Positions 1 to 64,000 of a stretch of DNA of 64,000 bases are shown in pieces; within the stretch, counting starts at the first letter, position 1; each line of letters begins with the position of its first letter. A program made the translations under genes and the position numbers. The DNA comes from Selaginella moellendorffii (Eukaryota > Plantae > Lycopodiophyta), in contig NW_003314264.1 in the NCBI RefSeq assembly GCF_000143415.4, forward strand, positions 1,253,624-1,317,623, written 5' to 3'. Below the pieces are notes generated by a model. That model made no database searches, was not told the origin of the DNA, and worked only from the letters and a program-made list of their open reading frames with translations.

Positions 1-21
1 TGAAAATTTTACTCGATCCAG

Positions 22-2222
<2,201 letters not shown>

Positions 2223-2254
2223 GCTAAAAGCAAAGCTCTATTGTTTTAGGTGGC

Positions 2255-2640
2255 TTTCTCCGTGGACGCAGCGACGAGGGTGGTGGCTATCGCGGCTGCC
2301 AAGTTCGGTCGCAATCTCCTCAACGAGAATCAAGTCATTGTCATCACGACATGGACACGGAAGCTGTTCGGGAGCACTACTTCAAGTTACGTGACATTCC
2401 AGATCACACAGCAAAAGCATGGATGGCTCGTGGCGGTAGTGGTGCGATGGTCACGGCACACAAGGAGCTATACGCCTACGATCTACGTGCCGGTACTACC
2501 AGAGTTCTGAGGCCATTCGGTGGGGAGGATCTAGCCCCAGCAACCAGACTGTTGTACACTTTCGGCTTTCGAAGGCAGTGATTGGGAATTGCGGTGTGTG
2601 ATTGTGATTGTGTGCATGTGTGTGTGTGTGCTTGTGTACC
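2255..2640 (+). pseudogene. 3' fragment of an F-box-family gene, paralogous to 7050-7165
   Basis: FSVDAATRVVAIAAAKFGRNLLN near-identical at DNA level to the 7012-7206 ORF; begins exactly where homology between the two LysRS copies ends (ttttaggtggc). Confidence 0.7.
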
Positions 2641-2671
2641 TGTGTTGTGTGATAGAATGAATATGCGGAAT

Positions 2672-2970
2672 TTCGTATGAGTCGTCCTTGTGTTGTTTAA
2701 CACCCGATTCTCCCCTCAGGCGCAATCCCAATGCCGAATCCTCGCCTCCATCGCCAGCACTCTTGGAAATCCTGGAAGGAACCTCGGTGCTGCTGGCGCT
2801 GCTGCTGAGAGAATGCAGGATCCTTGGCACCGCTTCTGAGAATCTGGACGGAGCAGCACACCATCGCGCCCGCAATAAAACTTTATAAACCCTAAGGGAG
2901 GGGTTTCCGGGGTCCCAGGCTCGAATCCGGCGAGATGGATATTTCACCCAAAGCAGTTAAAACCGGACAA
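2672..2970 (-). pseudogene. Inverted, internally deleted LysRS fragment (promoter + exon 1 fused to the KQHKxDSYE exon)
   Basis: Reverse complement matches 25740-26015 (EAVPRILHSLSSSASSTEVPSRISKSAGDGGEDSAL), then jumps to the 1962-2005 sequence (GESxVKQHKxDSYE). Confidence 0.85.
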
Positions 2971-3576
2971 GAGGATAACGGCCAAGATTGTCACGATAAA
3001 TGGACATAAGCATAAGAAGCCAACGCTCCCTGCTTTACAAGAACCACCCAACACAATTATTGTATATTGACATAGCACGCCAAAGAAAAGGCTCCCATCT
3101 TGGAAATTCAAATCTTCTTAACCCACAAGCCATCATCCTAGTCTGAGTGCTTGTTTTGGGGCTGGAGTAGTGTAGTATCTGGAGGAGTTGTGGTGTCACT
3201 TGACCATCTTCACTATGGTATTCTTCTAAGTTTCAAGTGTACCTTGATGAACTTCCTTACCCTTTCAGCCTTTTCATGATTTTAAGGAACATCATCAGAC
3301 AGCTGATTATATTGCATGGGTAGTGAAGGCTCTCCAGTATCTGAAGCTCAAAAACAAAGACAAGTATCAAAAACATAAACCGAATGCCAACAACACCCAG
3401 AGGAGAGCTTCACTCTCTAGTACTCACATGCAGCTTGCTTCGCCATCTGCCTCGAATCTCTTCTCGACTGACTAACCTCTAGGAAGCGCTAGGCCAGGGA
3501 GAGAGGAAAGCAAAAGGGCCAAACCTTATTATGTGCAGAGCTTATTCTCGTTCCTTGTTCTCCTTCGCTGGCCTGC

Positions 3577-4722
3577 CTATATACACATGATGCTTTCCAT
3601 GACCATCGAGGCCCCGCCCTCCGGTCTTGCGTTCTTCGGGAAGACTCTCCAACATTCCCAAGCACCATCTACGTAACAGTGCATGAACCTAGAGCCGGAG
3701 CTGAAGAAAAACCAGCCACTGTCGAGCTTGAGCACCTCCACTGGAAAGACTGTTCCAAACCTCCGGCCTCTCTCAGCTTGCACTAGGTGGAGTGGCAGCC
3801 AGCACTCCCAGGCCTTGCTTGGTGCTCTTCATCTGGAAGATTTTGAAGTTGACGTGCTTGCCGCGCTCGTTGGTACACGACTGTAGATAGAAGACTCGGT
3901 TGCCATGGGAGCATATAACAGGGCTGTATGCGTCGGTGCCAGCGGGAAGTGGAAGTCGTCGCGCCTCTCCAGCCATCGTCAAGACCAGGAGAGAACGATC
4001 TTGGCGCTCCTCCCCTTCCAGATCGGTAGCAGCACTACGGCTCCATCGGGCTGGAGCACCGCTGCCTTGAAGTTCTGGGGATTGTCCGAAGAGTAGGCAT
4101 ATGCATGCGATGTCCATGCTCGTCGGCCCCCGTCGCCGTCGAACAGCCCGTGCATCTCGACCAGCGTGATCGTTTGCGACCCGATTCCTACGACCGCCAG
4201 GACGATATCGGTGTCCCTCCCAACCCCCACCTCGAGCATCGACGCCAGCATGCAGTTCCCTCCGCGATTCACCTCCGGCGGCAGCGCGATGCCGAGCTCT
4301 TGATACGTCCCCAAGGCTGGCCGGAAGGCAGCGAGGCGGCCATTGTCAAGATCAACGAGGACTGAGTGTGACCGCAGTGTTGGCCCGAACACAAAATCCT
4401 CCGGATCTCCTGGTTTCTGTGGCGCGGTGACGATCCACCTCCGCGGAACCCATGGATCGAGAAAGCAAATCTGTTGGCCTCTTGGTCGCCTGCGACTGTA
4501 CAAGAAGAAAACAAGGAAGCCCCGCTTCGACTTTCACACCTGTAGCTTCCGATGAGAACAGGCAAAGTCTACTAGTGCCTTTGGGTGTCTAGCACGTTCC
4601 TTTCCAGATCCAAGTGCGGTCCAAAGTCGAAATTCTTGGTGCCTGCGCCCACTTGGTGATCGACGAAGCGGAACATCGAATTCGAGGAGGAAATAAGGCA
4701 AATACTTGACTTCCTCAACCAC
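3577..4722 (-). pseudogene. Frameshifted remnant of an unknown, possibly F-box-associated beta-propeller-like gene
   Basis: Chain of GC-rich, protein-like ORFs (4534-4722, 3979-4503, 3773-4117, 3577-3783) broken by stops and frameshifts; no diagnostic motif. Confidence 0.35.
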
Positions 4723-4781
4723 AGAAGGCGAGGTTACAATAGTTTATGCACTGCTCAACTTTTACTCGCAGGGATTAACAG

Positions 4782-6240
4782 GTGGAACACCTTGCAAAAC
4801 TGTCGCTCAGAGACCCATTGGTTGCATCTAATCAGGTAATCAGTACGTTTGAGCTGCTGGAGCAAGGTTACTGTGTGGTGCCGCCCGAGATGCGGCCCTT
4901 GATTCTCACAACATTCCTGTTTAAAGAAAACGGGCTTCTCCAGCGCTCGAAATTTAAGAACACACATTCCAGGTAATGGTCCTCTTCTCTTCGTGTAATT
5001 CGGTCAAGTTCCACTTGGAACCGTTTCGCCTCCTTCAGGAGCATTCACGGAAAGATGAAGCAGTCGAGGCGGACCAGTGCCTTTACGCAGTTTTGTGCTG
5101 GGCTCCTCGGTCTGGACATTCCTGCCGTGGTAAGCATTGCAAGAGAGGGATTGTGGCAATGGTTTTCTGAGTTCTTTGTTGTGGATCATCCAGTATATAT
5201 GACGCCTTTTGATCCCAAGGTTGGCCTGGTTTTTGCTGATGAAAGCTTGCCTTCTTTCTTCACACACCAAAATCCTAGTTCTTCTAGGTGTGAAAGTCTT
5301 AAACTTAGGCTCTTGGACGCAGCGTGCATGGGACGATTGCCTGGATCGGCTACTTCCGATTTCCGCCAGGACGGCAGCGCAGCACTCGCGGATGCTCGGC
5401 TCGACGAGGACTACGAAGCGATCTATGACTGCCACCGTCGTGTGAGGGGATTGAGAGGATGATCCGGACCACACTGGGGACGGATTACTTCCACACTTCC
5501 AGAGGCGAGAGCGAATCTGGCAAGAAATCTTGCTCCTGTCGCTGGACCTCTTTGACTTGTTGACTCTTTGACTTGAGATTTTGGCATGAGGTTGAATTAA
5601 TCTCACCTTGTAGCCGCTATACGTGAAATGCTGCCTTCTTTTTCCCTCCCAAGGCCTCAAACACTCCACAAGAGCTGTGCAGCAAGATCGATCAATGCAC
5701 TTGTCACTAAGATGAGCGCTTCTACCACCAGGATACGGGTTTTGATCCTAGAAAGACCACATTGTGAAGTTTTTCAAGCAGTATATATAGAGACTAAAAG
5801 AAGAAGAACATACCTCGTTGTAGTCATCCCCTCGCAAGCTCCCATCCATGTCTCGATCCATACTCGATCTTGTCAAGAAAATCTCGCTGACTAACAGCGT
5901 CTTCTTTGGTGTGAGCAATCTGTTCTTCTATCCTTGACAAGAGCTCACTTGGCAGCGGACGCCTTCAAGTCTTACCTGCGCTCGTATCAGGCGCACACGG
6001 CCGCCTTTGACATCCACAAACTAGACTTGCAGGTTAATTTGTTCCTTTTCTTACTCGTGCCAAGGCCTGGAACGAAAGTGTTGGTGTTTTGCAGGCTCTT
6101 GCCGCATCGTTTTGTCTCAAGTCGATCCCGCCTGGCTGCACCAGCATTCACAGCAATGCAGCCAAGCACAGGAAAAAGAGAAAGGGAGCAGGGCATGTGT
6201 TCAGTGCTGAAGATCCTTATGGGAAGAAACGGAGTAAACA
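4782..6240 (+). pseudogene. DEAD-box RNA helicase DDX18/HAS1-like pseudogene (C-terminal half), interrupted by foreign fragments
   Basis: EHLAKLSLRDP, LEQGYCVVP, MVLFSSCNSVKFH, KQSRRTSAFTQF, GLDIPAV, WIIQY..DPK and C-terminal DAFKSYLRSYQAH..FDIHKLDLQ|ALAASFC match the HAS1/RH51 pattern; deletions and frameshifts. Confidence 0.8.
5605..5935 (-). pseudogene. MAP65/PRC1 microtubule-associated protein gene fragment with introns
   Basis: Minus strand reads IEEQIAHTKEDAVSQRDFLDKIE..DDYNE|DQNPY..GRSAHL..ALVE..WEGKRRQHFTY, like plant MAP65 EQIAKAKEEALSRKEILDKVEKW..DYNRDQNRY..GAHL. Confidence 0.7.
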
Positions 6241-6564
6241 GTGCAAGTGAGAATGCGCTGGGTTCTCACGTTGTTATGCTGGACAATGGCTGGGCTGTCA
6301 AATGGCCGCATTTTATTTTCCTCATCTCCTTTTTCTTTGTCCAAGGGTGAAAAGTGAAAATGCGCTGGGTTGTGACCAAACCTCAACTGAATTCAAACGA
6401 TCAAAAGAGGTTGGGAGAGAGCCTAGAACCCTGTAGCAGGCATGCTTAAGTCCCGAGATCTTCTGAACCTGATTTGTTCCTAATGATCCGGCATTCTCCC
6501 TCACCCATACACACACCTGAGCCCCAAAATCCTGCCCCTACTGCGCACATATCTCTCCGGAATC

Positions 6565-7206
6565 GTGCTCCAGCAAGGCACATTCCTTGCATTGCCAGAT
6601 CTGGCTGTGGATGAAGTGTTCGATTGTCTGGGATACAAGGATCATCTTTCCCAGATCGCGAGCACATCGAAGGAGCTGCAGTCGCTGGTGAAGAAGTACA
6701 CTGCTCGCCGTCGAGCTATTGGTGTTTTCCTTCGGAGAGGCCACGGGCCATTTGGCGAGGATGAAGACGAGCAGAGAACGATGCTCTGTTTGATGGAGCT
6801 GGAAGGAACTGGCGCGCTACATACTTGTCCAGCCAGGTGCCTCACGTTTCATTTGAATTTGTGACAGCCAGGGGAGTTCGAGGCCATTCTTGCAACATGT
6901 AATGGCTACATCCTGGCGAGGCTAGTGGGGACTGTGCCGGATACCGACAGGCTAGGCTTGCACCACTGCTTGGATGATTCCACAGTGGTGCTATGAAGGT
7001 GGACATGCCAATTGCGGATGTGGGAGTTTGTGTTTGGCGATACCGTCCCTTTCTCCGTGGACGCAGCGACGAGGGTGGTGGCTATTGCGGCTGCCAAGTT
7101 CGGTCGCAATCTACTCAACAAGAATCAACTCATTGTCATCATGACATGGACACGAAGCACTATGGGTGCTGTTTGGCGGATAAATGAGGTAAACAAAAAA
7201 AAATAG
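6565..7206 (+). pseudogene. F-box protein pseudogene
   Basis: F-box-like LALPDLAVDEVFDCLGYKDHLSQIASTSKELQSLV; in-frame stops; no in-frame ATG; 3' end truncated relative to the paralogous fragment at 2255. Confidence 0.6.
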
Positions 7207-7546
7207 TTTCTATTTTACAATTTGGTATTAAAGATTTTTCCTTAGTTTTAGCGACAGATAAAGGTAGATCGCTAAGAGATGGCTAAAGCAAAGCATAAAC
7301 AAACCAAGGCAAAGACTCCAGAGATGGAACTTCTGGTCGAAGAAAAAACTATGTATGAAAAAACATAACAAACTTATGGCAAAGGCATGGGCATTGAGAT
7401 TGATAAAGTCAAATATTGATATATGAGAGAGAGAGAGAGATCCCAGCCATTAGTCCTATATGAGAGAGCCACATGGAGGAATCCTAACCATTTTTCCGTT
7501 TTGTGGGAAGCTGCCTTCAATTACAAATTCCACATGTTCATTCTAT

Positions 7547-7646
7547 CACACACACACACACACACACACAAAGGCACACAATCATAATCACACAATCACT
7601 ACCTTTCAAAGCTGAAAGTGTACAGCAGTCTTGTTGCTGAGATCCT
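7547..7646 (-). repeat. Inverted copy of 2526-2630 (F-box C-terminus/3'UTR with CA/TG microsatellite)
   Basis: Reverse complement aggatctcagcaacaagactgctgtacactttcagctttgaaaggtagtgatt matches 2526-2585. Confidence 0.75.
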
Positions 7647-7877
7647 TGGAAGAAATGCATAATACAGCACCCCTCACTCTTATGTGGTTGCCCCTTTGCC
7701 ACACTCACTCCTGGCTTCCTCTATGGCATGCTTAGTCACGCCCTAAATGTTTAACGACTAACTCTAAATTAGTAACATTAAACTTTAATTAGTAGATGTT
7801 GTTAACGGATATGTTAACAACTATAATTTTATAATTAGCCAGTGAATGAATGGCTATAATTTATAAGTATATAACAA

Positions 7878-8178
7878 GTCTTTGGAGGAATTGAACGTGA
7901 TTCAGATCGAATGTTTATGGTTCTGGTGGCCGATCGTACTGCACAAACTTTAATTGATATATTATATACATAAGATAAGTTCTATTTCTATTATTATTCT
8001 TAACTAATAATTATAAATAATTTTTTTAGGAACAATTATATACAGTTGGGCTGGTTATGATTCAGAGTGGTTGAATCAATTGAACTTCATTTATTATACA
8101 ATCAACCACTCCCAAAATTTTGTTGATCTTGTGACTGGAGTTCATACAAATCGTATTGAATCAACATGGAATGCTTAA
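7878..8178 (+). mobile_element. Merlin / ISXO2 (IS1595-like) DDE transposase relic
   Basis: VFGGIERDSDRMFMVLVADRTAQTLIDI, then an AT-rich intron-like gap ending in tttag, then GTIIYS-WAGY..YYTINHSQNFVDLVTGVHTNRIESTW; second catalytic D deleted. Confidence 0.85.
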
Positions 8179-9114
8179 TCTTGGTTAAGCTTTGAGGATG
8201 GTGAACCTGGCATTTTCAAGTGAGTCTAGCCTTCTTGCAAGGATTCTTGAGAGATAGAGTCCTGTGTGTGGAGAGGCTCTAGGACCATTAGAGCTTCTCC
8301 TCATAAGAATTTAGAGTGCAATAGCTCACTTATTTCATTTTTTTCTTTTGAATTTGTAGAGTTTTCTTGCAAAACAAGCAAGATTGAGGGTTCTAGGATG
8401 GATAAGAGTTCATGCTAGTACGAATTTGGAGTGCAAGCTCACAGATCTAGAGTTCTTACTCATAAGTGTGAGTGGTTAGATCTAAAGAGATTATAATGGC
8501 AATCAAGAGAGAAGCTTTTGATATGAATATACTTTCGTGATTCATTTACACTTGATAGCTTTTTGTTCTGAAGGAGTTATCAAGCACCTTTTATAAGCAC
8601 AATGTTATAAATGGGCAATGTCAAAACCCCTTCCAAGGTAAATGCCACACTCGTCCCCTGTCGAAGCACCTGGAAAACATACACAATTTAGTTTGGATGA
8701 TCAGAGAATCACAGCATACCTCAATATAATTCTTGTAGTTGCATTTTCTGTCTGGGTTCCATGAGGATTGTGAATGCACATGTACTTGTGTCTTCCAACC
8801 TACTTGAACCAGAAATTTTTGGTATATTCTTGAGCCAAGGGGGCTGGCGTGCATAGATTTTCCAGCGTTGTTGAGAACCAGAATTTGATGACCAACAAAC
8901 ATCCCAGGGTTTACAACATACACACATCTCTCATACACTAGAAAAGCATATACACTTCCTTGATCAATCACAGCATGAAAGAGTTCAACTATCTATATAG
9001 CCACAACATTTATGTAATTTTTATTTAAAATATTTTTTTCTCTCATTTTTTAAGCTTCTATACATATTTTTATATACATATTTGGATAGAACTTTAACTC
9101 CATAATATTTATAA

Positions 9115-9437
9115 GCATAAGCTCTATTATTTTATTAGCTTTCACCTAATAATCTATTGATCTGACGGCTGTAGTTGGTTGAACAGTGACGATTGTTTCC
9201 AAAGACCTAATGTTAGGGTTTTTACGGTGGCGAGAAAGCTATGGATGGCTCTTCATCTAGAAAGCATGGGCGAGAGCCGGATAAAGAGGGAGAGCAGGAG
9301 AAGATAAAGTGACTTAAAACAGGTGAGATTGTTCATGTGAAACATCGTCTACAGCTGGCACATAAGGAAATTTCACGCCTTGGAATCAAATTGTGGGAAG
9401 CAAGGGAGGATGCCAAACTAAAGGAGTAGATAGCTAG
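9115..9437 (+). pseudogene. 5' fragment (upstream region + coiled-coil header) of a paralog of the 21528 NTPase-nuclease gene
   Basis: Aligns with 21400-21715 (taagctctattattttatt...ATGGATGxCTCTTCATCTAGAAAG...); has stops; truncated by gypsy sequence at about 9438. Confidence 0.85.
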
Positions 9438-9866
9438 GAACACAGCCTATACACGAAGCTTGAGAAATGTTCCTTCAATCAGGAGTTTGTGGAGTTCCTT
9501 GGGTACATTGTCACTCCTGAGGGTATCACGATGGATCCTACCAAAGTCAAGACTATTCTCGAATGGGAGCCTTTACAATCAATGTCGGACATTCAGGTTT
9601 TCCTTGGCTTTGCCAACTTCTACCGCAAATTCATTGATCACTACTCCGACATTATCTTTCCTCTCACGCATCTCACTCACAAGGATGTTCCCTTCTCTTG
9701 GTCTGTTGCTGCCCAGCAAGCCTTCAACACATTCAAGGTGGCCTTCAGTTCTACTCCTGTCTTGATCCATGCTGATCCTTTACAACCTTTCTTCATCGTG
9801 GCAGACGCCTCCAACTTTGCCATCAGTGCTGTGTTGTCTCAACTTGGAGCGAATTAGGAATTTCAT

Positions 9867-11013
9867 TGTAAGGAACCGACTCCTCGAGATGTCGTAGGCT
9901 AAAGGATCCCCAAAAGCTTGACCGAAATGACAAAGAGTTCATCGGATGGGACCAAGTCGAGGATCGAGTCCAAGACCGACTCTAGGACCGAGTTCGAGAT
10001 AGAGTCCGGAATCGAGTCCGAGACCGACTCGGGGACCGAGTTCGAGACCGAGTTCGAGACGGAGTCCGAGATCTGAAATCGGGTTCGAGACCGAGTCCGA
10101 GGTCGAGTCCGAGGTCGGGTCCGAGATCGGGTCCGAGATCGAGTCCGAAATTGAGTCCGAGACCGAATCCGAAGTCGGATCCGAAATCGGGTCCGAGATC
10201 GAGCTAGAGACTAAGTCCAAATACTAATACGGGTCAAGGGGTGAAAGCCCAAAGTGTGCGTCTCCCAGGGGGGGGGGGGGGGGGGGGGGGGGCTGCAGGG
10301 GGTTCCAAAAGTATAGTAGGGATAGTGAGGTCTAGGAACTAGTTTTGAAGGGACTCTCCAGTTGGGCTTCCAAACCGACTTGAGGTTGAGACTGGGACCG
10401 AGGGGCCTTGGGTGGGAGTGAGCATGGACTTGGCTGGTGCCGGAGGGGCCATCCAAGGAAGTGCTCAAGAGCAGCTCCCACTCCCGAAAGAGAAACCGAC
10501 TGCGGTGCTCCCGGCTCAGGTGGAGTGGTGCCCCACTTGAGTACCTGGTCCTCGCCCTTCCGGGGGCTTGGGCCTTCCCTTCGGGATGGAAGAGGGGAAG
10601 AGGGGGGGTAGAGGTACCCATACCGGGCCGTTGGGCCACGGTGTTTCGCCCCGACGTCCCGAAGCAAGTGTTGCACTCAAGGCTTGGGATTTAGAGGGTC
10701 CCATGATCAAGTCTTGTGGTACCAAGGGGTGTTAGGAATCTGGAGGCTTGGTGTGCTTGGCTGCTTGTGCCTGCGGGGAGTGTAGCCGAACCTTAAGTCC
10801 AGTCTAACCCGGGGAGGGGGATTGGGAGAGATTTGGGAATCCGTGGATGGATGGCTAACACTCCGTTGCTCGTGCAGTAAGTAGCTGAAACCAAGTAGGA
10901 GCTGGTACCATAGGCGAGAACCTTGGTGAGGGAACTTAGCACAAGCCAAGGCAGAGTTGGTCGGATAGGCGAGGTAAGCTGGCAAATTGGAAAGGAAAAA
11001 TTTGTGGCTTACA
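9867..11013 (+). repeat. 5' LTR (1147 bp) with CGAGTC-type hexamer array and G25 tract
   Basis: TGTAAGG...GCTTACA; near-identical to 16248-17410. Confidence 0.97.
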
Positions 11014-11016
11014 ATT

Positions 11017-11028
11017 TGGTATCGGAGC
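11017..11028 (+). promoter_or_regulatory. Primer-binding site, tRNA-iMet
   Basis: TGGTATCGGAGC (consensus TGGTATCAGAGC) 3 nt after the LTR. Confidence 0.9.
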
Positions 11029-11072
11029 CTCTTCCTCAGTTCTAGCGAAGGATAGAGGCGGATTGCTGGGAG

Positions 11073-14000
11073 ATGGCAAGGGTAGGACGTAAGCGAACCC
11101 AGGCAGAGACGGAACCTCCTCCAGAGCTGGAGCCTCCGGTCGAACAGGAGGTGATGGATGAGGAATCCTTGCATGAGGAGGACTCCAGTGAGGCAACTTC
11201 CAAACAGGAGTCTGGTGGTGAGGTTCGGTCATCCAAGGCTCGATTGGATGTTCTAGAAGGAAAATTGGCACAGACCAATGCCCTGCTAGAGACTCTCGTA
11301 CGCAAGCTAAAGCGTGACGACAAGCGGAAGAAAAAGCGAAAGACTGCGGATGCTGGCAGCGCAGAAGGTGCGAACCCTTCGGCAGGGACTGAGGCAAAAC
11401 CAGACAAGGTCGAACAGACCGAAGTGGAATCAGTCCCTCAGGTAGTTCCCAAGTACAAACCAAAGCCCCCACCGGTCTTCAAGGGAGTGAACGACTATAA
11501 GGTGGTGGAGGATTGGTTTTACGATATGGAGGACTACTTCCGAGCGTTGCGATTACCAAGCTCGGAGAAGGTCCCATGTGCAAAACCATACTTGGCAGAT
11601 AATGCCAAGTCTTGGTGGAGAATGACAGAGGCCAACGAAGGACCAGTGGCCACTTGGGATATGATGAAGGCGAGGATCCGCGCAACTTACGTTCCTCCGA
11701 ATGCTACTCTGCATCTAAGGGACGAGCTGAGTAGGCTGAAGCAGACCGGAACCATTCAGGAGTATGTGAATGGGTTTATGGCAAAGAGGATACTTGTCAC
11801 GGACATGGGGGATATGGATGCGTTCCATGCCTTTATATCAGGTTTGCAAACCTGGGCTCGCGGCGAAGTAATGCGGTGGAACCCGACCAACTACAAAGAA
11901 GCGTTGGATGCGGCCATCAAGGTGCATTTCAACGATAATCTGCGAAAGGGGAACACGATGGGGTCGGGATCCACGTTTAGCAAAGGGGCCAAACCAAGGG
12001 GAACGTTTAGCAGAGGGAAATTCAAGAAGAGTTTCTCTAAGAATGAGTCCTCGGGGTTCCGGAAAGGCAGATCCGGTGGCCAGCGAGCGAGTACGTGGGG
12101 GAGTCAGGCGAAAAGAGACAAACCCACGGATAAGAAGGTCAAGTCATATAGCAGCGTGGGAAACAACGTATGCTACAACTGCGGTGAAGTGGGACACTTC
12201 TCGAGGGAATGTCCCTACCCGAAGAAGGCCAGAGCCAATATGGCCATCAAGTCGGGTGAAGTCCAAACAGAGGTATGTGATCCAGTCCCTAACTCAAAGT
12301 TACTCATTACACGAGCAACTTTGGTAGAGAGTCGTTCGCGACATCTACTAGCCCTCCGAGGGAAGCTCGGAGGTAGCTTTGTTAAAATCCTTATTGACAC
12401 GGGTGCTTCGGATAATTTTGTGGCTGCAGACATAGTCCGGCAAGCCGGACTAACGGTGCAGCGGCTAGGCGAACCAAGGACTATAGAGTTTGTTCAAGGT
12501 AGCCAAAGCACCGATGAGGTACTTCGACAAGCGAGAGTCGAAGTGGGGACTTGGAAGGTGGACATGGACTTCACCGTGTTGGACATGGCGGGATTTGACG
12601 TGATCTTCGGAATGGACTGGTTCAATCGATTCGTGGTAGCCCTGTATGGACAAGGTAGAAACCTTGTGGTACTGGCGAATGCCCAAGGAAGAAGATCTAG
12701 GGTGGAGGCCCAAGATCTAAAGGTAGGGCAAAGCAAGGCCAAAGATTCCTGCTTAAACCTGGTGTCCACGAGAGGACAACTCACTAAAGGAACTAAGGCG
12801 GCCTTTTTGTGCTTACTCTCGGTGAAGAGTGACAAAAAGACAGGAATGGAAGAAGTACCTTTAGTGATCCAACGGGTGTTAGACCAATTCCAGGATACCA
12901 TGCCGGAGGAGCTACCGGCGGGGCTACCCCCAGCACGACCGATAGAACATAAGATTGAGCTGGTCGAGGGTGCTGAGGCAGTGGTTCGTCCCCCTTATCG
13001 TTTGAACGAAAAAAAACTCAAGGAGCTCAAGTGCCAACTAGAGGAGTTGGTGGACAAAGGGTATGTTAGGTTGAGCAAGTCGCCGTATGGGGCGCCAGTG
13101 TTATTTGTGAAAAAGAAAGATGGATCTATGCGCATGTGCATAGACTACCGCTTGCTCAACAAGTATACAAAGAAGAACAAGTACCCTTTGCCAAGGATTG
13201 AGGACCTGTTCGATAGGTTGGGAAAGGCAAAATACTTCTCGAGGATTGACCTAAGGTCAGGATACTACCAGATCAGGGTAGCCGAGGAAGATGTCGAGAA
13301 GACAACCTGTCGAACGAGGTATGGGAGCTTTGAGTTTCTGGTGATGCCCTTCGGGCTATGTAATGCGCCGGCAACGTTTTCGGCGCTAATGAACCACGTC
13401 TTTGTACCCTATCTGGATCACTTTGTAGTCGTCTATATCGACGACATCCTGATCTATAGCGAGACGCTAGAGGAACATGCCGAACACTTGGCGAAGGTGT
13501 TTGAGAAACTAAGGGAACACAAGCTGTATGCTAAAGAGAGCAAATGTGACTTTGCTCAACAAGAGGTAAAGTTTCTCGGGCATGTGGTGGGCCAGGACGG
13601 GCTCAAGGTGGACCCGGAGAAGGTCCAAGCGATCCAGGAATGGGAGCGACCATCCAATGTACACGAGTTGAGGGCATTCCTGGGGCTATGCAACTACTAT
13701 CGAAAGTTTATCAGACACTATTCGAGAGTAGCCCTGCCCTTAACGGACCAAACAGGAAAAGGGAAGATGGTGTGGACAGCGGAATGCGAGGCGGCATTAG
13801 TCCACCTCAAAGGGAAGTTGAGGAAGGCTCCCGTATTGGCATTACCAGACTTTGGTAAGGACTTTGAGGTAGAAACGGATGCTTCGGACTTTGCGTTGGG
13901 CGTAGTTTTGAAGCAAGACAACCATCCGGTAGCGTTCTTCTCGAAGAAGCTGGACAAGGCTCAACGGAAGTGGCCTGCCCACGAGAAGGAATTGTTTGCG

Positions 14001-15844
14001 GTGGTCAAGGCGCTTAAGGAGTGGCGACACTACCTTGGGAGACACTTCAAGGTTTACACGGACAATGTGGCAACGAAACACTTCTTGTCACAGCCCGACC
14101 TAAGAGGGAAACAAGGTCGGTGGGCCAATGCCTTGGCCGAGTTTGATTGCGAAATTTTGTACAAGCCTGGGAAGAGCAACATCGTGGCGGATGCGCTAAG
14201 TCGAAAAGCGAGCTTGAGGTTGGCAATATCCAGCGCAACAGCAACCTTCTGGGACGATGTGCGGACAGCATATGAGAACGATGGTCTAGCACAAGAAGTG
14301 TTGTTGAGGAATCTAGAGGCGCAGGAAGCTCACCAGAGAGGTGAGCTGCCAACGAAAGAGAAAACGGGCTATGTGGAACGCAACGGACTCATTTATTACA
14401 AGCAAACGAGGGTGTATGTTCCAGAAGGGGAACTAAGGAAGGTGGCCTTAGAAGAGTGTCATGACGGACCTCTTGCGGGACATGGTGGAGTGCCCAAGAC
14501 GATGGGCTTACTCAAAAGGAAGTACCATTGGCCAGATATGGCGAAGGACGTCCAAGACTATGTAAAGACATGTCCAACATGTCAGCAGGTAAAAGCCGTG
14601 ACTAAGGCTAGTGGGGGCTTGTTGCAAAGCATCCCAATTCCAGATCGCCCGTGGAAATGTCTTACGATGGACTTCATCACGGGACTCCCCCCAAGCGAGG
14701 GGTTTGATGCGATATTCGTGGTGGTGGACCGATTTTCGAAAATGGCATATTTCATACCCACCACAACAGAAGTGGATGCGGAAGGTGTGGCGAAGCTGTT
14801 CTTCGAGCAAGTGGTTCGAGTGCGGGGAAGACCAGAAGAGATCATCTCAGATCGAGATAAGATCTTCACCAGTAGGTTCTGGAGGACTCTCCTCGAACAG
14901 TATCGCACCAAGTTGAAATTCAGCACAGCCTATCACCCACAGACAGGTATGGGGTATTAAGTCAAGTTGTTGGCACTAACACTTCTTGACAGACGGACAA
15001 ACGGAAAGGGTGAATAGGCAGCTGGAGGATTATTTGCGATGCTATGTCTCGGGAGACCAGACCGATTGGGTAAGTCATTTGGGACTTGCAGAAATGTGTT
15101 ATAACAACTCACCACATTCGAGTATCGAGGTGAGTCCATGGGAAGTCATCAATGGGCGAGCTATTGAAGGTCCCGTGGAACTCGGCGCGGCCGAGTATCA
15201 TGGAGAGTTGCCTGCAGTGGAGGCATTCACGGCGGAAAGACTTAGCATTTGGAATCTAGTGAGGGATTCCTTGGAACGGGCTCAACGAAGGCAAACCAAA
15301 TACGCGAACCAGAAGCGTCGGGATGTAGAGTTCCAAGCTGGGGAGAAGGTGTGGCTGAACACCAAGAACCTCAGACTACCAAGTGGGATCAGCTGAAAGT
15401 TGACCCAAAAGTAAAGATGCATGTATTCCTGTAAATGAATTGATCTTGAGTTCCTTAAGCAGGTTCGCGGGGCCTTACGAGATTGAGGCACGAATCGGTA
15501 AAGTGGCTTACCGACTCCGACTTCCTCGAGAGATGGGGAAGATGCACCCAGTGTTCCACGTGAACTTACTCAAGCCGTACTTTGAGGATCCGCTTCGCAA
15601 GGACCAAGTGAGACCTTTGCCTGAGGTTATCCAAGGGGAAGAGGAATACAAAGTCGAGGCCATCCTCAATGCGCACAAGAGCAAGCGACAAGGACGCGAG
15701 GTGAGAGAGTTCCATGTGAAGTGGAGAGGATTTTCACACTGCGAAGAAACATGGGAACCGGAGGAGAACCTAGCGAACGCTCGAGATCTAGTGGAGGAAT
15801 TTCTGCAAGGCAGAACTCTATGTACTTATGCAAAATTCAATTAA
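11073..15844 (+). CDS. Gag-Pol polyprotein (Gag, CCHC, PR, RT, RNase H, IN, chromodomain); two introns (14947-14992, 15411-15462) and one in-frame TGA (15394-15396)
   Basis: [48 protein letters not shown]; splicing restores [12 protein letters not shown] and KLTQKFAGPY; chromodomain [21 protein letters not shown]. Confidence 0.92.
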
Positions 15845-16235
15845 AAATATCAATTTGCAAAGTTGAGCAAGTGCAATATGTTGGGACCCGAAGGCGCGCC
15901 AAAGGTAAGCTAATTAGCATGGGTTGGATAGGTCGACCAGGCGTAGGGCACTACGCCCGACTCCCCCCGGGGATGTCGAATCCGTAAACGTATTCTACGG
16001 AGGTTGGGTTCGAGTCCCAACCCCCTAGTAAAGCAAGGCTGGGTTCAAGTCCCGACCCCATACTAGGGCGTGGTGAGGTGAGGAGTATAGGGACACCTAT
16101 ATTCCGTTGTCATGGGCTCTTGGCCGGGGAGGCTAACTTAGGCACACCGCTAAGTGGGGGGATGCCCCCGGAGACATGGTCAACAAGTCGTAGGATAAAA
16201 CGAGACGTTCGATGTGGGCATCGAACTTCTTCTAT

Positions 16236-16247
16236 GGGTGGTGGAGT
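16236..16247 (+). promoter_or_regulatory. Polypurine tract
   Basis: GGGTGGTGGAGT immediately before the 3' LTR. Confidence 0.8.
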
Positions 16248-17410
16248 TGTAAGGAACCGACTCCCCGAGATGTCGTAGGCTAAAGGATCCCCAAAAGCTT
16301 GACCGAAATGACAAAGAGTTCATCGGATGGGACCAAGTCGAGGATCGAGTCCAAGACCGACTCTAGGACCGAGTTCGAGATAGAGTCCGGAATCGAGTCC
16401 GAGACCGACTCGGGGACCGAGTTCGAGTCCGAGTTCGAGACCGAGTTCGAGACGGAGTCCGAGATCCGAAATCGGGTCCGAGACCGAGTCCGAGGTCGAG
16501 TCCGAGGTCGAGTCCGAGGTCGGGTCCGAGATCAGGTCCGAGATCGAGTCCGAAATCGAGTCCGAGACCGAATCCGAAGTCAGATCCGAAATCGGGTCCG
16601 AGATCGAGCCAGAGACTAAGTCCAAATACTAATACAGGTCAAGGGGTGAAAGCCTAAAGCGTGCGTCTCCCAGGGGGGGGGGGGGGCTGCAGGGGGTTCC
16701 AAAAGTATAGTAGGGATAGTGAGGTCCAGGAACCAGTTTTGAAGGGACTCTCCAGTTGGGCTTCCAAACCGACTTGAGGTTGAGACTGGGAGCGAGGGGC
16801 CTTGGGTGGGAGTGAGCATGGACTTGGCTGGTGCCGGAGGGGCCATCCAAGGAAGTGCTCAAGAGCAGCTCCCACTCCCGAAAGGGAAACCGACTGCGGT
16901 GCTCCCGGCTCAAGTGGAGTGGTGCCCCACTTGAGTACCTTGTGGCTCATTGGTCCTCGCCCTTCCGGGGGCTTGGGCCTTCCCTTCGGGATGGAAGAGG
17001 GGGGGTAGAGGTACCCATACCGGGCCGTTGGGCCACAGTGTTTCGCCCTGACGTCCCGAAGCAAGTGTTGCACTCAAGGCTTGGGATTTAGAGGGTCCCA
17101 TGATCAAGTCTTGTGGTACCAAGGGGTGTTAGGAATCTGGAGGCTTGGTGTGCTTGGCTGCTTGTGCCTGCGGGGAGTGTAGCCGAACCTTAAGTCCAGT
17201 CTAACCCGGGGAGGGGGATTGGGAGAGATTTGGGAATCCGTGGATGGATGGCTAACACTCCGTTGCTCGTGCAGTAAGTAGCTGAAACCAAGTAGGAGCT
17301 GGTACCATAGGCGAGAACCTTGGCGAGGGAACTTAGCACAAGCCAAGGCAGAGTTGGTCGGATAGGCGAGGTAAGCTGGCAAATTGGAAAGGAAAAATTT
17401 GTGGCTTACA
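16248..17410 (+). repeat. 3' LTR (1163 bp)
   Basis: Matches the 5' LTR apart from scattered substitutions, repeat-unit number and G-tract length (G14). Confidence 0.97.
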
Positions 17411-18567
17411 TTCATCTAGTCGCTTTCCATTCTCAGAAATTCCAGCCTACGGAGATCAATTACGAAATCCATGACAAGGAGCTCCTTGCCATCATGGATT
17501 CCTTTGGAGAGTGGCATCGTTTCTTGGAGGGGGCAAGCCATCAAAAAACAGTCTGGATGGATCACAAAAATCTAAAGTACTTTCCCACTTCCCGAGTTTT
17601 GAGCCGTTGTTAGGCAAGGTGGGCACAATTCCTGAGTCGGTTTGACTTTGTTATCAAGTACAGACCTAGAAAGCTTCAGGGCCTTCCTGATGCTCTTTCA
17701 AGGCACTCCTATCTTAGTCTCAGGCCTGGTAATCCTACCTTCGATCAACAGGATCAAGTTATCCTCGGTCCTGATTGGCTTCAAGTTATAGCAATTTCCC
17801 TAGCCCCTCAGAACTCCTCCTTGATGGATGCGATCAGAAACGATCTTCAATCCGATGACCTTGCTAGTGACATTTTTTCCCCCATCTTCAAACTGGACAC
17901 CTAGTGACTCCCGACTGCCGGCGATTTGACGAGTTCAAGTTCTTAGATGGCTTGTTGTACGGTGGGGAGCAGCTTTACATTCCTGAAGGTGATGCTCGAA
18001 GGTTGGTCCTGATGGCGTGCCATGATAGCCTGACTGCCGGTCACTTTGGCATTGCGAAAACCTATGAGTTGGTTGCATGGGACTTTTGGTGGCCTCACAT
18101 GGATGACTACATCAAAGCTTTTGTTACCTCCTGTGACACTTGCACCCGGAATAAGGTACCTCGCCACCTTCCTTTAGGTTTGCTTCGTTCCCTCCCCGTC
18201 CCTTCAGGTCCTTGGGAATCCATCTCCATGGATTTCTTGAGTGATCTTCCAAGTTCTGGAGGCTTTAACAGCATTTTAGTCGTGGTGGATCGCTTCACAA
18301 AGATGGCACACTTTTTGCCGTATACCAAGGATTTTTCCGGCGAGGACATGGCAAAATTGGTATTCAAGGAAATTTACCGAGTTTATGGGATTCCTACAGA
18401 TGTGGTTTCAGATTAGGGACCTCAGTTCATCTCTCATTTCTGGCAACAGTTCTTGCAGCTACTTGGAGTGAAGGCCAACCTCTCTTCAGCGTATCATCCT
18501 CAAACTAATGGATAGTCCGAGCGAATGATTCAGATGTTGAAACAATTTCTGAGGTGCTTCATCAACT

Positions 18568-20328
18568 TGTAAGAGACTAATTTTTCCATTCTACTTTAGT
18601 CACTTAACCACACCTCTGACTATTTGGAGGAGTCTCACTCACAACCTCCATAAGTCTTATTCTAGACTTGGGGCTCGCTATCCCCAAAAATAGCATCTAT
18701 GCCACTCAACTTTTGCACTTGGTAGAAGTGCTCCACATGTCTAATCCCATGACTAACACCCCAAGGTACCACCGACATATCAACCTGTTACGCTAAGCCA
18801 TGCCCATTCACCTTGGTCACAAGTCCAACACCACCTGCATTGCAATCCCGTCTCTCAAAGACTGGGCCATCCGTCCATGAATGGTCATGCTAGATCCACT
18901 CCTTAGCATCCTTAGGATGTCTGCAAACATGGGGAACAGCCTTCCCCAATATCTTTGTTCCAGTCCCCACCAATTCCCTTTTTGTCCATGGCCGTGTTCA
19001 CCAACACTGCCACTGGATCAAGGCCCACAGGCTTGACCACTAAGTCCCATTGTCCTCTAGGACTTTTTCACTATGTGACTGTGTCCTTGGTCACCACACT
19101 AGAGGGCTACCCCTCTTCCTTTCCACAGTCTGGGACTTTGGGACAACATTTCGGAACACCATGGCCCTACGCGAGCCTCATGAGTACTCTCCCTGCCTTC
19201 CACCTTTAGGTGCTTTAGCTATGGGCTTAGAGCGAGGTTCCGTTGAGCCACGCCATGTATCCAAGTAGGTAGTGCCACCCACATTTGGACTGGGAGCATT
19301 GACCATTCAATCTTTCGGGGGAACTAGCACCGGCTCTTGAATACTTCACCAAGCTACCCTGCTTATCGGTCTGTATTCACTCTAGCCTTGGACTTCCCAG
19401 TGGTTATCCCATCACCCAACACCTAAGTACAACCTTCCTGGGCTAAACTAACCTTTTCTGGCCAAATTGGCTCCACTAGAGTCCTCCCTCTTACTATACT
19501 TTTGGAGCTCACCAAATCCCCCAGGGTTTGGGAGACGAACGCTTTGGGCTTTCACCCTCTCAGACTCAAACTTGGACTCGGACTCGGACTCAGACTCAGA
19601 CTTGGGCTTGGGCTCGGTCTTGGCCTCGGCCTTAGTCTCAGTCTCGGTCCCGATCTCGATCCCGGTCTCGGTCTCAATCTCGACTTTAGACTCCATCTCG
19701 GGTCCTTCTCGGACTCCATCTCGGGTCCATCTCAGACTCCATCTCAGACTCCATCTCGGGTCCATCTCGGGTCCATCTTGGATCCATCCCAGACTCCATC
19801 TTGGGTCTATCTCGGACACTTCTATGTGTCATGTGTTGGTCCTCTTGTGTCCTTTTTCTAGAGACTCACTTATTGCTTGCTCCGTGCTTGTTCCTTGAGC
19901 ACTTCATTGGGAGTTCCACTCCCGCTCTCGACCTTTCAAGTTGGAGTTTTTAGTCCAACTGTGTTACGCTCATTTGGTTTTTGCTTCGGCCATTACCACA
20001 TGGCACCCTTCTGGCTCCACTTTGGGGCTTAGGGATTTGTGTCTCACACAACTATCATTAAGATGATTGATTCGATATCCTTCCCCTTGCTAAATTCTCC
20101 TATAACAACTCTGTTCACTCCTCCCTTCGAGTTTCCCCCTTCTTTGCAAACTCTGGCCCAAATCCTCAATTCAATCTCTCACTTCCTTCTCTATCTAAAT
20201 CCTCTTGTTCAAATCCCCATTTTGAGGCATTTGTCTCCAACCTCCAGGAAATCCACAATTCCATCTCCTTCCACCTCCATCATGCTCGGGAATCTCACAA
20301 AACATTAGTCAGGATTGTCCCCCTTACA
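18568..20328 (-). mobile_element. Inverted solo LTR of a family related to the 9867 element
   Basis: TGTAAG...CTTACA termini; shares gggtgaaagcccaaag..tccaaaagtatagta and the hexamer array with the 9867 LTR; flanks caact/atatt do not form a TSD. Confidence 0.8.
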
Positions 20329-20853
20329 ATATTGGGGATAGGGTTTGGCTCCTTAGGCGAAATATCTCCACCACCAGGCTATGTCCCAAACTTAATTTCA
20401 AATGCCTCGGTCCTTTCCTTATCATTGCCATTATTAATCCTATCAGTTATTGCCTTGCACTTCCCTCCTTATATCAAATTCACCCTGTTTTTTACTCCTC
20501 TCTCCTTATATTCCCAATCCTATTTCAAATTAGGTCATTCCTCTGCCTCCACCAGTGCAGCTCGAGGATGGGTCTGAGTACGAGGTTTAGGACATCCTTG
20601 ATTCCAAAATCTCATGGTCTAAACTCTACTATCTGATAGACTGGAAGGGTTACAGACCTGAGGAACGCACTTAGGAACCTACAGACAACTTGATTCATTC
20701 TCCTGACTTTGTTCAGGACTTCCACCGCCGCTATCCTTCTTGTCCTAATCCTCATTCTTTTCATTCTCCATCTCTTGTCCTTCGACATCCATCTCATCCT
20801 CCTCTTCATTCTCATTCATGTCCTTGTTCCACTCATTCTTGAGGAGGGGGTGC

Positions 20854-21205
20854 TGTCAGGAATCCCCCAATTCTTGCCACATTCCTAACTCTTGCCAAAT
20901 TCCTGACCCATAGACCACATTCCTGACTCTCGAGACACTTCTCTATTCCTGACTCTCTGATTTCCCGTACAATTCTTAATTCTCGAACCACATTCCTGAT
21001 GATGATGTGGCACCTCCTCGACCTTAGTTATATTTAGGTTGTCCTCGATCCAAAAGTGGTGGAGCTTCATCACCTTATAGTATATATAGATTAGTTTTGT
21101 TCTATTTCTCCACAATCTGAATTAACGCCAGTTTAAGTTATATTTTTTGTCTCCACTAGTTTTTCTCTTTGTCTTCTGCATTTTCCAGTCCTAATGTTGT
21201 TGACA
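20854..21205 (+). repeat. 3' LTR of the outer Tcn1-like element
   Basis: PPT GAGGAGGGGG at 20841-20850, then TGTCA...TGACA. Confidence 0.75.
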
Positions 21206-21527
21206 GCACTCACAGTTTATAATTTATAAACTTTTTAAAACATTTTCTAGTATATTCTAATTTATTCTACCATGTAAGTTGATATTCAATAAGATTAATC
21301 TTGTGTTTATAAACTTCCATTCTATTAATTGGATTAATACATGAGATATAGCAAACCAAGTGCACAGCAATTTTATATCTCTATAGAATTTTAACTCTAT
21401 AAGCTCTATTATTTTATTAACCTAATAATCTATTGATCCGACGGCTGTCGTTGGTTGAACGGTGACGATTGTTTCAAAAGACCTAATATTGGGGTTTTTA
21501 CGGTCTTTGTAGGGTTAAGTTCAAGCT

Positions 21528-24500
21528 ATGGATGCCTCTTCATCTAGAAAGCGTGGGCGAGAGCCGGATGAAGAGGAGGAGAGAAAGCGACTTAAAAGAG
21601 GTGAGATTGCTCATATGAGCTTTCATCTGGAGTCGGCGCTTGCGGAAATTGCAGACCTTGAATGTAAATTGTGGGAAGCCGGGGAGGATGCCGAACTAAA
21701 GGAGCAGATAGCCTCAGAGAAAGTGCGGGCGAGTCAACTCCAGGAGGATATGTCGAAACTGGAACGCGAGCTCTCTGAAATCCTCCAGCCGCCACCTGAA
21801 TACTGGAAAAGAGTGGAGGGTATTGCCGAATCAGCATTTGCGCAGGAGTACCAAAGAGTTGGGGGATTAGACAACGTGGAGTCGTTGCGTGAGAAGCTGG
21901 AAGAAACAGGAGAGGACTGGAAGACGAAGAAAACCATGATAGCACCTGTTGTCACGTTAGTTCAGTCGAGTGGCTGGGGAAAGTCGAGGACTACCTGCGA
22001 GCTTGCGAATTTAGGTGTGTTCGTCATCTACTGCTCATTCGCCTCATCTGGCACCGCGTACCCTCCAAGGTCTGCCTTTGCGGACTTCTTCTACACAAAC
22101 GCCGTCAAATTGCTCAGCTCGGGTTCTACGCTTTTGTCGCAGAGCAGGTTCATGCTCTTCTGCATTGACTACTTTGTGTCATGCATCGAGGCTCTTCTGC
22201 ATCTGACTTCCGGGGAGGACCCCATGGATGCCAAGAAGTTCTTGAACGATCTCATGGTTGGGAAGAACTTTTGGGACGTGGTACAGGCGAAGATGGAGAT
22301 AGGAAACAAAGCCCGGGAGGAGTTTGCTAATCGCCTTGACGTCGACCTGAAAGAGAAGCCTGGCGAGAAAAGCAATATGTGGGGCATCTGGGAAAGTAAG
22401 GTGTTTAAGAAGTACAACACGCTTGAAGGTCTACTGTCGAATGTTCCAGCTCCTGCCAAAGGAAAACTGAAGGTCCTGTTTGTCATGGACGAAGCCCGAT
22501 GGTTTACTTCGCATGCTGATCCGACAACTGTTGCTGCATTTGTTCCTGCAAGGAGGGCTTCCAGAGTGTTGCCTGAAAATGGAAGTGTGTCGGTGATGTT
22601 CACCGACACAGACGGGAGGCTAAACAGTTTTGCGCCGCCCAATAAGGCATCCGGTTTAGGGTTTAGTAGCGATCGAGTGGCTGCGGCGGGAAAGCTAGTT
22701 GCACATCCAGCGTACTGCTTTTTCTTGGCAGACTTGCCATCGGACGAACAAACAGGTGGCCTTCTGCTTGCTCAAGTTGAAGATCTGGGTCGTCTTTGCG
22801 GCTATGGTCGGCCACTGTGGCAAGCATTGGTGAAGGCTTCCGCAAGTGCACGTGACGTGCTGCTTTTGGCTGTAGATAAGCTCCTGGGTGGCACTGGTTC
22901 GTTCGACAAGTGTATGCTTGAAAGAGGAGGTCTATCACATGAGGCTTGTCTGGCTACACTGGGCTGCAGAGTATGCATTGACATCAATCCGCATGCCACA
23001 ATTATCACTGATATGGTTGCAAGTCACCTACTTAGCGTGATGTCCATTTCTGATGACCGGACTCTTGTTTGGACGCATTGGGCTACGGAGCCACTGGTTG
23101 CAGCGGCTGCAGCACAGGTTTTGCGTGCACAAGGGAAGGTTGGGACAGGGTGGAAGGAGTGCTTGGAGGCACTTGTAACTGGGATGAAGCGTGGATGGGT
23201 TGATCGAGGTTACAGGGGCGAGTTGGTTGCACGGGTGCTGCTCCTACTTGCAGTGGATAGTCTAGGCAGAAATTCATGGAAGTGCTTTACTTTTGACGAG
23301 CTTTGCCGTGGCTTAAGTGGGAAGTCGCTGTCCGATCTTATTAGAGAAGGTGAGCAGAATTCAGCATCTCCGACCCCCAAAGCTCCAGATGGTGGAGGAG
23401 AAGTGCAGGTCGAAGTAAACATGCCACCACCTCCGGCCTCGGCTTTGAAGCGTAGGAGAAGGGTTAAAGGAAACAAAAAAATTCCGGGTCAGCCGCAGGT
23501 GGCTTCAGCGTCCCTGTCCAAAGCTCCAGGAGAAAACGCGCAGGTCAAAGTAAAGACGCCGCCACCTGAGGTGAAGTTGCCATCTCCAACGCTGACGGCC
23601 TCGAAAGCTCCAGGTGGAAGTACGCACACTGCTGAAGGTGAAGGGGAAACAAAACAAGCAGGTGGCTCTATAGATGGAAGTGGTAAAGAAGAAATCCACA
23701 GAAACATGGGTGAAGCCAAGTTTTTTTGCTTGCTATTCAGGAAAACCGACTTCCGACTGCAGGAGCTCACCGCAAAAGATTTGCTTGAATTTGGAAAGGC
23801 TGGCGTAGGAATCATTTGCTGTGAAAATGAATGGGGCATAGACATCGTCATCGTTGGGTTCTTTGGTGACACGTTTAGCCTGGAGACGATGACACTCATT
23901 TTGGTGCAGGTGAAACACACAGAGAAACATGATGTTGATTTAGCATGTGCTAAATGCTCTCCGGAGTTTTCTCAGATGTTCAGTAGCAGTGCAGGGCCTC
24001 AAGGTTGGACTGGGTTGAAGGTGCCATATGCCCGTCTGGTTTTGAATGTGGCCCATGTGCCTTCCAGCAGTGTTCGTTACAGAACTAGGAAACTTGTCGC
24101 AGAGGCATTGCTGAAGAAGAAGCCTACAAATCATTCCATGGCAATGGCTCTCCATGATGCTCATCTGGAATGCAAAGGCCTTCAGGAATGGACAAAAGGC
24201 TATGATGGGGATAGATCACACCCGGTATTCAAGTCATGGGAACGGTATTTTGCTTCAGATGATCGTCTCCAACACATTGTGGTTATTGAAGGTACGTTTG
24301 TGCTGTTTCATTTTCAATCACTTGATGTTATCTTTTGCACTCCAGGTTTGGATGCATTCTCATCCAAGGACGAAGTGAAAGACCTGGTCGACATCTCTCT
24401 GGATTCTACTGCAGACATGAGGAAACTAGAACAAGTTCAGAAGACGTATGCACATAGAATGTTCGGATGGGTTAAGAACACAGTAATGCGCAAGTGTTTG

Positions 24501-24605
24501 GAGCCAAAGCTCAGTGTGAAAAAGAGTAAGTAAAATTGAGATTTTTTTTGAGAAATAATCTGAATTTTTTTCTCCATTGCAGAGGTGCAGATGGAATTAT
24601 CTTAG
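21528..24605 (+). CDS. Crinkler/RHS-type (CR) protein: coiled-coil header + P-loop NTPase + PD-(D/E)xK restriction-endonuclease-fold domain
   Basis: Walker A LVQSSGWGKSR, Walker B LFVMDEA, GYGRPLW, RGELVARVLLL, nuclease-like GIDIV...ILVQVK; predicted introns 24292-24345 and 24526-24582; TAG at 24603-24605. Confidence 0.82.
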
Positions 24606-25824
24606 GTGGTGAGATTTAAGGACTTTCTAGATTCTAGAATCAAGAGCATAATTATTAAAACTGAAAGATTCCTTTTCTATTTTTTTGCATGTGGTATGTT
24701 GTATTATTCAGGTTTCTTATGGTTTATGTTTAGGCACTAAGTTCCATTAATTTATAATTCGTGTTAGGGCTGTTTATAGTCCTATCATTTCACTGTAATG
24801 TATAAATTTTTTCTTTCTAATTTGTGTATTAAAAGGGTTTTAGTCCGACTTTATTGATTGGTTATGGGAATCATACTATATATTAATTGACATTTGGCAA
24901 GTTTAATTTGCTCCCACTGGGCTCGAAAGTGTTAAAATAATGAAGTTCTTGGAAGAGTTGTATTTCTCAGTTTTTATTCACAAGGGTGTGAATTTATAAG
25001 GAAGTGTGGTGGATTATAAGCAATTAATAAAATAACTTCAATTATAAAGAAAAATGCACTTTTTTTTCAATCGGTTAAGGGTTTTTTGGGATATTTGAAG
25101 TTAAACATCATTAGGTTTGAATAATATTCAACTGAGTGACCTCTCGAAAAGTCCAAATTCAGGAGCTTACATTTGCTATTTTGCTACTCCCTCCCTTGGA
25201 GCTTTGCCAAATTGGAATATTTAGAAATCTATTCTTGAAAATATATTCTCTTTTCCATGATTTGTTAGCATCTAACACATAAGTGTTTTTTGCTCAACTT
25301 TGTTATTTGAATTTCTTCTAATGATTTCTATAACCTAAATTTAGCCATTAGTCTCGAGATATTCTTTTGTTTCCATAGCAAAAGCTCAACTTTGCCAAAT
25401 CTAAAAATTGTTCACCCCTAGTAAATTTTCTTAGCATTTTTTGCTATGGACTTTATGTACGGCCTAATTTAGTAACCCACCCATAAGTCTCTTTCTTAAA
25501 TTTGCAATACCATTGTATTATTACAATTCATTTCTCTTAGCTATCTTTCCCACTTGGTTACTTCGACTAATCCACACTATTACCAATAGTTCAAATTAAC
25601 ATTTTGAACTAAAAACTTTACTTCCTTAACCTCACAAAATTTTATCTTTATTTTAGCCATAAAATCATTTAATAATTTAATTTTTGACATTTTAATAAGT
25701 AATATTAAATCTTTGAGACTTTTAACTTGTTAACCATAACCCTGGAGTCCTTTTGTCCAGTTTTAACTCGGATTCGCCAGAAACCCCTCCTTAGGATTTA
25801 TAAAGTTTTATTCTCTTCCTTTCG

Positions 25825-27765
<1,941 letters not shown>

Positions 27766-27844
27766 GCTAAGAGCAAAGCTCTATTGTTTTAGGTGGCATT
27801 ATCTCCGAGGAAGAGGGACAGGGAGAATTTAGGGTTGCCGCGCG

Positions 27845-29746
27845 ATGGATTACATGGTGCGATGGAGCAGCGGAGCTCTTCCACCGGAAGAGGACTCGTC
27901 ACTCAGAGACCCTCTCGCAAATGGCGATCAGTAAGCCCGAGTTCACTCATTCTTTCTCAGCTGAGCTAGGTGATCTCGATGTGGGTGTGCTAGTTTTGTC
28001 GAGGCGGCATTGGAGCCACCGGCGAGAACTCATCGGCAGCGCGCTGATAGAGTGGCTGCGATCCTCTACTGCGTCTTGCTGGTACCTGGAAAATTCCATT
28101 GTTTTTCATGGTTTCTTTGGATGGTTACTTGTAGCGATCTTATTCCAGGCGGGCTTTGCGGGTCTCGTGATCAGCTCTTCGTTTCTGGGATTAGACTATG
28201 CGTACCTTACTCCGATGCTTTGCAGCGCCAATGTTGTGATGTATCTCTTCACAGGTGTGTGTGTGTGTGTATTTGTGCGTTTTTCTTACGCGATATTGTC
28301 GTAATTTTTCGTGCTGTTCGTCATGATTCTTTCTCGTGCTGTTCATCTTGATTCTTTTGATTTTTTTCTATTGCAATATTTCTTTGATTCTTTCGTGTCA
28401 GGCTTGCTCCAGCGCCATTTGGCCGCTCAAGTGAAGAAGGAACGTCGGCAGGTACTTGTTCAAGGCAAACTTGTCGCCTGTCAAACTGTTGGTAAATTTT
28501 TATTGAAGGGGTTTCTCGATTTCAGTGAAAGACTGGAGGCTTTGATTCAGCTGCCTTGCATCGTTATAGCGATCGGTAAGTTTTCTTCTTCTTTTTTTCT
28601 TCTTTTTATTGTTTTTATTTTTTTCTTTTTCTTTTTCCTTGGCAGGAAACATGGTTCTTCTTTTGGTGCTGTCTTGGCAGCCGTTCCTGATGAACGCAAG
28701 GATTTCTTCGTTCTTGTTGATCAGGTGGGAGTTATAAGTTCTTAGCTGTGCTTGACACACGCTGCCAGGTTCATTCTACTGATGGAAATTCTTTGGGCTG
28801 CGGCATTGATGGGGTTATACATATGTGAGTACAGTTCCTCCGTGATGTGATACTTGCAGTTGACCTTCTTTCTTTTCTCCAGGGGCTGTTCGAACCCACC
28901 ACATTTCAGACATTCAACCAGATGCAATGCACTTGCTCTATTCCGCTCTTCAGTCGCCTACCCCACTGGGTGATTTGAGGTTCTTTATCTGGTTTGCGAA
29001 GCGTGTTCACTTAGTTTTGTATGTGATGTTCCAGGTACATTGATGGTGGAAGCTTAACCGATCAGCAGGCAACGCTCCTGCGTTATCAGCAAGAAAACCT
29101 GTGCTTTTTGAGTGAAGAGGTTTGCACTTCATGTCAGCCGTTGACCGTATCGACATTTTGCCCCGTCCAGGTTCTGCGATTGCAAGAGATGTTGAGTAAA
29201 TATGAATGCTCACAAGAAGATGGCACCACGCCCCAGGTATGATATCTATTTCTCACGTGAACAACTTCATATTGGCTCAGGTCGATGTGGCACATTTGCT
29301 TGGAGCACGTGAGCAAGAACTACGTGCAGTAACAGCTGAGGTACGTGAACGTTTTTCTAACTTATTGTTGGCGACTTTGACGGGTGAAACTGTAGAGAGA
29401 TCAATTGCAAGGTGAGATACGCATGGCGAGAAGTTTTATTGCCGAGAAGGACTCCGATATCCAACGAGTGAAGACTTTGAACGATAAGGTAGATGCGATT
29501 GAACAAACGAAAACTGATCTTGTTGTGCAGTACGTCGAAGAGAACGAAAGGCTCCGGGCTATGCTGGACGAGTGGAGCGCAAGAACAGCAAAGGTAGCTA
29601 GTGATGCTCTTTCCGCTCTGTATTAAAATGGTCTTTTGTGTTTTGTTGCACACCAGCTTGAGCTTGCATTGGAGGCTGAACGCCTGTCTAATGCCGAGTT
29701 GCAAAAGCAGAAGCTAGTGCGGTCTGGTACTTCAGAATCGATGTAA
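27845..29746 (+). CDS. FIP1: FIP1 (FRIGIDA-interacting protein 1) / TMEM192 family membrane coiled-coil protein
   Basis: Exons give YIDGGSLTDQQATLLRYQQENL.FLSEEVLRLQE..TPQVDVAHLL..YVEENERLRAMLDEWSARTAKLELALEAER. Confidence 0.85.
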
Positions 29747-29975
29747 CTTGTTTTTGTAATTTGTAAATGTCGAAACTTGGATTGCCATGACGAGTGATGG
29801 AGTTTTATAGAGTAATAACGGCTCGAGCAACCGCGAGGTAAGGATCTGAAATTTAAGTGCTCTTGATTCTCGACTATGGCATAACGCAGGGGCGGGCTTA
29901 ACGTTGTCTTCTCGGTCAGAGTCACGAATACGAACGAGTACAAACCAACCAGTTTTATTTTGTTGGGTTTCAGCT

Positions 29976-31197
29976 ATGGCGACGGTGTGTGTCACTGGCG
30001 CATCGGGCTTCTTGGGATCCTGGCTGGTGAAAAGGCTGCTGGAAGAGGGGTATTATGTCCGAGGCACCGTGAGGGATCCAGGTGAGTTTGAGTTCTCATT
30101 TTAATCGTTTCTATGGACGAACTTTAAGGTTCTATCGCCTTCGTGCAGATGATCCGAACAAAACGTCGCATCTCTGGAAGCTCAGTGGTGCACAGGAGAG
30201 GCTCACGCTCTTCAAAGCAGACCTTCTCTCAGAGGGCGTCTTCGACTCCATTGTTGACGGCTGTGAAGGGGTTTTTCACGCTGCTAGTGCTGTCACCATG
30301 ACTGCCAAAGATCCGCAAGTAAGCACCGCTTCTTCCTTACGTTCTCTGAGAATGCTGTTCTCCTTTTTCAGGCCGAGATTGTTGATCCGGCTGTGCTGGG
30401 AACTTTAAACGTTCTGCGAGCCTGCAAGAAGCCATCGACTGTCAAGCGTGTCGTGTATACGTCGTCGACGTCAGCAGTGCGCTTCGCCGCTTCCTTCCCC
30501 CAGGATGCGTTTCTGGACGAGTCTATTTGGAGCTCCTCGGAGCTGTGCCGCGAGAACAAGGTTGCTAGAAGTGTACTTACATATTAATTATCCATCTCTT
30601 TTTGTAGTTCTGGTACCCGCTATCAAAAACTCTCGCCGAGCAAGCCGCCTGGGAGTTTGCGAAGTCCAACAATCTCGACCTCGTTACAATCATCCCGAGC
30701 TTTATCGTGGGGTACACGCTGCCACCAGTACCGACGGCCAGCGCAGCCGACTCCCTTTCTCTTTTCCAAGGTACGAGCAAAAACGTTTCTTTCGTTCTCA
30801 AGCTCGATCCAGGTAACGACAAACGCTTCGAGAACTTCAAGTTCATGGGCTACGTGCACTTGGACGACGTTGCCACCGCTCACATCCGCGCTTTCGAAAA
30901 CCCAGCTGCAAACGGACGCTACATCTGCTCGGCAGTGGATGCTACGAACGCGGAGCTCACCGAGTTTCTGGCCGAGAGGTACCCGGACTACAAGATACCA
31001 ACGTAAGCCATGCAAAACTTCTCTTTTTCTTTCCCTTGACTCGTTCTTCCAGATTTCCGGCCTCGAAGAAACCGTACAAAGGCTTGTGCAACGACAAGCT
31101 TGTCAACTTTCTCGGCATGAAGCTCAAGGGACTGGAGGAAATGTTCGATGACGTGGTGGAAGGTTTCAAGCACGGTGGCCACCTCGACCCAAAATAA
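29976..31197 (+). CDS. Tetraketide alpha-pyrone reductase / cinnamoyl-CoA reductase-like SDR
   Basis: [52 protein letters not shown]; multi-exon. Confidence 0.92.
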
Positions 31198-31297
31198 GAG
31201 AAAACGATTTCTCTCGCTCTAACCCTAAAGCTCGGGATTGCTTCTTCCACAGATGACAAGGTGGGAGTCTGGGCCTTCTCTTGGGTAACTAGCAGCG

Positions 31298-32473
31298 ATG
31301 GCGACGATGCCAGAGCCTTTTTGCGTGGGTGATCTTGTGCTGCTGAGTACCGAGGAGATTGATGCCACAATCCAGCCTCCCAAGTTCGTTGGGCCGTATA
31401 AGATCCAGGAGTGCTTGTCCGAGGCAAGTTTTCGGATCCAGGTGCCGGGCTCCATGGGTGTGGAGGGTGTTTTCAGGTTGAGTAGCTTGATCCGGTTTAG
31501 CAGTGGGAGAGGTCCGAGCCGAGAGACGACACCCTCGAGCGGGGTAGTGAATTCGGCTTCTCTCGGTGGTGGAAAGCAGGCGGCTCCAATCCAGGGAACG
31601 AAGAACAAGAAGGAGAAGACGCTGCTTGTCATCGGGGACAATGTAGGAGCCTCTCATTCCATTCCGAGGGACGAACACGAACACTCGAAGCAGGTTTCCT
31701 CGGAGCTTGATCGGCAGGTTTCCGCGGGGACAGTTGAGAGAAGCCAGGATTCGCGGCCAAAAACCAGGAAACTCCGGAAGAAGTACCAGAGCCCAACGCT
31801 TGCGGCTCCAACTCCGGATGCTGCTGCGAGAGACGAAGAAGGAGAAGAAAGACCTCGAGGGATTCAAACAAGCGTAAGCCGCGAGGATGGCAGTGAGCAG
31901 CAAGTTTCGTCCGAGCTGAACGGATCGAGAGCGTCCCAGCGGCGGCTCAAGCGACTGCGAAAGGTCGAGCGAACAGCAGTGTGCCGTGACAACCCGATGC
32001 AGAGCCAAGACAAGATCAAACAAGAAGTTGGCCAAGCGGTAAACCAAGCTCTCAAAGCAGAGGAGGCGCAGTGCTCGACTGATCCGTCCCGGAAAGGAGC
32101 CGAAGAAGAAGGGAAGAGAGGCACTGGCCACAACAGCAGCGGGGCTCCAGCAGATCAAGCGGGAGCCGGAAGAAGCAGCAGAGACGATGCAGGAAAGCAA
32201 AAGATGCTCAAAGAGGAGGAGGAGACGCCCGAGGATGGGACGATGGTGGTCGTGGACGGGGAGCCCGAGTGGGAGGTGGAGTCGATCCTGGAGGATCGAC
32301 TTGCGTGTGATGGGCGGAGGGGTCGTGAGTATCTGGTGAAGTGGAAGGGATACAGTGTGCAGGAATCGACATGGGAGCCTCGCGCAAATCTCACTCACGT
32401 CAGCCGGCTGCTCAAGGAGTTCATCAACAGGAAGAAGAAGAAGAGTGCCGGCAGCGCTGTGAGAGATTCTTAG
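31298..32473 (+). CDS. Stand-alone protein with chromoviral-integrase GPY/F (SH3-like) domain, charged linker and chromodomain
   Basis: FCVGDLVLL..PKFVGPYKI..FRIQVP..VFRLSSL; EWEVESILEDR..EYLVKWKGYSVQESTWEP; intact 391-aa ORF, telobox at about 31221, no LTR or RT nearby. Confidence 0.85.
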   Translation: MATMPEPFCVGDLVLLSTEEIDATIQPPKFVGPYKIQECLSEASFRIQVPGSMGVEGVFRLSSLIRFSSGRGPSRETTPSSGVVNSASLGGGKQAAPIQGTKNKKEKTLLVIGDNVGASHSIPRDEHEHSKQVSSELDRQVSAGTVERSQDSRPKTRKLRKKYQSPTLAAPTPDAAARDEEGEERPRGIQTSVSREDGSEQQVSSELNGSRASQRRLKRLRKVERTAVCRDNPMQSQDKIKQEVGQAVNQALKAEEAQCSTDPSRKGAEEEGKRGTGHNSSGAPADQAGAGRSSRDDAGKQKMLKEEEETPEDGTMVVVDGEPEWEVESILEDRLACDGRRGREYLVKWKGYSVQESTWEPRANLTHVSRLLKEFINRKKKKSAGSAVRDS

Positions 32474-32839
32474 ATCCCCCTGTTGCTTTTCTGACTTGGA
32501 AACAAGCCAAACAAAAGCAGCAACTGCACATTTGTTTCTTTTTTCTTTTATTCTCATGCACATCGACATTAGTTCCGCCATTCGCAACTGTAATTGCTTG
32601 ACATAATTGCTTGATAAGCTGTTAAGTGCTGATAAACTGTAAGCACACCAACCTTAAGATGTAACTACAGAAGAATGTGAAGAGCGTTGATGGCTGGTCA
32701 TTGAGAAAGACAGTGTACGAGAAATCTAAAACCTGCGGACCGAAAGAGAGAATTGGTGATCGCGATCTAAACCTTAAACCCTAAACCTTGGAAGTTTCTT
32801 CTCCTTAGACTATAATATAAAAGGACTTGGAAACCTACT

Positions 32840-35684
32840 ATGAAACCTTTACGAACGATGGTGGCTCTCTCTCAGGCATTCGTGCGCATCTCCTCTCCAT
32901 CTCTTGGGCCCGATCTAGAGGCAGAGTTCTACATCAGCAACGCGTCGAATCATCCCGGCTATGGCATCGCCCTCCTCCAGCTTCTGGGCGAGGCAACAGC
33001 GATCACGCAGGACGATACGTACTGCCAAGCATTGGCTTCCAGTTTCAAGAACCATGTCAAGACTCGATGGAATCCTAGCGACGAGATCACGCTGGGGATC
33101 CAAGATAGTGAGAAGGAGCAGATCAAGAGCTTGGTGGTGAGGTTGATGCTGGCCTCACCGCCGAGAATCCAGAGCTTCCTACGTCAAGCTGTGGCAATTA
33201 TCAGTAGCTATGATTTCCCAAACAACTGGAAAGGGTTGCTGCCGGAACTCGTCATGAGGTTGTCATCATCCACAAGCTATGCTTCCATCCACGTGATCTT
33301 GCGGGCTGTCAACTCTATCTTCCAGAAGTTTGGGCATGGGTCCAAGAGCCCGGAGCTGTATTCGGATCTCAAGTACTGCTTGGATGGATTCGCAGCGCCG
33401 CTGCTGGAAGTTTTCACGAAGATCGGGGCTGTGATAAAGGCTACTACACCTGTGGATGCAGCTACTCTCGAGACGCTGCTTGAGTGCCAGAAACAGTGCT
33501 GCCGGATCTTCTACTCGCTCAACTCGCAAGAGCTTCCAGAGTTTTTCGAGGACCACATCAAGGAATGGATGGGCGAGTTTGAGTACTATCTCTCGTATGA
33601 AAATCCAGCTCTCACATCATGCGAGACTGGCATCATGGATCAAGTCAAGACGGCCGTGTGTGAGAACATCAACCTCTACATGGAGAAGAACGAGGAGGAG
33701 TTTCGAGACTTCCTTCCGACGTTTGCAACAAGTGTCGGGAGCTTACTGATGTCCACGTCTTTGCAACCAGCACAAGACCAACTGGCTATGGCCGCCGTGA
33801 AGTTTTTGACAACGGTGAGCAAGAGCGTGCATCATGGGCTCTTCAGCGGGGCTGATACTCTGAGACAGATCTGCGAACGCATTGTCATCCCAAATGTTCG
33901 AAGTAAGTTTTTTTTAATCCTTCCATCTTTACGTAGGAATCTTTTCTTATGAATCACTCTCTTCTTGTGCAGTTCGCGAGGAAGACGAGGAGCTCTTTAG
34001 AGACAATCCTTGGGAATACATCCAAAGAGATATCGAGGGGAGCGACATGGACACAAGAAGACGTGTGTCTTCCGAGCTCATCAAAGGGCTCATGCTACAC
34101 TACAGGGAGCCAGTTAAAAGTTTAATGGCCGAGTTGCTGCAACGCTTGTGTAGTGTAAGCTCGGGCTCGAAAGACAAGGACACGGCTATCTACTTGATCG
34201 TTGCCTTGGCACAGAGGCAGTCGAGCTTCACAGTTGGAGCTACCACCGATCTCGTCAACGTGGAGCAGTTCCTTGCGTCGCAGATCATCCCGGCACTCCA
34301 AGAAAACGAGCTCCTCCTCCAGGCCAGTGCGCTCAAGTTCGTCACAAGCTTTAGAAGTGCCGCCTCCAAAGCTGTGGCGCTGGGACTGATGCCGCAGATC
34401 ATCAAGCTCTTGCTCAGTGACTCCGTGGTCGTTTGCTCGTATGCCGCATGGTGCGTGGACAGGTTGCTGCTGGTGAGAGACGGAGGAGCGCCACGCTTCT
34501 CCTCGGCGGACTTGGCTCCCTTCCAGGACCAGCTCCTGGCAAACTCGCTCAGTGGATTGCAGCGTCTGGGCTCGCAGGACAATCCTTACGTGATGAAGTG
34601 CATCATGAGAGTTCTATCCTTGGTGGAAGATCAAGCAGGCATGCGCCACCTGGATGGACTGATGGAGATCGTCATCCGAGCTCGAGACAACCCGGCCAAT
34701 CCAGCGTTCAACCATTATGTCTTCGAGTCGGTGTCCGTGCTCGTGAGAAAGGCCTGCCACCACCGCGATCTAGACGTCGTTATGGCCTTTGAGGGGCGGC
34801 TCTTCCCGGTGTTCCAATCCATCCTCCAAAACAACGTCGTGGAGTTCCAGCCATACGTCTTCCAGGTACTTGCGCAGCTGGTTGAGTCAAGAGCCCAGCC
34901 CATCCCCGGAGTGTATCTCCAGCTCTTCCCGATGCTTCTCGCCCAGCTCTCGCAGCAGTCGTCGGGGAGCACCCCTGCCATGATCCGGCTCCTCGAGGCC
35001 TTCTTGCTCAAGGCACCGCGGGAGATAGCACAGGCAAACCAGCTCCAGGAAGTTTGCAACCTTGTCCATGCACTGGTGTCGCGGAGGAGCACTGAGGACT
35101 ATGCCTTCTACATCGCCAATGCGGTGGTGGAGAGCCTCGGGCAGGAGCAGCTGATACAGGCAATTGATCGGAGCCTTTGGACGTCCTTCTTCTCCCGAGC
35201 CATGGGAGGCCAGCGCACTGTCAAGTTCCTCAAGCTCCTGACGCTCTTCATGGCGCTCTTCACCGTCAAGCACGGTCCCGGAGCGCTGGTTGACTCCATC
35301 AACAGGTTGCAGCCGGGGCTCTCCATCAACGTGCTCGAGCAGCTGTGGATCCCGGCTTTGAGCTACATCTCGGGGAGAATCGAGACTAAGCTCTGTGCTG
35401 TGGCGTCGGCGAGGCTTTTGTGCGAGTCGCAAGTGCTTGTGGGCGACCAGATCTTGTGGAGGAAGCTACTGGATGGCGTAGAGACGCTGCTGGAGAGGCC
35501 TGATGAGGAACAAGGACAGGTAGAGGAGGACGTTCCAGAGATGGATATAATGAGTGGCTACTGCGGTGGAGGCTATGCGCAGCTCCACAATTCCGGGAGG
35601 AAGGAAGAGGATCCTCTTAAAGAGATCAAAGACGCTAGAGAATACGTTCGTGCCTCGCTCCAAATGAAGTATCCGGGCCTTTGA
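32840..35684 (+). CDS. CSE1: Exportin-2 (CSE1/CAS)
   Basis: SFKNHVKTRW, IFYSLNSQELPEFFEDH, EYIQRDIEGSDMDTRRR, NPAFNHYVFES; one intron at about 33903-33972. Confidence 0.93.
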
Positions 35685-35859
35685 ATGTGTTAAGTTGACT
35701 AAGGGCTCAATCCAGAGGGTGATAATTTAGGATGAGAACGAAGAACTATCTTATTTTCAGTGTTGTGATTCAACTCTGTCAGAGTGGGGATTTGCAGATC
35801 CAGCTCCTCAGCAATGGCGGTGGTACGTAGCAGAGCTCTGGAGCAGCAAATGTGAGCCG

Positions 35860-36125
35860 GAAAAGATCTATAGAATTCCTTTTGCAAATGTTGATATTGA
35901 TATTGATGTTGTTGTTGTTGCTGTTCTTCCTGTGCTTGCCTCACCTATGGACTTCATCTTCACAATCATCCATCTCTGGCGAATGCATTAGAGAGTTCTA
36001 GTACCTCTGGAACATCAACACCATTATCCAAAGAGAAAAGCTCCCTTGTACTCGAAGAAGAAGAAGAAGACAATGTAATTGGAAAGTGGCAAATGCAAGC
36101 TCTAGAAACACAAATAGGAGCTGGT
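35860..36125 (-). pseudogene. Decayed paralog of the 36412-36756 secreted peptide gene
   Basis: RELFSLDNGV vs REPLSLENGV and NNNNINININICK vs NNNHIIININICR; frameshifts and stops. Confidence 0.7.
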
Positions 36126-36207
36126 TGGAGCTTGGAGGCCTTATATGGTCTACCATCGCAGACCACATGCAATCACAAATTTTAATTTAGCATAAAACTC
36201 ATGAAAA

Positions 36208-36291
36208 GTCAGGATGGCCGAGCGGTCTAAGGCGGCAGACTCAAGTTCTGCTCCTCTAGTAAGGGCGTGGGTTCAAATCCCACTTCTGACA
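36208..36291 (+). tRNA. tRNA-Leu(CAA)
   Basis: GTCAGGA...TTCTGACA acceptor stem, GCAGA-CTCAAGT-TCTGC anticodon arm, long variable arm, GGTTCAAATCC T-loop. Confidence 0.95.
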
Positions 36292-36411
36292 CATTCATCT
36301 ATTTAAACCTTATAGATCAATTTTTTCTATTCTCGGAAACTTAGCTTGAGACAAGAATTTATTTTGAGACTTTATTGGTTCTATTAATCTACAAATGATG
36401 GATCTTGTATT

Positions 36412-36756
36412 CTAAGGATCAAACTTTTTGTTCCCCTCTCCCTTGTCCTTGTGCTTTGAATCTTCATCATTCTTAGATTTCTTCCTGCAAATGTTGATAT
36501 TAATGATGATGTGGTTGTTATTGTTGTTGTTGCTCCGCTTGTGAGAGCCATGGACTGAAGAACCTCCATCTTTATGATCATGATCACCATCCACCTCAGG
36601 AGGATGTAGAGAAGTGGACGCTGGCTCTACTGCTGATGAGTCAGAAACACCATTTTCCAAAGACAAAGGCTCCCTTCTACCCAAAGAAGAAGAAGACACT
36701 GCTATCTGGAGAGTAGCAAGAACAAACACCAGAAGCAACAACAAAGCAGCCTTCAT
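36412..36756 (-). CDS. Small secreted protein / peptide precursor of unknown function (114 aa)
   Basis: Signal peptide MKAALLLLLVFVLATLQIAVSS; Asn-rich IIININIC motif conserved in the paralog. Confidence 0.65.
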   Translation of the reverse strand: MKAALLLLLVFVLATLQIAVSSSSLGRREPLSLENGVSDSSAVEPASTSLHPPEVDGDHDHKDGGSSVHGSHKRSNNNNNNHIIININICRKKSKNDEDSKHKDKGEGNKKFDP

Positions 36757-36930
36757 TGTTGTAGTGGTGGTGATTGTTGGAGCTTAATCAATGCTTGCTG
36801 ATTGTGAATGGTTGGAGCTTATATACTATGATTTAAGCTCCAGCATGCATATGCATTGCCAAGTGGTTGATCAAGATTAACTAATAGTTTCTAGACTCCA
36901 ATTTCGTAGAGAAGTTTAACAACTTAAGTA

Positions 36931-36984
36931 TGACAAGGGCCGAGCGGTCTAAGGGGGCAGACTCATGTCTCGAGTTCAAATCCT
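36931..36984 (+). pseudogene. Degenerate tRNA-Leu copy
   Basis: ggccgagcggtctaaggxggcagactca...gttcaaatcc with the variable arm deleted and acceptor stem lost. Confidence 0.75.
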
Positions 36985-37371
36985 ATATGGAATTTTGAAT
37001 TTTCCCTTGCTCTAGCTAGCATATGACTAAGTTTAATTGATGACAAAGTTCTCAAAGAAGTTCACTTGCTAATCAAATTGTTCGCATTTGTGTCCTCACC
37101 TCCTCCACTAATACTTGGACTTGAAGCAACGTTTTAGACGTAGTCAACGGCCAACGATCAAAGATACTGCCACATCAGATTTGGCGCGCCAGACTAGAAA
37201 CCACCGTTGCGGGCATTTCTGGCGCCAAAGACCGAAAGAGAGAATCGGTGCTCTTTCCACTGTGACGCGCCGATCATCGCGCTGCACGCCAACCGGCCGC
37301 GAGTTTCTTTCTTGGAGGAAATTCATCCACCTGATCATCGCTATTTGCTGCAAATCCGATTGTTACACGCC

Positions 37372-38389
37372 ATGCCCACTCCTGCCAATTTCGTCTATGA
37401 CGAGCACAATGTGCCGCGGATGGGCACCGTTCGCAAGTCCTTCCAGACAAATTCACTGCTGCTCAAGCCTCGACTTGGAGCGGTGAGTGTCCCTCTCTTT
37501 TCTTGCTTCATTTTTTATCAGCTCTCTCTCTCTCTCTCGTCCCCAGGTGAAGAAGCCCACTCAGGATCTTCCAGAGCCCAACTACATCTATGGCGTTTGC
37601 AACGATTTGGAGGCCGAGGGAGTGAGAGAAGGTAGATATTTTTTACGAACGAAAACAAAAAAAGTGAGCTTGCTTGATGCAGTGATGACGCACCGAGAAC
37701 ATATCCCAGATCCAGACGCTATCAACGGCCCCGATTTGATCCAGATGAACAGGCTCGCCACCATTGCGTGGGTTCTTCACTCTCTTTTCTATTCATTTCC
37801 ATTGTTTCTCATGTTTCTGTGGTTGGATGTTGATGTGCCACTGTCAGCCACATCGTGAAAGCTCCAGGAATTCGACCCTTCCGGAAGAATCACTACTGTC
37901 CCTTGCCAGTGAGCCAACGAGTGGTATGTTCTAACCAGAAAAAAATAAAAGGAGAAAACGATAGAGAGTTCGTCTAAGATTCCCTTGATTTGTTCCAGGG
38001 AACCCCACCTCCACTCCCCTCGGAGAAAAATCCTTATCACGTCTATGGTTGCAGAGGAGAAAAGTATGCTTCTTTCGATCGATCTTCTGAAAACAACGAT
38101 TTTTTTTCTCGTTCTCTCTTTTAACAGGAACGAGGACATGGGTAAGGTGATGAAGAACGGCTATGCCGACGAGTGGATCAAACTCCAAATGTTCCACCAG
38201 CACAAATACAACCTACCCAGGATCTGCTTCATTCCTCCAAAGACCAACAAGGCCACAGTTATGTCCGCTCACGCGTGCTTCCATCGAATGCACCCCAATC
38301 CTCCGTCTCCCAGATTCGTCCTCTCCAAGTTTAAGAACGTCCCTCACAAGATTGACAACGTCCAGCCCATCCCACTCAAGAGAGACTAA
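37372..38389 (+). CDS. CFAP77: Cilia- and flagella-associated protein 77-like (DUF4483)
   Basis: LLLKPRLG|..DLPEPNYIYG..EAEGVREV..GPDLIQMNRLA..YG..MGKVMKNGYADEW..FVLSKFKNVPHKI; multi-exon. Confidence 0.7.
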
Positions 38390-38490
38390 CGAGAAAAATT
38401 CCTTTTCTTTCTCAAGATCATCTTTTCCTTGCATTATCATCTCGAGCTGGCTGGCCCAAGATCAAAAGAATCATATCTGTAAAAACCTTA

Positions 38491-40531
38491 CTAGCATCGC
38501 GGGAGATCTGGCGGTGGAGGCGGCAAAGTTTCGTTAGCCCGAGCACCGTTAAGCACAATAAAAGCCATCGTCAACCCCCACATTGTGTGCACCTCTAAAT
38601 GGCAGTGGATGTACCAAACACCTGAAAAACAGTTGTCACATAAAAACCACCAAAAAAAAAAAAACAAAGCTCTGAAAGAAGAGAAGCTCACCAGGATTGT
38701 CAGCCTTGAATCTAATAGCAGCCCACCCTCCAACTGGAACTCCGACGGTGTTCCGTCGCGGAGGATCAAACAGGTTGAAAGTACTCGTCTGGCTCGAGTT
38801 GAAGTTGCCAGTCCCCTGCCCGACAATGTAGAAACTGTATCCATGGACGTGAATGGGATGGTTCTCGACGCCGAGGATGCTCGTATCCTGGAAAACCATC
38901 TGGACGTTTGCGTTGTATGGGATGACGAGAAGCCGGGTCCCTCGTTGCGGGGTGGTGTTGTTCGGAGGAGTCCCCGTGTAGTTGAAAACTATCGGCGGTG
39001 TGTCCGGGAAGTCGCGAGTGAAGACGCCGGAGATGTTGTTGTAGTAGGCCTGGAGGAGAGCGATGTCGGGAAGGACGAAGGAGATGTTGTTCATGGAGGC
39101 CGTGAGCTTGGTCCCAGCGATCCCCTGGCACACCCGGTTTTCACCGCACGGCTTTGTCCCGAGGCCGATCGTGAAGAGCAAGCTTCTGTCCACTGTCTGT
39201 GGGACTGGCTCCGGATGAGTCGTGTCCGCCAGGCTCCTCAGGCTGGCCGAGAAGTTTGCGACGAGGCCAGTGTCGTTGGTCGCTGGGAACGTCGGCATTA
39301 CTGGCGGGGTCGAGTTCGACGAGCCTTGGTACTCGACGATTGCTAGAGTTGGCGTCGTCGGGAATGGCACTCCCGCGGCGGAGCTGTATGGACTGGCTCC
39401 CATGTAGTATTTGGCCGTGGGTTGGTTTGTGATGAAGAGCGCGGTGGTGCTCTGGCCCGGGGTGAGAAAGATGGTGCTGGTTGTGTATGGCTTGGTGAAG
39501 TCGCCGTCGATCTCCACAACCGTGAGGTTGTGGTTGGCTACGGTGAAGAAGAGCTCCTGGTTGAGAGCAACGTTGACGATGCGCAGGAGGTAGTGCTCGT
39601 TGGGAAAGACCTTGAGAACGTACACGTCTGTGTTTGGGGCTTGAGAAGTTTAGAAGTATGCTCCAGAAGAAGAAAAGAACAAAAAGAAAAAGCTTGCCTT
39701 GGGATGAGCAATTGTAAAGTGGCCCAGGATGACCATTGATGGTGTAAGCATCTGACAGCTGCGGGGCTCCTCCCGTCAGTAAGGACTGCGACTCGACATC
39801 TTCGACGTTTGCGTTCCACCATTCCCCTGGAACAAGAACAAGAAGGCAAGAATGAAAACTTCAGAATCAAAGGAATTTACCAATCAGAATAATGTGCTCT
39901 TCTCTCGGGTAGTGGAACGGATAAGGCACTCCAGTCTTGGGAAACACCACAATCGCTCCATGCACGGTCCCTCGAAGCCAAGTATCGTGAGCGTGCCACC
40001 AAAGAGTTCCACTCTGCCTTTGGATCTTAAACTTATACTGGTATGTGTCCCCTGTTTGCAGTGGACACTGAGTGATATACACTGGTCCATCAGCCCAGCC
40101 GGATCGAATTTGCCGTATCCCATGCCTGGCCACAAAATTCGATCTTGAGTAACTAGAGATTGCTAGAGAAGCGAGAAGAAATCCAAGAACCAGTGGATAG
40201 TGATGTTGTATTGGCAATTGTTGGTCACATTCACCACCACCGTATCTTCTTCATCGGCATAGACAACTGGTCCAGGGAAGAGATTGTTCACGGCAATGAG
40301 CGACTTAGTTTTACACAGCTTCGAGACGGTAAGAGGTTGTACCTGCATGGCAACATCTTTTCTCCTTTAGAAGCACGATGGGAATCGAGTGTGACGACTT
40401 ACCAGAAAATTGTATTGCCTTGTCACAGCTGCGAGTACCGAAGATGCATTGAGGACGAAGATCCACAGCACGGCCGAGCGGCAGCAGCATTGCCTTGCGT
40501 GTCTCGAAGCCGAGAAACCATCCATCTGCAT
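38491..40531 (-). CDS. Laccase (multicopper oxidase)
   Basis: TIHW(HG), [44 protein letters not shown]; signal peptide. Confidence 0.95.
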
Positions 40532-41528
40532 TGCCTCTTCCCGGGAGAGAGATATCAAGTCCAGTGCTGCTCGCCTCTGCTCATCAAACTTCTCTCCCTG
40601 GTGTTGGTCATGCCCGGCTAGCCGAGCTTCCTCTCGGCTAGGAAGCCCGAATTTTCTATATCTTTAGCGACCAGGAATCTCATGCGGACAGCTATTTGTC
40701 CCGGAGCAGCGAGTAAAAATACTCCCGACACCCGACCTGTGTCCACCAACTTGGAGTGATTGACGAGACCGGCACTGTAGCTCGCAACCACCAATACGAC
40801 GAAAAGAAACGAGCTCAAGCTCCTCCTCTCGAGTCCCAATTATGAGAACGAACTCCCGTCGTTCTTTGTTTTCCTTCTCATAAAACCGGGACGTAACTAT
40901 CTCGTTTTCTGTCCGTCTGGCACGATGTCACCGTAAGTTTTGGGATGACTCGAAGCTCAGAAGTGAGATTAAAGATTCCTTGCTTCCGATTTAGTTACGA
41001 GTCGATGGCGCCTCCCCTCTCAACGAACGATTTTGTGGACTTCTATCGGCGATTCGAGAAGGACAAGCCACCGGCACAACTCTCCTTTTTATACGCTTCC
41101 TCGTTTACCAGCACCAGGTGCTCTGTTCCGCTATAGGCCGCTGGTTTTCCGAGCAAAGTTTGAGTATTCCATCCCCTATTCTCCTCCTTTCCGTTTGTTC
41201 TTTTGCTTTTCTTTTCCCTCCTGGCCGCCGACGGGGACACTTCGCCAACTGTAGGTTGTCCGTCTATAATGGTTGTTGATCTTTCGTATCGGTGTGGTGG
41301 CGACTCTAAAGTTAAAAGGAACAATGGCTGCAGCGATCTAGCACTGGCAATCACCGACCTGTCACAGCTCCCCCTTATAAATATCCAGCGGCTTCAAATA
41401 CCAGGTAGCCATCTCGTGTTGTTCGTCCGCCTTGCGCGCGTCTTTATTGAAACACCTTGGCAGCACCACGTAGACCCGAGTCCACTTCTCGTGCTCCATC
41501 AAATACGTCCAAACCCGGACACTGTAAG

Positions 41529-44500
41529 TCAATACTGCGGCATGTCCGTCTTCTGGAGCAAATCAAAGCATCCTGTTCCCAGGCCCACTGTTCTCCCAAC
41601 AATAATCCGTGAAGACGGGGTATCCAGCTCGTCGACTTGCCGCCGCAGAGACGCATCTATGAGGAACTGCGACGCGGTCTCGAAACTCATCTTGAGGAAA
41701 GGTGACGGGTTGGAGACGATGCCGACCCGGTTGAGTGGCCTGTAACCCCCCTGGAACGTCATGAAATCGGCAATGAGGCTGAGATGGCGGGCGTTGACAG
41801 AGATGCCGTACGAGCCGAAGACGCCCTGTACCTCCCTCACGATGGTGGCTCTGGCTGCCTCTACGCCGTAAGTGTTGAGCATGGCGGCAATGTCGTTGGA
41901 TGTGAGCTTGTTTAAGTCGAGAACATCGTCCGGCAGAGACCAGAGTTCCCAGAAGTTGACACCGTCCGTCTGGAGCGCGGGGTTTTCCGGTTTGCCGTTA
42001 AGCTCAATCGCGTTACACTTCTCGATGTTTTTCATACGCCGTACCGTCACGGTTTTGAGTACTTTCTCGACAATCTGCACGAGACAGCCAGCGTGAAACA
42101 GCCATAAAGAAGAACCAGTAAAAAAAAACTTACATTCGGAAGAAAGAGCTGCGGACTGTTCTGGTTCGCTTGGAATTTCATCTCGTAGCTTCTCCCACGA
42201 GCCCGAACGCTACTGCTCTTCTTCCCCTCTTTCTCTTTCCCGTGCCCCTCTTCCTCGTCATCCACAACTTCACCACCCTTCTCTTCGTCGTTATCACCGT
42301 CGACAATATCGTTTTCAGCATCTAAATCCATCTCTTGCTCGTCCTCTTGCTCGCTATCTGTCTCATAAGCAGCCTCGTCAGTGGTTCTCCCTTTCCGTTT
42401 CTCGGCATCGGCCCCTTCTTCTTGATCATCATCATCGTCATCTTCTTCAGCTACTTCCCCAGCCTCGATCACCTTCTTCTTCCCACCTTCGTTTTCACCC
42501 TCCCCGGCGGGAGAAGGCTCGTCCTCCGAAATTCCAAGTATCTGTATGGAGTCTTTTGCCGAAGTGAGTGCCTTTATCTCCCTCTCGATTTCTTTCCTCA
42601 CTCCTTTAGCAAAGACGGACTTGATGGCCATGTCTATCTCCTCATTTTTGAGATCAAGGTGCGGCGGGAAACGCTCTTCAGGATATACACGTAGTCTCAC
42701 TTTGTAAAGCCGTGACGGTACACCGTGATGAACATAGAAGGGAACAGCACTCACTTCGACCGCTTCCAAGATGTCCGCTAACATCACCTTGGTCATCACG
42801 CCGGCAAGCTTCTGGCCTTCGTCTCTGAACACGAAATCTCAATAGTAAGAAAGAGAGTAATTTCTTTTCTACCAACCTTGTTTTCCCAGGCTTCAACGGG
42901 CACGTCATTATAGGAGTTTTGATAGCCTTGGAGGCAACGGTAAGGATTTCGTGCAGCCTAGGAATACCCAGCGTCACGTTCATCTCACCACGTCCTGCAA
43001 AGTGGAAAGTATTGAGCCTGCACAATGGTATACAGCCAGGGTCATTACTAATGATGGAACTCAGAAAGACTTACGTCATTTGTGTAGATGGTTCCCCGAT
43101 AGATTGGCCAGCAAGAACACCGACTGGCTCACCAGGTGCTGCGAGGCTAGCAAAGTACGTGTGCGTCATCACGCTTCTGAGCTCCTTGATGTGTCTCCTG
43201 CGATACAATTTGTACGCCTTTTTCTTCCCTTCCGAGAGCCCACCAATAAACTTCTCAAACTTCTGTTCCATGGCCTCAGGTATGTCTGTGATGTAAGCGT
43301 CCTTGGAAACAATTGCCTTCATATTCTTCACGTCCTTGGCATGTTCTCCTAAGCCAAGCTTTTGAGTAATCAGGTCGCGGTTCTGAAAGAAAAGGCAGTG
43401 AGGGAAACGAAAAAGCTCATATGTCTTAACTGTAGCCATAAGGTCGAAGTTCGTCAAACAGCTGCTCTTAGTCACGTCCACGGCATCTTCTCCATACAAA
43501 AATTGTATCACCGATCCATCTGCATCACGTACTGTAAAGTCGTAATTGATTTTCAAGCACTCCAGATTTTTTATTATGCATCTCTGCAAGTATCCACTCT
43601 TTGCTGTTTTGACGGCAGTATCCACAAGTCTGCAAGCATAGACGAATAGTGAGTTATTGAAAGTCCACTTAAGTATCAGCATACCCGTCACGGCCAGCCA
43701 TGCAATGATAATAGTACTCCTGAGGCCTTAAACCTGTCAGGAAACGATCTTTGATAAACCCACCGGACCTGGCAACAGGTTCGTATGGTTGAAAACAGGG
43801 AAGCGTCTTGCCAGACACCATCCTTGGCACGCGTTTGCCTTCTAATTCCTGCTGGCCAAGCATTGACGATATTTGCGTGAAGTTGACCTGTAACACTACA
43901 ATTAGCTCACTGATACCATCAATATACACGTTTACGTACCATTCCTCCCTTTGCACCAGTTACCGTCATCAGAGATAAGCAATTTTCAGGAAAAGGCTTC
44001 ACCAAACCTTTCGGAAAGAGTGCATTGTTTACTTCAGAAGTCACCTTATTCATAGCACTTGACATGAGCATATCGAGACGAGCTCGGCCGGCATCACCTC
44101 TCAGCTGAAGAATTTTCCCAGTCATGTCTTTAATTGCTTCAATTCCCACGCCTATTGATGTGCATGTTAGAACCAAAGCAATGTAGACTTTTTTCCTCTT
44201 ACTCGACAGTTTCTTGTCCTCAACACCCACAAAACGCCCATGCACAATGTCACCCAGCTCATTCTCCGCTGGCTCGAGTTTAGCAGCTCTCTCCTCTTCC
44301 GCTCCTGGGAGCAAAAGCATGTCGGCGATTCCACAAGTAAACCCATGCATCTGCAGAACAGTACGAAAAAGAAAAGAAAATTAGAAAACTTGAGAGTTAA
44401 CAGAATAACTCCACTCACAAATAAATAGGAGGTGAACAGCCTGCTAAAAACCGATAGAAGATGACCAGCATCGTCAGCACCATACAGCTCTTGAACAGTG

Positions 44501-47270
44501 TGCACCAAGCCAAATTTTCCAAACTGAGCTTTGTCAATGATACCGCAAAGAAGATCGTTTCCTCGAACCAGAACCTTCAGTTCCTCGCTTGTCTTCCCAA
44601 TATAATCTCCCGAGACACGTATACCTCTTTCCATTGAAAACGGAGGCCTCCCTCTGGTGACATAGTTGAGGATTGTCGTTAAAACCTACGAAGTGTCAAC
44701 AATTCTTAGTAATAATCAAGAAATCAAATAAACATACTTGCTTTCCGGACCACAGGCAACGAGGTTTCCAAATAGCTGGAGGGACAGTTTCAATTGCCGG
44801 ATGATTGTCGAGCGTTTTCACATTGCGACCCTTCGAAAAAGAGCCAGATTCTAACGTCGGCATAGGTACGCAAGCAGAATAAACGAGTTGATGATATTCC
44901 TCCTTCGTTAAAAATGTATCCTTTTTCGTGAGAAGAGTCGCACTAATAATATGATCCTGTTTATACAGTTGATGAGAAAACAGCAAATCGTTACAATTTC
45001 TTACTTGAATGAGCCCTCGTATGGGTTCCCCGCTTGTCGGTACGACATACTGTTGGTTGGCATTGACAATCAGGTAAGCCTCGGCTCGTCCTAGTTCATC
45101 TTGTGGAAAATGAACATTCATCTCATCTCCGTCAAAGTCTGCATTGTACGTACTAGAAAAACAACATTCAGTGCACTAGCAGCTCAGTTTAGGATTTAAA
45201 CCTGCAATTTGCGTAGTGCAAACGCAAAGCTCGTTGCCCTTTAATCACACGAGCTTTGTGTCCCATCACTCCAGGTTTGTGAAGAGTTGGCTACAAAAAC
45301 AAATGAGCAAGCAAAAACATTAACCGAAATTTACCTGACGATTCGCGAGTAATATATCTCCGTCTTGCAAGTGTCGGTAAACTGTCTTTCCTATAAGCTT
45401 TTCTTTCTTTATAGTGTCAGTCGCTGTAGCGCCTGGCGTGGAAAGCAGTGTCTTTGCCGTAGCAACCCGCTGCCAATCTTTAAGGTACTCAAGGCTCACC
45501 CGAACACCCAGCTCGTCTTCAACATGAGTAGCCCCAGGATGTACGTTCGGACCATTTTCAACATTTCTCCTTAACCGCTCGAAGTTATACGCTGTTACTT
45601 TCTGAAAGCAGAAAACCAGCACGTAAGTACTGTCAGCAATACGTCTTCATACCTCTGGATATGTCAGTTTTACAGCAAAATTTGGTGGAATACCAATTTC
45701 ATTGACCGCAATAAAAGGATCAGGTGAAATAACGGAACGGCAGGTATGGTTTACCCTCTTCCCCATCATGTTCCACCTAAAGAGACCTTGTTTCTTTTCC
45801 AATAGTTGTCTGATTCCAACGTTTCTATCTTTCCCAGCAACTGCAACACAGAGGAATCTGAAACTTTGCAAATAACTCATCATGCTGACGAAAATACCAG
45901 TAGTGCTATCAATAAGTTCGTTCACGGCATTTTGCAACTCAAGCCATAACCGCAGACCATCCTCTGATTTTGCACCGCTCTCTGTAATAAGATCTGACAG
46001 CTGAATATTTTTTTCGACAACAACCTCATAAAGCTTGTTTTGAGGATGCTCCAGAAGCTGCCAGTGAACTTATTAACAATTGAAAAACATGTATAGAAGC
46101 AGTTTTACCTGATTATTGACATAGTTTGGAGGCCGAAATCGATTCGGTGTGACTGCAAGTGCTTCCAAGAAGAACAGAGATAAACCATCTTTCCGAGCAG
46201 GTGACTTTCCAGTCCCAACTCCACCCCAAATCAAAGAGCAGAGCTTCTCCTCGTTCCTCCACAGCGCACTCAAGTGTTTTCTTACCTGAAACTTGTATCA
46301 GTCTCTAAAAAGGAAGAACATGGGAACGTCACCTCTGAAGGTAGTAAAATTTTAGGCGCGCTGAAGTACCCGACTGCTTGAATACTCGAGTTCTTGCCAA
46401 ATTTATCCGCTTTGGGCTTTTTGCCCTTCGACTCGGGAACGCTGGCGTCCATTGCCGCCGCTGCAGCATTTTGATCTCTAAAAATATGCCCGCTGACCAT
46501 GTTCGCACTCATATGCCTAGAACTCAGTGGTTGCTGGAGAAAAAATTTTTTAGAAAATGATTGAGTAAATAACCACTAGAAACACTCCAAGGTTACCTGG
46601 AACAGCTTCCCGTGACCTTCGCTCCTGATCGCTGGAACCTGCCCACCACAAGAACTACATTTGGTCCGCGGAAGTTTAAAGAAATCTTCGATGATCTTCT
46701 TCACTTGGATAAAGTGCCCCGACGTTATAAGCATTTTACGCCCGCCTGACGGATTCTCGACAACACTCTCTTTCATGATTTGCGTGAGAGCAATGCAAGC
46801 GTCTTCAACCTGTGGAATTTTTTTTGGAAAAAGTCAGTCAGAAAACTCAATGGTTTTCCTCCACTTACTTTCTTGCGCTCGTGCTTGAAGTGGTGGCAGA
46901 AAACACAAACGCTCTTGAAAATTCTCACGAGAGATCTGTAGAGAAGAGGATTGAAAACTGGCATCACGAGCTCAATATGCCCGAAATGTCCAGGACAAAA
47001 CAGCTGCATATCTCCACAAGTCGGACACCTGAGCAAAAAAAAAAAAAAAAAACAAGTCTTTTAAGCACGAAAATGCTGAAAGATTGAGCCTTACACATCC
47101 GATTGTTCTGTAGGACCAAGAGCTGGATCATACAGCCCATTCGGCACCGGCTTCCCCAATCCATCCAGCAACCGCGGGCTGGTAATCCGCTTTACACTCA
47201 TCGCTCGCACCTCATCGGCCTGATAATACGAGAATCCGATCGCCTCCATCGAATGCGCCGCCTCCTGCAT
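41529..47270 (-). CDS. NRPA1: RNA polymerase I largest subunit
   Basis: [85 protein letters not shown], acidic expander region, KMSFETA. Confidence 0.96.
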
Positions 47271-47408
47271 CGATCGAAGAGGAAGAATCACATCCACGAT
47301 CAATTTCTCTCATCGCCTACCTCTCGGCGCCCCATTTTCGCTCTGCGCTAAAACCCTAATGGCGTGGCACTAAAACCCTAGAATGCTCTGTACAAAAGTG
47401 GCTTTGAT

Positions 47409-48053
47409 TTATACTTTGAAATCCTTCTTTGCTCGAAACCATGGACTACAGCAAAAGTACATTGGAAGTCTGTATCTTCCACAAATCCTGGCACAAGAAA
47501 CGATCAACACACCACAGCAATTGTAAGAAACCATGGATAGATTTTTTCTCTCGTTAGAATCAATGTTTTCGAGTGTTACTTGACTTGCCTCATCGAGCCA
47601 AAAGCTCTCCGCGAGTCAGAAAAGCAAGAAATTTTCATCTCTGGGCAGATGAACGCCGTGCTCGCAGATTAATCGCTGCGGCAGGCTGCCTGAATTACTA
47701 CCCAATCGCTCTCTCTCCCTCCTCAATGGAAAATCTTAGCACTTACGAGCACTGGGCGATCACTGGAATGGGCTTCAAGTTCTTGGGATTGTTCCTTAGC
47801 TTCTTCTTATACTTGGAAATCTAGGAAAGAAAAGAGAGATAGAGCGCCAAGAATGCAGCACTTTTACCTTTGATTTGGGGACTGCCATGAGCTCCATCGA
47901 TCCAGAAATCGATTCTGCTGCAGGTGCTCCATGCCCGACCTCGCTCCCGATCACTGGCGCCTCGGCAGGAGCGCACGGCGGCCGGATCGATGGCGCCGGA
48001 TGGAAATGCCTACGAAGAACACGGGCTCTCAGCTGCCAAGCCACGGCCGCCAT
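47409..48053 (-). CDS. Mitochondrial ribosomal protein L32 (bL32m)
   Basis: Transit peptide, MELMAVPKSK|ISKYKKKLRN..PVIAQCS|ICGRYRLPMYFCC zinc site. Confidence 0.85.
47571..47692 (-). ncRNA. Candidate intronic H/ACA snoRNA
   Basis: Unusually long intron; hairpin GGCAG...CTGCC with an internal pocket 14 nt from H box AGATGA, possible second hairpin, ACA + 3 nt. Confidence 0.3.
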
Positions 48054-48200
48054 TCATACCCTAGTTCCCAAAGCACTCTAAACCCTAAACTCGGAAGCAT
48101 ATTCCAACCCCCAAACGTTTACAAACGCAAAAATTATGTACACGCAAAAACGAAGAACAACCTCTCTCTTCTCTCTTGTTCTAGTTTTTTGGTTGATCTC

Positions 48201-49914
48201 TCAGTAGTCCCAGCCGCTAAATGCTGTCTCCGATCGCCCCCTCGCGTCCATTGGCCACTCCAGATTCTGGCGATGGAGCACAGCGTAGGACGAGTTTGAG
48301 AAGAGCGGCGGAGTCTCCACTTTGATCCCACGAGTCAGGCAAGGCACCGCTCGAGGAGTCTTGCGGGGCGAGCTCTCGAGCAAGTGAGACAGCCCGACGT
48401 GATGGTCTCCGTAGCTCAATTCGGCAGGCTTGAGAAACATGCACGCCAATCTGGTAGAAGAACAGATCGATCGATCATCGACGAAAGAACAACCGTGACG
48501 AACGTTTTACCTGTTGATGTTCGAGTTGAGCGACTGGCGCAAACCATTGAACGAGAAGAATCCCTGCGAAACAACAAAGAATCAAAACTGGAAACTGGGG
48601 AATGCTACGAACTAGCTTGTTTACCTTGAAGGAGAAAACGAAGGATGCCTCTGATAACTCCTTGATATCGTCCGACTTCCTGTCCAAGGCTTGGATGTGC
48701 CGCAGCTGCTGTGATATCTCCTCTAGAATCTCCATCTCGCCGTTGCCACCACCGCCCCTCCTCGGCCCTCCAAACGCGTGGTAATCCCTCTCGGCTTCCA
48801 GCGCTCGAAGCCTCGCGCTCAGCTCTCTCAGCTCCTCGCTGAGCTTCCCATGCGGCCGGGCGAAGGCACGAACAATGTGGTCGACGGCGTTGTCTTCGTC
48901 ATCCCGGCTCACGGAACTCGAATACAAACCGGACGAGCTGGACGCGGAGCCATAGCTTCTCGAGTTCTTGAGAGGCGAATCATGGCTTTTCCATCTCGGA
49001 CCATACTTCTCCATGAACTCGTGCTCGGACCGGCCACCCGACGTCGTTCCTGTGCTAGAAACCTCACGTAGATCGTGAATCCCGGACGAGCCATTGCCCT
49101 CTTCGTCGACGTCCATGCTAGACGATCCCACTCCTCGCGAAGGGCTGTGAACTCTCGGAGGAGATTCCACCCTCTCGAACGATTCTATCAAGTTCTTCCC
49201 TCGCTGCTGGCCACCCGCCTGTGGAGTCGCAGCCATGGAAGCACCATCCCCACTCTCCACACTGGAAAAGCAAGGCCTCTTCTTCCCACCAGCGAGAGAG
49301 CTCCGGTACATCTCCACCTCTTTGGACAGCGCCATCCTCTCCTCCTCCTGCTTGGCCAGGATCTCGTTGAGCATTCCAATGGCACCTTGATCATACTGGG
49401 TGCGCTCCTCCACCATCCTTTTGTACTGGCTAGCTTCCATTTGCACCGCAGCCTTCTCCTCTTGCAACCTGGTGATCATAGCCAAGGTCTCGGTAGCAGC
49501 CACCGCGGCGGCATTCCTTTCTTCCTCGAGCTCCACGCTCAGCGCGCTCACAATCTCCCTCTCGGCCTCCAAGGCCCCCATCAAGCGCCTGAATTGCTCG
49601 TTGGAAATCACAGCATCCTCCTCCCAAGCGACGGAAGAGAACACCTCCTCGGGATAGATTTTGGCAAACTTCCTCTTCACGGAGCGCTCGTTCTTGCCGG
49701 ACTGGGAGAGAAGCCGGTTACAAAACGAGCAGCGCCCATGTACTTCGCAATCGCCGCCATTCCAGACCTCCCAGCTCTTTTGGAAATCCACCTCCAACAG
49801 GCCCCCTTGCTGCTGCGCGAGAAGAAGCTCGAGCTTGCGGAGCTGCGCGGCCGCGGGAGAGGGCGCCAGACACGAGCAATACGCCGCGACGCAGCAATCG
49901 CAGACGCTGCCCAT
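48201..49914 (-). CDS. Myosin-binding protein (MyoB; GTD/Zein-binding DUF593)
   Basis: ELEEERNAAAVAATETLAMITRLQEEKAAVQMEASQYKRMVEE; ARLRALEAER. Confidence 0.9.
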
Positions 49915-50295
49915 GCCCCCAAGGTACAATCCGGATATCAAAATCTACTGGAGCTGAAATGCGAGCTGGCGATGTCTCCGACCTCAAATTTCCAGCCCCA
50001 GCTCATCGCTATCGGTCGGCGCGCCTTGGATTCCCCCCGCCCACTTCGTGGAGCTCGCCAAACCCTAGAACAAAAGCCCTAGAACAGTGAGGGAGGGAGA
50101 ACAAAGAAATTATTCTTTTTCATTCGGCCGAAAGGTCCACCACATTTTCGTACGATTATAACGTTCAACCATAGCCCAGCAATCGACGGTCAGGGATTCC
50201 ATTCTATATCTGGCACTGTAGCCGTCAGATATTCGCGCCCGCAGTTACTATATTCGCTATAGCTAACTAACTCCGTTTGAAATGGTACATACGCT

Positions 50296-52484
50296 TTACT
50301 CCATGTGGCAACGCTTGAGATACCACGCAGCATACTTGTTGAGTGACCAACGCACGACGATCTTTAACGCTACCAAAATTGCGAAAGTTCCACCGGCAAC
50401 GAGTCCAAATCTTAGCAGGGAACTCCAAGCGGACTTTGTCGAGATGTACGAAGCATACAGAGGAAGTATGACTTTGATAACCTGTGATCCAGGGTTATGG
50501 AAACATTTGAGAGAAAGTTCTAGCCTTACCACACAGGCGGGGCCGAGAGGTATGAATCTGAGAGCTTTGCTCCTGGAGGAGTCCTTGCGGCTGCTTGCAA
50601 TCTGAAACATGAAAACTTCAGAGAAGGAATTTGAAAGATTTCTCTATAAACCTGTTCGCACAGCATCTCCAGGAACTCCGTGTAGGCTGCGGGCATGACT
50701 TGGTTCACCTTCGCTAGAAAGGAATGCTTGATAAGGTCCACAAAGGATTCGCAAAACATTACCATCGCCGCGTGCTGCACAACACAATATGGGATCAATA
50801 AGTCAGTGCAATACGGGAACTAGATAACGAAACGTACGTAGAAAAATAATTGCATCCATGGCCCTTCCACAAGAATGATGTTTTGCGCAAACGCGAAAAA
50901 GAGGCAAGTCAGAAGATGAAAGCGCTCCACTGTGTCTGCGGAAGTGACACAACACATTATGGCGAAAAATACGAGCGACACAAGCTTCGCACCAGTGTGA
51001 GCCAGATCATGCATATTCTGCTTGTTAAACCGCTTGAAAACGGTACTCTTGATCTCTGCGAAATTGTTGGACATTAGCAGCACAAGCAGCGACCTGTTTG
51101 TTGCGGCGTAATGGAGCGCCGCGGAGAGACTGATCGCTTCGAACAAAATTATAAACGAGTGGACTGGTGTGCACAGTTAAGATGGAACAAAAGAACGAGA
51201 TGAAAAGAGAAATTTTCGAAGGATATTGAAGCAGCCCACTGCTATGAGCCAGTTGAGAGCAAAAGTTTGTAAACCTGCAGCATTTGAAACGTAATTCATC
51301 GCTGAGAAATACAGAACCTGTAGCACATCCACGCCAAATGACTGGAAGAGTTTGTCGAAGACCTGAATCAAGACAATAAACTTCACGCCCTGCAAGGAAA
51401 TTTTGAATTTTACCTCCAGCATGTTGTAAATGACATAGAGTTTTATATTCGGCTCAAATCGAATCGAGTGATAGATATAGCTGATATCTAAACGGTGACA
51501 GTGCAGAACGTAAGAAGCCAGAATCAACTGCCATATAGATCAAAATACCTGCTTGCTGAAGAAAAAGAACCCCGAGAACCAAGACAAGTAAGCAACCGAA
51601 ATCGGACAAGTCACGGGCTTGCAATGCTCGTCGCTCTCTGCCAGTCAGATAGAAGAGAGTGAGAAAACAATGTAAAAGAAAATCATTTCACACCTAGAAA
51701 ATTCACCTCAGACGCCTCCAAAGAGCTATTACAACGCGGACCGGTGTCGCAACCAGAAGCGAAAGAAAGGAGTCTAGGCAGGCGAAAAAACCAACGAGGA
51801 TGAGCTGAAACACGAGTTCCAAAAGCAAAGATAAAATGTTAAGCATGAAACTCTTGCGAAGTAGAATAACAAACAACTAACCAGTTCGCATCGCCAGGGG
51901 ACGTGCACCAGAGTATTGTAGACGCAATCCTGACTTTTCTGATTTCCAGCTCGTACCGTTGCCTCCAAAGAGCTTCCTTCAAGCAACCCGTGAAAAAAGC
52001 CGCGAGCTTGCCAGGATTCGCCAATGTCGACTTGCTTCGCAGGCTTCTCGGCCTCGAAGCGATCGAAAACTTTGGTGTCTGCGTTACTGACAGCTTGAGG
52101 AGAGGGATGCGCCACCAAAGAGGAGGTTCCATTCTCTTGAAGAACAGGACCATCTCCATTTTCCTGTACCGCATGAACAGCACGTTTTTCCTCCGCTCCA
52201 TTCTGCTGGATTATCCCATTCACCGCTGTGGGAAATTTTGGTACCTCTTTGCGGACCTGCGCTACCAGATCGGCAAATCCCGCGAGATCGGCGCTGGATC
52301 CAGGGCTGAGGCTGAAACTCTGCTTGAGCGTTCCCTTTTTGCTCCGGCGCCGCCGCCTCCGGGAATTCTTCTCCGCCACGAGCTCGTTCCTGGGCGGCGC
52401 CACTCGATCATCCTCGTCGCCGGCAACATCGCGGCTGAGGAGATCGAACGAGACACTCCGCTTCACCAAAGCAGCGGGCGCCAT
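50296..52484 (-). CDS. POD1: POLLEN DEFECTIVE IN GUIDANCE 1 / TAPT1 (DUF747) membrane protein
   Basis: VYNTLVHVPWRCE, DISYIYHSIR..IKLYVIYNMLE, SNNFAEIKSTVFKRF, CESFVDLIKHSFLAK. Confidence 0.9.
51167..51226 (-). other. U12-type AT-AC intron in POD1
   Basis: 5' ATATCCTT, branch site TCTTAAC, 3' AC; removal restores the frame GCFT-VHSFIILFEA. Confidence 0.85.
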
Positions 52485-52832
52485 TGCTTCTCCAAGCTCA
52501 TAGCTACACGTAAAGAACCCTAACCCTCCATGCGGTGGAGGAAAACGCGAGGACTGGTCTACACGTGGTCGTCGACAACTGGATGGGCAGCGTGGCAAGA
52601 AATGGTATATCCTGCGCTTTCCTAGGTATCTGAATATTCCCACCCTGCCGTTCGTACTTGCGTACGGAGTCGTCCACGTCGGCGCTCCTCACGGTCAAAT
52701 CCTGGTGGGGATTAGAGATTTAGGGCTCTTAACGCCTGGGAGCGATCGATCGATCGATCTGCGAGCTAGAGCGCGGCATTTTGGATCGCGCGCCGTCTGG
52801 GATCTAGGATTTCGAGGAGCTGCCATGGGATC

Positions 52833-54335
52833 ATGAGCAGGAGAGATGGCTCCTGCTGGAGGCACCCTTCTCAACGCGCGGCTGGAGTGTGCGCCGACTG
52901 CCTCAAGGAGCGGCTCTCGGCGCTGAGCCCCTCGGCGGAGGCGCTGGTTCCACACAGGGCGTCCTACAGCGACAGGAGCTCGGCATTCGGGTTTGTAGCG
53001 CTAGATAGGAGGAATGCCGCGGCTAGCCGGCCAGGGATCGCGGATTATGGAGGCCAGCGCCAGCAGCAGCTCGTCTCACCGCTACTCTCGGATGCCTACT
53101 TGCGGAGGTCCAAATCTTGGTCGCATTGGGAGGGAAGTGGCGGCGGCGGCGGCGGCGTCGTCATGGGCGGCGCCTCCAACGCCGCCCGGGGGAACAACCT
53201 TCCCTTCGGCAACGGGAATGGATTCGCCGGGAGGAAGTCCGATGCCGTTCTTGACGACTGGACCCGGCAGAGGTTCTTCTCGATCTTCGCCAAGGACCAG
53301 AGCCAGCAGAAGAAATCGTCGTCGGCTTGCGCCAGCAACAACAGGAGCACGCCGCAGCGCTTCTATGGCGGCGCTCCACCGCTCGCGTCTGGGATGAGGA
53401 GCGGCGGCGGCGGCGGCCATCGCTGCCTCGCTTCTTCCAAGGTAGACTATCAAGGTGAGGGTCTTAGTTCTAGCGCAGCAGCTGGGTTAGAGAATGGGAA
53501 CTCCTCGTCCGCCAAGAAGACTTCGTCACGTAAGTCATCCGCATGGTGGTCTTCGCTGGTGACAACTTTCAGGAAATCCAAGCCAAGGCCTTCTCCCGAG
53601 ACCGAGCCAGCAGTAAGCAAGAAGAAATCCACGAGCACCGGCAGCAGCAGCCTGGCCGGCTATTTCAACCGGGCGAGGAAAGAAGAAGCCAAGTATGTGA
53701 ACTTGGCAAAGGGTCGAGCTTCCCAGCATAGCCCAAACTGGAAGCAGCAGCACCCACAACAACAACAGCAGCAGCAGCAGCACAGCAATCCATCGTGGAT
53801 CTCATCGCCACTGCGAATTTTCAAGCACGGTGCGAGCTCTAACCACGGCAAGGCCAAGAAGGACGCGGCCAACCCGATCAGCTCGTCTTCCTCGCAGCAA
53901 GCTTGCGACGCTCACCTCCACCAACAAAACCAACAACACCAGCAGGAAAACACCGTCGACAGGCACTCGAGCTCCGAAAAGCCGAGCTCCTGGAGCATTC
54001 CATCGTCGGTGGAGCTGAAGAAGCTCCAGGCGGCGACGCCGGCCTACACGGCCTACTACAGGGACTACGGCGCGTGGAGCTTGTCGTCGAGCCCGGTACC
54101 GCACAACAGGTGGGGCAACGCTAATAACTGCGCTACGAGGGGAAAGCAGCCGTGGGAGAATCGAGACGTTGTCGCCCACTCTGCGTCGTCACCGTACCAC
54201 CGACTGGGCAGCAGCACTTGGAACTTTTACTTGACGCCGCTACGGCCTGCCAAAGCGAAGGCCGCCGGCATCGCCACCACCACCACCACCACCACCGCCA
54301 GCAGCGCTTCAAAACAACAGAACAACAGGTATTAA
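52833..54335 (+). CDS. OCTOPUS-like / DUF740 protein
   Basis: N-terminal CWRHP..GVCADCLKERLSAL, LRRSKS, Ser-rich body, FYLTPLR; intronless. Confidence 0.8.
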   Translation: MSRRDGSCWRHPSQRAAGVCADCLKERLSALSPSAEALVPHRASYSDRSSAFGFVALDRRNAAASRPGIADYGGQRQQQLVSPLLSDAYLRRSKSWSHWEGSGGGGGGVVMGGASNAARGNNLPFGNGNGFAGRKSDAVLDDWTRQRFFSIFAKDQSQQKKSSSACASNNRSTPQRFYGGAPPLASGMRSGGGGGHRCLASSKVDYQGEGLSSSAAAGLENGNSSSAKKTSSRKSSAWWSSLVTTFRKSKPRPSPETEPAVSKKKSTSTGSSSLAGYFNRARKEEAKYVNLAKGRASQHSPNWKQQHPQQQQQQQQHSNPSWISSPLRIFKHGASSNHGKAKKDAANPISSSSSQQACDAHLHQQNQQHQQENTVDRHSSSEKPSSWSIPSSVELKKLQAATPAYTAYYRDYGAWSLSSSPVPHNRWGNANNCATRGKQPWENRDVVAHSASSPYHRLGSSTWNFYLTPLRPAKAKAAGIATTTTTTTASSASKQQNNRY

Positions 54336-56759
54336 CTTCTCCAGTCAGCCTTTTAAAGTTTCTTCGTTCCTTTGACTCAGGCAGTAGCAGCAAGCAGGCG
54401 ACGCGCGACAAGTGCTTTGCTCGCTCGTCTTTTTCTTCTCGGGCCACAGAGAGCGATGCGAGAGCGAGGGAGGTCTGGTCGAAAGAGAAGAGATCTGGTC
54501 GAAAGCTCAGCGCGGGGGTCCTTGTAGGCAGAGAGGATTTGGAGCAAAGGAAGCAGCCAGCAGTGGCAGTTCTCTAAGAGTGCGAAAAGGCTGGAAGAGA
54601 AAGAAGCGAGGGATGAAAGTATAAAGAGGCAAGAGGGACGAGCTCGTCCTCTCTCTGGTCGCTCAGCAGGTCTCTCAGGTCTCTCAGGCCTCTCAGGCCT
54701 GGCGGTGGAATGGATGGATGGATGGATTGATGGACGAACAGCATTTAATCTGCGCCTGGCAGCAGGGTGGTGGTGGTGGTGGTGGTGGTGGTGGGATTTG
54801 GCATCTCATGGCAGTTGCAGTGAAGACAAATGTTTCAAAGGTGGACACAGAAAGAAAGAGAAATGTTTATTGTCATGAGATGCTTGGAGAGTTTTTTGAC
54901 GAGACTGCATGCGTCATAAATGCCAAACAAGGGTATTTGCAGCCTCCTATAGCAATTGAGGAAGGTAGGTGGTGAAATACATGAGTAGATCATAATGCAT
55001 TCGTTGCATTGTGGTCTCATGGGTCTCTGGAGAACACGTATTATTACTAAAATGTAGTTTCTCACATTACCAATATTGCCAAGGGCATAAATTTGAAAGG
55101 TGGGGTTTAACTTTCAAATGAAAAATTATTTTTAACTCTTTTTAAAAAGAGTAAATATTTTTTTAAAAAGGCTAACCTAACGGAAGATTTTGAAATGCAA
55201 AAACTTTTAACAATTCTTCTCTTCTCCTTGATCATCAACAATTTGTGGCTTTTGTTGGCTAATAGGGATAGTTCTTACTGCAGTGGTTCTAAGATTTCTC
55301 AATTGTTATTGATTTTTCCCCTACAGGATGCTAGTATAAGACCTTGGAGGTGTTAAGAGCAAACTAAAGGTTTTATTTTGTTATCTGTAAAACGTACCTT
55401 AAAACAGATGTCATCGCCTGCTTATTAATTAAAAATATTCATCCCTTAAAGAAAGAATAAGCATATTTTGAAAGGATATTTTATTTTATTACTCTTTAAG
55501 GAAAAGAGCTACATGAAAGTGCATCCTAGTGATGTAGTTCATTGTTTGAGCTATATTCTATTGAGATTGTTCTGACCACCATCAATCAGAACTATGCTTA
55601 ATAAAACTTGTTATTTTTAGGAATCTTTTGATCTAATCGTTGTTAAACTCTGAAAAAATGCATGTTTGTGTTCCTTGCAGAGACAATTTAGCACATAGAC
55701 AAGTGTTACATCAAGCTTTGTCAATAATCACTAACAAACCCAAAAGTTTCATCAACCAAGCCTTTTCTGAGGAGGCATGACCTAGAGCTAAATAACAAAG
55801 ATAAAAGAGGTTTAGCTTTGCCTCTTTTTGCACCGACCTTTACCCTTAAATTTACTAGGTATTAAACCTTAAGTGTCTTAGTGAGTTTACATTTGCACAC
55901 ACACATTAAGAAAATACTTAAATAATCAAGTTAAGTATAATTTTATTCACACAAACCTTTTCATTCAGGTAAACTTATAATTTGATATGGGTTTAAATTT
56001 AGTTTCTTAGAACTTACCTTGGTCTAGTCTTGGTGATCTGAGTGCCATATAGTGCCAATGGCAGCAAGACCCTGTCCACAAACTTGCTCCATCATTAGCA
56101 ATGTCACTCTGGTCTAAACAATGAAGCTATTGACTTTTGCAACATCTTCAATCATCTCTTTCCAGTCCATCTAGAGTCTAGGAAGAATCTTTCTAGCTGA
56201 AAATCTTTCTAGACTTGATTGTTGCTTTCCTTATATAATTTTTCTGTTCTTTCTAAAAGGAGAAGTCTTCATAGACATTGTTGGAAGCCCATACTACATT
56301 GCTCTAGAAGTTCTTTGAAAAATGTATTCGGCATGACATCCGGTGTTGGAGGGTGACACAGCTAGCTTCACTAGCATCTGCAACCTCCTTCAAAATGCTC
56401 TTAGTCCACCTGGACCATGTCACAGCATAGTGACATTCAATAGCTCTGGGCATCATCACTGCTAACTCCTATTGCAGTGACTTCTTTTTTCTCTTCTTTG
56501 TTTTCTTTATTTTTCTTTCATTTTTTTTCTTTCACTCTTTTCTACTGCCTTTTGGGAGTTTATTCATTTCCTAGCTTTTCTCCCATAGTTTCTAGGTTCT
56601 TCTCTATATTAGATTTATCCACACCTCATTACCATCATTTTGAGTCACTCACAATCACCATTTAATCATTCTTGAATTTGCTACATCTTTGTCTATCACT
56701 TGTTACATTTGCTTTATATTTACATGCATGTGTTCTGTAGCAGATCTTGCTAGAGTTCC

Positions 56760-58320
56760 AGCCCTCCTGCTAGAGCTTGCGGAGAAAATCCAGTGCCGAT
56801 CAATGCAACCCGGGATTGTGGGTGATGCCAGTGATCACTGCTGTCCAAGAGACTAGATTTGGATCTGGCATGGTGCGGAAGATTGCAATTGTGGGGCCAA
56901 GATGGCCGAAGTGAATGTAGCTCGTGAGGATGGTGTTCCAGGATACTGCATTGCTCTCACTCACCTTGGAGAGGAGGATCTTTGCCTTGCACAAATGCCC
57001 ATTTGAGGCCAATGCTGCGATCATGGCATTGTAGCTCGCAGCATCGGGATGGGCGATTTGGGAGAAGATCCGCCACACCTTTGGAACATCCACAATCTAG
57101 ACATACACATTGATGATTGCTCTGATCACGCTAGAATGCCGATTCTTCGGGCTCAAACAGCACCCTGGCTTCCTCGATCCTCCCAGACTGGGCGTAGGCC
57201 TTGCCCAGTCCTCGAGCATGGAGATCATGGAGTTGGGCAATGTGAATCGATCAAAAAGGAGCTTGGCCTGCTCAATCCTGCCACCAAACGCAAGCACTGC
57301 AACCATGTCATTGATTGTCATAGGGTTGTGATGGGGGATCTGACCAAAGAGGAGCTGTGCCTCATCAAGATTGCTGCTCCTCGCGCATTCCACGCCACCA
57401 TGACGCACCGTGGCATGGAATCGAAGAGCGTGCATCTGGCCTCACATGGCATGGGCTGAAATCATTGACATCCACGACACTGCGTTTCGATCAGGCATGG
57501 AATCAAATACTTTTCTATCATTGTGCACTCAATCGTTCACAAGGTAGGCCGCCAGGAGTGAGTTCCACACAACCATATCATGAGGCTCCATGGAATCAAA
57601 CATGATCTTTGCATCCACAGCCAGTCCCTGCTGCACATAAGCTCTGATCATTGTGCTCCAGGAGACAGCATTTCTCTGTGGCATCACAGTGAAGAGAGCT
57701 TGTGCCTTGCGGATATGGCCGCAAGAACCCATTGTTGTGATCATCAGGTTCCATGAAACTATGTCTCTAAAAGGGATTCTCTTAAACATCATGATTGCAT
57801 CATCGATCCTCCCAGACTCCACAATCGTGCCCAGGAGGCTGTTCCACAAGCAGCAGTCCCACTTGGGTATCTCAAAGAAAACAATGGCCACCTTTTCAAT
57901 TTGCCCATTCTTGGCATTTGCCATATTCATAGAGTTCTAAGCAGTTACAATTTGTAATGGCATAGAATCAAACAGATCCTTCACATTTTCTAAATAATTT
58001 CTTGATGCCAAAACTGATATCATCGTTGTATTCACTCTGGCATCTCATTGAATAGGGCAATGGCTTCCTCCAGATGCCAGTTTTGGGCATAGCACAAAAG
58101 CATTACATGACATCTCTGTAATTTTTCATTTCATCACATTCCATGATCCACATGCATAGTGATCATCATCATCCATGGCATGAAATTGTAGAAAGGCATC
58201 CCATCAAACAATCGCTGTGCCTCCTCCAGATCCCCAGTGGCGGCAATTGCTGCAATAGCAGCATTCCAGATGACAAGATTTTTCACTAGGTTTTTCTCAA
58301 ACACCTACCTAGCCTCAAAT
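56760..58320 (-). pseudogene. PLS-class pentatricopeptide-repeat pseudogene
   Basis: Repeats such as DIVSWNLMIT, NAVSWSTMIRAYVQQG, NLVSWTAVIT; many stops and frameshifts. Confidence 0.85.
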
Positions 58321-58889
58321 AACTGCAATTAATGATGCTAATGTTTGCTTTTAGCCAATGGGAGGTGGCCAATTGCTTGGGGCAAGAAAAGAAAGCATTA
58401 TGACACATGTAATATGAAAAGTGTTGATCGGCATTGACATTTAATCTTTTGCAATGGAGATTTACTTAGATTTTATAATTCTTTTTAAAGATTTTGATAA
58501 TTTTCTATGAAAAACATCATCTTATAAGAAAACATATGCTTATAGTTACCTTTTCAATTCTTTTTTCAAAGTGGAATATAATATATGTTGTTTGATATTA
58601 TTTCAATTTAATTTTCAATGTAATAATGATAATTAAAACAATATTTGCTAACTGGGCAGCATATGCTAGGCAATGACTAGTTGAGCTAATAAAACAATAA
58701 AATAACAAATATAAATTTGTGATTTGACAGCGATTTAAATTTTTGGTGTGATAGATTATTTTAATGCTAAAATTTCAGCTTTCCCAGAATAGAAAGAGTT
58801 TTAAATTTATACTTAAGAAGTCTGATTCTGGAATATTTACATGAGATCTGAACCGTTGATTTGCATCACAGCTAGGGTTAGCAGTGGGG

Positions 58890-61655
58890 ATGGCGTCTGG
58901 AACTGAGCCCATGCCGGTGGATGGGCCGATTTTCAGCCTTGAAAGGCAAATAGAGGGAGTCGAGAAGCAAATATGTGAGGCTGAGGAGCAGCTCAAGGCA
59001 ACAAATGATGCAGAGGAGGAGCGGTACTGGCGGAAAATGGTGGGGCAGCTGAGACAAAAGGAGATCCACCTGAGGGAAGAAAAGCTTATCTTACTCAAGG
59101 GTAGGCATTGGATTTTGGTCTTGACTTGTTCTTCCATCGCTGACAAATATTTTTTTTTGCAGCGCCTTCAGCTCCTACCACTGATTGTGGTAAGATTTAC
59201 GATGTTCTCTGGTGAACTGACGAAGCGTTACTTGTGTGTTCATTGTGTTTGATCTTGATCAAGCAGATGTGCAAGGTATCTTGGACCATGTATGGAACGA
59301 GATACATGGAGAACTTCTTGAGCCAAGCGATTTGAAGGCCAGCTATCCAGACGTTTGCAAAGGGACGGTTCCCCAAGCTCCTGACAGTCGTAAACCTTGC
59401 CTTCTCTGGCATTGCCTCGAGGAGCCTTTTCGGGCCTCCAAATACATTCTGGATCAAGTGGATATAGCACGCCCTGGCCTGGTGGTCCTTTTCGATGTTT
59501 CCGGCTCTGGAAAAACTCGAACACTGTATGAGATTGCAGTGGACCGTTTGGCTCTGTATTTTGTTGGTGTTCCTATGGGACGGATTGGATCGGAGGGGTC
59601 TGCAGACTTGGATGCGCTGGTTAGTCGGCTAATGGTTCTGTATCCAGGAGACCAGTCAATTCCGATGCGCGTGACGCGGTGCTGCTTCAAAGCTGTTCTT
59701 CTCAGCAGATTCTTCATCCTAGACAAGTTGAAGGAGGTAGCAGGAAGCATGCCACCTCAGGTTTGGGCCAAGTACTGGTTGTTTAAGCAGGTTGGATTTG
59801 CGTTACTACCCTTCCATAATGACCCTTTCTACGTTCTAAGTGATAGACTACTCGAGTTAGTATCCAGTGACTGTGGGATCGAAGGGGTATTTGATCGTTT
59901 GATCGAGACACACAAGAGGGACTGGAGTGGGCCGATTATACTCGACGAATGCCAGGTGGTGCAGGACACCTTGGTGAATAGGTTTGATTCACCTACAGCT
60001 GGGTCAAGAACAAGATCTCTTTTGGATGTGTTTGTGCCGGCGTTGTTCGATGCTGGGTTTCGCACAAGCACGATCTACTATTCTGGTACAGGAGGAAGTA
60101 TGGTTTCTGTTGCACGCAATATTTCTGCTACACTCAAACAGAGATTTTCAGTGGCAGTGTTCTGTCACTTTGGGGGATTTTATGAGGAGGCCGACCTGAA
60201 GGATTATGCTAGTCGGATCCTTAAAGATACATCACAGGTGGATTTTCACATGGTCTTCCAGTTATACAAGGGGCGGTATAGGTTTTTCGTTTCAGCATTA
60301 GAATCGTTTATTTCTGAAAAGCTACCGCTCAGCAAAGCAACTGCTTACTTTGTCGAATACGCCAACGAGGTTTCTACTAGAGAGTACAGGCCAATGGCAG
60401 TTAACACTTTGGGACGGAGTTCGCCTTTTCTTGACAGAACAGTCTACAGAAGTGTAAAAGACTTTTTTCGGAAGCATCCCCTGGCTCTCGAAAAACTGAG
60501 TCTTATACTCTTCCATCAGTTCTATGGATTGGATGCTGCCGTCAAGAACCCCAGCTTGAGTTTAATTCACTACGGACTAGCAAGGTTGGATGGCCGTCGG
60601 ACGCTTGAAATGCAAGATTTGGAATCTTCGAAGGGAGGATTAGACACAGGGAACGTTCTACTGCGTATTGAGGAGCCTCTTGTTCTCCATTCTTTGTGGC
60701 ACTATTTAACAGTTGGCGAACCAGCAGGCTTATCGAGTATAGCTGATACTGATTATAGCGGAATTGGGCACGGATACGAAATGATTGCAGTGGAGATGAT
60801 TGCAAAAGCAATGGACGGGATGCAACCTGCAAATTTGATCTCTAGGTTTCTTCAAGATGGTGTGTACACGGTCACTTCACATAAGCTAGAGATTCCGGAA
60901 ATCTACACCAGAAGAGCGAAGCTTGTGAAACCAAGGATCCACAGTGAACAAGTGGCGCAGATGAGACACGAGCATAGTAAAGGCTCGGATGTGCATGATG
61001 TCAACGCATCAAGATATACTTTGCAGGAGTACATCAATGCTGTCAAGGAGAGGGACGTCTTCCCATCCGTTCTATGGACAGGAGAATCCGGATTTGGGCC
61101 AGACGCCTTGTTTTTCCTAGACATGTCGGAGGGAGATGGAGATGATCAAGGACAAGTTTCAGAGACTGACCCTGCTTGCTCCACCTTGCAGCAGCAACAC
61201 CCGATGACCCTTATTCCCGTTCTTGTGCAAGTTGAGACAAATAAGTCGCTTTACCAGGTAAGCAACATGTCATCTTTTTGATGTAATTTGACTTTTTTCT
61301 TTTATTGTAGGGTACTGTCAATAATGCTTTTTATAACTTGGATCTGAACAAGCTTTTCCAACACAAGAGTTCACTGACCCCAATTGAAGTTGCTGGTGCT
61401 AACTCCCTTCGAGAGTTAGCTCGTAATGGGTGTATTAAACTGGTGGTTTCTACAGACTTTGTCAATCTGAAGAAGCAGCTATGTAACCTCTATTTGAGGG
61501 ACGAAGCATGCAGTAGTCAAATTTCTATTAGAAGAAGTGAAAAGAAGAATTTGGGCACAAAAGCCTTGTTTGGTGTTATCGGTAAAGATAACATCTTGGC
61601 TTTTGTTGATTCATGGCTGTTTGAGGCAATGTTTGTTCCTAAAGATGCAATTTGA
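58890..61655 (+). CDS. Second CR-type protein: helical header + P-loop NTPase + PD-(D/E)xK-like nuclease domain (4 exons)
   Basis: Header EEERYWRKMVGQLRQKEIHLREEK; Walker A DVSGSGKTR; Walker B IILDECQ; YSGTG, GRYRF, IEEPL; GPDALF...VLVQVE; exons 58890-59100, 59163-59189, 59268-61257 and about 61312-61655 splice in frame. Confidence 0.8.
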
Positions 61656-63212
61656 GAAATTATTAAAAAACTGTAATTTGTACTTTCTGTTCTGGAAAGA
61701 CTTCTTGGGCCCCACCCTTAGTGGGGAGCCACATTGCCATTGCCATTGTGAAGGTCTTTTTTATCACTCATTTTTCACTGTATCTTTCCATGGTAATGGT
61801 TGATGTTGATTTCTATAACCATTCTGGGAATACTTGCTATAGCAATGGCCTTCCAAATTTCTGCTGCAATCAGAGATCAAGTTTGCTACTTTCTCTTATT
61901 TGGTCTTGAGGCTCACACCTGAAGCCACACAAGTGGCTTTTCAGGTTTTACAGCCACTATATATTGGAATTACAACATTTATGGCTAGACAATTTGCGTG
62001 CTTTAGATATTCTTTCCTTACTACTATGACAGTAGGAGGTTGAAATTGCTATTGTTCAAGTGTAAATAAATTGGGTTTAACATTTATACTTAGCCAGATG
62101 AACATAGGGTAGAAACTCTTATGTTTTTCTTGTTGAGCATACTCGGTTTGGTTTAATTCTCTTTTACTCTATTTTGCACTACCTTGACAAGAACTCTCAT
62201 GTATTGAGCCCACTTAAATATCATAATATATTCTTAACAATCTATTTTCACTATAAACAATTGCAATAAATAAGATATTTTTAGTTTATGAATGACTCAA
62301 AGAAGAAAATATATAGTCTCTCTTGCTAGCCTTTAGATTTGTGCAACAATCATCCTTTACATTTTCATTCTTGCATTGGTATTGTTGAGATTGAATCATC
62401 CTCTCATTCTAACTTCTTTATAGAAATAGATCTCTTAATTTATCATATTCCAAGTGTGGAGGACAAAATCAATAATGGGGAGTTTCCTCGAGTTAAAGAC
62501 TACTATACCTAATTTATTGAAGAGCTTACTTTTGATTACTAGTGAACATATTGAGAGTTTAATTCTAAGATGCCTAATATAACTTTTTTGTCTTAGGTTA
62601 GAAATTCATTTCTATGGGCTTCTATAGTTATCTTAAGCATTGCCACAACTGTTGCACAAATGATGTTATCACTTTATATATAACTGTTTACAAAATGTTG
62701 AAAGATGAGATGGCAATATACAAGTACTTTTGAGTGATATTTGTAGATGAGAATACCAATTTGTAACTATGAGATTTGACACTAATACTAACACTATCAT
62801 TAACATTTTGATATATGACAAGCTTTTCTTTTTAAGTAAGGATGAATTTAACTTTCTTATGCTTTAATCAATATATCAATTCCTTCTACACCTCATATAT
62901 TGGGATTATGAGGAAGACTCATCTTGTATTTATTGTACCATAGTTTTTGCATGCTCATAAAGACTTCTAAAACCTCTAACTCTAAAAAACTCCAAATGAC
63001 TATAATCTATAAATAAAAGAACTAACACGTATTGATAAACATAATTTACTTCCTTGAGATTGGAAGCAACTCACAAAATCTTTTGAGTTGGTATTTGAAA
63101 AAAATGATGTTCTTCAATAGTAAATATCAATTTACCAAAGTCACATGCTACCTCTACCATAAAACCACTACCTATTAAGTAATCAATCACAACACTATTT
63201 GGTGGGCAAAGG

Positions 63213-63637
63213 GAGTCGTTCCCTTTGGTTGCTTACAATCCACCACGCTTCCTTGCAAGTTCACGCTCTCGTGAATGGAAGTTGAGAGCCGCAACTCTCC
63301 CGAGAGCCCCGCTCTCTTGACACCCTACCCCTCGGGTCGAGCCCAGCAGGAACAAACTGGACCAGCCAGATGTCAATCAACTTGTGGTGTGATTCCCCTA
63401 GCCAACCAACAAATTTGGACTCGAGACCCCTCTGATACCAAATGTAAGCTCTTGAGTTTGGACTTCCCAGGAGGTCACCCAACCTAGTACTATTCAAACC
63501 CAAGAACGTTTAACCCCAAGTATCCCAAGACCCTTAACCGATTGGAAAAGGGGGTGCACTTTTATTCATGGGCCCTTTTCCCTCTATATTTGAACCCCAT
63601 GGATCGTTTCTTGAGTCGTTTTCTTTGGTTACTTACA
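63213..63637 (-). mobile_element. Cassandra-type TRIM: 195-bp LTR with 5S rRNA-derived core (63443-63637), PBS, about 200-bp non-coding internal region, PPT, truncated second LTR (63213-63237)
   Basis: LTR TGTAAG...GCTTACA containing GTTAAACGTTCTTGGGTTTGAATAGTACTAGGTTGGGTGACCTCCTGGGAAGTCC (5S A/IE/C boxes); PBS TGGTATCAGAG; PPT AAGGAAGCGTGGTGGA. Confidence 0.88.
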
Positions 63638-64000
63638 AATGTGCTATTGAGGAAATAGGAATAACTTATAGAAGAGCTAAGTGAATGGGAAAAATAATAA
63701 ATAAGAAACTACTATCATATAATGTTTTGTCGATAAAAGTTTTTCCAACTCCTTGTTATAAGCATCTTATCAAGTTGGAATGAAATTACTACCAACAATT
63801 ATTATTGTAAAAAATATGTGTTACAACATTTGGTTTGTAAAAGTCACTTTTTGTAGCACACATGAATTTGGAGCCGAACTCCAAGCCCGTTGCGCTACGA
63901 ACGAGGGTCCGGTACAATCCCACGAGCACCAGCTCCCCGTATCCAGTTCCTGGGCGCAAAATGGTTTAGACGGAGTCTGGCACAATTTTGGCGTACTAGT

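What the first reader, a model, noticed from the sequence alone, without database searches (positions are those of the whole stretch)
31298..32473. Apparently domesticated retrotransposon integrase tail: GPY/F-SH3 + chromodomain host gene
Seen: an intact intronless ORF with its own ATG and upstream telobox, packed between two housekeeping genes with no LTR, RT or IN core. The N-terminus matches the post-catalytic integrase module (compare [30 protein letters not shown] in the element at 15.3-15.6 kb). The C-terminal chromodomain keeps aromatic-cage residues (W..W..Y). The usual short spacer is expanded to about 270 charged residues with basic NLS-like runs and a QVSSEL repeat. Inference: an exapted methyl-histone reader, or a decoy competing with chromoviral integrases for target chromatin.
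Basis: partly seen in the sequence, partly recalled or inferred. Interest (0 to 1): 0.8.

Follow-up and report, generated by a model that had tools for sequence, protein, structure and literature searches.

The report
Spikemoss gene from jumping-gene integrase tail
The spikemoss Selaginella moellendorffii has a single-copy, transcribed gene made only from the chromatin-targeting tail of a jumping gene's integrase, so it is a plausible recruited chromatin reader, but I found it in this species alone and its function is untested.

Summary
The window is Selaginella moellendorffii. The 391-aa intronless ORF at 31298-32473 (+) lies between a DFR/CCR-like reductase gene and a Cse1 exportin gene, with no LTR, RT or integrase core nearby.

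- **Domains:** residues 8-74 are a diverged integrase C-terminal SH3/GPY domain. This scores below Pfam's cut-off, but E = 6e-8 when scaled to 1.8 billion proteins. Residues 317-382 are a classical chromodomain with an intact aromatic cage (W325/W349/Y352). About 242 disordered residues between them have no relatives.
- **Copy number:** two loci were found, with the same neighbouring genes, which I read as the two haplotypes.
- **Expression:** both alleles appear in transcriptome contigs from four studies.
- **Constraint:** the frame is not open by chance (0/20000 shuffles). Haplotype divergence is 0.6% against 4.3% in adjacent non-coding DNA. Both indels are in frame. dN/dS is 0.40 on only 7 changes, so it is not informative.

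Weak points: no orthologue was found in any other species. Transcripts reach back into the upstream gene's last exon, so a separate promoter is not shown. Function as a reader or decoy is untested.

RefSeq already annotates the gene, mis-named CHD2. I call it a new variant of transposon-derived genes, of moderate interest. The scan also noted another stand-alone chromodomain candidate in this genome (s1-399019), which has not been followed up.

The parts
31298..32473 (+). Intronless 391-aa ORF including the stop codon. It is the window's allele of the RefSeq gene whose other allele is XP_024542312.1.
31319..31519 (+). Diverged integrase C-terminal SH3-like domain, residues 8-74. It has FCVGDLVLLST and FVGPYKI (the GPY motif). 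The usual IHPVFHVSLL is changed to VEGVFRLSSL, and the loop before GPY is shortened.
31520..32245 (+). Linker with no relatives, about 242 residues (75-316). It has 42 K+R, 39 D+E and 1 aromatic residue. It is predicted disordered except for helices 211-222 and 233-258. Basic NLS-like runs are RPKTRKLRKKYQ (31754-31789) and RRLKRLRKVER (31940-31972). The QVSSEL repeat lies at 31688-31711 and 31898-31921.
32246..32443 (+). Classical (group I, HP1-type) chromodomain, residues 317-382, with cage W325, W349, Y352 and a TWEP motif, followed by a basic tail NRKKKKS.
31253..31288 (+). Short upstream ORF (ATG..TAA, 11 codons), in the same frame as the main ORF and ending 3 codons before its ATG. It is 7 codons long in the other haplotype.
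31200..31252 (+). Transcribed leader that holds the telobox-like AACCCTAAA (31221-31229). In the other haplotype a TA insertion creates a GT..AG intron here, beginning 2 nt after the upstream gene's stop codon, and that intron is spliced in the RNA contigs.
32474..32578 (+). 3' untranslated region. RNA contigs end at 32568-32580 in the three runs whose contigs reach past 32523.

Best explanation
This is a transcribed Selaginella moellendorffii gene found at only two loci, which I read as the two haplotypes. It descends from the C-terminal targeting module of a chromovirus (Ty3/gypsy) integrase: the SH3-like GPY domain followed by a classical chromodomain. The rest of the element (LTRs, gag, protease, RT, RNase H, integrase core) is gone. 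A roughly 242-residue charged, disordered linker with NLS-like basic runs has arisen between the two domains. I infer that it makes a nuclear protein whose chromodomain reads H3K9-type methyl-lysine through the intact cage W325/W349/Y352. The degenerate SH3-like barrel and the basic linker would add non-specific DNA or nucleosome contacts. On that reading it is a lineage-restricted, recruited heterochromatin reader. Shown here: the origin, the restriction to two syntenic loci, transcription of both alleles, the maintained frame, and the folds. Inferred: translation, nuclear location, the ligand, and any benefit to the host.
For: Domains and their order. Predicted folds are confident for residues 1-70 and 317-390 (pLDDT about 90) and disordered in between. 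The chromodomain superposes on H3K9me3-bound chromodomains (Oxpecker, Rhino, HP1; TM up to 0.91, rmsd about 1 A). By sequence the closest solved structures are CDY1, CBX5, Chp1 and SUV39H1. The N-terminal model's best structural matches are the C-terminal domains of MLV, foamy-virus and Ty3 integrases (Z 7.1, 6.7, 6.1). Host-gene behaviour: the protein is found at only two loci, with the same gene order tRNA synthetase, TMEM192, epimerase, this gene, Cse1, CFAP77. No other copy is in the window. Intron-spliced contigs of four studies cover the ORF, and their variants are the other haplotype's alleles, so both alleles are expressed. Constraint: 0 of 20000 shuffles keep the frame open, and 5e-5 for the linker alone, while the other two sense frames have 11-12 stops. 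Haplotype divergence is 7/1164 = 0.6%, against 4.3% in adjacent non-coding DNA (Fisher P = 1e-7) and 1.8% in flanking coding sequence (P = 0.002). pN is 0.0045, below both neighbours. Both indels in the ORF are in frame, 12 and 9 nt. The SH3 has drifted far from the integrase consensus while the frame stays intact, which argues against a young neutral relic. The ATG context gcgATGG is favourable.
Against: No orthologue was found outside S. moellendorffii in the word-index search, the exhaustive HMMER search, or the linker-only search. dN/dS of 0.40 rests on 3 synonymous and 4 non-synonymous changes. pS is also low (0.011 against 0.024-0.044 in the neighbours), so a local dip in diversity or gene conversion could explain part of the conservation. 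RNA contigs run without a break from the upstream gene's last exon into the ORF. An intron that begins 2 nt after that gene's stop codon is spliced in the other haplotype. So these transcripts start inside, or together with, the upstream gene, and if they are only read-through the ORF would be a poorly translated second cistron. An in-frame upstream ORF precedes the ATG. There are no translation, localisation or binding data.
Confidence: 0.55

Rival explanations
1. It is a transcribed relic or proto-gene with no function. On this reading a truncated integrase tail sits in the 3' part of the upstream reductase gene's transcription unit, and the frame is open and little diverged for reasons other than selection on a protein.
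For: RNA contigs are continuous from the reductase gene's last exon into the ORF, and a spliced intron starts 2 nt after its stop codon. No orthologue was found in other species. dN/dS is not distinguishable from 1, and synonymous divergence is also low. An upstream ORF lies before the ATG. Many SH3+chromodomain proteins in the databases are fragments of decayed elements.
Against: An open frame of 391 codons, including about 242 codons with no relatives, is very unlikely by chance. The SH3 is strongly diverged from every sampled integrase yet carries no stop or frameshift. Total divergence is 7-fold below adjacent non-coding DNA, and both indels are in frame. No parent family with this linker was found. 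The transcript has a defined 3' end about 100 nt after the stop codon.
Confidence: 0.25
2. It is a decoy or restriction factor. On this reading the host expresses the integrase's chromatin-targeting module without the catalytic part. The protein would then occupy the methylated nucleosomes, or integrase partners, that group-I chromoviruses (SM-Tcn1, Galahad) use, and so disturb their integration.
For: The gene keeps exactly the module that directs chromovirus integration (SH3 C-terminal domain plus chromodomain). In Ty3 these two domains act together as the targeting unit (10.1101/2021.07.27.453949). Group-I chromodomain elements are present in this genome (PMC3350952), with one in the window. 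Truncated transposon proteins that act as dominant-negative inhibitors are an established principle (my own knowledge: Fv1, Ty1 p22, the P-element KP repressor).
Against: There is no direct evidence. The SH3 has lost conserved integrase motifs, and the two domains are separated by about 242 residues, so integrase-like contacts may be gone. The chromodomain is only 45% identical to that of the element in the window. A plain reader role explains the same data.
Confidence: 0.12
3. It is an ordinary fragment of a multicopy chromovirus insertion that was wrongly called as a gene.
For: It has the domain order of a chromovirus integrase tail, and its closest relative by sequence lies in a real pol context.
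Against: No LTR, RT or integrase core lies on either side. Only 100 bp separate it from the upstream gene's stop codon. There is no similarity to the rest of the window beyond the chromodomain. The protein occurs at only two loci with the same neighbouring genes. The linker has no relative among 5.8 billion proteins.
Confidence: 0.03
4. It is a CHD2-type chromatin remodeller, as the RefSeq product name says.
For: The name given by RefSeq, and PDB matches to CHD1 chromodomains at E about 1e-3.
Against: There is no SNF2 or helicase domain. The protein has a single chromodomain rather than a tandem pair, and is 391 aa long.
Confidence: 0.01

Closest known systems
C-terminal targeting module of chromovirus integrases (Tf1, MAGGY, SM-Tcn1/Galahad with group-I chromodomains; the Ty3 CTD+CHD tandem)
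   Same: Same two domains in the same order. It has the GPY motif and a classical chromodomain with all three cage aromatics. Its closest sequence relatives are such tails (PMC3350952; 10.1101/2021.07.27.453949).
   Different: It is not attached to an integrase core or to any element, and it occurs only at two syntenic loci. The SH3 falls below the Pfam cut-off and has lost the HPVFH motif. The 25-30-residue spacer is replaced by about 242 residues with no relatives.
Integrase-derived domesticated genes of vertebrates (GIN1, GIN2, KRBA2, SCAND3, NYNRIN; PMC3670739)
   Same: They are host genes descended from Metaviridae or retroviral integrases, single-copy or in small families, that picked up host regulatory context.
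   Different: By my own knowledge, not checked against the paper here, those genes keep the catalytic integrase core and zinc-binding region. This gene keeps only the post-catalytic tail. Those genes are conserved across vertebrates, whereas this one has been seen in one species.
Stand-alone HP1-type chromodomain readers (HP1/LHP1, Drosophila Rhino and Oxpecker, CDY, MPP8)
   Same: Chromodomain fold and aromatic cage. The best structural matches are H3K9me3 complexes of these proteins.
   Different: It has no chromoshadow domain or other partner domain of those families. Its chromodomain is closer to chromovirus chromodomains (52.8 bits and 45% identity to the window's element; 51% identity to P0002) than to plant LHP1 (22 bits) or CMT-type methyltransferases (21 bits). 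Its origin is a transposon, not a duplicated host gene.

Membership tests
Chromodomain, classical HP1/Polycomb type (Pfam PF00385) | Profile match above the curated cut-off | tested here: met
   55.6 bits against 25.1, E 4.9e-15, full model 1-53
Chromodomain, classical HP1/Polycomb type (Pfam PF00385) | Three aromatic cage residues (HP1 Y24, W45, Y48) | tested here: met
   W325, W349 and Y352 align with the cage positions of CBX5 and CDY1. Dm HP1 with Y24W is a known binder structure in the hit list (6mha).
Chromodomain, classical HP1/Polycomb type (Pfam PF00385) | Three-stranded sheet packed against a C-terminal helix | tested here: met
   AF2 pLDDT about 90. Strands 327-335, 343-349 and 358-361, helix from 362. 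TM up to 0.91 to solved chromodomains.
Chromodomain, classical HP1/Polycomb type (Pfam PF00385) | Binds methylated histone lysine | not testable with these tools
   Needs peptide binding assays
Ty3/gypsy integrase C-terminal SH3 (Pfam PF24626 SH3_Tf2-1, GPY/F module) | Profile match above the curated cut-off | tested here: not met
   22 bits against 30, E 1.7e-4
Ty3/gypsy integrase C-terminal SH3 (Pfam PF24626 SH3_Tf2-1, GPY/F module) | Significant pairwise homology to integrase SH3 domains, with the GPY/F motif | tested here: met
   Residues 1-80 alone reach E 6.4e-8 to 1e-3 against many integrase tails, with Z set to 1.8e9. FVGPYKI lies at residues 30-36, and G32, P33 and P50 are invariant in the alignment.
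Ty3/gypsy integrase C-terminal SH3 (Pfam PF24626 SH3_Tf2-1, GPY/F module) | SH3-like small beta-barrel fold resembling integrase C-terminal domains | tested here: inconclusive
   Five-strand model, pLDDT 77. The top matches are the MLV, PFV and Ty3 integrase C-terminal domains, but Z is 6-7, in the range that is common for small barrels.
Ty3/gypsy integrase C-terminal SH3 (Pfam PF24626 SH3_Tf2-1, GPY/F module) | Conserved IHPVFHVSLL strand | tested here: not met
   It reads VEGVFRLSSL here. H56 of the family is lost.
Chromovirus (autonomous LTR retrotransposon copy) | LTRs, gag, protease, RT/RNase H and integrase core next to the tail; multicopy | tested here: not met
   Host genes lie 100 bp upstream and 366 bp downstream. 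There is no repeat or pol similarity. The protein occurs at two loci only, with the same neighbours.
Domesticated transposon gene (usual operational criteria) | Single copy, immobile, without element termini | tested here: met
Domesticated transposon gene (usual operational criteria) | Expressed | tested here: met
   Intron-spliced transcriptome contigs of 4 studies cover the ORF from both alleles. 20 runs from 9 studies hold it. An independent promoter is not shown.
Domesticated transposon gene (usual operational criteria) | Syntenic orthologues in other species | tested here: inconclusive
   None appeared in three protein searches, but genomes of other Selaginella species could not be searched directly.
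Domesticated transposon gene (usual operational criteria) | Purifying selection | tested here: inconclusive
   The frame is maintained, divergence is low and indels are in frame, but dN/dS of 0.40 rests on 7 changes.
CHD remodeller (the RefSeq name CHD2) | SNF2 ATPase/helicase domains and tandem chromodomains | tested here: not met
   Only one chromodomain and the SH3 trace were found at E up to 1.
HP1/LHP1 | Chromoshadow domain C-terminal to the chromodomain | tested here: not met
   The protein ends 9 residues after the chromodomain helix, and there is no Chromo_shadow hit.

The most novel reading that the evidence does not exclude
The plant expresses the chromatin-targeting tail of a chromovirus integrase, without the catalytic part, as a defence. 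The protein would compete with incoming chromovirus integrases for H3K9-methylated nucleosomes or partner factors. That would make it a plant restriction factor built from an integrase targeting module.
Probability: 0.1. Interest if true: 0.85.

Novelty: new variant of a known kind. Interest (0 to 1): 0.48.

Why it matters
Genes recruited from transposons are well known, but the integrase-derived ones known to me (GIN1 and its relatives) keep the catalytic core. My four paper searches turned up no report of a host gene built only from the integrase's chromatin-targeting tail. If the protein is made and binds methylated H3K9, it would be a case of a host taking back a chromatin reader from a retroelement. 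It would also be a natural experiment on how chromovirus targeting modules work outside the intasome. If it is only a transcribed relic, it is still a clean example of a possible gene in the making within a very compact plant genome. It also shows that the RefSeq product name (CHD2) is wrong.

Tried and rejected
- **Orthologues or paralogues:** I searched with the word index, exhaustive HMMER on 1.84e9 representatives and the linker alone. Only the other haplotype's allele came back. The remaining hits were chromodomain-only proteins or transposon tails.
- **Earlier notes of this scan:** a search by sequence gave nothing.
- **"Organism B" as a second species:** rejected. All but one of the run variants are the other haplotype's alleles, so it is the same heterozygous clone.
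- **The joint 31199 to 31272 as an odd GA..TG splice:** rejected. It is a canonical GT..AG intron of the other haplotype plus a 12-nt indel.
- **The 432-aa antisense ORF:** it has no family match and is a by-product of the purine-rich coding strand.
- **Remnant LTR or repeat around the ORF:** none found.
- **Contig depth as a test of read-through against an own promoter:** not used, because the tool states that contig depth cannot rank parts of a gene.
- **Zero depth over Cse1:** treated as the tool's filter for conserved genes, not as silence.
- **Look-up of P0102:** not on record.

Full report
**What is there**

The window comes from Selaginella moellendorffii. The protein encoded at 31298-32473 (+) is in NCBI. 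Its 97-99% identical partner is XP_024542312.1, on scaffold GL377614.1 of GCA_000143415.2.

The ORF is 391 codons, starts at an ATG in a good context (gcgATGG) and has no intron. Upstream lies a six-exon DFR/CCR-like NAD-epimerase-family gene whose stop codon is at 31195-31197. I rebuilt its exons from the RNA joints and they translate cleanly. Downstream, a Cse1 exportin gene starts at 32840. So the ORF sits in a 1.64-kb gap between two ordinary genes.

**Domains**

Pfam finds a full chromodomain at residues 325-378 (55.6 bits, cut-off 25.1). It also finds a sub-threshold SH3_Tf2-1 match at residues 28-66 (22 bits, cut-off 30).

The weak SH3 call is real homology:
- The first 80 residues alone hit the SH3 region of many integrase tails, at E = 6e-8 to 1e-3 even with the database size set to 1.8 billion.
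- In the exhaustive search several hits have their best-scoring stretch at residues 9-74.
- An alignment with 33 integrase tails shows FCVGDLVLLST, the GPY motif (FVGPYKI) and invariant G32, P33 and P50.
- The usual IHPVFHVSLL strand has become VEGVFRLSSL, and the loop before GPY is about 10 residues shorter.

AlphaFold2 gives confident beta-rich domains at residues 1-70 and 317-390, with disorder between them except for helices at 211-222 and 233-258.

The chromodomain superposes on H3K9me3-bound chromodomains of Oxpecker, Rhino, HP1, CDY1 and MPP8 (TM up to 0.91, rmsd about 1 A). By sequence the nearest solved structures are CDY1, CBX5, Chp1, SUV39H1 and Clr4, and W325, W349 and Y352 fill the cage positions. 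This is the "group I" type that Novikova and colleagues described in SM-Tcn1 and the Galahad elements of this species (PMC3350952).

The N-terminal domain modelled alone (pLDDT 77) has as its best structural matches the C-terminal domains of MLV, foamy-virus and Ty3 integrases (Z 7.1, 6.7, 6.1). Those Z values are in the range that is common for small barrels, so I count this as consistent, not decisive.

**Origin**

A chromovirus in the same window (11073-15844) carries the same two modules in the same order. BLASTP links both: chromodomain 45% identity, E 2e-13; SH3 32% identity, E 1e-5. The closest database relative, P0002, lies in a real protease-RT-RNase H context.

The chromodomain is much closer to chromovirus chromodomains than to plant LHP1 or CMT-type chromodomains. 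It scores 52.8 bits against the window's element, and 22 and 21 bits against the solved LHP1 and CMT-type chains.

In transposon tails the spacer between the two domains is about 25-30 residues. Here it is about 242 residues, with 42 K+R, 39 D+E and a single aromatic residue. It holds two basic NLS-like runs and the QVSSEL repeat. Searched on its own, the spacer has no relative except the other allele.

**Is it a transposon copy or a host gene?**

- No LTR, RT or integrase core flanks it, and nothing else in the window resembles it beyond two chromodomain pieces.
- The protein is recorded at only two loci, and the gene order is the same in the other scaffold: tRNA synthetase, TMEM192, epimerase, this gene, Cse1, CFAP77. 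The two regions are about 97% identical. I read them as the two haplotypes that this assembly is known to contain (my own knowledge).
- 20 runs from 9 studies hold the stretch. I laid four of them, from four studies. Their contigs splice out the five GT-AG introns of the upstream gene, so they are RNA, and they cover the ORF without a break to about 32523-32580.
- All but one of the differences in those contigs are the other haplotype's alleles. So both alleles are expressed, and "organism B" is the same clone, not a second species.

**Constraint**

- The frame is not open by chance. No shuffle out of 20000 keeps it open, and only 5e-5 do for the linker alone. The other two sense frames have 11 and 12 stops.
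- Between the haplotypes the ORF has 7 substitutions in 1164 sites (0.6%). Adjacent introns and spacers have 4.3% (Fisher P = 1e-7) and flanking coding sequence has 1.8% (P = 0.002).
- pN is 0.0045, below both neighbours (0.008 and 0.012-0.015).
- Both indels in the ORF are in frame (12 and 9 nt), against 11 of 39 elsewhere.
- dN/dS is 0.40 but rests on 3 synonymous and 4 non-synonymous changes. pS is also low (0.011). So a local dip in diversity cannot be separated from protein-level selection.
- GC3 of the two domains (0.67 and 0.71) resembles the host genes (0.64-0.73) rather than the element (0.56-0.58). This is a weak hint.
- My strongest argument is the combination: an SH3 that has drifted far from every sampled integrase, together with a 391-codon frame that has no damage.

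**Weak points**

First, no orthologue was found outside this species in three searches. Genomes of other Selaginella species could not be searched, so age and long-term conservation are open.

Second, the transcript structure. RNA contigs run from the upstream gene's last exon straight into the ORF. The other haplotype has a TA insertion that creates a GT..AG intron starting 2 nt after the upstream stop codon (TAAGA|GTAAAA...CACAG|ATGACAA), and that intron is spliced in all four runs. These transcripts therefore begin inside the upstream gene, or are read-through from it. An 11-codon upstream ORF, in frame with the main ORF, ends 3 codons before the ATG. A promoter inside the neighbour's last exons is plausible in this compact genome, but it is not shown. 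If only read-through RNA exists, translation of the ORF would be poor.

**Mechanism**

My best reading, at about 0.55, is a lineage-restricted recruited gene for a nuclear protein. Its chromodomain would read H3K9-type methylation. The degenerate SH3 barrel and basic linker would add non-specific nucleic-acid or nucleosome contacts.

The decoy idea, competition with chromovirus integrases, is attractive because the gene keeps exactly the targeting module. In Ty3 the C-terminal domain and chromodomain act as one targeting unit (10.1101/2021.07.27.453949). Nothing here tests the idea, so I give it 0.12. A transcribed relic without function gets 0.25. A plain multicopy transposon fragment and the RefSeq "CHD2" reading are contradicted by the data.

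**Novelty**

Four paper searches found no report of a host gene made of the integrase SH3 and chromodomain alone. The integrase-derived domesticated genes listed by Kokosar and Kordis are GIN1/2, KRBA2, SCAND3 and NYNRIN (PMC3670739). By my own knowledge these keep the catalytic integrase core.

The gene is already annotated in RefSeq, under a misleading name. I class it as a new variant of a known kind, of moderate interest. The interest would rise if an orthologue, a protein product or methyl-histone binding were shown.

I did not examine it.

Noticed in passing
window 31199-31272 and L001 5905-5975: A splice site that differs between the haplotypes. A 2-nt TA insertion in the other haplotype creates a GT 5' splice site 2 nt after the reductase gene's stop codon. 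The resulting 55-nt intron is spliced in RNA, while the window's haplotype cannot splice it and keeps the telobox-bearing stretch. A 12-nt indel follows, in frame with the upstream ORF.
   Followed up: partly
window 31289-32587 (-): A 432-aa open frame runs antisense across the whole gene. It has no family match and looks like a by-product of the purine-rich sense strand.
   Followed up: yes
window 32755-35700: The Cse1 exportin gene has zero contig depth in all four RNA runs.
   Followed up: no
window 21528-24533 (+): A 1001-aa intact ORF with no Pfam match at E 0.001. Another first-reader note calls it a Crinkler/RHS-type NTPase-nuclease gene.
   Followed up: no
window 11073-15844 (+): A chromovirus with a 1295-aa gag-pol ORF whose integrase continues in two further frames (14986-15396 and 15440-15844). 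Other notes of the scan read the breaks as spliceosomal introns.
   Followed up: no
window 20576-20731 (+): A second chromodomain-like stretch, 36% identical to the ORF's chromodomain by tblastn. It is probably another element fragment.
   Followed up: no
window 32474-32839: The spacer between the gene and Cse1 is the most diverged stretch between the haplotypes (6.1% substitutions and 66 gap columns). It carries telomere-repeat-like motifs (AACCCTAAACC at 32777) just before the Cse1 start.
   Followed up: no
RefSeq XP_024542312.1 (L001 6001-7173): The product name 'chromodomain-helicase-DNA-binding protein 2 isoform X1' is a misnomer. The protein has no helicase or ATPase domain.
   Followed up: yes
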